A DNA stretch of 63,712 nt, the filler included, from Reticulomyxa filosa (taxonomy: Eukaryota; Protista; Foraminifera), in assembly GCA_000512085.1 (NCBI GenBank). It is 20 parts of 20 records of this genome, joined end to end, with 100 filler letters (N's around TTAATTAATTAA, not from the genome) between each part and the next. Parts side by side here need not be neighbours in the genome. Positions count along the whole stretch, not along the records: positions 32,158 to 34,756 come from ASPP01025504.1; 19 more parts are not named here. One strand, written 5' to 3'. The position numbers and the translations under genes are program-made. The notes beneath the pieces were generated by a model, which worked only from the letters and a program-made list of their open reading frames with translations, made no database searches and was not told the origin of the DNA. Below are positions 1 through 63,712 of the stretch, in pieces. Within the stretch, counting starts at the first letter, position 1, and every line of letters begins with the position of its first letter.

Positions 1-1916
1 TCTTTGTTTTCTGGCTTCTTCTTTGGCAGTCTTTTACATATATAATATATACATATATATTATATATTATATATATGTATATAAAAAGAAACTTTATTAG
101 CAAGGAATTGCTTTTCGACTTTATCGAATAAAGGTCCATCCATGTCTTTAAACTGTTGCATGATATGTTGAGTGAGTTGATGAACAGTGGTATTCCAATG
201 TGCCTCCAAGTTGTTGTACAACGCAGGATACAACAGTGGCAATATCATCTGTCGATGGTCGCTCATGAATGTGGCAATTGTGTCGTTGTTCCATAAGAAC
301 AAAGCCCTCTCCGCAATTTGAAAATGATTACTTCCAATGCAATCCGCAACCCGTTGAAATAATGGGGTCTTTTTATTTTTATATACGTATTTATGTTGCA
401 ATCATTGCACATTGATATGTAAAAACAAGACAAAACAAAACAAACGAACAATCAATTTATAAATTTGGTTTTGATCGGTTAATTCCAACACTTCTTCCAA
501 TTCAGTTAAGAAGAGCAATTCTTTATTGCACGATGTGATTGGCCAATAGCGAAGCAATCCAGTAATGACGGAAGAGGCAAGAGTGGGATCCTTTTCAATG
601 AATTGGACGACGCAATATGCCAACTGTGCATGAAATTGATTTAAGTTTTTGGCTTTGTGCAATGGAATCAATACATTGCGCAGAAATTGTTGATGTTCTT
701 CTTTCAACGGAGTAGCAAATCCATTTATTATACTCCCTTTTATATTATATATATATATATATGTATATATATGGATATATGTATGTATATGTATATGTAT
801 ATATATAATATACGATATATGTATATGCATATAATGTGTATATATAAAAAACCTAAAATCTCCAATAATTCGGCCAATCCATTGTGTTTGACTTGAGTGT
901 AAATGACGGTGAAGAAAACATGATTCATGGCTTTTCTGAGAAAAGAGCGAAATGTCATAAATTTACCATAAATGCGATGTAAGATGGTCTTTAAATAGTC
1001 GCGCTCCCTTGCGTCTTCCGATTGGAACAAGTCGATAATCGACAGTAGAAACTTGCGATCGATATATTTTTTCAATAGTTTTGCGTCTGCATTGTTGCTT
1101 ACAATAAAGCGTAGCAAAAACTCATACACAAATTGTAAATGCACCCTATCATTGTCACATCACATATATACATAAATATATGTGATAATATTCATCGTCT
1201 TTTTTTTTATAAAAAAAAAACAACATACCAAGAAGGGTCATGTGTAGGCTCGTCTTCTTCAGGATCAAATCCATCTTCGCCATATAAAGAAGGAGGCAAT
1301 GGACGAAACAGATTGCAATTGATCATATGGATAATTGCTTTGAGCGATTCATCCGACACCCACGTGCGTGATGTCGACAAATGATCGATTAACTCCACGA
1401 GGATCTCTCTTTTTTGTTCGCGCGCACGTGTTTGTGTTTTATCCTTTTTTTTGTTTTGTGTAATAAGACATGAGCAATCTACACAAATATATGTCAAAAG
1501 AAAAAACAAAACAAAACTGACATCATTTCGGAAATCAAATATAATGGAACAAAGTTGTAATTTTTTAATAAATAATTCCCTCTTCTTTTCTGGCGTAGGA
1601 GCATCTCGAATGCTTTGAAGTGGTGCCAGCAAATCACTGATTTGAACTGGTTCTATTTTTAAAAACAAATACATTTTTAAAAAATAAATTTTTTTTTTTT
1701 AAAAATGTAACACATTTTTTAAAAAATAAAATAAAAAAAACTTTGTGAAGAAGTATCTCCCACTTGCGTGGACTCCTGTTTTGAACGCTTTTCTTTATTT
1801 GACTTTTTATCTCCTGCATCCTTTGTTACTGCTCCTGCTGATCCACTTGCATTCGTTGATTCTGCTTCACCGATCAATCGTGAGAGGAACAAAGAAAGAA
1901 AGGGAGAACACATCAC
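1..1916 (-). CDS. Protein phosphatase 2A regulatory subunit B' (B56), multi-exon; 3' end runs off the window, start codon uncertain
   Basis: Spliced exons give B56 hallmarks: [105 protein letters not shown]. Confidence 0.95.
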
Positions 1917-3286
1917 AAATTTCTTTCGTCCATTGTATGGTCGAATTTATAATTCTTACAAAAAAAAAAATATTTCTGTTTATTTAGTCTTGAATATGAA
2001 TATGATAACAGATACCTTTTGGAGTTTGATTTTTATTTATTTTCCCTTTTAATTTTTGCAAAAAGCGATTTGTCTATTTTTATTTTTCACAAACACAAGC
2101 CGTGCGCACGTCATGTCGTATCACATACCTCCAATCTGTTGTTGACATTTCTTACCTGCATGTCACCTCAGCCTCTTTTTCAAAATGTCGTTTGTGCAAA
2201 TTTATTTTTTACTAATGGAGGGAGCATATAACGCTAAAAAGCATTCAACAAAACAAATATCAGCTTACCCCTTTCACCCTAAAAAACTGTTTTTTCTTCT
2301 TCGAATATCATCAGAAAATTCTCACAAGATTGTATTCAATAAAAAATTAATATTTTTTTTACCTGTATAACAGATAGCAGATCGTAATTTGTTTAAGAAA
2401 AAATATTTTTTTAACGGTTGTCGCGTTATCCCTTCCAAACCTTTGAAGGAATAAAAAAAGAAACAGAATGGAAGCCATGATGTTAATACCACAAATTTTT
2501 TAAAATGTGGCACTTCCTGAATTAGACGAAGATGAAAATGATTGGATACACAAGAGTTAGCAAACAAAGCAGGACCAAATGCTGAGGATGTACAAAAGTT
2601 GCTGTCACAAATACACGGCGCCCTTCGGCAATATCAACAATTGATCGCAAAAAAAGTTACATATTGTATATATGAACAAAATGTGTTGTGATATCACATT
2701 TTTAATTTATTATACACATATATATTTGTGTATAGATACACGCAGCATAACAAAAGCTGCGACTAATAACACACAAACATCCAAGGAAGGCATTTTTTTT
2801 CAGGTGTTAATAAAAACCAAAGTAAAGAAGTAGAAACAGAAAATATTAATTAAATGTGCAGAAATTCAAATTTTACATTTAATAATTTTTCTTTTCTTGA
2901 ATTAAAATAGTCAGTTTAAGTTTTTAAAAGAATTTTGTTGTGTTAAGAATCTGTCGCAACCTCCTTTCTCGCATAATCTGTGCAAAAGAAAAGAAATATT
3001 GTGCTACAATGAAGAAAAAATTCGGCAAAAAAAGAACGTCCTCTTAGAAAACATTACTTTGACTCTATGTCGATAATCACATCCGATTATAACCTGTTAC
3101 TACAATTCACCAGACGGTTCTGCATCAACTTGCTGGAAGCAATATCTCAATCGCGATCTATATCTAACCATAAATGAGAATTTGCAATGTGACTCTTTAA
3201 CACGGACGATACCACAAAGATATAGACATTACCCCAAGAAAAAAAACAAAAAAAGGGATCATTGGGGAAAAAAAATTTGACAAGAC

Positions 3287-5801
3287 ATGATAAAGCATGT
3301 CTTGAGAAGTTTGGTCCGACCAAGGACTGGGCAAACTCAACTTCAGTGGTCCATTTCAAAGTCTTTTCTCTCACAGCAATTGCCCCAACCTTTGTTGCCA
3401 CAGGTGGCGAGTAGTATTTTTCAGTTGCGACTCGAAGAGCTGTTGCGCATGATACCATTGTTAGTTCCACGGACAAATTACAAGCGCTTAAGCAAATTGG
3501 AAAGTGCTTGCAGCAAAGACGACGTGAATGGTCTTCTGGAAGTGTTGCAAACCAGTCCCCAAAAACTGTGCAAATTGTACCCAGGATTGACCGTTCTGAC
3601 CATCAAAAACTTGCTCAAAGGGCTCGAAATTTTGACAAAATCGAGCCGACGAAAACTACAGCAGTACCAATTGATGGTCAATACTGTCACCATTTTCGGA
3701 CGCGTCCAATGGCCATTGCGGTTAGTTTGTTGGCCTCTGTTTTTTCAATTCGCAACATTGGCTCCATCTTTTTTTTTTTTTTTTGATTCAATGAGTATTT
3801 AATATAATAATATACATATACATATACGTATATGATTATATTACGATAGTGCAGGGATGTTGCTGCTCCAAACGGAAAACTTGTTTGAATTCGGTCCAAA
3901 TTCTATCTTTGTGATGAAAGTACAGAGACGTTACGCTCCGCGTGAATACGTAAAGCTGACAGGAATTTTTAAAAAACATAATATGTTTGAGGTAACAGAA
4001 ATGACTCGCGTGACATTATCAGATTACGAAATCTGGGTCATTCAGCGGGCAAACGCGCTCAATTTGTGGCAACGTCAAGTCGATGATGTTGTGAATGAGC
4101 CCATGCCATCCCTAATTACAATCGCGATGGCTCTGAATAGTGCCACACAGCCTCAAAAATCTCTGGTTCAAAATAAAAAAAAGAAGCGTTCAAAAACAGA
4201 GTCCCTCCAAACTTTGGAAGAGACTTTGATAGCGGCTCCATCTTTGCCCTCCTTAGAAGTGGAGCCAAAAGCAGTGAAACAGACAGGGAGAAAGACGAAA
4301 GTGGAAAAAACATCAGCAGTGCAAACGAAGGCAAAGAAAAAGAAGAGTCACGAAAGTAAAGAGTTGAAACAGGACACGATAAAAAAGCCAAAGTCGAGAC
4401 GGCGTTCAAAGTTGTTATCATCGGAGCAAAAGTTGATTTGGGTGCAAACCAATCCGCCGACGAAATTAGTCCGATACAATGGATACATTACGCAACAGCG
4501 GGATTGGTTGGTCGAAATGCATTACAAGCCCATTTCACTGACCAAGAAGCTGCGTCTTGAAGCCGAAACCAATATCTACAGCGATCCTGCTGTGCAAAAG
4601 TATTTGTTTAATGAACTCCAGTTCGAATTCACTGATAAAATCTCGCTCTACGAATATATGACCGAACCTGTCCATCAACAAAAATGGGTCCCTCTTTTGA
4701 AGCGTCCCCTTCACAGCGATAAACACGCTCACGATTTCGTTCGATTCATGCAGCTTTGGAACAAACTCGACCATGTTATATATATGTACATATATATATG
4801 CATATGTGTACATAATTATATCTTTTTTTGAGATAATTATACGTACTTGGAGCAAGTATTGTCACCACGAAAAAACGGAGTCACTTCTTTTTTTTTGTTT
4901 TGTTTATTTGCTGCAAATTTTTTTTTTAAAAAAAAAGAGCGTGGCATGTGTGGACACCGAATTCTTTTTAAATCAAAGAAAAGAGGATACAGAAATGGAC
5001 AATGAACAAGAAGAACCGGACACAGAGCATTCAGTGCAACGATTGTATCAACTTGGAGTGTACGGCGGAAACGGAAAGAAGGCATCGCTGTTTATAAAAT
5101 GGCCCAACTGTTCGTTGATGTCAAGAGTTTTGCAATCCCCGCCTTCCATGCATCACATCCAATTCGATCTTTTATTTAATTCCCTCAAATCCTACGATCG
5201 CTGCTGGGGCGGCATTGACTCGTACACTCTATCAATAACTCAAAACTTATGGCCACTTATCGAAGCCAAGTTCAACGAACTTGCAGTGTTCCCGGAACAT
5301 GCCTGGTAGTAACATTTTTTTTTACAAAAAAAAAAAAGTGTATTGCATTCATTTCTATTCATGTTTGCATTTGCTTAATAACAAATAATAAAAAAAAAAA
5401 GTGTGGCGTTTTTGGAGGCAGTGGAAAAGTATCCGAATTTAGTGTATCATTACTCGCAACAAGATAAACTGCTTTCAATGAAATTGGTGGAGTATTGCTC
5501 AAAGTCAAGCAACAACCCAGACTTGGTAAATGCATGCAAGATGTGGCTGGACAAATGCAGTTCCAATCAGGTCCAATGGATTAATACCAGATCGTTTTTC
5601 CATGAGTGGACCAGGTCGTCGGGTGTATTGGCTCTATCTTTGCCTTACCTGTCCAGCGAAATTGCAAAATTGCCCTCTATTGCCACCCAATCATCGTCTG
5701 ATGGCTCTGGATTTCATGATGCGTCCTTTGATGCTTACCAGTTGTACTTTGTTTTGCTGGAGTTACGCAAATTTTTTGCTTCACTCGGGGTTTTTGATTA
5801 A
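3287..5801 (+). CDS. DEDDh-family 3'-5' exonuclease with long N-terminal extension (4 exons; introns about 3721-3849, 4776-4938, 5306-5401)
   Basis: ExoI VACVDTEF, ExoII-like YHYSQQD and ExoIII FHDASFD occur in the correct order. GT-AG introns join the ORFs 3287, 3857, 4773 and 5403. Confidence 0.7.
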
Positions 5802-6274
5802 TTTATTTCATTTTTCTTCCATTTATATTCTCCATTAGCTTTATACTCCTTCTTTTTGTTAAAATAATACCCTTTGCCCTTTCTTCATACAATTAGTCTC
5901 ATAGAAGCAAAAATAAACTAAGCAATTGTAAAATTCAAAAATGAAAGGCTTTTACTTTTTAAAAATTTATTTTATTTTAGAAACAACTTAGAAGTTGGAT
6001 GTCAAAATTTTTCCCAAATGGAAACTACAATTTACTTAAATGTAACATTCAATTTGGGTTCGGATCAAAATAACTCACTTTTCTTTTGTTTGTTAATTGT
6101 TTGGTCGTTTTTTGTTAAAACCAGCACGAAATTGAGATTAATTTCAAACCGAAATGATACTGATAAAACATAACCTTTAAAAATTCTATAAGATGATAAT
6201 ATTGAAATAGTAGAGGGATAATTGACGTAAAAACAAAATAGACCAATTTTTATGTCAAAGATTTAAAATAAGAC

Positions 6275-6734
6275 ATGTCAAAAACCCAAAAAACAGAAAA
6301 CCCAGAACGGAACACGTACGAAACAATATTGAAAAAACTTGTCAAAGATGGAGGAGTTCGAGGATGGATTGTTGTTAACTACCAAGGCATTCCCGTGAAA
6401 TATTATGTTTGAGTCTATTATCTTCTGCAATATTGTTCGCTCAATTTTTTTTTTTAACGAACCAACAAAGGGATACGAAAATGAAGATGCGATAAAATTC
6501 GCAGGAGGAGTAATGTCGTTAGTTGACAAATGTAACAAGTTTTTTGCTCAAGATTTTGTTCACGAAATTATTCCGCAAAACCTTACCACACTGCAAACAA
6601 TTCAACTTCGAACCCAAAAAAATGAATTAATCATTGTTCCACATTTTAAAGTATTATTGATATGTGTTTACGATCCAGCTTATGAAGAGCCACAAAAAGA
6701 AAATGGAGAACAAAATGATGAAGTTTTATTATAA
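6275..6734 (+). CDS. Roadblock/LC7 dynein light chain family protein (exons 6275-6406, 6471-6734)
   Basis: Spliced product ...ETILKKLVKDGGVRGWIVVNYQGIPVKYY|GYENEDAIKFAG...LQTIQLRTQKNELIIVPH...LICVYDP matches the roadblock pattern GV.G.IVVN..GIP...LR.RT.K.E..I.P. Confidence 0.85.
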
Positions 6735-7485
6735 GCAAAAACTCTTAATCAATCGATTGTTTCATCAAAAAAAACTGTTATAATATAAAAATGTTTTTAC
6801 CAAAAAATTTCCTTTTTAACTTGAGTAGAATAACAGACTTAAAAATTTTTAAGCACAGCTCTCCATTCTCTTAGTAAATAAATAACTCCACAATTTTAAA
6901 ATTTTAAATTGTCGTAACAAATCTCGACTTCTTTCCTGAAATTTCAGTCGAAAAGCTTTGAGAAAAAACGCTCTATTTAAGTTATAATCTCAATTGAAAT
7001 TGAAGTTACGGTTATTTTTTGATAACGTATTTATGCAAAAATATTGACAGTATTTTGTTGTCTAGATGGAGCTGATTTACTTTAATATGCTCACTGATGA
7101 AAAAAGAAAAATGAATAAAAGTATAAACTTTTTTTAAAAGCTTCTAAATGAACTTCTCGTTGTTTGCTGTGCTTACGAAATTTGCCAAAGAAAGTTGCTA
7201 GCTTTCTTATTTTTTTTCCTTTCGACTTTATTATTTTTCACGACATTTGAAATTGAATTACATTCTGAACTTGACTGAAAAAGATTTTTAAAAGATATCA
7301 TTCAAATATAACAAAAAAGGCGTTTATATTTATATCAAATTGCATTGGCTGAGTATTAAAAAGTTTTTGAAATGATTTGATTAAAAAAAATGTATAAGAA
7401 AAATTACATTTTTGTTCTTAGTAGTAGTTATATTGTGGAACACTAAATGATGAATAATATTGTATCACATTATATTATATTATTC

Positions 7486-8926
7486 TCAAACTTGTTCTGT
7501 GTGTTCTTGTTTTTCTGGGCATCTTAATTGAGCACTATTCTCAATTTCATCTAACATAATTTCTAAAGTTTGTGCATTTTCAGTTGTGATCAATGTATAA
7601 ATGCGTCCTCGAATATATTCGATATCAGTTTCAATTAGTTCACAATGAGTTTTAGGTATCCGTAACAATCTTAATCCTTCACTCCAATGTTTGAAAACAA
7701 TTTTGTAAACAGCAAACATTAGATCACTGGCCGTATCATCCACAGTTTCCATAATTGGCCTTCTTTCACTGAAAAATCTGTCAATATCACGTTTTCTTAC
7801 ACCTGCATGAGAAGCAGTACTATTTGTTTGATATTCACGAAACGCTTTCTTGGATTCGCCAAAATCGTATAATTTGCTCAAACCTTCCAAAATATCATGA
7901 ATCAATTCAAGGCATTGCATTGTTTGGGATCGAACAGTCAAACGTGTATTGGATATTTCTTGTTGTTTTTGTTCTTTATCTTTTTCTTCACTATTGATAT
8001 TATTTAAAGCATTTGTATTTGATTCCATTTCCATTGCATCCAATATTTGCGTCATGCTTTGGCTGGCACGCTAAGTTGTTTTTTTTTTTGAATTGATATA
8101 TGAGTAAAGCATCAAAAGAAATATATATGTATGTGTTATTCCCACTTGGCAATTACCAGAGCAAACATCAATCTTAGTCCTGATGCACATTCTCTGCAAT
8201 CCATTTGTAATCGTTTTACTTCTTGTTTGTAAAGATTGGCTGCAGTCTTTGGATTTATTTTGTTTTACACAACACACATACACACAAAATGCACCCAATT
8301 TTATTGTTGAGAATAATGTTTACAATAAGATATGATATAGAAAAAAACTGAAGATTGAAATAAGAAATTCTTTCTGAAATGTGTTACAGTCTGTGGGATA
8401 GCATTCGCTTCAATGACTAAAAATATCTATGATTTTGTGTATTTGACATGTTGCGTACATTGCATACATTGATTGCATTGCATGCATAAAACAAAACTTT
8501 GGCTAAAATCACTAACAAAATAGGCCGCAAAGTAGACAAATCCAAAAGTTCGACTGTTTCTCCGTCCTTGATTGTGAAGATTGGACCTTGTTGAGTTCGA
8601 AATTCAAAAGGGACCATTAAGGCCCCCAAATGTTCGAACAGCTTTCCAGTGTAAACCCAGAGCTGGTCATCAAAGTTTAATTCCAAAAGAGGTATCAAAG
8701 CGGATTGAGAGGTTGTCAATGGCACCAATCGATCCAGACATTGCTTGTTATTTTTCAATAGCTCTTTCACCACTGTGTCCACGTGTTTATTAATCAATTG
8801 TCCATTGCATTCTTCATTCAAATGGATTTCATTTCGCAAATAATTCAATATGTACTCGATATTCTTTTTTTCCACCACTTCAAATTCACGACGCATTGAC
8901 GTACGAATACAAGCCTTTATGTATGT

Positions 8927-8957
<31 letters not shown>

Positions 8958-9693
8958 TACATATATATATATATAATGTATATATTATCGGACAACAACA
9001 AACTTCAATGATTTCAGTTCCTCGATCTCTGAGTTTGGCATTAGGCACTAATTCCGATGGTTTGTGCAGTCCATCATAAAAAGATTGCAACTCTTCGGTC
9101 AGTTTATCGACATTGACCTCCTTTTGTAAGCATTGTTTGATGACAGAAAAATACTCAATAAATAATTCGCGGGTGAAATTGGTAAGTGCTGCCATGGATT
9201 TTTCATGGGTGTTGACATTGGTGTTGGCATTGGTGTCGACGTTGTTTGTGGTGTCCTCGCCTTTCTTTTTTTTGTCGTCGTGACGGCTATGCGACCCATT
9301 GCTGCTGGGCTCGTCGTGTTTGTCGTGGTGTCTGTGTTTGTGAGAATGTCTGCCTCGCTCCTTTTCTTTCCCGCTTTTGTCATTCTTTTTCGAATGAGAC
9401 TCTTTTTGTGCATTCACGAATGGTGTTACAAATACCTGATAATACGCCTCGATAAAGTCCAGCAATACATTCACAAACTGTTCCTTAAAGAACGATACCA
9501 CCGAAAAGTACTTTAGTTTGTTATCCGACTTATTTTCGTTTGTATCTGTCGCAACACATACATTTAGTCTGTTCAATCAAAAAATAAAAAATCATCAAAC
9601 ATGAAAAAAAGAACCTTGCGAAGCAATGTTCGATTCAGAAGGATTTGAAACATTGTTATTGTCTTGAGGTTGTTTATTATCGTTATTATTATT
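7486..9693 (-). CDS. VPS51: Vps51 (GARP/EARP subunit) homologue, 5'-truncated by contig end, multi-exon
   Basis: C-terminus RDIDRFFSER...IVFKHWSEGLRL...IETDIEYIR...MLDEIENSAQLRCPE resembles the Vps51 C-terminal pattern (I.KLFSE...K...E.VRL...D..L...LLDEV..SA..RC.DP). Confidence 0.8.
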
Positions 9694-9793
9694 NNNNNNN
9701 NNNNNNNNNNNNNNNNNNNNNNNNNNNNNNNNNNNNNTTAATTAATTAANNNNNNNNNNNNNNNNNNNNNNNNNNNNNNNNNNNNNNNNNNNN
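9694..9793. other. Artificial contig spacer N44-TTAATTAATTAA-N44. It also starts at 11537, 12923, 15151, 16473, 17721, 25657, 27233, 30534, 32058, 34757, 39977, 44249, 50135, 52873, 57301, 59601, 60917 and 62425.
   Basis: Identical 100-nt block with stop codons in all six frames, present 19 times. Confidence 0.99.
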
Positions 9794-12659
9794 GTACACG
9801 TAAAATGCTACTTTATAAAGAGGATTAATTTTCTCCGTGAAAAGAGAACATTCAGACCTAATTTTTTTAAAATACAAATGTTGAAGTTTTTAAATATGAT
9901 ACTATCTTTTAAATAAAGCCATTCTAGATTCAAATTTTTTCCTTTTAAAAATTTTTTTTTAAATATTTTTTATCGCTTTGTTCACTTTCATTTGGTCCAA
10001 CAACATCTTGAATTTGTTTTGTTCAATATACTCATTTACTGATTTGTACTTGTTGCGTTTTGCGGTAAAAACAATCAGTTTCTGTTATTGTATAAGCAAT
10101 ATAAAATATTTTTTAGCATTTCATAATATAATATTTCTTTATGGATTGTGCAATTAGTGCATCCTTCAATTTTGCAAAAATGTCAACGTCCTTAGCACCA
10201 AAGTAATCACATACTATGGTGATAAACAATAAAACATCGACCTTTCCAAATATATATAACTAATATTATGTCTTTCTTTTTCATCATATGGTAAATTTTA
10301 TATCTTAATATAATTTAATTTTTATTTCTTCCAAAAAAATACTTTCTTTCGATCACATACAGTCCAATTTTGCGTTTATCAATAAAATTAAGTCGCCAGT
10401 TAGTTTTGTATTTATCTTTTTTGTAATCGTACTTAATAAATTTTCAAGTCTTAGTTATTATCAAATAAAACTATTATTTACTTTCGATACTTGATAGTCT
10501 AATATATCAAAGCACTATCGATTTAGTGTTAAATTTAATCACAAGTCAAAATTCAAATACAAGAAAAGATATTAGTAAAGTATAATTTTATGCATACTGT
10601 CTTTTTTGCAAACTACTGCATATATTACTGATAAAACATATTATGCATTGACAACCAGTATATAGTAAGCAACAACAATGAAGAATGAATACTGCGTTTT
10701 GTTAAATAAAATCAACATAATATTGATATAAATATATCAAATACAATATTGTTGTATTTTTAGTGTTTGTGTCAATGTTAACTGAATAGTTTAAGATATG
10801 GCAGTTTGTTGACACATTTAAGATTCAAAACATATTGCAATTACAATAAATGATATTTGCAATGTATTGAAATTACTGACTTTTTCTCGCAGTTAGTTTA
10901 TATAATGTTTCTTCAAGACGATATGCCATTCGTTAGTGTGAATACCAAACAATGTTCGTTAGGTGATAGTTGACAATAATTAATTATCATATTGATGTTT
11001 AGACCTTATTAACATTGTCATTTATTCGGTCATACAACACATCGTCAGTGAGTTATAATTTTCATTTAATATTCTACTACATTTTTTTTTAAACTTGCAA
11101 TGCTAAAAGATCTAAATCAATAATGAAAACATGCTCCAATAGGAGTTCAAACAGCTTTATTCATTTTGTACAAAAATTTTAAGTTATTATTTATTAATTG
11201 AAGAAAAAGAGATTTGAGTTGATATACCAAACAGAATCGTATAAATAAATTCGTTAGCTTAAAGATTGTTTTGACAGAAAATGAATTAATCAAAAAATTG
11301 AAAATATCTTGTCATAAAACTTCACAAGATGTGTCATTAGAACAAATAATAATTCAATAAAAAATTGTATTGTTGTCCAAACGGCCCCTTTTTTCTTCTG
11401 TTCTTTCACTCTCTTCGTTGTCTTTGCTTTTGTTTCTGTTGACGAAGGATCAATATTTACACAGATAATGCCCACTCGACTTGACGACCATTTACTAATA
11501 AATATAACAGACCAGACAGTTAGTGACACGACTTGANNNNNNNNNNNNNNNNNNNNNNNNNNNNNNNNNNNNNNNNNNNNTTAATTAATTAANNNNNNNN
11601 NNNNNNNNNNNNNNNNNNNNNNNNNNNNNNNNNNNNAAAAAAGGAGGTGGAGAATGGTATTGTGTGGAAAGTCAAGATACAACGGATTATGAAATTATCT
11701 TTCAAAAAAGAAAGCTTGTATAAAAGTTGGTTTTTTTTAACAGACAATAAGTAAGTATGTAAGTAATTCTTTTGAGACTTTTTTTTTATATTGAATCATT
11801 ATGTCTCAAATATTTGAAACGCATAACTGATCCAAGCAGCTCTTCAACCACAAAAAATATTTCTTACCTCTTCTTTGAATCAATTGATTACAAAATTAAT
11901 AACATAAAATGACAATCTTTATATTTTCATTTCCACTTTGTAAAGGAATGAAATGTAATTAAAATTGAAATCATTGAAAATATTTTATTTAATTATTTAA
12001 AAATTATTGACAAAATGTGTTTGCATATTTTGAAATAAATTAACAAACAACTATTTATTTTCCAAATGTTATCAAATATTTGTTTTAGAAATGATTGGAT
12101 TGATTCAAAAAAGGAAATTATGATAATTGGATAATTGGCATCAATATGATCATATTCAATTATTAAATAATATAATTAATCATTTTATAAAGATATCCTA
12201 TTCCAAGGAGTGTGTATGTTATAAAATATGTTTGATTATAAACATCGAACAATAATGTTATTTGATGAAAATAAAATCATTATTGATATCTCTTCTATTT
12301 AGTTATAACAGAGGAATGTGTACAAATAACAAAAAATCAATATATTCTTTAATATTATATATTTTAGGTATTTTAAAAGGCGATGTGATGCAAATAACAA
12401 TCGAAAATACGTAAAACAAATTAAAACATCGATATTATGGAAATATCAAAACGGTGATTCAAGATCTTGTTTCAACAATCAATTGAAAAAGAGGTATTCA
12501 AATGATTCATCAAATGAAAGTCTATTCTATCAATGTCAGAACATTTTATTACATATTTTATATCTCTTTGTTTGAAATGATGAATAGAAATAAGAACAAG
12601 AAAATATAGTAACAAAAGTGCTCAAAAGGAAATGGAAAAGCAGAAATTGAGGAAACAAA

Positions 12660-12800
12660 TCTGGGAATCAATCTGCAAGGATATCGTAGTGATGAAACTT
12701 GTTTGGTATCAAAAGCCAAATTACAAGTATGAATGAATATTGGATTTGGTTTATATTACATTCATTTCAGATAAGACATCTTTCAATTATCATAACTGTA
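12660..12800 (+). pseudogene. Degenerate fragment of a Cys-rich protist domain (GINL.G.C.N..C...VW.NIGF type)
   Basis: Reads LGINLQGYRSDETCLVSKAKLQV*MNIGFG with an in-frame stop and eroded Cys positions. Family recognition is from memory only. Confidence 0.3.
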
Positions 12801-15800
12801 TATTTAATTCTATTTCTTGCAATAATGATTCTATACTTGTGAAGGATAACAATAATCAATCATCAAATCTGGATTGGCATATAAGATAAGACAATATGCT
12901 AAGAATATTGAAGATTTGAGAGNNNNNNNNNNNNNNNNNNNNNNNNNNNNNNNNNNNNNNNNNNNNTTAATTAATTAANNNNNNNNNNNNNNNNNNNNNN
13001 NNNNNNNNNNNNNNNNNNNNNNACACTGACAATATAACTATTGAAGTATTTAGCAATAAAAAAAAGTCAAAACAAGATATGTATTACCATCGATCGATCA
13101 AAGTTTATTTATTTTTTTTTTCTTAAAATAAAAATAAAAATAAAAAAATATATTCCATTAATCTTGAAAAAATTGCCTCAGTATTACGAAGTACATTACG
13201 AAGTACAATATGTAACACATTGACATTTACTGATGATTCAAAAATACATTCATTGCAAAAAAAAAAATAAATGCAACAACATATAACATAACAGTCGATA
13301 ATATAGATAATTTTTAATATCTCTTGCAAAGATAATAACAATAAAATCGTTAACACCAGTGGCAAATTACCTTGAACTTATTATGTTTTATTTATAATTT
13401 AGTTATTTTATATTTTATTAAATTTGAATTTTAATAAAGGAAGTTTTGTGTATCATTTTTTTGTTTACTTTAATGGAAAATTTTGTTGATTCAAATATAA
13501 TAAAGAAAACTTCTATATTAAAAAATATTCATTTTTTGTTTAATCTGTTATTTGAATCAATAATATAATAGCAAAATCGACATTATTTTGATATTTGCAA
13601 AAGATCGAATTAAATGTATTTATAATGTACATTCAAATATATCGATTTTGTTGGTAGAAATAAAATAATAATTATAAAAAAAAGGTAAAAAGTGATAAAA
13701 TGTGTGTTATATAATTTAAAAAAGTAAAGATGTTGAATCGCATAAATCATACAAATAACATCAGCTACGACGTTGCAAGTGATCAATCCGACATTGTCGA
13801 CATTATGCCTCTTTCAATCAACAGTCAAGACCAATATTATGATGCACAACAAAAGCCTGACAATGTTCTCCTTTTCGAAAAAATCAATGCCAATCTTGAC
13901 AACATAACACAAATTTTTTAAAATTAGATATTTGAATAAGTTTTTAATATTATTTTCAATTTTCATTTTTTTTAAAAACTTTATGTATCCTTAATTTTGC
14001 TTTTTTTAATTATAATTTCACAAGTCACAAAAAATTGTTTTAAGGATTCAAAAAATTAGTTTGATCTGGATCCTGAGTTTTATTTTCTTTTTTTTTGTTA
14101 GAGTTTTGTTTTTTTTTTTACATTAATATTAAGTTGCTACATTACTTAATCCGTTTTTATTTTTAGGCAAGTGCTACCCAACTATCATTTGGTTGATGAT
14201 TTTAAGATAGACTATCATTTAATCTAACTTCATATCACTTTCAACATTTGAACAAATTGTCATCGAAGCTTTATCAACTACCACCAAATAATTGTTGTTT
14301 TTTTATGAAAAAAGTCGCACTAGACTGACATTGTTGATTAAATGTTTGGCTAGTGCTGAACTGACATTTTTTATTGTATTTTTTTTAGTATTATTTTTGA
14401 AATTTTTGTGTATTTTTGTTGAAACGCATTATCTTAGCTCGTTCACAAAATTTAATTTTCAAATTGATAATATTTTTGACAATTATTATATCTTTTTTTG
14501 TACAAAGTTGTAATTATTTGGTATTTTAAAATAATTTGCGTAAACAAAAACAACTGACACAATATATAAGTTTTTACTGCATAAACCAACTTTCCTTTCT
14601 CAAAGAAAATAAAACGAAAATGCAATCATATTACATACATAACGCAAGAACTCTTTTTGGAGACTTATTACATTCTAGATAAAGATATGATGTCTTTTAA
14701 TTTTCTTTCCTTGATATTGAACAATTTTTGCAATACATAAATATGTAATAATTTTATACCTAAATCTCAGTCAAAAATTCAACGTATTTACTTTTTTACT
14801 TATACTTTAAAATTTATATCTCGATAGTAACCGAAAACAATTGATCACATCAATATTTCATTAGTTAGCAATACAAATTAATAAAATTTGCAAATTTAGT
14901 AATTTTTCATAATGCATCTTCTACTGATTATAATCTTTCAATATAACAGTTCATATTATATTTGAAGGAATTGATAACATTAAAAAAAAGATATATATAA
15001 TGTTTATAAATATCCAATAAAAGTGAACATTGTATAAATGCAAAGTCAAATTGCTAATCAAATAATCTTAATCTTTTGCAATATATATTATTTATGCGTT
15101 TATGTTATTAGTTAATCTAATGATAGCAAAGTACATTTTAGTATGAATTTNNNNNNNNNNNNNNNNNNNNNNNNNNNNNNNNNNNNNNNNNNNNTTAATT
15201 AATTAANNNNNNNNNNNNNNNNNNNNNNNNNNNNNNNNNNNNNNNNNNNNTGATTAATTTTGGTTTCTCTTAAAGTATTCAATGGTACTACGACATAAAA
15301 TCATCAAACATAAGATAAAGATATTTGAAATGGATAGTTTTGTATAAAGAGAAGAATTATAAGAAAACTTTCTGATGTAAGCATTTCATGGACAAAAGGT
15401 TGAAATATTTTATTTTTTTGACTTTAATTAAAAGTGTTTTTTGGAACATAAAAAAATATAATTTGAGCAAAGAGTTTTAACGTTTTGAACTCACCTTGTT
15501 GAAATGTGTTTTTTCTCGTCCAGTTTGGAGAAAGACGACCAATTTTTTTCATGAAAACAGACATTTAAATAACCAAAAAATTGTGGGCAAAGTTTTTGCT
15601 TGTTTTTCAATTTTATGGTCATTTGTTTCAAAAACAAAGCACTTATAATTGAATTTTTAGAAAACTGATCATTTTAATAAGGTGGGATTTTAGTTATTCA
15701 GTTTTTTCTGCAGTTTACTGCATATACATATATATTGATTTTGTGTATTTTATGTATTTTATGTATTGTGTGGAACATCATCCTCTTGAATGCATGAAAT

Positions 15801-16163
15801 GTAGTAAATAAATTGAACGTGGAATAAAAATAACAGATAAGAAGCAATGAAAGGACAAAAATCACAATGCTGCCAAACGTTTGTTTGGACTGGTATTGTA
15901 TGTCTATTGCTTGTGTTGATCGTTGTAGATATGCACGGTGTATTGCAATCAGTGCATTGGTAAAAAAAAAAATGGAAGTATCACTCATATCATGATCGGT
16001 ACCGCTATCCAAGATTTTGGACGATCAACGTTTCTTACCAATGCAGTGGAAGGAGTCCAATGATATACATTTTGGATATATCAAGATCTTACTCTTTCAA
16101 TTTCTTCGAAATTCGAACAGAGCATGTTGTTGGATCTGTCACTTTGTATAAATATGATTCTGT

Positions 16164-16472
16164 TCAAAAAAGTTTAGAGGATGAACAGAAAAGAGTTTGA
16201 CCATCTGATGAAAATTGTACTCCATTCACAACTGAAGTGTGTCCTTTCAATACATTGATTGATTGTTTTTGAGTTAACATCCCACAATCGAATTGTTTTG
16301 TCAGCAGAGCAGGAGGCAATGCTACGACCATCAGGTGAAAACACAGTCGATACGATAAAGTGTACATGGCCTTGAAATTTTATTACACATCCATCATGTG
16401 TCAAATCCCATATCTTGAGCTTTTCATCACTTGTGAGAAATACAATGGAGGAGCCATCTGGTGCAAAGCGTA
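16164..16472 (-). pseudogene. WD40-repeat gene fragment with frameshift
   Basis: GHVHFIVSTVFSPDGRSIASCSADKTIRLWD continues in another frame as LKGHTSVVNGVQFSSDGQ and then hits a stop. Confidence 0.85.
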
Positions 16473-16694
16473 NNNNNNNNNNNNNNNNNNNNNNNNNNNN
16501 NNNNNNNNNNNNNNNNTTAATTAATTAANNNNNNNNNNNNNNNNNNNNNNNNNNNNNNNNNNNNNNNNNNNNCAACGAGTTTTCACTTAGAACGTGTTAG
16601 ATCGTCACGATGATCTGATATAGTATATTTTTTTTTTTGTCAAGGAACTTGCAAAGTTCGTTATTGCAACTGGAAGGAAACTTTGATATTTTTC

Positions 16695-17720
16695 TTTTTT
16701 TTTTTTTGACAAATTTTAACAAATTTTTTGGAACCATTTTGAACAACTATTCTTTTGTTTTTTTGGATAACTATTGTAATTTTATGTTTTTCTTCATGAC
16801 CTAGTTTAATCCGGGTACTTTAACTTGCTTTGGTTGCATTTTCGGGGTAGAGCATTGCGAATAACAGTGATGAGTGAATGACAAAGCAAGGAATAGTCGG
16901 ACACCTTCACGCCCTCTCGTGCAAAAGCATTTAAAAAAAACACCTGGAAATGATAAAGTGGATCTTGTTGCAAATAATGCTCGTAAGAACTCAGCAACTG
17001 CAACCAGATTTGATCCAACATAGATCAACGGCACTCCTGAATAATCATGGATTGAATCACTTCTTTACAGAACAATCCAAGAGTTGCTTCTAGATATCAC
17101 TTTTGATATTTTTGCACTGACTTTTTGGTCTTTCTTTTATTTTGTGTTTTTTTTGAGTACTCTTTTAACTAGAAAGATCTGAGTTTATGCAGGAGGATGA
17201 AATAATATTGACTTTATCGTCTTTAAAATATAAAAAAAACAAATAAATCTCAAAGTTGTACGGGAGACCAATCAACGGTTGTGAAAACAAATTTGGTATT
17301 CCCTGTGGAATAATCAGGAGAAACTACAGGAGCAATGCTAATGCTTAACCAGTAGCAACTCTTGGACATTGAGACGTAATTTACTGTACCTCAAACATTC
17401 CATCAGGAAATGTTCGACAGTCTCTTTTTCTTCATACCAAATACAATCAGAAAAATCTGATCATTCAATCCTGCGTTCGCTAAATGTTAATGAATGCAAT
17501 ACAATCTTTTCAAATGATTGAGCATCCGTCAGGTTAGACAGAAAATATCGTGGCATTGTATGTCTTGGAATATCAATTCCTTCGCAAATCCAATCATTGT
17601 TCTGTAAAAAAGTAGGTCATGAAGAAAAACATAAAATTACAATAGTTATCCAAAAAAACAAAAGAATAGTTGTTCAAAATGGTTCCAAAAAATTTGTTAA
17701 AATTTGTCAAAAAAAAAAAA
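16695..17720. repeat. About 108-bp perfect inverted repeat (arms 16695-16803 and 17613-17720)
   Basis: Left arm T13-gacaaattttaacaaattttttggaacc...cttcatgaccta is the exact reverse complement of right arm taggtcatgaag...ttgtc-A12. Confidence 0.95.
16804..17612. mobile_element. Decayed non-LTR retrotransposon fragments: RNase H tail on +, zinc knuckle on -
   Basis: On + at 16943: PGNDKVDLVANNAR (RNase H GN..AD..A motif). On - at about 17445-17370: CIWYEEKETVEHFLMECLRYSKLR (eroded CX2CX7HX4C of LINE ORF2). Stops are present. Confidence 0.65.
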
Positions 17721-17898
17721 NNNNNNNNNNNNNNNNNNNNNNNNNNNNNNNNNNNNNNNNNNNNTTAATTAATTAANNNNNNNNNNNNNNNNNNNNNNNN
17801 NNNNNNNNNNNNNNNNNNNNATTAATTTTTTTTTTTTTTTTTTTTTATAAATAAATGGTGAACGCATCCCTTTCCTTTCCCCTTCTTTGTTTCTTCAG

Positions 17899-19821
17899 TC
17901 CGGTGCTGTAAAAATGTTTGAACAAAAGTCGCTGAAGGATTTAGCAAGACTATTCCGATTACTGAAACGTGTGGATAATGGACTGGCCAGATTGAGAGAG
18001 ACAATGCACATCTATATCAAACAGCGTGGAGAATTGATCGTCTCTGAAGAAGGAAATTTACACGTTTCGTTTTTGTTTCTGTTTTTGTTTGGTTTGAAAT
18101 ACAAATTAAACTGTGTGATGTGATTAATTGGGGGGAAAAAAAAAGAATCCTCAAACATTTGTTGAGAGTGTACTGCTATTGCGTGAAACGTTTCAAGAAA
18201 TTGTGGACAAAGCATTCGATGACGATAAGTATTTTCAACGATCATTGAACGAAGCTTTTGAGTATTTCATTAACTTGGATACTCGCGCCGCACAGTACTT
18301 ATCTTTATTCACAGACTCTCTGTTGCGTAGACACTCTGTCTCCTCCAAAATGCAAGACAGTCAAATCCAAAAAAAGCTGGACGATGTCATGCTCGTTTTG
18401 AAATACCTGAAAGATAAAGATATCTTTGAAGAATTTTACAAACAACATTTGGCACAAAGACTTCTTCATGGAAATGGAAATTCCGAATTTCATGAAAAAT
18501 TAATGATCGGAAAACTTAAGGTTTTTTTTTATTACGTCATTTATATAAATGTATATGTAATCGAATCCAAGCCAATGTGTAAAACAAATGAACTCATTAG
18601 ACTGAGTGTGGATACCAGTTTACTTCAAAGTTGGAAGGCATGTTCAAAGATATCGAACAATCACGCTCACTCACGGAACAATGGAATCTCTTTGCCAAAC
18701 AATTTCCGGTCTCCTCCGATCCCATTGTCGAATTGGATGCCAAAGTGCTTACTACTGGGTTTGGCTTTATTTTATTTTTTTTTTTTATGTATTATTATTT
18801 ATGTATTGTTCAAGGTAACACAAAATAATCAGATTTTGGCCGTTTCCTGGCAAAGAATCCATTCGCTTACCGGAAGAAGTACAACAACAATGTGATCGAT
18901 ATGTCCAATTTTACTGTGAACGCCATAATGGCAGAAAAATCTTTTTTGACACTTCAAAGGTTCATTTCGATCCCTCAAAAAAAAAAAAAAATAAATAAAT
19001 AAATTTGCAATGGCTTGGAAATAAGACACTCTTGCTTTTTTTTTTTTTTTATACATTTGGACAGGGAAGCGCAGAACTTTCCATTGATTTCAATGGCGGA
19101 CGAAAGGAAGTGGTTGTCCACACATACCAAGTTTCGCTTGATTTGTGTTGCTCCGGCGTGGTCTCTGCTCATTGTCTAAGCAAGACAAGTATTACACATA
19201 CGAAATGAAAATAAAACCATATAGATGTGTGTATTAATGCTATTTAATGAACACAAAGTATTATCGTGGCAACAAATAAAGACAATGACAGGAATTGACG
19301 AAGAAACTTTAGAACGGCATGTGCTAGCGTTGGCACATCCGAAGGTGAAACTATTACTGAAACGTCCTAACCGGAAAAATGTCACAAACACGGATAAATT
19401 TGCTTTGAATGAACAGTACAAAAATCAACGGGTGAGAATCGTTGTTGGTGTCTTGGAACCAAAAAGATTGTCATTGAACAGTCATAACAAAGATACCAAA
19501 TCAGACAAAGACAACAATGAGACAAGTCACAAAGCCACAGATTATAGTCATGAGCACAAAACTAATGACTGTAATTCTCAAGATGTCCCCAAAAAATTAT
19601 TGGAAATTCGTAAAAATCGTGTCGAGGCTGCGATCATCCGGATTATGAAAACAAGAAAAACATTGGAACACAACCAATTAGTTTCTGAAGTTGTTCGTCA
19701 AATTCAAACCCGGTTTCAGCCCAATTTACAATTTATCAAACAACGGATATTCTGTTTAATTGATCGAGACTTTTTGAAAAGAGATGAAAATGACAGAAAA
19801 ATCTATCACTATTTGCCATAG
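17899..19821 (+). CDS. CUL3: Cullin, cullin-3-like; 5'-truncated, multi-exon
   Basis: YLSLFTDSLLR, DKDIFEEFYKQHLAQRLL, ECGYQFTSKLEGMFKD, and the neddylation domain VEAAIIRIMKTRKTLEHNQLVSEV...LIDRDFLKRD...YHYLP. Confidence 0.9.
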
Positions 19822-20423
19822 ATCCTCTTCCTTGTTCAAGTATATATAATATATGAATTAAATTTTTATTGGAGAGTCATGTTTTTTGTTGGCGTGCTTT
19901 CCCTTTGGTTTCAGCAAGCAGAAAGCTTGCTAAAATATTATATTTATTTATTTCTTAACTTTTTTTTTATGTTTATTTCGACTGTTTATTCTTTTTTTTT
20001 TCTCCTTTCAAATATTTACAGTTATTTACTGTGATACTTTGAACATTGGTTGGCCTATTGTTATTTCGTTTTGGCTGTTCTGTGGAAATCTAAATTCTGT
20101 TTTGTTTGCGTGTTTTCTTTAATGGTTTATTTTCATGTTCATTGAAGGGTATCTTTCCAACAATTACAATCAATATTGATGCCGATTTCTGTTTTTTTTT
20201 CAAATTCTTGGACCCAAAAGAAGAAGAGAAAAAAAAAAGCATAACACCCTCAATCAAAACAAGAGAGGAGGGAGCAAGAGGGAAAAATTCAAAGGAAAAA
20301 AATTTGAACAAAAAAAGCAACAAATTCAGTTACTTCATTGTGATTACATGCACAAAAACTCACTTGTCAGCACGACACAAAGAAAAAAAAAAAGGAATGG
20401 CATTTGTTAATTTTTTCAATCGT

Positions 20424-21876
20424 TCATGAGACATGTTTTGTTTGCTCTTTCTCTTTTTGTTTATCTTTTTGATTGTAAGCTTGGAGTGCTTTGGCAATGG
20501 CATCACTTGGACTGTCGTAATCCAAAACTAAAGACTGATTTTCGGGTTGAAAGATATCTCGAAAAGTCTGCAACAAATCCAAGAAATACATTTCTCCCAA
20601 AATGTACAAGATATTGATAGTATTGGTATGAACAGGAATTTGATACAATTGAAATTGATGGCACAAGAAAGCCAACAAGACCCATTCTTTGCGGAAAATG
20701 TTTAAATCGTTTTGATTAAGCCCAATCACGACACTGCGCTTCCAAGCCTTCTCTTGGTTGGTGTCACTACTACCATTACCATTTGGAGAATTCAGTGAGG
20801 GAACAGGAGTTTTTTTGGGGTTCAAATCTTTATTCTCCTTCAGATCAGACGAAGAGGAAATATTAGTAATGGTCACATACAATTGCTCTTTTTTGGTGAT
20901 ATCACTTTGCAGTTTACTCACTTGCGTCATCAAATTTTTTAAGGCATTAGCCAATTCTTTCTCAATGTTTATTTTATTACTATATTGAACCGACATGTTC
21001 CAACGTGCTTTTCCAAAGTTACGAAGCTGTTTAAAGTTTGAATGTTTTGCTTTTTTTTTTTTTGATTGGTTGCTATTAAAAAAAACAAAAAACATTTTCA
21101 AAACTTGAATTTGAAAACCAATATTTGGCATTACTTTTTTGGAATGTGCCAATATTTTGTTCAATGTTTCGGTATATTGTTTTTGGGTCTTTTTCATTAA
21201 GTAAGCAACTACAATCGCCCCGGAACGGCTTCTTTTTTCGTCGCAATGAATTAATACTCCATTGCCACGAACTGTTGCTTCATCCATAAATTCGAATACT
21301 TGCTTGAAATAATCCGTCACAAAAACAAATGGAGAATCTTTAAAATCTAATAACATATGCTTTGGTTCTTTTCGTGTCTTCCACCACTCTTCGTACGACC
21401 CTTTTTTTTTTTATAAATCCCCTTTTTTCTTTTTTTTTTTGATATTCGTACCTCCCCCCCTTTTTTATTTGTTTGTAATTGTATCAATACCAATCGAGAC
21501 AACATGTGTAATTCTGCGTTGTTGCAACATCGAATTTTGACTCTTTTGAACGGCTTCATATTGTCCCAGCCATACATTTGGAAAAACTTCATCCATATAT
21601 TTCTGTTTTTTTTTATAGAAAAAACAGGGGAAATTCGGAGTTTGATTTGTCACTTGTTTTGTTTTTGTTTTCTTTTTAAACTTCATGACGATATGCAGGC
21701 TCTGGGGAAAGCATTCCCGGCTTTGATTGGTTTACTTCGTCAAAGGTTACTGAATTATGGATAAGAAAAAATGAGCTGCTTGTTTGAACGAGGGAAGAAC
21801 AAAATTTAAAAAATAATACTTTTAATGGCTTGGGTCGATGAAAATGTAAAACATAATGAGCAAAAAAATGAAACAT
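20424..21876 (-). CDS. Dual-specificity protein phosphatase with C-terminal extension; start uncertain
   Basis: MDEVFPNVWLG...ITHVVSIG, VLIHCDEKRSRSGAIVVAYLMK (CX5R), VMPNIGFQIQ. Confidence 0.85.
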
Positions 21877-22061
21877 CTTTAGTTAAACTCCAAGTAAAAA
21901 AATTGAATCTTATTTTTCTTTTTTTTTCCTTGTGTTTAATATTTGCAAGAAAGATTTGAAGAGATTGAGTCTGGCTGACGTAATAAGGTTCTGATTTCTT
22001 GCGGATTGAAGGTAGCAATAATAACAAACGAACCAGATTTGAAGTAGAAGAGCAAAGAAAA

Positions 22062-23199
22062 ATGATTTCTTCTATACCTCGATCTTGTAATGATTCGTCC
22101 CTAAACTTGGCAGAGAGATGTGCAACAAAGATTTCTTTAAAGCAAATCCAATTGAATGAAAACTTTTTTGAAACCCGATTTTGGGGGAAAATTACCGGAT
22201 ATAACAGCGATTACATCATTGTTGAAGCGTTCAAAAGTGAACATCAAATAGTCCACAAATACTTCTTCAGGTTTCAACTGAAAAAATACTTTTTTTAATT
22301 CTATTCTCTTGAGCAATATATTTGTGCGTTATCAACAATATTAGCACGGATTGTGGATTATCTTTCTCGGAGCTTCCCATGGCTGAGCCATGGATGTCAG
22401 AGAAATGCATGAAAATGGCGTGTTATTTCGTTGGTATGTTTGTTGGCTGCTGAAACTATATGTGCTTTCAAAATAACACACATATACGTAAAAAAGCATT
22501 TTGCAAATGGTAATAGGTTCTCCCTCTTATGTCTATACTGAAAATAAAAAGACCACTCTTCCAGATAACAAAGAGCCAACAGACGATAAAATCGTCGAGG
22601 ACAATGCAACAGAAGAGCCTCATCCAGAAAAAGAAGTATTGCCAGAAACCGATGCAGCTGCAACAACTGACAAGCCCCTAGAACAACATACTCTGACAGA
22701 GTTGGACAGATTAGCTTGGACCGTATATAAGATCAGTGAAGAGTGTTTCTTAGTGCCAAAGGGCTACTTACGATTGAATGCAAAAAAAATTATGTACAAA
22801 AATAAAACATTTGCAGGTGTGCATGACCTTTTTGATCTTGCACATTTTTTTGCTGCAACAAACAATTTTTTTTCTTTTTTTTTTTTGCAAGGGCTATCGC
22901 AAAGTGATGCGAATAAAATGAGTAGCTATTATCATTGGAGAATGCCGCAAAGTGCTCAGGCAATTTCGAATTACAGAAAGGCCACAGCTTTGAATTGGGA
23001 TGGCTTTTTAGATGAAATTAGTACAGATATCCCCAATGGCTGTTGGCGACTTCGAAGCACTGACGGTGGTTTCAAAGTCAAACTGCGCAATTTGTTGTGG
23101 CCGGGGTTTGAATTTACTTATGATTGTGCCGAACAACAATTTAAGCAAGGCTATTTTGGTTCTGGTATTCGACAAAATGACTTGCTATTCCTTCAATAA
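22062..23199 (+). CDS. RSPH9: Radial spoke head protein 9 homologue (multi-exon)
   Basis: RFWGKITGYNSDYIIVE, TELDRLAWTV..I..EC.LVPKG, NKTFAGLS, FLDEISTDIPNGCW, LRNLLWPG, YFGSGIRQNDLLF. Confidence 0.9.
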
Positions 23200-23541
23200 A
23201 AATTCAGTAATGCAATATTCCAAACAAATTTCTTTCAAAAAATTTTGTTTTTAACTCACATTTCATTGCGGCCTTTCAATTGCTTTTGTCAACTCAAAAC
23301 AAAACGTTTTAAACTTGGAGAAACTGGAATATCGCGTACGTGTCCCAACAATTTAAACAAAATATTTGTTAATTGATTTTTAATTGTGCGACATTTTTTC
23401 ATCTTTTTTTGTTCTAGTAACACGAAAGCAAAAAAAGAAATTAAGACTTACATTTTGAACAACTACTTTAACACGTTGCTTAGGATTTAAAAAGGGGTGA
23501 AAATTCGGGCAAACTTTTTTGAATTCAAAATTTTGACTGAA

Positions 23542-24040
23542 ATGTCGAGGAAACGAGTTAAAACCAGTAAGTTTTTTTTTCCACTTTTTGAGATATCTTT
23601 TTTTTTTTTAATCACATTATCAGTTTCATGGCGAAACAGGCACAGAACAGCTGTTTAGCCAGGCCAAAAAAAACGACACTAGGACATTCAAAGTCTATCG
23701 ACGAACAACTTTAGGGACTTGCTTGTACGACGCAATAACAGAATTAGTAAACGATGAAATGTTTCCAGAGAATTTGGCACTGGCAGCAATGGAACATTAT
23801 GACCGTGCTGTCGCGTCGCTTTTTCAAACGCAGGTAAGAACGGTAGTGACATCGTGGAGTGGACAATTGTATGTGTATCGTTACCACGAAGATGTTTGGG
23901 AGTTTTATTTGAAAAATGCAGTTTTCAAAACTGCTGGTAACCCAACTGCAGAACACCTTGCCACCAAAAACGTTCATATTGTGGCTTGTGATGGCACAGC
24001 TCCTGGCAAAAATAAAAAAAATAACAAAAAAAATAATTGA
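23542..24040 (+). CDS. Transcription factor IIA gamma (small) subunit; probable intron 23567-23639
   Basis: VYRRTTLGTCLYDAITELV...LALAAMEHYDRAV...YRYHEDVWEFYLKNAVFK...VHIVACDG aligns by eye with TFIIA-gamma (YR.TTLG..L...YRFCDNVW.F...KIVACDG). Confidence 0.9.
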
Positions 24041-27000
24041 CTCCTTTTCCTTATCTTTTCGACAAATTGAAGTTTTCTCTTTTTATGCCAAAATTTATCC
24101 ACAATCACAATGTGAGTTCTTCATAAGAAATTCTCTTCGACCGTTATCAAAACTAATTCTTTCTGTATAATGCTTAGAATGACAAAAAATATGCTGTCTT
24201 ATTTGTTATTTTTTCATTGCTAGAGTACTTTGTCCAGTAACAGAAAATATCGATGCACACTTTCTTGGTTTTATTATTGCAATCGCAAAAAAAAAAGATT
24301 TTAGATTGTTTGATTGTTGATCACTAACTCAATTAGAACAAAAAAAAATATACATTGAAAATGTTATAAAGCAAAAAAAGTTGTAAATATTATAAGTATA
24401 ACAGTAGTTGGAATTTGATCATTATAATCAAGTTTTTTTTCCAAGCGAATCAAACTATTTTATCAGTTCCTTTTCTTATCACAAGTTGTTTCGAAAATGA
24501 TAAAATAAAAATATGAAAACTACACAATAACTTGCTAAAAGAAATGTAAACACAAACAAAACAACGAAACAAACTGAACATGCAAACATAAACTCATTAC
24601 AATAGCAAAAAATGCTATTATTGACAAATTGAAATTTTTGACATATGATATGAATCAATGATAGAAGTAGTTCTGAAAGAATAGCGATTATTATACAAGA
24701 GCAGTAGATCATGATATTGAATGGTAGTATAAACAATTTAAATAAGTATTGCAATGCAAGAACAGCGCCATGTAATGAGAATTAAGTAATAGTGTCTATT
24801 TATGTAGCGTTTGTTATGTGATTATTACATAATTACAAAAATTTGTAATTAAACAGATTTTAGTCAAAATTCATTGTAGCTAAAGTTAATTTGAAGAAGA
24901 AAACGTAATATGAATTTTTGAACTAATACAAAGATTATTTAAACAAAAATTTTGATCAAACTGATAAAAGAAATATATTATAAAATAGAACAATATTAAT
25001 ATATATTACCATATGAAAATAAACAATTATCACTTGACAAGCTATAATAAAAACAGAATTAATTAAGAAAACGATATAGAAAACAAAGTCATAATGATAA
25101 GTGCTATATTTGCTTAAATCAAATTACACATAAATGAACTATTTAATACAAAAATTATATATATTGAATAATTAATTTAAAAGTTAATTTCACAAAAATT
25201 TAAAAATATTATAAAAAGTATTATATGTAATTTTTGGATGTATACTGGATATTATATCACATTATATATAACTTTTTCTCTATTTGCAGTTGGAAGAAAA
25301 AAGAACTAGTATTTGTATATATAATCTAAATTAAATAAATCAAAAGTAATATATGAACAATCACTTACAAACACAAATGATATGATAAAAAATTATCATA
25401 TAAAAGATATTTCAACGTTCAATGCCATATAGTATAGCATATTCAAATATGAAAAGAAAATGAGTTTAACTGTTTTTATTACTCCAAATGACATATACAA
25501 ATATAATACAGTATATTGTAAAAAAAACTGCCATACCTAAATGGCACTATATGAAGAGAATCGATTTTCTCCATGAAAAATAAAGATTTAACTAATTTTT
25601 TTTATTTTAAAAAAATATATACTAATCTTGTAGTTTTTAAATATTTAAATTTTTTTNNNNNNNNNNNNNNNNNNNNNNNNNNNNNNNNNNNNNNNNNNNN
25701 TTAATTAATTAANNNNNNNNNNNNNNNNNNNNNNNNNNNNNNNNNNNNNNNNNNNNAAAGTAATTCAATTACTGAAATGTAAATTACCAAAATAAACTTA
25801 CAAACAAAAAATTTTAAAAAATGAAATGAAAAAAAAACAAACTATATGTTAGTATTCACGAATTGTCCACTGATTTAAAGTGTTTTTTTCATCATTTAAT
25901 TTATTCTTCTACATATCATAATTTAATTTTTTAAACAATTTTTTGAAATTATTGTCATTATGTTTATACTTGAAAAAGATTTAAATTAATTTTTTTAAAA
26001 AAGAATTGTGATTTTTTTTATTTAATTAATATTTATATTTCATTTATGTATATCTTTTATTTGTTCAATCAATTTAATTTAATGCACAATATTAGTTTAT
26101 TGGTATGTTAAAACGTATATCGTTTGATAAGTATTTGTCACTAAATAATTTGATAATTTTAATTGTAACAATAATAAGTTGTCATAAGAACTTTTATACA
26201 GATCCTTGAAAATACTTTTCTGTCGAAAACTCAGGATTCATATAATATATTCACATATTGTTTTCTTTTAATACATTTAGAAAAATATTTATGTTGCTAG
26301 CTATAATTGTAAAATACTGAAATTATTTTTCTACATAATTTATATAACTATGTGAAAGTAAAATTAAGGATTCATAAAACTTAAGAAAAAAGGTCTTAAT
26401 ATCAAGCTGGCAATGCAAATATTAATTATTTACCTAAAGTGCATTAATTATAGCAAATGCTTTTTATAGTGATAATACTAGATATTCAATTTTACAAATT
26501 CAAATGATTGCAATACTAATATTATTTACAAAAATTTAAATATAATACAAGTTTTTCATTTTTGATTAAACTTTATGTATAATCAATTTTACTTTTTTCT
26601 AATTATGATAATTAGAATTTAAGTATTTCAAAAATTATATTATTAAATGTTCAAATTTTGTTTTCTGCGAATAATATAGAAAAAATTTAATTAAATATTT
26701 AAATAACGTTGATTTTAAGGATTCGACAAAAAATAAAATACTTGGATCCTGAATTTTATTTTCTCATTAGAAATTGTTATGACAACAAGTGATATAATTG
26801 TAATAAACTCGAGCATAGTTTATAATAAAATTTTGCATATTTGAAATTTCGTATAATACATATTCAAATGTTATATTATACAATATAATGCAAAAAAAAG
26901 TTAACTAAAATAGCACTTCATTAAAGAATCAATTTTTTTTCATGAAGAAACAATATATAACATAAAAAAACAACATGAAATGCAATTATAATAATTCAAA

Positions 27001-27664
27001 TAACAAAAGAGTAATCATTTCAATAGTTAAATATTTCAAATATCACTACATATATACATTAAAACTCAAAGGCAAAAATTAAAACAATAAAAAAAAAAGA
27101 CTTATTTGCAATTGCATCACTGCAACATAAAAAAAAAAATTACCACGCAGCGTTGTGCAAATATAAATAAAAAGTGAAATCGTAATCTGACTTTGTCAAA
27201 AATCAAAGTTATTCCACCGGAATTTCACCAATNNNNNNNNNNNNNNNNNNNNNNNNNNNNNNNNNNNNNNNNNNNNTTAATTAATTAANNNNNNNNNNNN
27301 NNNNNNNNNNNNNNNNNNNNNNNNNNNNNNNNAAAAAAAAAAGAAAAAATTGACAAAACACATATAGATTGGGGAGCTTTGTCCAAGTCACACCAACCCA
27401 CACACCATGGAAAAAAAATTCAACAGCATAACAACAAAAAAAAAGGCGTTGATGTTGTTCATTGAGAAAAATCGTGAATGAGGCAATAAAAAAAGGCAAA
27501 ATTAAGCAAAGAAAAAGAAAAATTACCAAGAAGTTACAAAAAAAAAAAAAAAAAGAAGAAAAAAAAAATAAACCCACTTCTAACGGCATTCCAACATTAT
27601 AAACCATCAAAATGTGGAATGAGAGAAAAAAAACAAACAATAATAAAAAAAATAAAAAAAAGCC

Positions 27665-29065
27665 TCATGAGAAATCGTATTCTATTGAATGGAATAAGTC
27701 TGAGATCCATTTTTGTTTCTTTGATGTGTTTGAACATTCGATGATGGTTGAGAAGTCTGTGATCTGGACGGGTTTCCAACACGAAAAAGTGAGTTTCCAT
27801 CTAAATGTTAAAAACAAAACAAAGCGAATAGAAAGAGGGGAGGATATATACCATCCAACCCCTTGTACACATGCCTTGCTCACAATAAAAAAAAAAAAAA
27901 AAAAAGATGGACAATACCTGAAAGGACCACCGATTGTTGAAGGGTACGCATATCAACCGTCGCGGATTGCGAAGGATGACCATTTGAAGTGAGAATCAAG
28001 CTGGAACTCCTGTGTAAAGGACGAGGTGCGGATGGCGACTGCTCGACAACGCTGGTTCCATCGTCTTTGCTTTCGTTGGTGCGAGGGGTCATGACTCCAG
28101 TTCCCCCGGCCGTGGACGTCGTAGTGTGTGAAGGGGTGATTCCGTAGCGAAAGGAGGATGAGTTGGTAAAAATGGGCCTCGGAGATTTGGTGGAGTTGCT
28201 ATTGACAATAGCAGATCCAATTACACCACGAGTATACATATCGGGGACTTTGCTCCCTCCACCACCACTGCCACTTCCGCCTCCGCTACCATGGTTGGGT
28301 GAAGTTACTATGTTGTCGACACTGGACAAGGCCGCGGGTGACACCCCGTTATAACTTTGCTTGCGCTTTCTCTCTACGACATTATCATTGGTTTCGTTAC
28401 CGACGTACTCTCTTTCATTCACATTACTTAGCACTGGCCCTGGCGACGGACTCAGCCGTGAAGGAGTCAAACTATGCACGTTGCCACGAAGGCCAGGGAG
28501 TGATGAATAGCTGGAAGAGGAGCCTTGTCGCGGCAGCGTCGGTAATGAGGTGCTCATAGTACTGTTGGTGTTGCTGTGGTTCATCATATTCATTTCGCTG
28601 CCGTTGCCTCCGTTATTGCCCGCAGCGATATATACTTGTCCAAAATCCCGCGTCTGCGCATGAAGAGGGCGCCTGCAATAACCGCGGGCGCCACGGATGA
28701 GATGGTTGTGCCCACATTCATCGGCCCTGTGGACGACGGCATGGCCGCACTTGCAAACTGCGTCGGCGCCGATGCAAAGAATTGATAGGGCGCTGGGCCG
28801 GCATAGATTAGCTGGCCGTACGGGGATTGATATACATTATGAGGGAGAAACGGAATGCCAACGGACGAATTGTCCACAAAGAAATGCATCCCGGATGGCA
28901 CAGGCCCAGTCAATGGCGTTGTTTGCACTGCTGCCATGTTCGCGTGGGCATTGTTCATATTCACATCCGTCGTGCTGCCCATCACTGGCAAAGACATTGC
29001 TGCAATGTTATTCATTTGCATTTCTGGCTCGTCCACAACATCATTTGCAGAAAGAGGGCGTACTG

Positions 29066-29098
<33 letters not shown>

Positions 29099-30400
29099 AA
29101 ATGGTATTCATGGTCTCTGTTGAGATGATATGTTTTTTATTTACAAAAAATAAAATAAAATAAAATAAAATGATAGCATAACTTAGCGAAATAAATGACT
29201 CCTCCATTTGGAATTCCGTTCTTCGAAACGGTTGGTCGTCGAGGGGATACAGGCTTTTGCGAAGGTGTCTCGATGCTGACTCGCTGTGACGCGAGACCAA
29301 CTTGCTGATCATTGATATTGCTTGGAGGGTCCAATATCACATTGGCGTCCACAGAATAGACTGAATACAGTGCTCGCTTTCCATCTCCGGATGTCTGGTT
29401 TAACTCTTCTCCTTCCACAGAATGAGTGCTTTCATCTAGCATTGGCTTGCTCCCTGGCTCGACAAGTTCTTGCTCTTCATTCGATGTTTGCTTTTGAAAC
29501 GATTCTCTTCGGATTTTTACTTCCTTTCGATATATCGTTGTCAATTCCTGAATTTCGTTTGTGCTGTGGCTGGTCGGGTTTGAGGCTTGTCGAATGAATC
29601 GACCTTTGCATCACATATTGTTTTATGTTTTTTTTTTTCATAATTATGTAATGCCAAATAAAACATAAAGAATTACCAAAAAAAAAAAATATATATAATA
29701 TATATACATATATATATTATACATATATGTGTATATGTGCATATATATGTTGAAAATAATATCCCACCGGCGTTGTTCATAAGCTCCAATGAATCGTGTA
29801 GATTGCCCTGTGATGAAAACTTTTCTGAGTTTCTGCGGCTTGGATATCTTTTTTTGATGTTACTTTGTGACTTGTCACTGTGGCCATCCATTGTTCGTGA
29901 TCGCTTTGGAATTCCTTTATTTACATTTTTTAATGTTGTTGTTGTTGTTGTTGTTATCTTTTCCTTGTTTTAACAAATTGACAAATGAAAACAAACCTTT
30001 CTTTTTTATTTCGCGCTCTTTTCCAAATTGATCGGAAAAACGAACTTGCTTGCTGTTAGCTTCTTTCTCATTGTCATTTGCTACGTTTTTTGGCACGACA
30101 TCTCTTGGACTACTATCCAATTCTTCTTTTGTAGTCTTTTTTTTATTTTGTTTTTGTCGTGTGTGTTTTTATGTTTTCCCCTCCCGTCGTATTCATTTTA
30201 CATACTAAGTGTTGTTCATAAATGTACGACTAAACATCTTGACTGAATTGCTCGTAAAATCGCATTTTTTGTTCTTCCTCCTCCGTTCTGTGTTCATCAC
30301 TGCTTGAGTCACTCTCTTGATTTTGTCCAGTTTTCAATAGTCTTTTGTTTCTGTTATTTCAGTATTTGTTGTTGGCACAACTTAAAGAAAAAAGGATGAG
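27665..30400 (-). CDS. Large low-complexity (S/N/P-rich) multi-exon hypothetical protein; possible PH-like segment near the 3' end
   Basis: GC-richer long ORFs on - (27880-28593, 28590-29312, 29137-29544, 29673-29891) separated by AT-rich introns. IECSNTSKKQKWISDL is a weak PH-type terminal helix. Confidence 0.5.
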
Positions 30401-30488
30401 CATATGATATTCAACACTTTTTTTTAAAAAAAGGAAGGGAGAGAGAGAAATAAATGGAAATCTCGATTTTCAAATTCAAAAACCGATT

Positions 30489-30528
<40 letters not shown>

Positions 30529-30633
30529 TTTTTNNNNNNNNNNNNNNNNNNNNNNNNNNNNNNNNNNNNNNNNNNNNTTAATTAATTAANNNNNNNNNNN
30601 NNNNNNNNNNNNNNNNNNNNNNNNNNNNNNNNN

Positions 30634-30667
<34 letters not shown>

Positions 30668-30759
30668 GTTGTTGTTGCCTACTGCAGTGGAGTGGATAAA
30701 ACAAAAGCGTGGCACCTCAAAGGTGGTCACGACGTATAAAAAATGTGCGACGTATTCCA

Positions 30760-32057
30760 TCAAAACAAGTTGGTCATTACTGCGCCGTTCTTCGAATATG
30801 TCATTACATTCTTCTGACACACTCCAAACAAACTCTTGAAAAATCGAATGGTGTGGTTCATCAACGACACGATTTGACTTTCAAACTGACGAATGTTCAC
30901 AAAGTAGTTGGAATGATACCAAACAAATAACTGTTGTTCGTTTGCTATTTCGTCGGATGTTTGTTGTCTTTGCTTTGGCTTTTGCTCTTGTTCTGCATTT
31001 TGTTGTCTTTCGTTTCCATTGATATTTTCATTGCCATTCACTTCTTCTTCTTCTTCTTCTTCTTCTTGTTCCATACACCATTGTACCAAATTCTTCCAAT
31101 CTTCGGTTGCCTGCTTTTGTAATTGAGTGCCATCACATTGAGTCATAAACCACAACACAAAGGGGACCACTTTGGTCAAACAATGCATCCATTTGTGGAA
31201 GTTGGACTTTTGAATGCATGTTGCATCCCCTTCTTGTATCAATCTGGTCAAAATTGAAAATAGACATGTGATTCTGGAGCACAACCGCATCGCTTGAGCA
31301 AATCCGCGATGCCGTTTTTTTAATTCTTCAATGTCTCCGCTTCAAAAGAGTTTGTGATTGTGTGAAAGTTGGAAGTGAAAAGACATAGCACAGAGCCTCC
31401 CTCTTTGTCGAGTTAACTTGACATCCTGCAATGTGGGACAGTGGAATTGGGACAAACACTTTTCGTCGATCTTGTCAATTTGGAAAGTGTCGATTAAGGT
31501 GTTGATCAATGTTGGCCAGCAGTCCATTGGAAATGTGCGATAGCAGTTGACAATAGACTTGTGTGCCGCAATGACAAAATGCATATCTCGGGGGATCATC
31601 ATTGAATCCAATTTGTTATTGTTATTATTGTTGTTATTGTCATTGCTGTTGCTATTACCATTGACATTCACGTGCACATTGATGTTGGGTTGTTGATCGC
31701 GTTCAATGTTGTTACTTTCGTTCGCATTGGCATTGGCATTGGCATTGGCATTGGCATTGACATTGACATTGGCATTTGCATTTGCATTGACATTGGTACG
31801 AATGTTGACGTTTACATTGACATTTGCGTGGAGGAAAGATATTGGATGCATGGCAGGGTGATACGAGATACGAACTAATGCCAAAAGACCTTGATTTTGG
31901 ACAAACACAGGGGATATTTTTTTTGCAATGGTTTGCAAGAAATTGGCAAAATTTGCAATACACAGCCAATATTCGTATAGACTGCCTTCGAATGCGTTTT
32001 GAATAGCTGATCGTGCAGGAACCGAAGATGTCGATGATGATGATGATGATGATGATG
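30760..32057 (-). CDS. Hypothetical protein with NA/NV dipeptide, poly-N and poly-E tracts; truncated
   Basis: In-frame ORFs 31342-31938 and 30760-31290, probably joined by a short intron ending ttttgaag. Confidence 0.5.
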
Positions 32058-32536
32058 NNNNNNNNNNNNNNNNNNNNNNNNNNNNNNNNNNNNNNNNNNN
32101 NTTAATTAATTAANNNNNNNNNNNNNNNNNNNNNNNNNNNNNNNNNNNNNNNNNNNNTTGAGAGTCTTCATTATCTGCCATCACTTACTTAAGGTTCTTT
32201 GTACTTTCCAACACAAAAAGAAAGGTTCAAGCTTGTAGCTTTCAAAGTCTTAAGAGATATATAATATATTATAATTAGCAAAAAAATCCTAATGCTTGGC
32301 CCTACTTTCATTTTTCGAAGTTTTTTTTTCCTTTTTTTTTTTTTTAGTGCGAGATATGATGTAAAGTGACTGCAATTTGGCTTGAAGGAAAAACAGAAAA
32401 AAAAAAAGAGCGATGAATCAGAAATAATTTTTTTTTAAAAAAAACAACAACGAAAGTGTACCTCTTTCATTCTCCCCACTCCTTCACATACTAACTAAAC
32501 ATAGTAATGAATAAATAAATAAATAAAAATTTGTCA

Positions 32537-33604
32537 TCACAGCTGTTTGCTGTGACTGAGTGACTTGGAAATGCGTTCCTGAAAGGTGTCACTATACGAG
32601 TTTTGCTCGATGACATCCCCCTCCAAGAAGTCGATAATGGGCATGGACTGCCTGACCATGCGTGACTCGGTGGCCATGTGATATATCTTCCACGTGAAGA
32701 TGGTTAATTGAAAGGCGATCAACACGTCAATGGTGTAATGAAACTTGACAGCGATGATCAAATACAAGGTAACGAGCGTGATCACCCACACAAAGATACT
32801 AAGAAATCTTTGAAAAGGCGTATTGTCGTGATAGTATTCAATCGTTAAAGCCAGACACGTCATCGACACCGTGTGTCCACTATAAAACACATCCGTTCGA
32901 GTGATCTTGTATCGCAAGTTCACCAGCAACGCTTCGTAAAAGATATTGCCGCTCCATTGATGCACTGGATACCCTTGATATGGATTCGGCAATTGCGTCC
33001 CCAATAAACACGACGCCCGACATAAAAACAAAAAACTATGAATCATCAAAAATCGACGCAACACAATAAACGGCTGCTTACAACACGTTATCAGCCACAC
33101 GACACTGATTCCCACTATTATGTATTGGCCCAGGTCGGGTGAGGACTTGTATTCAATTACAAACGGCGTGAATCTTTCTTTTTTTTTTTTTTAGTTGGAA
33201 TTTTTTCGTTTTTTTTAAAAAAATAATGACAATCATTACTGTGACATTTCGCAAAAGAGACACTATTTCTATGTTTGTCCATTTTCTTTAAAAAAAAAAA
33301 AAATACCTGCAAAGTCGAAACCAAAATCTGGAAGTACTATCATTGGAAGCTTCTTTTCTATTGATCTTTTTTCGGTTAACACGTTCGCAATGCACATCAA
33401 ATACGTCGAGGCCAAAAAAAAGATTATGGCTATTATCCATCTTCGCTTTTGAGAAGGACGTCGTGTAAAAATTAACAATAAAAACTGCGAACAACAAAAA
33501 CAGCAGCTCCTCCACACAAGCTCCCGATTCGGATTTAAATATGTCACATTTTCATCTACAATCTCGATATCTTTGCTTTTTACTCTGTGCAATGGTGCTG
33601 ACAT
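32537..33604 (-). CDS. Sphingomyelin/IPC synthase family (PAP2-like) membrane protein
   Basis: LPDFGFD, TQLPNP, DVFYSGHT and HYTIDV catalytic motifs, with multiple TM segments. Confidence 0.9.
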
Positions 33605-34100
33605 TAGAAAGATTGTATCTTCCCTTTTTTTGTTTATGTTTTTAAACTTTTTTTCTCTTATTTTTTTGAATCATACCAGAATTTTTTTTTCAAAAAAGTA
33701 TTGTTGGCAACGAATTCGATTGTACATTCAAATAGCAGTTACAATTTTATTTTTTCGCGATAAAAAATTTAAGTGTGGTGTTGGGGAGAACTTTTTCTTC
33801 CCTTTTTTTCTGCAGTTTCAAAGCAAGTTCGTCTCCAGTGCAGCTCCAGTGGCGAAATATCGTTAGTCCCTCGTCAATATCGCATCAAAGGAGTTGAATA
33901 AGCAAATTTGTTCTTTTTTTTTTGTTTATTGAAAGCCTAAAAGTTGGAGTTTAGAATTATCACATTAAAAAAAAAAGGAGTCGAAGACGCGTTCGTGATT
34001 GAAAGTATTGTTTCGAGTTCGGCGCATTTTAGTCATGGATCACTGTATTATTTTGGTTATGGATCTATGTATTATTTTGGTTTTGGATGTATCCTGTGGT

Positions 34101-34476
34101 GGTCGTGGTTCGATGGGTTCCTGTGTTGCATATTCCAGTATTGATGGTGTCCGGAGCCAAGTCAGCCGTTAGCGCACTACAGCGCTTACTACAGTCGCGA
34201 TTTATTCGCAGCAAAGTGCGTGCAAAAGGCGCGTCGGTGTGCTGCCGGCAAACCGAGGCCACATTATAGGTTTGCATCAAGTGCACCACCGACATACTAT
34301 TCCTTGCAGGACCGATGGTGGCGATGTCCGTCCGTGGATGGACATCAGATACAGTCTCCCTCCTTGATGTTACCGGCTGTGACCGTGTTAACATAGGGAT
34401 GAAGGAGACATTTTAAAGACATTTGCGCCTACATTCTTGGGCTGACGACGGCCGTTACGCGACATTGAACCGCACA
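34101..34476 (+). ncRNA. Candidate large structured RNA (~370 nt), family unassigned
   Basis: GC-rich island with at least 10 mutually compatible nested helices, G-U pairs favouring the + strand, and stops in all three + frames. Confidence 0.6.
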
Positions 34477-35100
34477 TTGGAGTTAGTTCTATTTATTTAA
34501 TTAATATTGGGATTTCATCTTTCTTAAATACTTGTGTTTTTTTGTAAATAGATTGGCATGGTATTATGTTAGATATTTGGTGGAGTCATTTGGCATTTTA
34601 ATGACCTTGGATTATTGTTATTATTATTATTTTTTTTAACTTATTGTTTTTTTTCCTCCCTTTTGCTCATTTTCCCCCCTTTTGTACCTTTGCTCCCGTT
34701 GCTCATTTTTCCCTCTTTGCAAATTCTTTTTACTTTCATTCGTTTCAATTTATTTTNNNNNNNNNNNNNNNNNNNNNNNNNNNNNNNNNNNNNNNNNNNN
34801 TTAATTAATTAANNNNNNNNNNNNNNNNNNNNNNNNNNNNNNNNNNNNNNNNNNNNGACAATCAAAAAACGTGTCTGTAGTATCATTATCGATTGATATT
34901 GTTGGCAGTTGTGTTATGTCAATTCTCTAATCTTCGTTTCAAAGGCACTGTTAAGTTTCAAATGTCTCTTATAGCTCCTAAAAAAAATGTTTTTGGTGTT
35001 TTTTAAAAGTTAGTTGTGCAATCCTTTTTAAAAAAAGCGAAGAGGCTCTTGTCATTCTGTATATTTCCACTTGAACTGAAAGAAAACAGAAAATAGCCCA

Positions 35101-35854
35101 ATGATTACAGCAATGGAAGCAAAGTTTCGTCTCTGGCCAGACGATGTGCGCTTGAGCGTGCTTTGGAAAGTTCTGCTTCTGGTTACGGTGCTGGTGCTGC
35201 TCTTCATGATAATAATCGGTAGTATCGCCAGTACAAAGTATAGCATAGTGAACTTGCAAGTGGCATGGAGTGTGCACGAGGCCCGAGTAATTTTGGACAA
35301 TTGGGGTAGATACCGTGGTTTGTTGTACATCCAAACGATCGTGGACTTTGTGTACGTATACATAATCTCTTCTTTTTTTTTTTTTCTCTCTCTGTACGTT
35401 ACATGCCAAATATGCGAAAAAAAAAAAATGTCATTTGACAATAACACGGGACATTAATAGCTTCATTCTGATGTGGACATCGACGCTAGCCGCATGCTCA
35501 TTGGCGGCGTCACGATACCGTGCCAAAGTCTTTGGTATCAACACATTGCCAAAGACGACAATGTATTGCTTTTTGAGTTTGCCGCTCGGCGGACTGTTGG
35601 ACTATATTGAAGATGTGTTCACCATTTTAGTGATCACCAACTATCCCGATGTCAAAGCTTCCCAATGCTTCCCTTTGTTTGCCTGTGCCACTGTCAAATG
35701 GATTATCATTATTGTCAATATTGTCTACGCCATCGCGGTTGCCAGCAATGCCTATGCTGGGGCACGACAGAGAGGACCTTACAATTCACAGCATGACACG
35801 GGACTGCAGTTGGAATTCGTCTCGAGCGAGCAACAGAATACTGAGGTGCGCTGA
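35101..35854 (+). CDS. Uncharacterised multi-pass membrane protein (intron 35352-35460)
   Basis: Spliced ORF with about 4 hydrophobic helices and motifs SIVNLQVAW...ILDNWG...DFVFI...LLDYIED...VKW. Confidence 0.7.
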
Positions 35855-36831
35855 TTTTTTTTTTTTTTTGCATTATACGTATAGCTGTATTTAAAAAAAA
35901 AAAATTTGCGGGTTGAATTGAGAAATAACAAGGCGAAAATGTAATACCTTGTTTTATTTTTTTCTAACATCATATTGAAAAATTGTACCTTTTTTTTGGT
36001 GATGAAAACTTTTTTTTTTTGGATAACTGATAATTAGTAATATTTTGTCCCCTTCTTTTTTTTTTTTTTGCTTTGGAATTTCAAGACATTTTAATGGCAC
36101 TCGATAGTCAATTTTTGTTTGTCACTGAATTCGGAAAAAACTTTGCTGATAAACAAAAAGTTGCCGAGGTACAGGTAATAAGGATAAACAAACGTAAAAA
36201 AAGTCGTACAATCAAATATTCAATGTACATACGATAGATTGCAAAAAAAATCGTCACAAGTATTTGCGGTTGTTGTCATAAAAAGTTTTTTAAGTAACAT
36301 GTACGCTGTGGGTACCTATTGGAAATAAATCTAACTTTTCTTGTCTCTCATTATTGAAATTGGTCCAAATGTGCAAAAAAAACATTTTCATATTTGAGAG
36401 CATGCTTGCTTTTTAATGAAAATCAGGAAGATCGGCACATCCCTGCAAAGATACAAAACATATTCAGTATTTTTAAGTTTTAATAAAAAGCAATATAATT
36501 TGTACATGATCAAACTTTAATTTATTTTTTAAAGATTTTTTGCTTTTGTAGCATTTTTATTTTTCTGGTATTTTTTCAAAGAAAAAAAGAGGTAAACTTA
36601 GTATTTTTTCTGAAATTGTCATCAGAATTAAAAGTAATGTTTATTCCTTTGGATGGACTTCCAGTACTTATTTTCGTTTTAATTTTACAAATCTACATAA
36701 ACATTTTATGGCCATAAACACAGAGTTGTTAAAAAGTACAGCATAAAACAGTATTAGAAAGAAAACTTTAAAAAAAAAAGTGAGATATTAATTTTGTTCC
36801 ACTTGGATCATATTAGCAAAAACTAAAAAAC

Positions 36832-38024
36832 ATGTCGATACCATCATCTCAAGTTTGTTCAACAACATTTTCAGATATGTGTGCGTGTTCGTTGGCACAA
36901 CTCTCGGCAAGCACAACGTTGTACACCACGTGTTTCGACACGTATGTGTGTGCATTCAACGCGAGCACGTCAACGTTTTGCAGCGGACATGGAAACTGTA
37001 TATTTAATGAGAGTCGCTGTGCGTGTAACGACGATTACGGATTGAAAGACTGTTCAGCGAAATATCAGGTATATCAGGTGAGTCCACTGATCTCAGTTCC
37101 GTTGATATCGATAGGAGCATTGATAATGTTGGTATGTTTGGGATTGATTTATTGGGTTTGGAAATATCGAACGACAAGTGAAGTGAAAGCAATGTCGATC
37201 ACATTTACCAACATTATGTTGTTTGGTTGTGCCATGGTATGCGCAGGTGTTATCGTCCTTGGACTCGGATGGAACTCAGCAAACTGTATCATTTTGGAAT
37301 GGTTTTCCTTTGTCGGCATCACTTTGGTCCTGGCATGTGCCGGCATCAAGGCATTTCGAATCGCTTCCATTTTCAACCGCAGCACACTTTCGGGCAAAGA
37401 TTTGAGCGATGCGACTTTGTTCAAATATTTGTGCGGCACTACTATGTTGTCGGTTTTGTTGATGATCATTTATACCATTTTGAACTTTACCGAAGGGTTA
37501 AACAAAAAAAAAAAGGGGGGAGAGGAAAGAAAAAGGGGGAAAAGAAAGAGATGGAGAAAAAAATCTTTTATATATACATATACATATTATTATATATATA
37601 TATAAATATATATATATAATAATATGTATATGTATATATAAAATAAATGCAAATGAAATATAAATAAATAAATAAATAGAGGCGCATACTTTCGGAAAAT
37701 TCACAGCGATTCACCCCCATTGTATAAAGAACATCGATGCTCGTCGCAACCAATAACCAGTGTCACATACTACGTGATGGTGTTTTATATCCTATTGTTG
37801 CTAATTTATGTGCTGAAATACGGCAATCAAACGCGCTCTGCGTCGAACATCTTCAAGGAGACTCGCTGCATATATTTGGGCACCAACATCGGCACGCTCA
37901 TATTCATCTCCTTTGCCGTCTTCATCTTGTTCACAACAAATTACAATGCACAAATCGCGGTTCGAGGATTTGGAACTCTTATTGTCATGATTGTCGTCGT
38001 TTATCTACTTTTTGCGTAATATGC

Positions 38025-38068
<44 letters not shown>

Positions 38069-38511
38069 GTGTTTATATGTGTATATGTATATAACCTAGA
38101 CATTTATAAAGTTGGATTGGATGGTCACTTTTTGTTAGCTTGTTTGTTTTGTTTTTTTTTTTAAAAAAAAAAAGACCCAAACTGCGAGCAGTCTACTATA
38201 GTGCACCGGAAGTCAACTTGGACGGACTGACAGAGAAAGAGAGACAATTGAATTCGCAGTACGCCTCAACCCTTCGTGAGAGAAGTGGCAAGGAATTAAT
38301 GCTTATTATGAACACAGTGTTGGTGGACCTGAAATATCGATTGGACCACAAAATGATGACCGTCGATATTTCCGAGCAACATTTAAATAATTTGAAAGAT
38401 TTGAGTCACAACTTGAAACAATTACTTGCTTCCAAGTCCGAGCCTCCCAAGCGCACAGACCTTAAACAATTGTCCAGCTCAAGTGATATCTTACCAGACC
38501 ACGACACTTAA
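36832..38511 (+). CDS. Class C (GABA-B-like, 7tm_3) GPCR with N-terminal EGF-like domain (introns 37497-37679, 38016-38174)
   Basis: CSGHGNC..CACNDDYGLKDCS (EGF). YR...VKAMS..F..IMLFG, C....W....G......IKAFRIASIF, TR.....FKETRCI and LFAPKL are class C 7TM motifs. Confidence 0.85.
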
Positions 38512-38970
38512 TTCGATTCGGTACACTTTTTTTTTTTTTTTTTTTTGAATAAAAAAAATACACTATTGTGACGCTATTGGTTTGTTATAGATTTTTTATT
38601 ATTATTATTATCATTTGTTCGTTCGTTTGTTTATGTCTGTTGTTGGGTAAGGCAGTTGCGCTAATGATTCTTTTTTTTTTTTCCCCTCAATGCTGTGTAA
38701 AAACCATCTTGACCGCCTGTCATGGTTGTGAAGTATTTTGATCACTAATATATCTTTGCGTGTTTTTTTCTCTCGGACAATACAAAGTGAATTACGCTCA
38801 AAGAGATTTTGCAATGGGTTCATAACTATCGTAATCAGCACATTTTTGGAAGGAACTTTCTTTTCAAAAAAAAAAAAAAAAAATTGCATTTATTTGAATT
38901 GAACTTTGAAGTGTCCGTCATTTGAAAAGCGACTAGAGCCATCAATCTCTTGAGTGATTGAGATGCGTAT

Positions 38971-39976
38971 GTGACAACTACAAATGAAAAGGAGGAGGGA
39001 ATGTTTGCTAAAATGAGCAAACGACCATTACAAACTAAACAAATGAAAAAAAAAACAAAAAAAACAAAAAAAACAAAAAAAGAAAACGATGACTTCTACA
39101 CATCAGTGTTCAAGACACTAGGTGGGAACGATAGAACGAACACAACTTTGCAGGGAGGACAAGTGTTTGAGTTCTTCAAGTCATCGCGACTGAACAGGGA
39201 CGTGTTGGCCGGGATATGGGACGAGGCGACTCAGAGACAGCCCGGGGGTTTGAACAGCGCCAAGTTCAAAGTGGCATTGCAATTGATTACCTTGGCACAG
39301 CACGGCATTCCTCCGAAGTTGGCGAACTTGAGCGATAAAACGCCACCTCCACAATTGCAATACCCGCCGATTCAAGGTCAGCAGTTGTCTTCGGGCGTGG
39401 TTACGCCAAGTGGAGGAGTAGGTGTTACCAAAAACGTCGGCGTATACCCCACCGCTCCATCGACTACAGGAACAGCAACGACAACGACACTTACCCCGAC
39501 GACAGGACAGCATACAACATCGACATCAATCATACCCACGTCAACGGCAATACCAACAGGGGCAACAGCAAGCAATAAAGCACAGACAGACCCCTTCAAT
39601 TGGCTGAGTGAGAAAACGGGGGAGATAAAAACAGGCAGTACGTCGAGTTTGGTATCTTCCAATGACGTCATACGAGGACAAGGACAAGGACAAGGACAAG
39701 GACAAATGGATCTGTTTGGACACATAAGTCAAGATAGCCAATCTAACGTATCTGTCGATTGGACAGTAAGTGGAGTAGTGGGAGGAGGGGGGGTAAGTCA
39801 ACCCCAATCGAAGCGCGAATCCCCGGTGTTGGGATCAGCGAATCCTTCGACGTGGTACGCATCGAAGAGAGCATCGACCAAGACATTGCCTTTTATGCAA
39901 GATGACAATCCATTGTCTCCTTCATCATCACCACAAGTGGGATCATCAGGAGTAACAGGAGGAGTAACAGGAGGAG
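38971..39976 (+). CDS. EH-domain (Eps15-like) endocytic protein, 3'-truncated
   Basis: FYTSVFKTL...LQGGQVFEFFKSSRLNRDVLAGIWDEA...GLNSAKFKVALQLITLAQHG, followed by a T/S/G-rich region with a DPF motif. Confidence 0.8.
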
Positions 39977-40076
39977 NNNNNNNNNNNNNNNNNNNNNNNN
40001 NNNNNNNNNNNNNNNNNNNNTTAATTAATTAANNNNNNNNNNNNNNNNNNNNNNNNNNNNNNNNNNNNNNNNNNNN

Positions 40077-40083
40077 AAAAAAC

Positions 40084-40118
<35 letters not shown>

Positions 40119-41003
40119 GGTCAAAACACAAACTTGGATTCGCTTTGGCAGACAATTGCTCCTCTTGCGTAACGTGAGCGCCACTTAAAAAACCAAAGAC
40201 TGCAAAGAGAGTCTGGACCGACTCGGATTGGAGAGTGACATCGTGAGGGGTGAAATTCGAGCCGATCAGATTTAGCAGCAATTCCACAGTCGTTTCCGTC
40301 ACCATCACATTTGTGCTACTTTCATACGGCATTCGGCAGAGCCAACGCGGTAAATACATCGTTCGAAATGATTCAACATTTGGCATAACAGCTCGACATT
40401 TGGTCCTTTTATTATATAACATACATATTTATATATTTTTATATAAATGCATATAGTACATAAATATTGTTATGTACGTATACAGAGATGCATGTAAATT
40501 TATTTTTTTAGTAAGTATGTGAGAAAGAGAGAAACCAGAATAAAATAAGCAACAATTGGACTCGCAAGTCAGGTAGTCTCCACGGTGGATTAGTAAATTT
40601 ATCTTGAATGGATTGACTCGTCGAGGTTGAGGCATTAGTGGAATCGGTTTTCTTGTTTGCATCCTGATCTTGCAATGGAACGTAGTCGCTGAGTGTGTAA
40701 AAGCAATTAATCAACGAACTTTGTAAGATTGCAAACTTCAATTGAAAGTCTTGGATTTGTTGGTTCTCTTCACTCGTGTGCAGCAGCGATTGGATGTAGC
40801 GACGGTTGTAATCATCCATGCATTGATAGATATAAAGCATTCCCCGTAGATTTTCAAAGTCATGTTTGTTCTCCTTGTCTGTTCCTCCACTACTCAAATA
40901 TTGCAAATGCTTTGGAATCAATTTTGGATACGTCGCGAACAAATATTTTATCATCAATTCGGTATTGCTATTGCTACGGCTTCCTTGAGACGAGCTGTTA
41001 TTA

Positions 41004-41070
<67 letters not shown>

Positions 41071-41446
41071 CTACTGTTAATGTTGTCGACATATGCAATC
41101 CTAATGCAATTCGTAATAATACTTGGCCTACATTAAACACATCATCACAGCTATGAGTCAATAACTGCACACATCGGTGTGATAGTTTCACAAACTCGGA
41201 TACATTTTTCTCTCGTGCATTGCTTCCACTTGCTGTTGTGGATAACGCATTTATAAATGACGGCTGGTTCACGATTTCATCAAACTTTGTAAGGAAAATC
41301 TTGTCTTTACTTGTTAGCGTTGATTGCACTTTCAACAGTCGGTCAATCACTAATATTAAAACTGAAATTTGTGATGTTTGATTCAATGTACCTTTAGAGG
41401 GTGTTTCTTTCACCTGGGAGATAGGTCCTTCACCGGACATATTCAA
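40077..41446 (-). CDS. Hypothetical helical protein with poly-N tract, 3'-truncated
   Basis: 312-aa ORF plus a downstream exon at about 40115-40400. No family recognised. Confidence 0.55.
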
Positions 41447-41964
41447 ACTTATTCTTTATCTCCCTTTTTTCCCCTCCGTCCCCTCCCTTTCACTTCAAAA
41501 CGTTTATACATTTTCTTAGATTAAGAACACTGGCACATGTAGACTCCATTTGCCAGCCCGCTGATTGTACAACAGTTTTCTGGGTTTTAGTTTTGCTTTT
41601 TGTCCTACAGCTCAAGAAATTCATTTCTTGTTCTCATTCTTTTCCGCTGGAACACTTTGTTTAAATTTCTACTTTAACAGTTCTAAAAATCTTGATGCCT
41701 TTATTGTATAATAGATTTAAGCAGATGTAGTTAAAAGATTTGTGGATGAATTAAATAAACACACACAAAAACATTATACAAATTCCAACATTTGCTAATT
41801 TCGGGCGAAAATTATAAAAAATGTTACGACAGTTTATAGCACTTGGTTTATTCATTTGAAAAAACCATCTCAAATTTCAACAAAAGCACCTTGTTGCTTT
41901 GCACGAACAATAAATATGAAAAAAAGAAAGAGGATTAAAAACAACATTGGCAAGAAGTCATTTT

Positions 41965-43775
41965 TTAGAATCTCGTGTCATATTTAGAGCTCAAGCCTTC
42001 GAAATAGGGATGTTTCAAGGCTTGTTTTGCAGTGATGCGTTTGGCAGGGTTCATGACGAGGAGCAACTAAAGTTTGAGAAACAAAGAAACAAATAAAATA
42101 AGCTTTGAAAAACGAAAAGCAAAGAGAAAGAGAGAAAGAGGGATGCACTACATACACTAAGAAGCGAACGACCATATTCGCACAACGAGGGTACAATCTC
42201 GCTCCAACTCATGGCTTTCCACTTTGGAAACTTGTCTTGAAAATCATCCAACAATTCAATTCCCGGCCAGCTTTCTTTGGTCGGAGTTCCTAAAGTTCTT
42301 GATTGCGTGTTCCATTTTTTTGTCGGACCAACAAGCAAGCAAGCAAACAAACAAACAAACAAACCTTACTACAATACATAGTTAAGTTACTAAAAGTATT
42401 GGAGAGACACAATGGAGATTACTAATTTTGGCAACATAAAAAATAAAATAAAATAGTTGATGTTTGGTTTGCACTTGAAAATATGCATAAGTTGACAAAT
42501 TTGAGAGTCACCATGGAACAAAGGTGTGCCATTGACAAGCTCAGCAAATATACATCCAATCGACCACAAATCCACTTCCAACGAATATTTGTGGCATCCA
42601 AGCAATATCTCCGGGGGTCTATACCATAGTGTGATGACTTCGTGTGTCCAAGACTTGTTCGGCAGTCCAAACGCACGTGCCAGTCCAAAGTCGGCCAGTT
42701 TGAGGACTCCGTTTTCGTCTATTAGTATATTTTGTGGTTTCAAGTCTCGGTGCAATACACGGCTTTGGTGACAATACGCTATCCCTTGCAGCATTTGATA
42801 CACGTAAGACTGGTCAACAAACAAAACAAATAAAATAAAGCCAACAAAATTTATTTTTTATTCATCTCTTCCTCTTTCCCCCCCCCTCTATCTTTATGTT
42901 GCCGTTTTTGCTTTGTCATCAAATCACACTTGTTCTTCACGACAAATATAACAACAATTAAAAAAAAAATTATTGTTTAAATTAAATAATGTTGTCTTTT
43001 TAGTTGTAAAGTTTACCCCCTTTTTTTTTTTTTTTTGTTTGTTTGCTATTTAATATGTTTTTGATGACTCCGTGTTTTTTTGTTAACACTCAAAGCTATC
43101 ACATTTATAATTGCAAGCAAATAACAAGACTACATTTCAAAGGGGAAAAAAAAAAATGTATATTGTTATGAAGAAATTATAAACTTTAATAGTGTTCGAT
43201 CCCAATTTTTTTTTGTTCAGGTCCAAGTGTTTCTTCAAATCATTTTGTAAATATTCAAAGACCAAGTACAATTGAGAACGACTAAAAATCACTTGTTGGA
43301 TTCTTTTTTTTTTTTTTTGATGTTTATATTATTTTTTTTTTTCAATGACAGGTTTTTCGGTTTTTTAGAAATTGTTTCCAAGAGAGGAAAATGAATAAGA
43401 GAAACACGTTGTTATTGTCGACTATGATAACTTACTGGACAACATTTGGATGATGCAACTCTTTTAGCAAAGATACTTCTCTAATTGCAGTGGAAGGAAT
43501 CCCTTCGTCTTGGTCTGTACGACGGAAAAATTTTATAGTAACATAATTTTTTTTCCAACTCAGAGTTTGTGCAAATTAGTTTGGCGTAATTAAACAATTT
43601 TTTTCTTGTGTGATGTTTAAACATTCCAAGCAGTACCATTAAAAAATATTTTCTTTAACGCTACAAATTTGTTGGTTTTCAAGTCCACTGCTTTGAACAC
43701 TACACCATAGGTACCTTCCCCGAGCTTCTCTAGTGGTTTATATTTTTCTATTCCTTTGCAATCTGCTAGCAACAT
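41965..43775 (-). CDS. cdc2: Cyclin-dependent kinase, CDK1/2 (cdc2) type, 6 exons
   Basis: [84 protein letters not shown]. Confidence 0.95.
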
Positions 43776-44647
43776 TTTGTGTTCCTCTCTGAACTTCAGT
43801 AGAAAATGTCACCAAACAAAGATTTAAAAAAAAAAAAGAGTAGAAGTTCTCAACTTCTTCTGTTTGTTTTTGTATGGTTTTAAGGCATTACCAACAGTAG
43901 CAGCAAAAATATCAAAGAAAAAGCCGATTATTTGGATATTCTTGGCAACAAGCTTTACAAAATTAAAGGTGAATGATAAATTTTGGATTCAATGTTTTAG
44001 TGTTTGTTCGAATATCAAAAAAATTTTAAAGCATACAGCACAAAATAGTGTTGCAATAGAGCCTCTTTTCACGCTATTTCTTTTTTTAAAATAAAAATAT
44101 TCACAAGCCAAGGTGCTTATCTTTTTCATCACTTAAAATGTAGTTTCATTATACGACCAAAAAGATGTAGAGATACCATAAGTGTAATACGAAAGGCGTA
44201 CCCTTTTGTAGGGTAAAGCCCTATTATACAAGTTCAAATAAAGGAACTNNNNNNNNNNNNNNNNNNNNNNNNNNNNNNNNNNNNNNNNNNNNTTAATTAA
44301 TTAANNNNNNNNNNNNNNNNNNNNNNNNNNNNNNNNNNNNNNNNNNNNTTGCATTCCTCTTGCAAGTTGTCGTTGTTTCTGCCGTTTGTAATGTGTTCAC
44401 AATATTATTACCACAACATCGACGAGATAATGGATAAAGATACAAGAAATAAAATTATCATACATTTGAGTCATTCGCTCCTTTTGCTCGAGCTCTTTAA
44501 TGCTGTTCATCGACATCCAATAATCAGGCCAATGACATATATACACATTTATATGTATATAAAACTACGCTGTTGCAATTAATGTTTGCAAATGTTCAAA
44601 CAAAAAACACAACTTTGCCACTTGCTTTCTCATTCGATTCAATCGAA

Positions 44648-45419
44648 TCACTGTGATTGTGTCAATATGAAGGAAGAAGAGGAGAAGGGGAAAAAAAAAT
44701 TAAAGAGAAAGACAACCCAATAACAACAACAAAATAGAGTGGCTCGGAAATATGTGCCAACTAACTTTTTGTAGCTAACTACTTTTACTCCAATTTTTCT
44801 AAATTCACGCAAACACAAACATATTTTTTTGCACAGAAGCAACATTTGTTTTTGCAAGTGATTTAACCTCTTTTTTGTGGAGTTTTGTGTTTCATAGGAA
44901 ATTGGCTCATTCTTTCCATTTGCTTCACGTTTTGGCACTAAGTTTTGTGTTTCACTGTTATATCATACATACATTACCATTTTATATATTTATATATATT
45001 ACATATACACATATGTATATTAATGCAATACATTTGAAATTATTTTCCTTACAAAAGAGAGTCCAATTCATACCTAGGCGAATCTGTTGTATGCTTTTTT
45101 GCGTTTAAAAGCTGTGACTGTGTTTTTATGTATGAATGCTTGCAAACTTTTTTTAATTAATGGAAATAAAAAACAAAGTCATTGATGAATTGTTATTTGC
45201 TTCCAGATTGTCATATATTCTTTTTTTTCTATTTCTCTTGATTAACCAATATAATCCGCACAATAATAAGGCAAATACAATATTTGCATAGCGCCACCAT
45301 CGTCTTGCTGCTGAGTTCCACTCCTTTAAGAAACTGGAAACTGCAACATACCCAAGAACGGATGCGACCATCCAAGAAAGACAAATGTAGCATATTATGT
45401 CTCTATATAGGCTTGACAT
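44648..45419 (-). CDS. Small hypothetical protein with two N-terminal TM helices
   Basis: ORF 45153-45419 has two hydrophobic stretches followed by a basic patch. Further probable exons lie toward 44648. Confidence 0.35.
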
Positions 45420-45965
45420 CTTTGAAAATAGCCTTTGTTATTACAATTCCAAAAAAACCTATTTTTCCTTTGTCTCAACATCTTTCGCTCACTCTCTTTT
45501 GGACTTGTCTAGTTTTGTTTTGATTATTATATAGGCAATATTTTGACTGTATCTCCTCCTTGAATTTTAAGTATTTTGTAGTAGCTGACAATTATATAAG
45601 AAATATTGTCGTAGTGAAATAAGGAAAAGCAAGTTGTAAATTTGCAATTTTATATGTGAATTTTTATGATTGAATAAAAGTTATAAAAGTGCTATCATCT
45701 TTCAAATACTTCACAACTCTCACTAATTCATAAATAACTTTATTTTTAACAATGGCGTTTGTTCTTTTCTTTTGAGGAAGTAAAGCTGTACCAAGTCTTT
45801 TTGAAAAAAACTAATTACCCCATAATTCCAATAGACAAGATGACGTCAAGACAAAAGTGCGATTATGGCTACATCAAGGCAAAACTAAAACATTAGCACA
45901 AGAATCACAAAGGCCTTGGAAACGTTGTCGTCAGCAAAAGAGGAAGCAGCGGATAAAATCTCGAG

Positions 45966-46691
45966 TTGTCGATGTGTCTCTGGTCCAAAGACCAGAACTT
46001 AACGTTGACCAAAGAAAGCACCCGTTGGCGAGTTCTTACGCGTGGTGCGCTTAGCATTAATGGAGAAGTTTTAGAACCTGCGAATGATACAACAAGGCGC
46101 TGCTTAACGAAAATATTTGGAAAAGATAATTTCCATCGTCGCGTCCTTGCTTGTACTTACCACGCCCTAAGAATAAACAAATTATTATCAGGTGCCAGAG
46201 CATATAGGTAAGACGACGATAATTAAAAAACAAACAAACAATGTGCGCAACTATGTATAAGTGGTTTTTGAGAATTATTTTTTTTGGGTATCTCGGTTCT
46301 CTTTTTTTCTCGCGCCACCCCTCATTATGTCCCCTTTCAAAAAAAAAAAAAGTTTTGTTTGTGAAATGAAATCTAGATTACAAACCAGAATGATATATCC
46401 TTTGGAATAAACATTGGCCAGGTCTTATTTTATTTCGTTGGTCTTTTTCGATACAAACTGGTGGCCCATAAAAAAGTGCGGTTGAAGCCTTCAATTATGG
46501 GCATTTATTTCTCGGAACAGAAGAATTTTTTGGAGATTACACTTTCCGGCCGCATGACTTTTTTGAGAGGCGATGACATGCTTTTTAGTGGTCTCAACAC
46601 AAAGGGGGTCAACAACATGATGTTGAGAACCACCAAGAACTTGCCGTTCACTCAATTTAAAGGCACGGTGCAAGTGTGTTTAATGAATTAA
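45966..46691 (+). pseudogene. Possible decayed RNA-dependent RNA polymerase (RDR-gamma/QDE-1-like) fragment
   Basis: TTRRCLTKIFGKDNF...LLSGARAYR|FCFVK* loosely resembles T.L..VLG.DN...G.RRY.F..K. No DxDGD motif is seen and stops are present. Confidence 0.25.
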
Positions 46692-47142
46692 CTTTTTTTT
46701 TATGCATTTCTAAATGCGAATTTTTTTTTTGACGAACAAAATACAAAATGCGAAAATTCTGTGCAAATAATCTATTCATCATTACCAATTAATTGTTCAA
46801 GCTATTTTCAAAAAGCAATTTCACAAACAACCAAAAGTTTTTGACAATGTTTGCAGTTGAGCTTCTATTTGTTTTCGAACCTTTACAAGTAAAAAAAAAC
46901 AAACAGACATACAAAAATTTAACAGCTAATTTGCCATTTGTGTAAATCGATGATGCAATCCAACATTGTCATTACGTCACTACACATCGTTCGCAATCAA
47001 TTAGCATCATACTGTAAAACACATCCAACCCGCAAGTTTCTGGTCGTATACACCATGTTTGAGCTATTTCAACTTCTGCATGCAACATGCTCAAAACCTC
47101 CACACATCATTGCTCCTGAAAACAGGTACATATCGCATCAAC

Positions 47143-47512
47143 ATCAATTTAATTCTTTTATTTTCCCTTTAAAATCACAAGTTATTTTTTCATTTCTATT
47201 TTCTCTTAGCTGTTACCCTTGAGTAGTTGTTTGTTGAAATTGTAATGGGCACATAACAAGTAAATCACCAATAAATAGTTTAGCTAATTTGCTTGAAGAA
47301 TACAAACATCAATTGTGATGATGAATAGGACAAGAGTCAGTATTATCACGCAAGAATTTCTTCAAACAATTTGCTCCAACAACAAGATATTCATTGTTGA
47401 GCACAACATATTTCAATAGGATTCCTGGAAACTTGTTTAAAGATAAAATAAATAAAATGATTAATTTGTTTTTGTTGATTCAATTGAAAAAATCATTCTT
47501 TATTGAAACAAA
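47143..47512 (-). pseudogene. TRAF-like RING/zinc-finger family pseudogene
   Basis: CFNKE*FFQLNQQKQINHFIYFIFKQVSRNPIEICC...VVGANCLKKFL...SCPIHHHN*C...LLVMCPLQF...CDFKGKIKELN*, with stops and lost Cys. Confidence 0.7.
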
Positions 47513-47779
47513 AATTTTCCAGAGAAACTAGAGATAATCTAGTTTCTATTTCTCTTTCGGTTTCTGTGGTTCCAAATGGCTGTCATTATGTTTTTGTTTC
47601 TCGTCAGCCACGTCATCCAAATCATTGCTTACTCGGACATAGGCATTGCATCAATGTTTAATCAATATGACCTATACACATATACATATATATCAAACAC
47701 ACATATTATACAACATTTTATTTTTTAATAATAATAATAATAAACCAAAGTGTAAAATTTAATCATGTAAGAATTCAAT

Positions 47780-50134
47780 ATATCTTTCAAGTCCATGAGC
47801 TCTTGTTCCAATGTCTTAACAAAGAGTCTGTTTGAATGGATAAACTCATTTACGACGTACATTTCGTCTTCGACATTTTGTAGAATTTTCATTATCTACT
47901 GTGTGTTATGTATGCATATGTTTTTTTAAATAATTAAAAAAATGAAAACATAAATCACAATTTTAGTGAATAAGCTTGCCCAACTCACTAATTTGCTATC
48001 GACTTTCGTGATTGAGTTAGTCTCAAATGATCTTTGGGATGTCTTTGTCAATATATGCGGTGATGTTGTCAAACAAGCTCATGGTTTTATGAACTGCCTT
48101 AGTCTGAGTTCGCAACAGCGTGGAGTTCCAACTATTCAATTTGCGCGCTACAAGTTTCGATTTGTTGGTCTTTGAAGTGCAAGTTGTCTTTCATGTACTC
48201 GACTTCGGCATATTTCAATTTGTATAATCCTTTCATTTGGCGATAGAGTTTCTCCAATTTGGCGACGTAGTGCGTGTTGGGTTCAATTATGTCACGGCCT
48301 TGCAGAATGGCCTCTTTCATTTCGTTCACCACATAGGTCAAATAGCTGACTTCATTTTCTATGTTCGTACAAAGCTCCTTCATGTCGTTGTACAACATGT
48401 TTCTCGAGCCTTCCAACAATCACGACTCAGTCAGCAGCGAGTGAATTTACGCAGTGCTATTTTTTACTTGTCCGAGTTTGTCGTCCAACTTTGGCAGGAA
48501 CTCGGTCAGTCTCTTTTGTGTCGTTGCCGTCGTCAATTCCCGAAGCTTGGTCGTTGTTGTCTTTGTTGACTCTAAGTCCATTAAATCTTCTACCCACGAC
48601 GGATCCGAGCGTCTGTTGGCCTTCTTTTCGTCATATCCTAGTGCCTTTGCCACCGACGAGGGAGTCAAGGGTTTCGTCGCTGTCGCTGTCGTCAAGGGAT
48701 CACTATTTTTGCCAGGTTTGGCCTCAGTTCTTCTTCTTGCGCTGCGTCCAAATCTCCTTTCGTAAGTTGCAATTCACGTTGCAAACGCTATTGTGCAAGT
48801 GCATCATCCAATTATTTGTATATTATTTAATTAATCAGATTGGATCAATGAATATAAAACAAAACAAAAAAGAAAAGTAATGGTAACCTCGTTTTTCAAT
48901 GGACTTTTCGACGTTTTGCATAACGGCGACGATGAGATTTTCTTGTGTGGGATAGATATATTCACGTGCAGATCGGAATTGATCCAAGATTTCTTCCATG
49001 CTCTCGTTGATGGCGTCATGGTCTCAAACTACCCAATCTGTTAAATCAACAAGTCGGCATTGTCTTGCTCTTTGCTCAGTATGTTGAACGTGCTAAAAAA
49101 CCGATCGTGCTTCAACTTCTTCTTTGCCAACATGTGTTCCTTTTGCATCTCTTTGTCGTCATCGTCATCGTCGTCGTCGTTTCGTTTTATTGTGGAAATC
49201 CATCTGTTTTTGATTTTGTACCCACATATGTGTTATATACATATATTTATATGTGCAAATATGCATGGTCAGTAAAAAAAGATTTCCACCCAAATCATTA
49301 TATATATTTTTTTATTTCATAAAAAAAAAAAATCACTTTGAATTTTTTTTAAAAAACCCCTTTTGACAATAAAAATTTGGTTCTTTTTTTTTAAAGTGTC
49401 GACAAATTGCAATTGATTATAATAAGTTTTTTTTTGAAAGAACGAAACTTTTTTCTTTGCAAATCTTTTTTTTTCTTTGGCAGTAAGGTACATGCTATTG
49501 TCATTGCTGGAACCTGCCGCCAATCCGTCATTTACCTTTCGTTCTTGTGCAGCTTCCAATGACTGTTTCATTTTTTCCATGACCAAGGGCGATATAATAT
49601 TTTTTGTATTGTGTTATTCTGTGTTACTATACATCAAAAAAAAAAGGGGGCATAAAAAGAGGGGGAGGCAAACACTTTTTTTTTTGAATAAAAGAAAAAA
49701 AAATAAATAAATGCAAAATACTCGGTACCGTTATTTACCAATATGACTTCTACTCCTCTCAATTGTAATTCATACTCTTCTTTCATTTGACCCATTTCTT
49801 GTTGCATTGAATCGATTAGGTTGACTTTTTCTTCCAATTCCCATTTTTTTTTAAGCTGCTTTTTTTTCCACTTTCCTTCACCATCTTTTTATGCCCCCTT
49901 TTTTTTTTACCTTCCAATGTCTTGATGGTGACCATCAACTGATTGAAATTCTTTTGAGTTTGTAACACTTTGTTTTGCATCAGACCCACGATATTGCGCC
50001 ACTCGTTCACATTGTTCTTTATCGTTAAATGCAAGTTTTCGTAATCAAGTTCACCTGCGTCTATCAAACGTAATTCTACTGAGGAAAGAAGAGGTTCGAT
50101 GTCGTCACTGTAGGTTTGCAAAAGTTCTTGAGAA
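47780..50134 (-). CDS. Multi-exon coiled-coil hypothetical protein, 5'-truncated
   Basis: A series of E/K/Q/L-rich heptad-like exons, e.g. LEEKVNLIDSMQQEMGQMKEEYELQL. Confidence 0.5.
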
Positions 50135-50673
50135 NNNNNNNNNNNNNNNNNNNNNNNNNNNNNNNNNNNNNNNNNNNNTTAATTAATTAANNNNNNNNNN
50201 NNNNNNNNNNNNNNNNNNNNNNNNNNNNNNNNNNTGATAAGGAAGTTATGTCATTTACATTTATTTGTGCTAACCTTGTTTTGCTCAAAAAAAAGAAATG
50301 CTGAAAAAAAAAATATCACGAACAATTGTGTGATTTAATAAAAGATACAAGTAGTTGCAGGTTCTTTGCAGTTCGGTAATGAAAACGAGACCAATGTTGC
50401 ACCCATGCTGCAACAAAACAATGTGGGCGATCCATTGGACATACTATCACTCTCACTGGTTTTTTGTGTTTCTCTATATATGGTAAATAAAATTTGTACA
50501 AATTAATTTGTGGTCGCTTCAGCAGGGTCTCGGCAATGGCAATGAAGGTGCTAACAATGATGAGGAAGTTTGTCATTTTTTTTTTCCTAACCTTGTTTTT
50601 TTTTCCCAAGTGTTCAAAACGATTCATCTTTTTTTTTAGAAAAAGGACGCACGCTCAAACAGCCCTGTCTCAA

Positions 50674-50779
50674 TGGTAGATCAAGAAAATGTGGGCAATA
50701 ACCGCACACCATCACCACCCTCACTGGTAGATCAAGAAAATGTGAGCAATAACCGCACACCCTCACCACCCTCACTGGT
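50674..50779 (+). repeat. 51-bp tandem duplication, in frame (VDQENVxNNRTPSPPSL x2)
   Basis: tggtagatcaagaaaatgtg..caataaccgcacacc.tcaccaccctcac starts at 50674 and again at 50725. Confidence 0.9.
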
Positions 50780-51049
50780 TTTGTTGTATTGATGAAAACA
50801 TAAAATTTGCACAGATCAATTTGTGTGTTGTTTTTTTTTATGTTGCTGTTTCGAACAGCCAAATTTGTCGTATGACAGCCAACGTTCATCGGTAATAATA
50901 AACAAAACATATCCTCAATTATGGGCTTGCCCCTGCTTTTTTTATTTTTTTAAAAAATGAGCCTTTGTGAACATAAAAAAAATAAGGGCAATGAAAGTGA
51001 TGACGAGAAGGACAGCAACACTAACAACATCGATATCACTGAAAGTCCT

Positions 51050-51310
51050 AACGCTGAAAGTACTAACAGCCTGGCACCAACAGTACCGGCACTAACAGTA
51101 CTGGCACTAACAATACCAGCATCGACATACCAGTATCGACAGCCTGGCAATACCAGCACTGAAAGTACCAGCACTGACAGCACTGGCACTAACAGTACCA
51201 GCACTAACAGTACCAGCACTAACAGTACCAGCACCTACAGTACCAGCACCTACAGTACCAGCACCTACAGTACCAGCACCTACAATACCGGTACCGACAG
51301 CACTGATAAC
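51050..51310 (+). repeat. 15-bp minisatellite (agtaccagcactaac variants) encoding STSTN/STSTY repeats
   Basis: Directly visible tandem units inside ORF 50957-51592. Confidence 0.9.
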
Positions 51311-54300
51311 AATGGCAACGGAGTTTGTTATTTGTATTTTGTTTTTTCAGTTGATGTATTTCCTACTTTCCTTAAAATCTCTTGCTTCACTTGGTTCAGA
51401 TCGTACATGGAGACTCGTCAGACTCAGGAGATTCTACGAAGGCTAATCCAAGCAATACACCACGTACCCCCCTTTCTGATGCTGATGTATGTACACTATT
51501 TTCCCTCATTTACATCATTTTCTTTCAGCCGAAGTCATTGGCAATTTTGTTGTGAAAATAATAGCAATCGGAGTAATTCGAGCAAAGCCTAAAAATATAA
51601 AATGTTTGTGTTGAAAAGCAACGTGTGATCATTCCTTGGGAATTTTCTTTTTTCATTCCGTGTTTATTATGTGTATTGCTGAGTTTGAAAAAAGAAACAC
51701 ATTGCTTGGAAATTTTTTTTCCTTTTGTTTTTGGTTGTACAGTAATTTGTTTGGAATTTTTTTTCCTTTGTATTGTTGCTAATTTTACTTTTTTTCATTG
51801 GTTTGATTGTGTTGTTTTGAATTTTGCGAACCAGTTTAAATATCAATTTACATAAACAATCCCCGGGGGAAAATACGAAACTGAAACTGTCTCTTTTCTA
51901 TGTACACCATCTTTAAATCCCAATTGTCAATAGGATTAACTTTTTTCACCGACTTCAAATTACACAACATGACAAATTAAATTTGTCAATCTTTTGATGG
52001 TGTAAGTATATTTCAGCTCTTTCAACAATACTGCAAATTATAGATAATATTCAAAATATTTGCAGGATATGGCAAGTCCAAGAAACACTTGGCTGAGTAG
52101 TCTAACACTTCCTTTCTAGTGTTTACACAGGTTTCTTTTTTTGTAATTTAAAGTTTTTTGAGTTTTGAATTGAATAAAAATAATTTGAAACTTTCAAGCC
52201 ACAAAAGAGTTTTACGGAATAAAAGTTGAAAACATCTTTTTTATCCAGTTAGCATATTTTATGTTAAACAGATACTAATAGAGTTAAATAAGCAAGAAGA
52301 GAGGACTTCAATGAACTGAAAAGTTATTTTTAAAACATGACCATCTGAAAAAAATTAGAAATAATTTCATAAAATTTTGATAAGTGCGAAATAATGATAA
52401 CAGTTTAAATTGTCTAGAAAAAGAAAAGAGCTACTTTTTTTTTTTTACGATAGAACTTTGAAACGGCTTTGTTTATTTTCATTCGGTAGTTTGTTCCTTT
52501 TGGTCGTGTAATTGAGACTTGTTCCAAAAAGAAGACAAGCCTTTTGATTTCGCGACCATCCACCGTACCTTGGAGAGAGGTTGTGCAGGTAAAGAATCAG
52601 AAAAATGGCTCTGCGAAGGTCTGAAAAGAAGAGTATTATCGGTGACGTCCGAGTCTTTTGGGAAGAAAGGGACAAACCAAAGTGTTTGATCAGGTTGATC
52701 CGAAGCAGCGCTAATGGTTTGTACGTGCAGCCGAATGACAAACGAGGTACATGGAGAAATGAAAAATTCGTGCGAGTATGGCAAGTACCCATACTGACGT
52801 TGAAGCTGATAATTTGCATTAATCTCGGCATTGGCATCCATTGCTTTGTATTTCTTTGACGGAGGCATAGCCNNNNNNNNNNNNNNNNNNNNNNNNNNNN
52901 NNNNNNNNNNNNNNNNTTAATTAATTAANNNNNNNNNNNNNNNNNNNNNNNNNNNNNNNNNNNNNNNNNNNNAAAATAAAAATAGATGCAGATATATTGG
53001 AAAAAACTTGACAACAATAATGTGTTTTTAATTCCACACACATAAAAAAATATATATATACAACAGACAATATTGCCAGAAGCAGTAACTGGGCTATCAA
53101 GAGTCATGATGGCACGTTGGCAAACGCCAGGTGTGAATGCAATATTATATTCATGCACACTAGTGCCTCAGATGATTGATAATCCAGTTGCAGATGATGG
53201 CATTGAACTTAAAGTATTTAATGTGTTATGCTATATTGAGCACACATAATGGCCAGCACATGCAGATGATAGGGCCGATAACAACTACGATGGCAGCTGA
53301 TGTGACAACAAATAATGGTCAGCAAGCACAACAAACTCAGACATAACAAATTGATATACATCTCATAATTTTATTGACATAAGTATATGATATGTTTTTT
53401 GTAGAATTTTCGTTTTAAAAAATTGACAAAAATAATTTATGATTTTAATTTTGTATACGTGATATATGTGAAAAAAAATAGGCAACAATGACGACAAAGA
53501 CTATGACAAAAAGATTTATATGCTGAAGCCACCCCCGTCTCCGAAAGGGGCAAATATTGTTTGTTTATTTTGTCTTATTTTTTAAAAAATATTCAAATGT
53601 TGTATGTATTGTATATAGGAATCACAAGCAATCGAGACAGTTATTTTTTTTACTCACCACACAAAAGAAAAAGAAATGGGGTTGAAGTCCAATACTGCAT
53701 TCAAAAGGACTAATAACGGTTTGTTATATTTGTTTACTTATTTTTATGTTGTTAAAATAATATTATTGTGTGTACGTTTGATAAATAGGAATTCCCCCTG
53801 TCAAAGAAAAAAAATTATATTTATATTTTTTTTTTATTTTATTTACAAACAAAACAAAAAATTGTGTTAGTGTTTTTCTATAGAAAAAAAAACTGGAGAT
53901 CGAACTACAGTAATACAGGTAAGTATATTCTTTTTGATGTACTTAATAATATAAAAATAAGTTTGCTTGTGTGCTGTGTAGGTGCACCAGAGACACAAAG
54001 AAATTTTTTTTAAAAATAAACTTGTTGGAAAAGGGATATGGAAAAAGATAAGGGATAAAAAAAAGGAATTGAAAAAATGTGGAAATTGAAAAAATTGAAA
54101 AAAAGATGGGGATTGAAAAAAAATAGATAATGTAAAAAAAGATTGGAAGATAAAAAAGAATTGAAAGGAAAAAAAGATAAATAATAGATAAAAAAGATTT
54201 GAAAAAAAGAAATAATTAGAAAACTTGTTATATTGAAGAAAAAAATAATAAAAATGATAAAAAAGATAATAATAGTTTAAAAAAAAATAAAAAGAAGAAT

Positions 54301-54989
54301 AATAAAAAAATATAAGTGTATTCTTTATTTTAGTTGGAGCTATCCATTTGCTCAAATAATATTAGTTAAGTAAAAAAATGTGTGTTTGTTTCATTTGTTT
54401 AAAAAAAATATTACTTGAAAACAATAACATAATTACATATAGATTGAAAAGAGAAAAAATGGATTTAGCTTATAACGTGTGCAAAACCAATGATGCTGGT
54501 CAAAGAATTAAATTGTCGTTCAATGAGCATTAATCGATTTGAGTAAGGATATTGTGAACGTTCCGATACACGTATTGTTGTACATTTATTTTATTTCATT
54601 AAATCACAAAAAATTTTAAAAACAAAACGTTATTATCGTGATACTTTGTTTTGCAATGTATAGACTTGGCGATATTTAATTGAAGTTGTGATTGCGTTTG
54701 AATATTTTGATGTATCATGCAGTCGACAAATATACGGAGGACAATACTTACATGTGGACAACTAAATGAAAATATTTTACGTGGGAGGAATGAACTCGAT
54801 GGACATGTCGTGCAATGAAGTCAAAAATATATTCCGCAATACAAGCATTCATTATGGATTAATTTATTTCAACTTGGAGACAATACAACGGATCGTCGTT
54901 GTCAACATATAATGGTTTCTCGAAACCCAATTGCGATTCGTCACGTTGGGCTTGGCATTTAAAGCGCGATCAACACATTTTACATAGAT

Positions 54990-56770
54990 ATCGTTTGTGA
55001 TCGCTACTGGAGAGGCAATTAGTGCAATGACAGTCAGTGAAACATAGACTCGTAGACCAAAGCAAACTACCAACTATATCGCTCTGAATTTTCGCGAAAA
55101 CACTGTGGGATATGACCTCCGTTTCTTGCGATTTATCGTATTGATATATCAAATATTGTCAAGATATATACGTTCATGCTATGAGAGGTAACAAGGATTT
55201 TTGAATTTGATTTTTTTATTTTTGCTTTACTATATCATCTATTACAGCCCAATGGACAAGCTTCAGTACAACGTGGAATATCCTAGATATGGCTGCGACA
55301 ATCTCTCAAGCAAAAATTGACTCAACCACACCCCTTAGCAATTGTACTAACTTCTCAACATTTGCATTCCTCGACAAAAGATCGAAATTTGATGCCAACG
55401 CAAGACCACAAGGTACCTCTCTCAATGTTATGAATAACACGTTCTACAATATCTTTCCACTCATTTGTACTATAATAGTTGTGAAGACGATACGTATTCC
55501 GAGTTATCGATGAGTGATTGCGATTATGGTCTTTTACAAAGTCGTTTTGAAATGTGCCAGTTTGTGTTTTTGGAGTATATGTTATCTTGCCTGGATGATA
55601 AATTGTATTGATAATAATGAACAAGATCGCACAATATCGTACAAGTAGCTTTAAAAGCTGAATACGATCTTATGGCACGAAGATCCTCGATTACAACAAG
55701 TAACAAAGATAAAACAATTGCGAGTTGATGTGTGTACGTATTTGGATATAATCGCTAACACAATGTACGGACTTGTGTAACAATAATTATAATGCGCATA
55801 TCCGTAAGTGACACAGAGTTATTGCAGATGAACTGTGTCGGCAGATGGTGACAAGTTTTCAAGTGAGAAGTACGAGAACCAATGCATAGATGTGCAAATT
55901 CCTTGCCCAGCAAGAGTCAGTTTGTTATTCTATCGATACATCACGTGTTGCAGTGTCAATTATGGAAGTATCGAACGTGAGTTTTTCTTTGTCAACATTT
56001 GCATCGAATGGGACAAAGTGAGTGATTTTGATCTGTGATTATAACAAAAGATGCGAGGTTCACAGAATTAATATGTGAACATTTGATCAATATACCCTCA
56101 GATGGAGAATGCCAATTATTTGTTTGCAGACATGAAACGACGCAATGTCTGCCGTGTGGCGGGTGGACTTGATTATCATGGTCAAAGTGTTGGATTTGCT
56201 GCAATGTCGTAAGATTGGCTTTAAATGCTGAATAGGATTGTATGGCAGCAAAGATTCTGGGTTACAACAAGTGCCAAAGATGACGCAATTATGAATTAAA
56301 TTGTGTACGTATCTGGACATATCGCTAGCATATGCTACGTAGTTGTGCAACAATAATTATAATGCGCATATCCGTAACATTGTGAGGCAGAGTTATTACA
56401 AATAAATTGAGCGGGGATATGGTGACAAGCTTTCAAGTGAAAAGGACGAGGAAGATCTTATATAACCAATGCGTAGACGCGCAAATTCCTTGTTCAGCAA
56501 GGGTTATTTTTTTCCTATCAACGGCACATTACATTTTGCAGTGTCAATTATGGTGATCTCGATATTGTGATATTCTTTGTCAACATTTACATGTGGCTAT
56601 AACAAATGATGTGAAAATTTGATCAGCGTATCCCTCGGATGGAGTCTACCAATTATTTGGCTGCAGGCACAAAACGATTCAATATCCAGATACGAAACAG
56701 TCAAGCAAATGTCATGTAGCAAGAGGACTTGAATATGATATTGAACAAAGTATTGGATTTTGCTGCAATT
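54990..56770 (+). pseudogene. Decayed multi-Cys/His zinc-finger gene with internal ~570-bp-period duplication (about 55731-56205 vs 56302-56768)
   Basis: VCDRYWRGN*CNDSQ*; VCTYLD..C...CNNNYNAH; NICIEW...CDYNKRCEVHRIN.CEHLI...GECQLFVCRH. Shared blocks such as aacaataattataatgcgcatatccgtaa occur in both copies. Confidence 0.5.
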
Positions 56771-57400
56771 TTTCTCGTATCGAAAAATTTGATCAAAACA
56801 ATCTCCCGTTTCAATGCGGATCCTTCTGGTAAAACATTGGTATTTATTCGATTCGGGGTACTGAAGATATTTCAAATGGATCGTCGGAAAGAAATGGCTG
56901 ACGCACGAGATTTGATGACCGTAGTGCAATCGACAATGTTTCATTACCGCTCCACTTTTTGACCGACGGCAACGCTTATGCAAATTACAGTTCTATCACG
57001 TACAAACGCGTTGATATTATAAGCTATCGACATTGTGCAAAAGTTTGGCTTTGCTTATTCTCGAAGATCATCTCGACTCGTGCAATCAAGCAAGCAATAT
57101 CAAAACTTATCAGCAAGCTCGAGCACATATCACAAAAAGATCACACTCCATCAAACAAATGCATCCATCGATATTGATAATCTGGTATTTGAAGGGATTA
57201 TTGCAGTCTCTGGGATGTGATTACACATTTGAACGTTGCCTCCAATGCGTTGTACCAAGATTTAAATGGGGCAATCGTTGTCATATATTGGAAACAAATC
57301 NNNNNNNNNNNNNNNNNNNNNNNNNNNNNNNNNNNNNNNNNNNNTTAATTAATTAANNNNNNNNNNNNNNNNNNNNNNNNNNNNNNNNNNNNNNNNNNNN

Positions 57401-59600
57401 AACCGAATTCGATATCCAACATTGTGACTTCTCATATAACAATTCTGTGCATCAATTTGAATTGGACGATATGGCCAATCTTTCACTATTAATGATACAT
57501 TCCCTTCACGAGGAGGATTCTTATTATCATTACAATACAAGTGCATCATACTCTCATTGCTATCACTATCTTTCAATATTGCTGCATTTCTAATGTGTTC
57601 CTTCAGCCATTCTCTGTTTTTTTTCAATATTTACACTATTTAATGGGAAGTATGCAACCAAATAAGGTTGAATCAATGCATCATTTCTTGGATGAGGTGT
57701 ATTCACTGGAACTGTGTCCATCCATCGATTATCTACTCGAACCAAAACATAGTATGAAGTTTTTTGCACAAACTCAAATAAATACAATGACCTTCATAAC
57801 CGACCACCAAACTCAATTCGAAACATAAATTTGATGACATTAATTTTAAATTCATCAATCGAGTCAGCACATTGCAACTCCAATCATCCATCAAATCTGG
57901 ACATTTGTGTTTGAATTCTTCAATTGTAATATAATCCCAATACGTTGTTAATTGAACTTGCAATTCTTTTATACTTTTTTCATATACTTGGTTGAATGTT
58001 GTACCTCTTGGTAATCCAACAAAATTTCTTCCTTCTCGTTTTATTCGAACACATATTCCAAATAACAAAAATATTCGAAAGATTAAAAATGAGAATGGAT
58101 CCCATCCTTCATCAAATCTTTTTTTTATTGAATTTTCTACATTCATGGATGCCACATTTCGACCAGCAGCCCAATACAATAAATTATTTTTTATTAATAT
58201 GTCTTTTAATTGTTTTTGATTTACTCCCAATAAGAATGTTGCACCTTCTTCTAATAATGTTTCATAACTCTCTTCGTCAATGCTCTTGGTTATACCATTT
58301 TGATCCATCAATTTATCTTTGACATAATCAATTGTATATTCAATTCTTTTCATTGGATCCATCGATCAAAGTATTAATCACATTTTCCAATTTGTCTCTT
58401 ATTCAATTTCTCTGAAATTACTCCAAATAATTTTGCACATGCTTCACGAATAAAATTTCGTTCATCTTTTAACCCACTCGTCAAAATGTCAAACTCTGTT
58501 TCCAGTTGTTTTTTACTCGCTTTTGTTGCAATTATCTCAAGATATTCTGCACATGAACGAAAGCACTGAAAACTCTATCCAATTGTTTTTCATTCAATTT
58601 AGTTGAAATTGTTTCAAGTGATGTTTTACATAATGCACGAATATATTCATTTTCATATTTCAATCCATTCAAACATTCGAAAATATTATCCAATTGCTTT
58701 TTATTTCATTTCATTGAAATATAATCCAATACATTCTGCATTATAGGAAGATTCTTTGATCAAACATGTGAAAACAGAATCGATTTGTGTTTCATTCAAT
58801 TTCATTGCGATTCCTTCAAGTAAATATCTGGATGCATCACTATAATATCCATTTACATGTTGAAACCCATCAATCAAACATTGAAAAGTAATATCCAATT
58901 GTTGTTCATTGCATTTCTTTGAAAGTGTTGCAAGTGATCTTGCATATGACCCCCGAACATCCCAATCACTATCTTTTAATCCATTTGTGAAACATTGAAA
59001 AGCTTCATCGAAATGTTTTCCATTTAGATTCATCGCAATTATCCCAAGTAATTCTGCACATCTTCTATGCACATATTCCATTTTTATTATTGAATATATC
59101 CATTGAAGAGTTAAAAGCTTCATTCAATTGTTGTTCATTACATTTATTTGAAATTATTTCAAGGAATTCAATGCAATTGATATGAATATCTTTATGTTCA
59201 TTTTTATCATTTAACTTATCCATAATATAATTCAATGCAATATCCATTTGTTTTTCATCCAATCTCTGTGCAATTTCTTTACGTAGGTTTTTATATCTAT
59301 ATCTATTTTTACTATTTAATCTACTAATTAAATAATTAAAAGCATTATCGAATTGTTTCCCAGACAATTTCACTGTAATTGCCTTAAGTGCATTTGTATA
59401 CGTCTCATGATCATCACTATTGAACATGTCTTTTAAAGATTTGAAAGCATCATTCAATTGTTATTCATTCCATTTCATTGAGAGTTTTTCAAGTAATTCT
59501 ACGCATCTTCTACAATTATATATCAAATATTCAAAAAAAAATAGTCTAATTGTTCTTCTTTTAATTTCATTAGAAATTCAGTCGCATTATAATAATAATA
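57401..59600 (-). pseudogene. HEAT-repeat protein with C-terminal putative cysteine-protease domain; frameshifted and truncated at both contig ends
   Basis: HEAT units such as FQCFTNGLKDSDWDVRGSYARSLATLSKKCNEQQLD and LTSGLKDERNFIREACAKLFG, followed by GYEGHCIYL...RVDNRW...PIQIDAQNCY. Confidence 0.7.
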
Positions 59601-59700
59601 NNNNNNNNNNNNNNNNNNNNNNNNNNNNNNNNNNNNNNNNNNNNTTAATTAATTAANNNNNNNNNNNNNNNNNNNNNNNNNNNNNNNNNNNNNNNNNNNN

Positions 59701-60881
59701 GGGATATTTGATGGGATTTTATTATATTTTGGTGTTGTGCATAAACCTATGGTTTCGAACCTGGCTGCCATTGTTTAAATTAGGAGTCCCTAAAAAAGCG
59801 ATCCATTTGTTTGGATTGTTTTTTATACTGGCGGCCGACATTGTCATCCTTCTGCGTGTTTGTTTGTTTGTTTACAACACATTGACATTCTAAATTGGCA
59901 CTAATTTATTCATTTTTTTTAAAAAAAAAAAAAAAAATGAATAAATTATTGTTTGACAAACAAACAAACAAACAAACAAACAAACAAACATGTAAAACAG
60001 GACAGCATTGAGGCATATCAAAATAATGGCATGTGCTTTTTGCGCAATGACATTTGGCTGACAGTGATATTAGTGGTGGGACCGACACTTGCACTTGTGG
60101 TGATATGTGGATCGACGATGTCGTATTCGCTTCGGATGATGTATTCGGAACTGCAATTAGTTCGCATTTCTCGCTTAGTGGCCAGCGATTTGTCAAACCT
60201 GATCCAACGATTGACGGCATTTACCGTGCTCTGTGTCCTCCCTGCTCTGATCGCACTGTGCTTTGCACTGTCGTTTGTCGCTAATCTGCACTCCGACACT
60301 CACTCTCAACACACGTGGCTGACCTGCGTGCAGACACAACTGTCCTCCAACAATACGCATCTCACGCAAGCCCTTGTCGACCACTGTGTCCAAAACACAC
60401 ACTCCAATCTTTCTTCCTTCCGTCATTTCTTTGTCTATGCTTTTTTCCCCGTCTTTTTTCTTTGCAAGTTATATATATATATATATGTATATATAAATGT
60501 ATATACGTAAATCACTCGGCATGTTCCTGAACTTAATCTCCAACTTTTTTTTTTTTTTTTTTTTTGGAATGGGATTGTGGTGTTTATATCTCCAAATAAG
60601 CAATGTCGCGGTGCTGCTGTTGACGTGCCATCGAAGAGCCACCGATCGCTGGAAACGCTTTTGCTTTGGCACAATGAAAAAGGTGAAAACGGCGATGGGC
60701 TTTTCCGACGACAGTAGCGACGACATAGCGGCGCGGCTGGACCACGCGTGGGGCACTTTGATAGCAGATGGATACAAGACCATTGCGGTTAAACCGTTGC
60801 AGGTGTTGAACACTAATGGACAGACTGCTTTCAATAATATTGGTACTGACACTGACAATAATGATGATAATGATAGTAATG

Positions 60882-60916
<35 letters not shown>
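59701..60916 (+). CDS. Frizzled/Smoothened-like (class F) GPCR, C-terminal TM half, truncated
   Basis: IHLFG...IEAYQNNGMCFL...GP...LSNLIQRLTAFTVLCVLP...WLTC...C...T.RWKR follows the class F TM4-TM7 layout. Confidence 0.6.
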
Positions 60917-62613
60917 NNNNNNNNNNNNNNNNNNNNNNNNNNNNNNNNNNNNNNNNNNNNTTAATTAATTAANNNNNNNNNNNNNNNNNNNNNNNNNNNN
61001 NNNNNNNNNNNNNNNNGCAATTGACAACTTATTGGAATTACATCATCGCCAATAATGCCCATTTGATTAAAGATCGGAGTTGCAATGTGGTAAATTGTTT
61101 GATGAATATAAAATCAATTTCATCAAGTAATGTAATAAATATCACCGTACTTATTTAAGTTTGCAACCGATAGCATGAAACATTTGTATTGCCAACAGAG
61201 TAAGTTCATTTTTATTGATTTTATAAGTAAATTTTTAAAACTTATTAAAGATTTCAAAGAAATTGATAAGACATGAATTCGAGTTGATCATTCAACAAGT
61301 CTATATTTTATCACAATTATACGATGAGATTAAACGTTTGAAATCAGAAATAAAATAAAATGAAAGAATTTCAAAAATGAATCATTACAACACAAACAAA
61401 TAATAAGTTACATCAATCAGGACAATCAAATCACAGGAAAAAGAAGTTAAATCAAAAATAATCAAATCCATCAAACAAATATTAAAATGGTTCCATGAGA
61501 GTAATTAAATCTGGATTAACATTGTTAACAGTAATCATTAAATGAAGATAATGTAATGTCTATATGAAATATTCTCTTTTTATACATTATATTTGCATTA
61601 AGTATAATTATATCAAGAACCGTTACCATTTTAACATTTTCATGTTTTGAGTATTTTGATGCCATTTATCCAATGCAGATTGATATGTCTTGTTGACAAA
61701 TTATCTAATGAGAAAATAAGGAACGAGATTCCAAATTGGTTTCTTGTTCAATACTCCCTGTCTAAAACCAGTTGTAATAATCAAGAAACTGGAATTATTC
61801 TAAATAGTCAATGTCTTTGCGCAAAAGCATAATATAAAAATTGATTAAATTACCCTCGAGAGTGCACATTTTCTTTAGACAAAGGATGCAAGATTTTCGA
61901 AAGTTAATTTGATGTTTTGCGCAAGTCATACTTTAATTATTTTATAATTGCGAAATCAAAGAAAAAAAGCTTTGTTTTGTCATAGTGATATATTTCAATA
62001 TACTTGATGTGGACAAATAATTTTATTTCCGTACGTTTATTGATCAAAGGAACTGTCCTTATTTTGTTGCCTTTTCTTATGTCCCTTTGAAAAAATTCGA
62101 TATTTCAAGTTTTTAATAATGCACATGTTTTTCGCAATAGAAAAGACATGAATTATTATAAAGATAATCGTGTTCGATTATATACAAAAACACAAACGTG
62201 AAATATTTGCAATTTATTTTGATATTCGAATATAATTTTTACTTATTATGCTCAATGCTTCAAAAAACATTGAACGCAAATTTTGAATTTAAACAACAAA
62301 GTAAGATAGAGCACATCTTTCAATGCTTGCATTCAATCGAATCAAACAAGTTTAATATTAACTTACTTTTCTTTTGAGCAAGCAAAAATTTTAATTTCTT
62401 ATTCGATAAGACAGTAAATTATCCNNNNNNNNNNNNNNNNNNNNNNNNNNNNNNNNNNNNNNNNNNNNTTAATTAATTAANNNNNNNNNNNNNNNNNNNN
62501 NNNNNNNNNNNNNNNNNNNNNNNNAAAAAAAAAAGAGGAAAGAGGTTTGTTGGTGGTCTGTTGTTTAACATTTATTATGTGTGTGATGACCAAAAATGCT
62601 TTGTGACAGTAAA

Positions 62614-63680
62614 TTATCTGGTAAAGTAAACACATTGCGCCCGACAAATGACATCATCTCCGAACAAGTCAGTTTCTTCGTCTTTGCTTTCTTCATCCTC
62701 GAGGTCTTCAACATCGACCATGGCTTTGTCTTCGTCGATAATCTCCAGATTTTCAATGTTTTCCACTTTCCAGCGCACGTTGTTGACGAGATTAAAAACG
62801 CCTTTGTCTTGCTTTGCCCTGATATCCCCCAAGATTAAGTCATCACAGTTCAGCGCAATAAACGACGGTCGAAAAAGGGTGAAGAGAGGCTGGTTCTGCG
62901 GCACGTGGGCGTATTGGTTTTGGAGTGATGACCCTCTTGATGATTTTGGGCATGTGCATGTGCATGTGCATGTGCATGTGCATTTGTATTAACATTAATA
63001 CTTAAAAGTGGATTTGGATTTGAATTGGCATTTGCATTTGCATTAATAGTTGCACTTGTATTCGTATTCGTATTCGTATTCGTGTTAATGTGATGATTGG
63101 AAGTTGCACTTGTAGAAGTGTTGGAATGCACATGAATGACTTTGTGAGATTCCAAGATACGCGAGTCGTCGAGTTCGGAAGCGCTGGAGTCGGCGTCTTC
63201 ATACAAGGTCCAGACGTGGGTGAAGGACTTGGGTTGTTTGTAGATCATATCGCACGACTCCCCGACCAGGATGTTTTGAAGGTTTTGATCGGCGACAAAC
63301 TTATACACCTGCGCAAATTGCTTTTTGCGATCCAAGAAGCGATGGGAATACCGCAGGCAGCCTACGATGACCGGTTCGACGCCGAGGTTTACAAACGCAC
63401 GTAGCAAATAGTACTCCGATTTCGGGATTATGTCTGCTATGTCTTTTTTGTCTTCTTCAGTTACGTCTTTGCGGTCTCTTATGCCCGTTGCATTTTTTTC
63501 CTTCTTTCCATTTGCATTTGTAGTTGAATCAATATTATTATTGTTATTGTTATTGTTATTGTTATTATTGCCAGACTTTGACACGTGACTTGACTTATCT
63601 TTACTCTTTGCATCCTCACCATCATGTTTACCATTGTCTCCTAGTGCAAGCAAGCTGCCATGTGAAGGAGGGGTATTACT
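62614..63680 (-). CDS. Hypothetical protein fragment with N/NT/HA repeats and acidic tract
   Basis: Long ORFs 62850-63653 and 62614-62904 linked by an intron or frameshift. No family recognised. Confidence 0.5.
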
Positions 63681-63712
63681 CGAAACTCCCCTTTTTTTTT
63701 TTTTTTTTTTTT

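What the first reader, a model, noticed from the sequence alone, without database searches (positions are those of the whole stretch)
34101..34476. Unannotated ~370-nt multi-domain structured RNA
Seen in sequence: a GC-rich island in AT-rich DNA that folds by eye into fully nested helices. These are the terminal stem GTGGTTCGATG 34105-15 / CATTGAACCGC 34463-73; GGTTCC 34116-21 / GGAGCC 34153-58; GTCAGCC 34161-67 / GGCTGAC 34440-46; and GCGCACT 34172-78 / AGTGCGT 34215-21. A multiloop closed by AGGCGC 34227-32 / GCGCCT 34425-30 carries four hairpins: GTCGGTG/CACCGAC with inner GCAAACC/GGTTTGC; TCCT/AGGA; GATGTCCGTC/GATGGACATC; and GTCTCC..TCCTT.ATGTTA / TAACATAGGGA..GGAGAC. The G-U pairs indicate the + strand. 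Inference: size and layout suit a divergent RNase P/MRP or telomerase RNA, but canonical CR-I/CR-V motifs and a TTAGGG template are absent. Loose Q/R/S-like strings (ATTCGCAGC, TGCAGGACCGATGG, AGATACAGTC) occur in group I intron order with core mismatches. It may be a new RNA class.
Basis: partly seen in the sequence, partly recalled or inferred. Interest (0 to 1): 0.8.

Follow-up and report, generated by a model that had tools for sequence, protein, structure and literature searches.

The report
Unproven structured-RNA candidate in Reticulomyxa
A 376-base GC-rich block next to a sphingomyelin-synthase gene of the foraminifer Reticulomyxa filosa does fold on paper as described. The fold is only marginally better than chance, is equally good on both strands and matches no known RNA family, so it is an untested candidate, not a demonstrated new RNA.

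Summary
The piece is R. filosa contig ASPP01025504.1, reversed. Its only annotated gene is a PAP2_C "sphingomyelin synthetase" (ETO07963.1, window 33727..32537, minus strand). The island 34101-34476 (53% GC against a 28-32% GC background) is unannotated and lies 375 nt upstream of that gene.

The whole-island z-score is -2.4 to -2.8, about the same on both strands. On the + strand the excess comes only from local hairpins (34233-34409). The long-range helices that make it "multi-domain" add no more energy than in shuffled sequences, and the terminal stem is at chance level. The strand with no local excess, the minus strand, is the one where long-range pairing beats the shuffles.

Rfam, with lax thresholds, gives no RNase P/MRP, SRP, telomerase, group I or ribozyme match, and the remembered RNase P/MRP core motifs are absent.

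The 109-codon minus-strand ORF is expected by chance (P=0.19). It shows no codon periodicity, no homologues and no predicted fold.

No relative of the island was found anywhere, and no read data could be obtained, so conservation and expression remain untested.

Verdict: the block is real, but selection for structure is unproven. Roughly 30% that it is a genuine ncRNA.

The parts
34101..34476 (.). Sharply bounded GC-rich block (53% GC) with no annotation.
   Evidence: Composition. Annotation. Fold z about -2.5 on both strands.
34105..34115 (+). 5' arm of the terminal stem. It pairs with 34463-34473: 11 bp, 2 of them G-U.
   Evidence: The duplex is not better than shuffled ends, p 0.38.
34463..34473 (+). 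3' arm of the terminal stem.
34116..34158 (+). Hairpin A (GGUUCC/GGAGCC with a weak upper part), the "P3-like" element.
   Evidence: Pair probability 0.92 for the lower stem. Energy no better than shuffles, z -0.17.
34161..34167 (+). 5' arm of the long-range 7-bp helix GUCAGCC/GGCUGAC. Its partner is 34440-34446. This is the "P4-like" element.
   Evidence: probability 0.91. No bulged U, and no CR-I or CR-V around it.
34227..34430 (+). Multiloop domain closed by AGGCGC/GCGCCU. It is the only part with clear excess stability.
   Evidence: z -4.0 on + and -3.7 on -, with boundaries taken from the fold. After correcting for the choice of window, p is about 0.1.
34233..34293 (+). Hairpin C: 7+3+7 bp with a 14-nt loop.
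   Evidence: z -2.9 on + and -1.9 on -. Pair probabilities 0.83-0.99.
34323..34346 (+). Hairpin E: 10-bp stem with a CGUG loop.
   Evidence: z -3.8 on + and -2.9 on -. Pair probability 1.0.
34354..34409 (+). Hairpin F: about 22 bp with small bulges and a 6-nt loop.
   Evidence: z -3.3 on + and -4.4 on -.
34065..34394 (-). 109-codon ORF overlapping the island, probably spurious.
   Evidence: An open frame of at least 115 codons occurs in 19% of shuffles. No codon periodicity. No Pfam family. No homologues. AlphaFold2 pLDDT 35. No GT donor in its last 90 nt.
34026..34088 (.). 24-nt tandem repeat, 2.6 copies, abutting the island.
32537..33727 (-). Neighbouring annotated gene ETO07963.1, a PAP2_C / sphingomyelin-synthase-like protein (context only).

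Best explanation
The block is a lineage-specific, non-conserved stretch of GC-rich DNA. It is most likely a decayed gene or repeat fragment, or a merely transcribed spacer, sitting in the slot upstream of the sphingomyelin-synthase gene. Three local inverted repeats (hairpins C, E and F, 34233-34409) make any transcript of either strand fold somewhat better than a shuffled sequence. The long-range helices that give the impression of a multi-domain RNA are what any 53%-GC 376-mer yields. On this reading neither the fold nor the overlapping ORF is under selection. It is not an RNase P, MRP, telomerase, SRP or group I RNA. The existence of the helices and their statistics are shown; the absence of function is inferred.
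For: - Excess stability is modest and the same on both strands: z about -2.4 to -2.8.
- On the + strand the long-range helices add nothing beyond shuffles, p 0.43.
- The terminal duplex is at chance, p 0.38, and the 5' third and 3' tail have z near 0.
- The window-selection-corrected statistic gives p about 0.1.
- The region was picked by eye from a 34.8-kb window holding many GC-rich blocks, so one block at z -2.5 is expected.
- Rfam finds nothing relevant, even at E<=10.
- No GNRA or UNCG loops appear in the predicted hairpins.
- No relative was found in metagenomes, viral contigs, prokaryotic genomes or plasmids.
- R. filosa assemblies are 30.5% repeats (PMC13746701, Table 1).
Against: - A sharply bounded 53%-GC block in 28-32%-GC DNA needs a cause. 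The neighbouring exons are only 38-45% GC. In AT-rich genomes GC islands without ORFs are a classic signature of RNA genes (general knowledge).
- The island is the only 376-nt window of the piece with z below -2.
- The three hairpins are individually strong, p<=0.01 each, though they were chosen after the fact.
- On the minus strand the long-range gain does exceed shuffles, z -2.9.
- The island sits at a gene-like spacing from its neighbour: 337-375 nt, against 355 nt between the next two genes and a published median of 426 bp.
- Copy number in the genome could not be checked.
Confidence: 0.45

Rival explanations
1. It is a genuine structured non-coding RNA gene, on either strand. It would be either a new class or a known class (RNase P/MRP, telomerase RNA, snoRNA-like) too divergent in Foraminifera for the Rfam models. 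It would act through the hairpin cluster 34233-34409.
For: - GC island without a convincing ORF in AT-rich DNA.
- z about -2.5, the only such window in the piece.
- A well-defined fold: mean probability of the MFE pairs is 0.84, and ensemble diversity is 50 against 95 in shuffles, though that difference is not significant.
- Gene-like spacing from the neighbouring gene.
- No protein signal in any frame.
Against: - No Rfam match, even at lax thresholds.
- RNase P/MRP core motifs are absent.
- Long-range architecture is at chance on the + strand.
- There is no strand asymmetry.
- TTTT runs lie inside the block on both strands, which would end Pol III transcription early.
- There is no evidence of conservation or expression.
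Confidence: 0.3
2. It is an unannotated single-exon gene on the minus strand encoding an orphan 109-aa protein (ATG 34394, stop 34065). It would be arranged in tandem with the sphingomyelin-synthase and kinesin-like genes.
For: - The ORF spans most of the island.
- It has the same orientation as both neighbouring genes. The 337-nt spacer to the next ATG resembles the 355 nt between the other two genes.
- A T-run lies about 85 nt after the stop, as it does after the synthase gene.
- Many R. filosa genes are orphans (general knowledge).
Against: - An open frame this long arises in 19% of shuffles.
- GC at codon positions 1/2/3 is 0.46/0.54/0.54, unlike the neighbouring exons, and the codon score is no better than an off-strand frame.
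- The T/R/S-rich composition is unlike R. filosa proteins.
- No Pfam family.
- No hit in the word search.
- The exhaustive search of 1.84 billion proteins gave only three repeat-inflated hits.
- AlphaFold2 pLDDT is 35.
Confidence: 0.15
3. It is a 5' leader exon or an upstream regulatory region of the sphingomyelin-synthase mRNA on the minus strand.
For: - It lies upstream on the coding strand of that gene.
- A branch-point-like ACUAAC followed by CAG at about 33813 could be an acceptor for a leader intron (inference only).
Against: - The 85%-identical paralogue contig and the related environmental transcript both end before this region, so they give no support.
- A 440-nt GC-rich leader carrying a 109-codon upstream ORF would strongly inhibit translation.
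- The spacing fits a separate unit.
Confidence: 0.07
4. It is a small non-autonomous mobile element (MITE or foldback type) whose 11-bp terminal inverted repeats are the "terminal stem".
For: - The inverted termini lie exactly at the GC boundaries.
- There are internal inverted repeats.
- The genome is repeat-rich (PMC13746701).
Against: - No target-site duplication flanks the termini.
- The terminal complementarity is at chance for these compositions.
- No second copy occurs in the held loci.
Confidence: 0.03

Closest known systems
Eukaryotic RNase P / RNase MRP RNA
   Same: Similar size (about 300-400 nt). The loose layout also agrees: a terminal stem, then a hairpin, then a long-range helix whose 5' strand is preceded by AA (AAGUC), enclosing an inner multi-hairpin domain.
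   Different: - No covariance-model hit at E<=10.
- CR-I, CR-IV, CR-V and the MRP GARAR loop are absent.
- The P4-like helix is a plain 7-bp duplex without the conserved bulged U.
- The long-range helices are no better than chance on the + strand.
Telomerase RNA
   Same: The size is compatible, and the core is closed by a long-range helix.
   Different: - No match to the Rfam telomerase families.
- No CCCUAA-type or C-rich 1.5-repeat template inside the island.
- The R. filosa telomere repeat is undescribed (PMC13746701), so a template cannot be recognised.
Group I intron
   Different: - No Intron_gpI hit.
- There is no rRNA, tRNA or organellar host gene.
- It lies in nuclear intergenic DNA.
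GC-rich ncRNA islands in AT-rich genomes (the approach of Klein, Misulovin and Eddy 2002; recalled from memory)
   Same: A GC-rich block poor in ORFs, sharply bounded in AT-rich DNA, with a negative folding z-score.
   Different: Those candidates were validated by expression and conservation. Neither is available here.

Membership tests
RNase P / RNase MRP RNA | Match to the family covariance models (Rfam RNaseP_nuc, RNase_MRP and related). | tested here: not met
   cmscan with permissive filters gave no hit at E<=1 on the piece or at E<=10 on 34060-34520.
RNase P / RNase MRP RNA | Conserved regions CR-I and CR-V forming P4 with a bulged U, plus CR-IV and the MRP GARAR loop. | tested here: not met
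   Regex scans for the motifs, recalled from memory, found none in the island on either strand. The GUCAGCC/GGCUGAC helix is fully paired.
RNase P / RNase MRP RNA | Nested P1 / P3 hairpin / P4 enclosing a specificity domain. | tested here: inconclusive
   The layout is present in the MFE fold. On the + strand the long-range helices contribute no more energy than in shuffles.
Telomerase RNA | A template of about 1.5 repeats complementary to the organism's telomere repeat. | not testable with these tools
   The telomere repeat of Foraminifera is undescribed (PMC13746701). Canonical and TnAGn-type templates are absent from the island.
Telomerase RNA | Match to the Rfam telomerase families. | tested here: not met
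Group I intron | Covariance-model match, with the P3-P9 core and the P/Q/R/S pairings. | tested here: not met
   No Intron_gpI hit at E<=10.
Group I intron | Insertion in a host gene (rRNA, tRNA or organellar) with flanking exons. | tested here: not met
   The flanks are AT-rich nuclear intergenic DNA. There is no rRNA or tRNA in the piece.
SRP RNA and other Rfam classes (snRNA, snoRNA, self-cleaving ribozymes) | Covariance-model match. | tested here: not met
   Only two chance-level hits to bacterial leader families, both mainly in AT-rich flanks.
Protein-coding exon | An open frame longer than chance, codon periodicity, and homologues or a predicted fold. | tested here: not met
   ORF P=0.19. 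No periodicity. No Pfam family in any open segment. No homologues. pLDDT 35.

The most novel reading that the evidence does not exclude
The block is the gene for a new, foraminifer-specific structured RNA of about 380 nt. Alternatively it is the first, extremely divergent rhizarian RNase P/MRP or telomerase RNA. Its functional core would be the three-hairpin domain 34233-34409.
Probability: 0.2. Interest if true: 0.65.

Novelty: not a real feature. Interest (0 to 1): 0.22.

Why it matters
Essentially nothing is known about non-coding RNAs in Foraminifera. Their RNase P/MRP and telomerase RNAs and even their telomere repeats are undescribed. A validated 380-nt structured RNA would be a useful entry point. 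As it stands, the case rests on a single-sequence fold whose significance does not survive correction for selection. It should be treated as a low-priority candidate until expression and conservation are checked.

Tried and rejected
- Rfam at two sensitivities: nothing relevant.
- tRNA/tmRNA scan: none.
- Minus-strand ORF as a conserved exon. Pfam, word search and the exhaustive search were run. The three hits are long repeat proteins whose scores are summed over near-identical repeats. The single-unit score of about 32 bits is insignificant at database scale. AlphaFold2 pLDDT is 35. Rejected.
- Other open segments on both strands: Pfam and a word search for + 34145-34393. Nothing.
- Relatives of the island through degenerate back-translated patterns in two frames: JGI metagenomes, IMG/VR, GTDB genomes. 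blastn against plasmids. Nothing.
- Paralogue route. R. filosa contigs ASPP01040796 and ASPP01019108 and a JGI transcript carry related synthase genes, but all end before the island.
- CpG-island idea: CpG observed/expected is about 1.1-1.4 through most of the piece, island included, dropping to 0.4-0.5 only in the two AT-rich ends. Rejected.
- G-U strand argument: rejected.
- Spliced + strand coding models need GC-rich introns unlike the real 28%-GC intron. Rejected by inspection.
- snR30/U17 m1-like AUAUUCC at 34130 and a B-box-like GGTTCGA at 34108: isolated strings in the wrong context. Treated as chance.
- The Glöckner 2014 genome paper is not held in the library.

Full report
**Identity and context.**
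- The 2599-base piece is identical to the reverse complement of Reticulomyxa filosa contig ASPP01025504.1 in GCA_000512085.1.
- Its one annotated gene is ETO07963.1, "sphingomyelin synthetase", 358 aa. It carries a PAP2_C domain and occupies window 33727..32537 on the minus strand.
- At the left edge, the first eight codons of a second minus-strand gene run off the contig (32181..32158). On the paralogous contig L001 the matching gene gives a weak, sub-threshold hit to the Pfam kinesin motor domain.
- The island 34101-34476 is in no annotated feature. It starts 375 nt upstream of the synthase start codon and ends 280 nt before the contig end.
- The published median intergenic distance for this assembly is 426 bp, and repeats make up 30.5% (PMC13746701, Table 1). 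The island therefore sits where a neighbouring unit would be expected.

**The observation.**
- The island is 53% GC, against 28-32% in its flanks and 38-45% in the synthase exons.
- The ViennaRNA MFE fold (-137.4 kcal/mol) reproduces the terminal stem, the first hairpin, both long-range helices and the four hairpins of the multiloop. Pair probabilities are 0.72-1.0.

**Is it more than chance?**
- Against dinucleotide shuffles the whole island gives z -2.35 to -2.67 on the + strand and -2.28 to -2.76 on the - strand.
- Eight other 376-nt windows of the piece give z between -1.5 and +3.6.
- Splitting the signal by region:
  - The 5' 126 nt and the 3' 67 nt have z near 0.
  - Hairpin A has z -0.2.
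  - The excess lies in 34227-34430, carried by hairpins C, E and F.
- Those boundaries were taken from the fold. Asking instead for the best 204-nt window in each shuffle gives p about 0.1 on either strand.
- With pairing limited to a span of 70 nt, the + strand keeps z -2.1. The extra energy from long-range helices is -17.9 kcal/mol against -17.3 in shuffles, p 0.43.
- The terminal duplex is matched by 38% of shuffled end pairs.
- The multi-domain, fully nested architecture, which is the heart of the finding, is therefore what any 376-mer of this composition yields on the + strand. What is unusual is a cluster of three local inverted repeats.
- On the minus strand the pattern is reversed: local z -0.6, long-range gain z -2.9. 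That is one nominally significant result among six statistics.
- Ensemble diversity is lower than in shuffles, but not significantly.
- The region was chosen by eye out of 34.8 kb holding many GC-rich blocks. One block at z -2.5 is about what the null predicts.

**Strand.**
- The + fold has 10 G-U pairs and the - fold has 14. Both strands show the same excess over their own shuffles.

**Known RNA families.**
- cmscan against Rfam 15 with permissive filters returns nothing in the island at E<=1.
- On a 461-nt slice at E<=10 it returns only a bacterial S15-leader match, most of it in the AT-rich flank.
- RNase P, MRP, SRP, telomerase, group I and the self-cleaving ribozymes all fail.
- Regex scans for CR-I, CR-V, CR-IV, the MRP GARAR loop and canonical or TnAGn-type telomere templates find none in the island (patterns recalled from memory).
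- The P4-like helix is preceded by AAGUC, but it is a plain 7-bp duplex without the bulged U.
- The telomere repeat of Foraminifera is undescribed, so the telomerase reading cannot be excluded on template grounds.

**Coding potential.**
- The only sizeable ORF is on the minus strand, 34394..34065 (109 aa; open for 115 codons).
- Shuffled islands between the real flanks reach at least 115 open codons in 19% of trials.
- GC at codon positions 1/2/3 is 0.46/0.54/0.54, against 0.40/0.34/0.60 in the synthase exon. A codon-usage score trained on the synthase does not separate its frame from a + strand frame.
- There is no GT in the last 90 nt of the ORF, so it cannot be an upstream exon spliced to the synthase.
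- Homology and fold tests for this ORF:
  - Pfam finds nothing.
  - The word search finds nothing.
  - The exhaustive scan of 1.84 billion representatives yields three long repeat proteins. Their E-values come from summing near-identical repeats.
  - AlphaFold2 gives pLDDT 35.
- All three + strand frames contain stops. Their open segments have no Pfam family or word-search hits.
An orphan gene cannot be excluded in a lineage rich in orphans.

**Comparative and expression evidence.** None could be obtained.
- Two paralogous R. filosa contigs (79-85% nucleotide identity over the synthase gene) and a related JGI transcript all end before the island.
- Degenerate-pattern scans in two frames of the JGI metagenomes found no relative. 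These metagenomes do hold Reticulomyxa-like synthase transcripts.
- IMG/VR, GTDB genomes and blastn against plasmids also found no relative.

**Reading.** I put the probabilities as follows:
- About 45%: a non-selected GC-rich fragment whose hairpins are incidental.
- About 30%: a genuine structured ncRNA of unknown or very divergent class.
- About 15%: an orphan minus-strand protein gene.
- The remainder: a leader of the synthase mRNA or a small mobile element.

The island's sharp GC boundaries and gene-like spacing keep the RNA-gene reading alive. The strand symmetry, the chance-level long-range helices and the absence of any family signature keep it from being the favoured one.

Noticed in passing
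window 32158-32181 (minus strand): An ATG at 32181 opens a reading frame (MADNEDSQ...) that runs off the contig end. It matches the start of the 110-aa gene called on paralogous contig L001 (1034-1366). That gene gives a weak, sub-threshold Pfam kinesin-motor hit and has the KVAVRIRP motif. So a probable kinesin-like gene lies 355 nt downstream of the synthase gene.
   Followed up: partly
window 33162-33269 (minus strand): Residues 131-166 of the annotated protein ETO07963.1 are translated from the AT-rich stretch that looks like the intron. The paralogue ETO00524.1 and the JGI transcript protein P0006 instead continue with a TPF..EYK..PD.GQY segment, encoded at about 33178-33116. The deposited gene model therefore probably mis-places this intron.
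   Followed up: partly
window 34026-34088 and 34651-34709: Two short tandem arrays flank the island. One is a 24-nt unit in 2.6 copies directly against its left edge. The other is a 19-nt pyrimidine-rich unit in 3.2 copies, 175 nt to the right.
   Followed up: no
window 33796-33809 and 33618-33631 (minus strand): The 14-nt purine motif AAAAAAAGGGAAGA occurs twice on the minus strand, each time shortly upstream of a candidate start codon of the synthase gene (33727 and 33604). Looser copies lie at 34664-34683. It may be a leader or promoter motif, or just low complexity.
   Followed up: no
L003 (JGI sample 3300010878, contig Ga0136899_10060904): An intron-less environmental contig encodes a synthase 76% identical to the window's. 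A Reticulomyxa-like organism is therefore present in that JGI sample, which could be mined for homologues of R. filosa non-coding regions.
   Followed up: partly
window 33820-33846 (minus strand): A nine-residue echo (ELHWRRTCF) of the exon-encoded ELVWRSCCF lies upstream of the annotated start. This hints at a small local duplication of part of the first coding exon.
   Followed up: no
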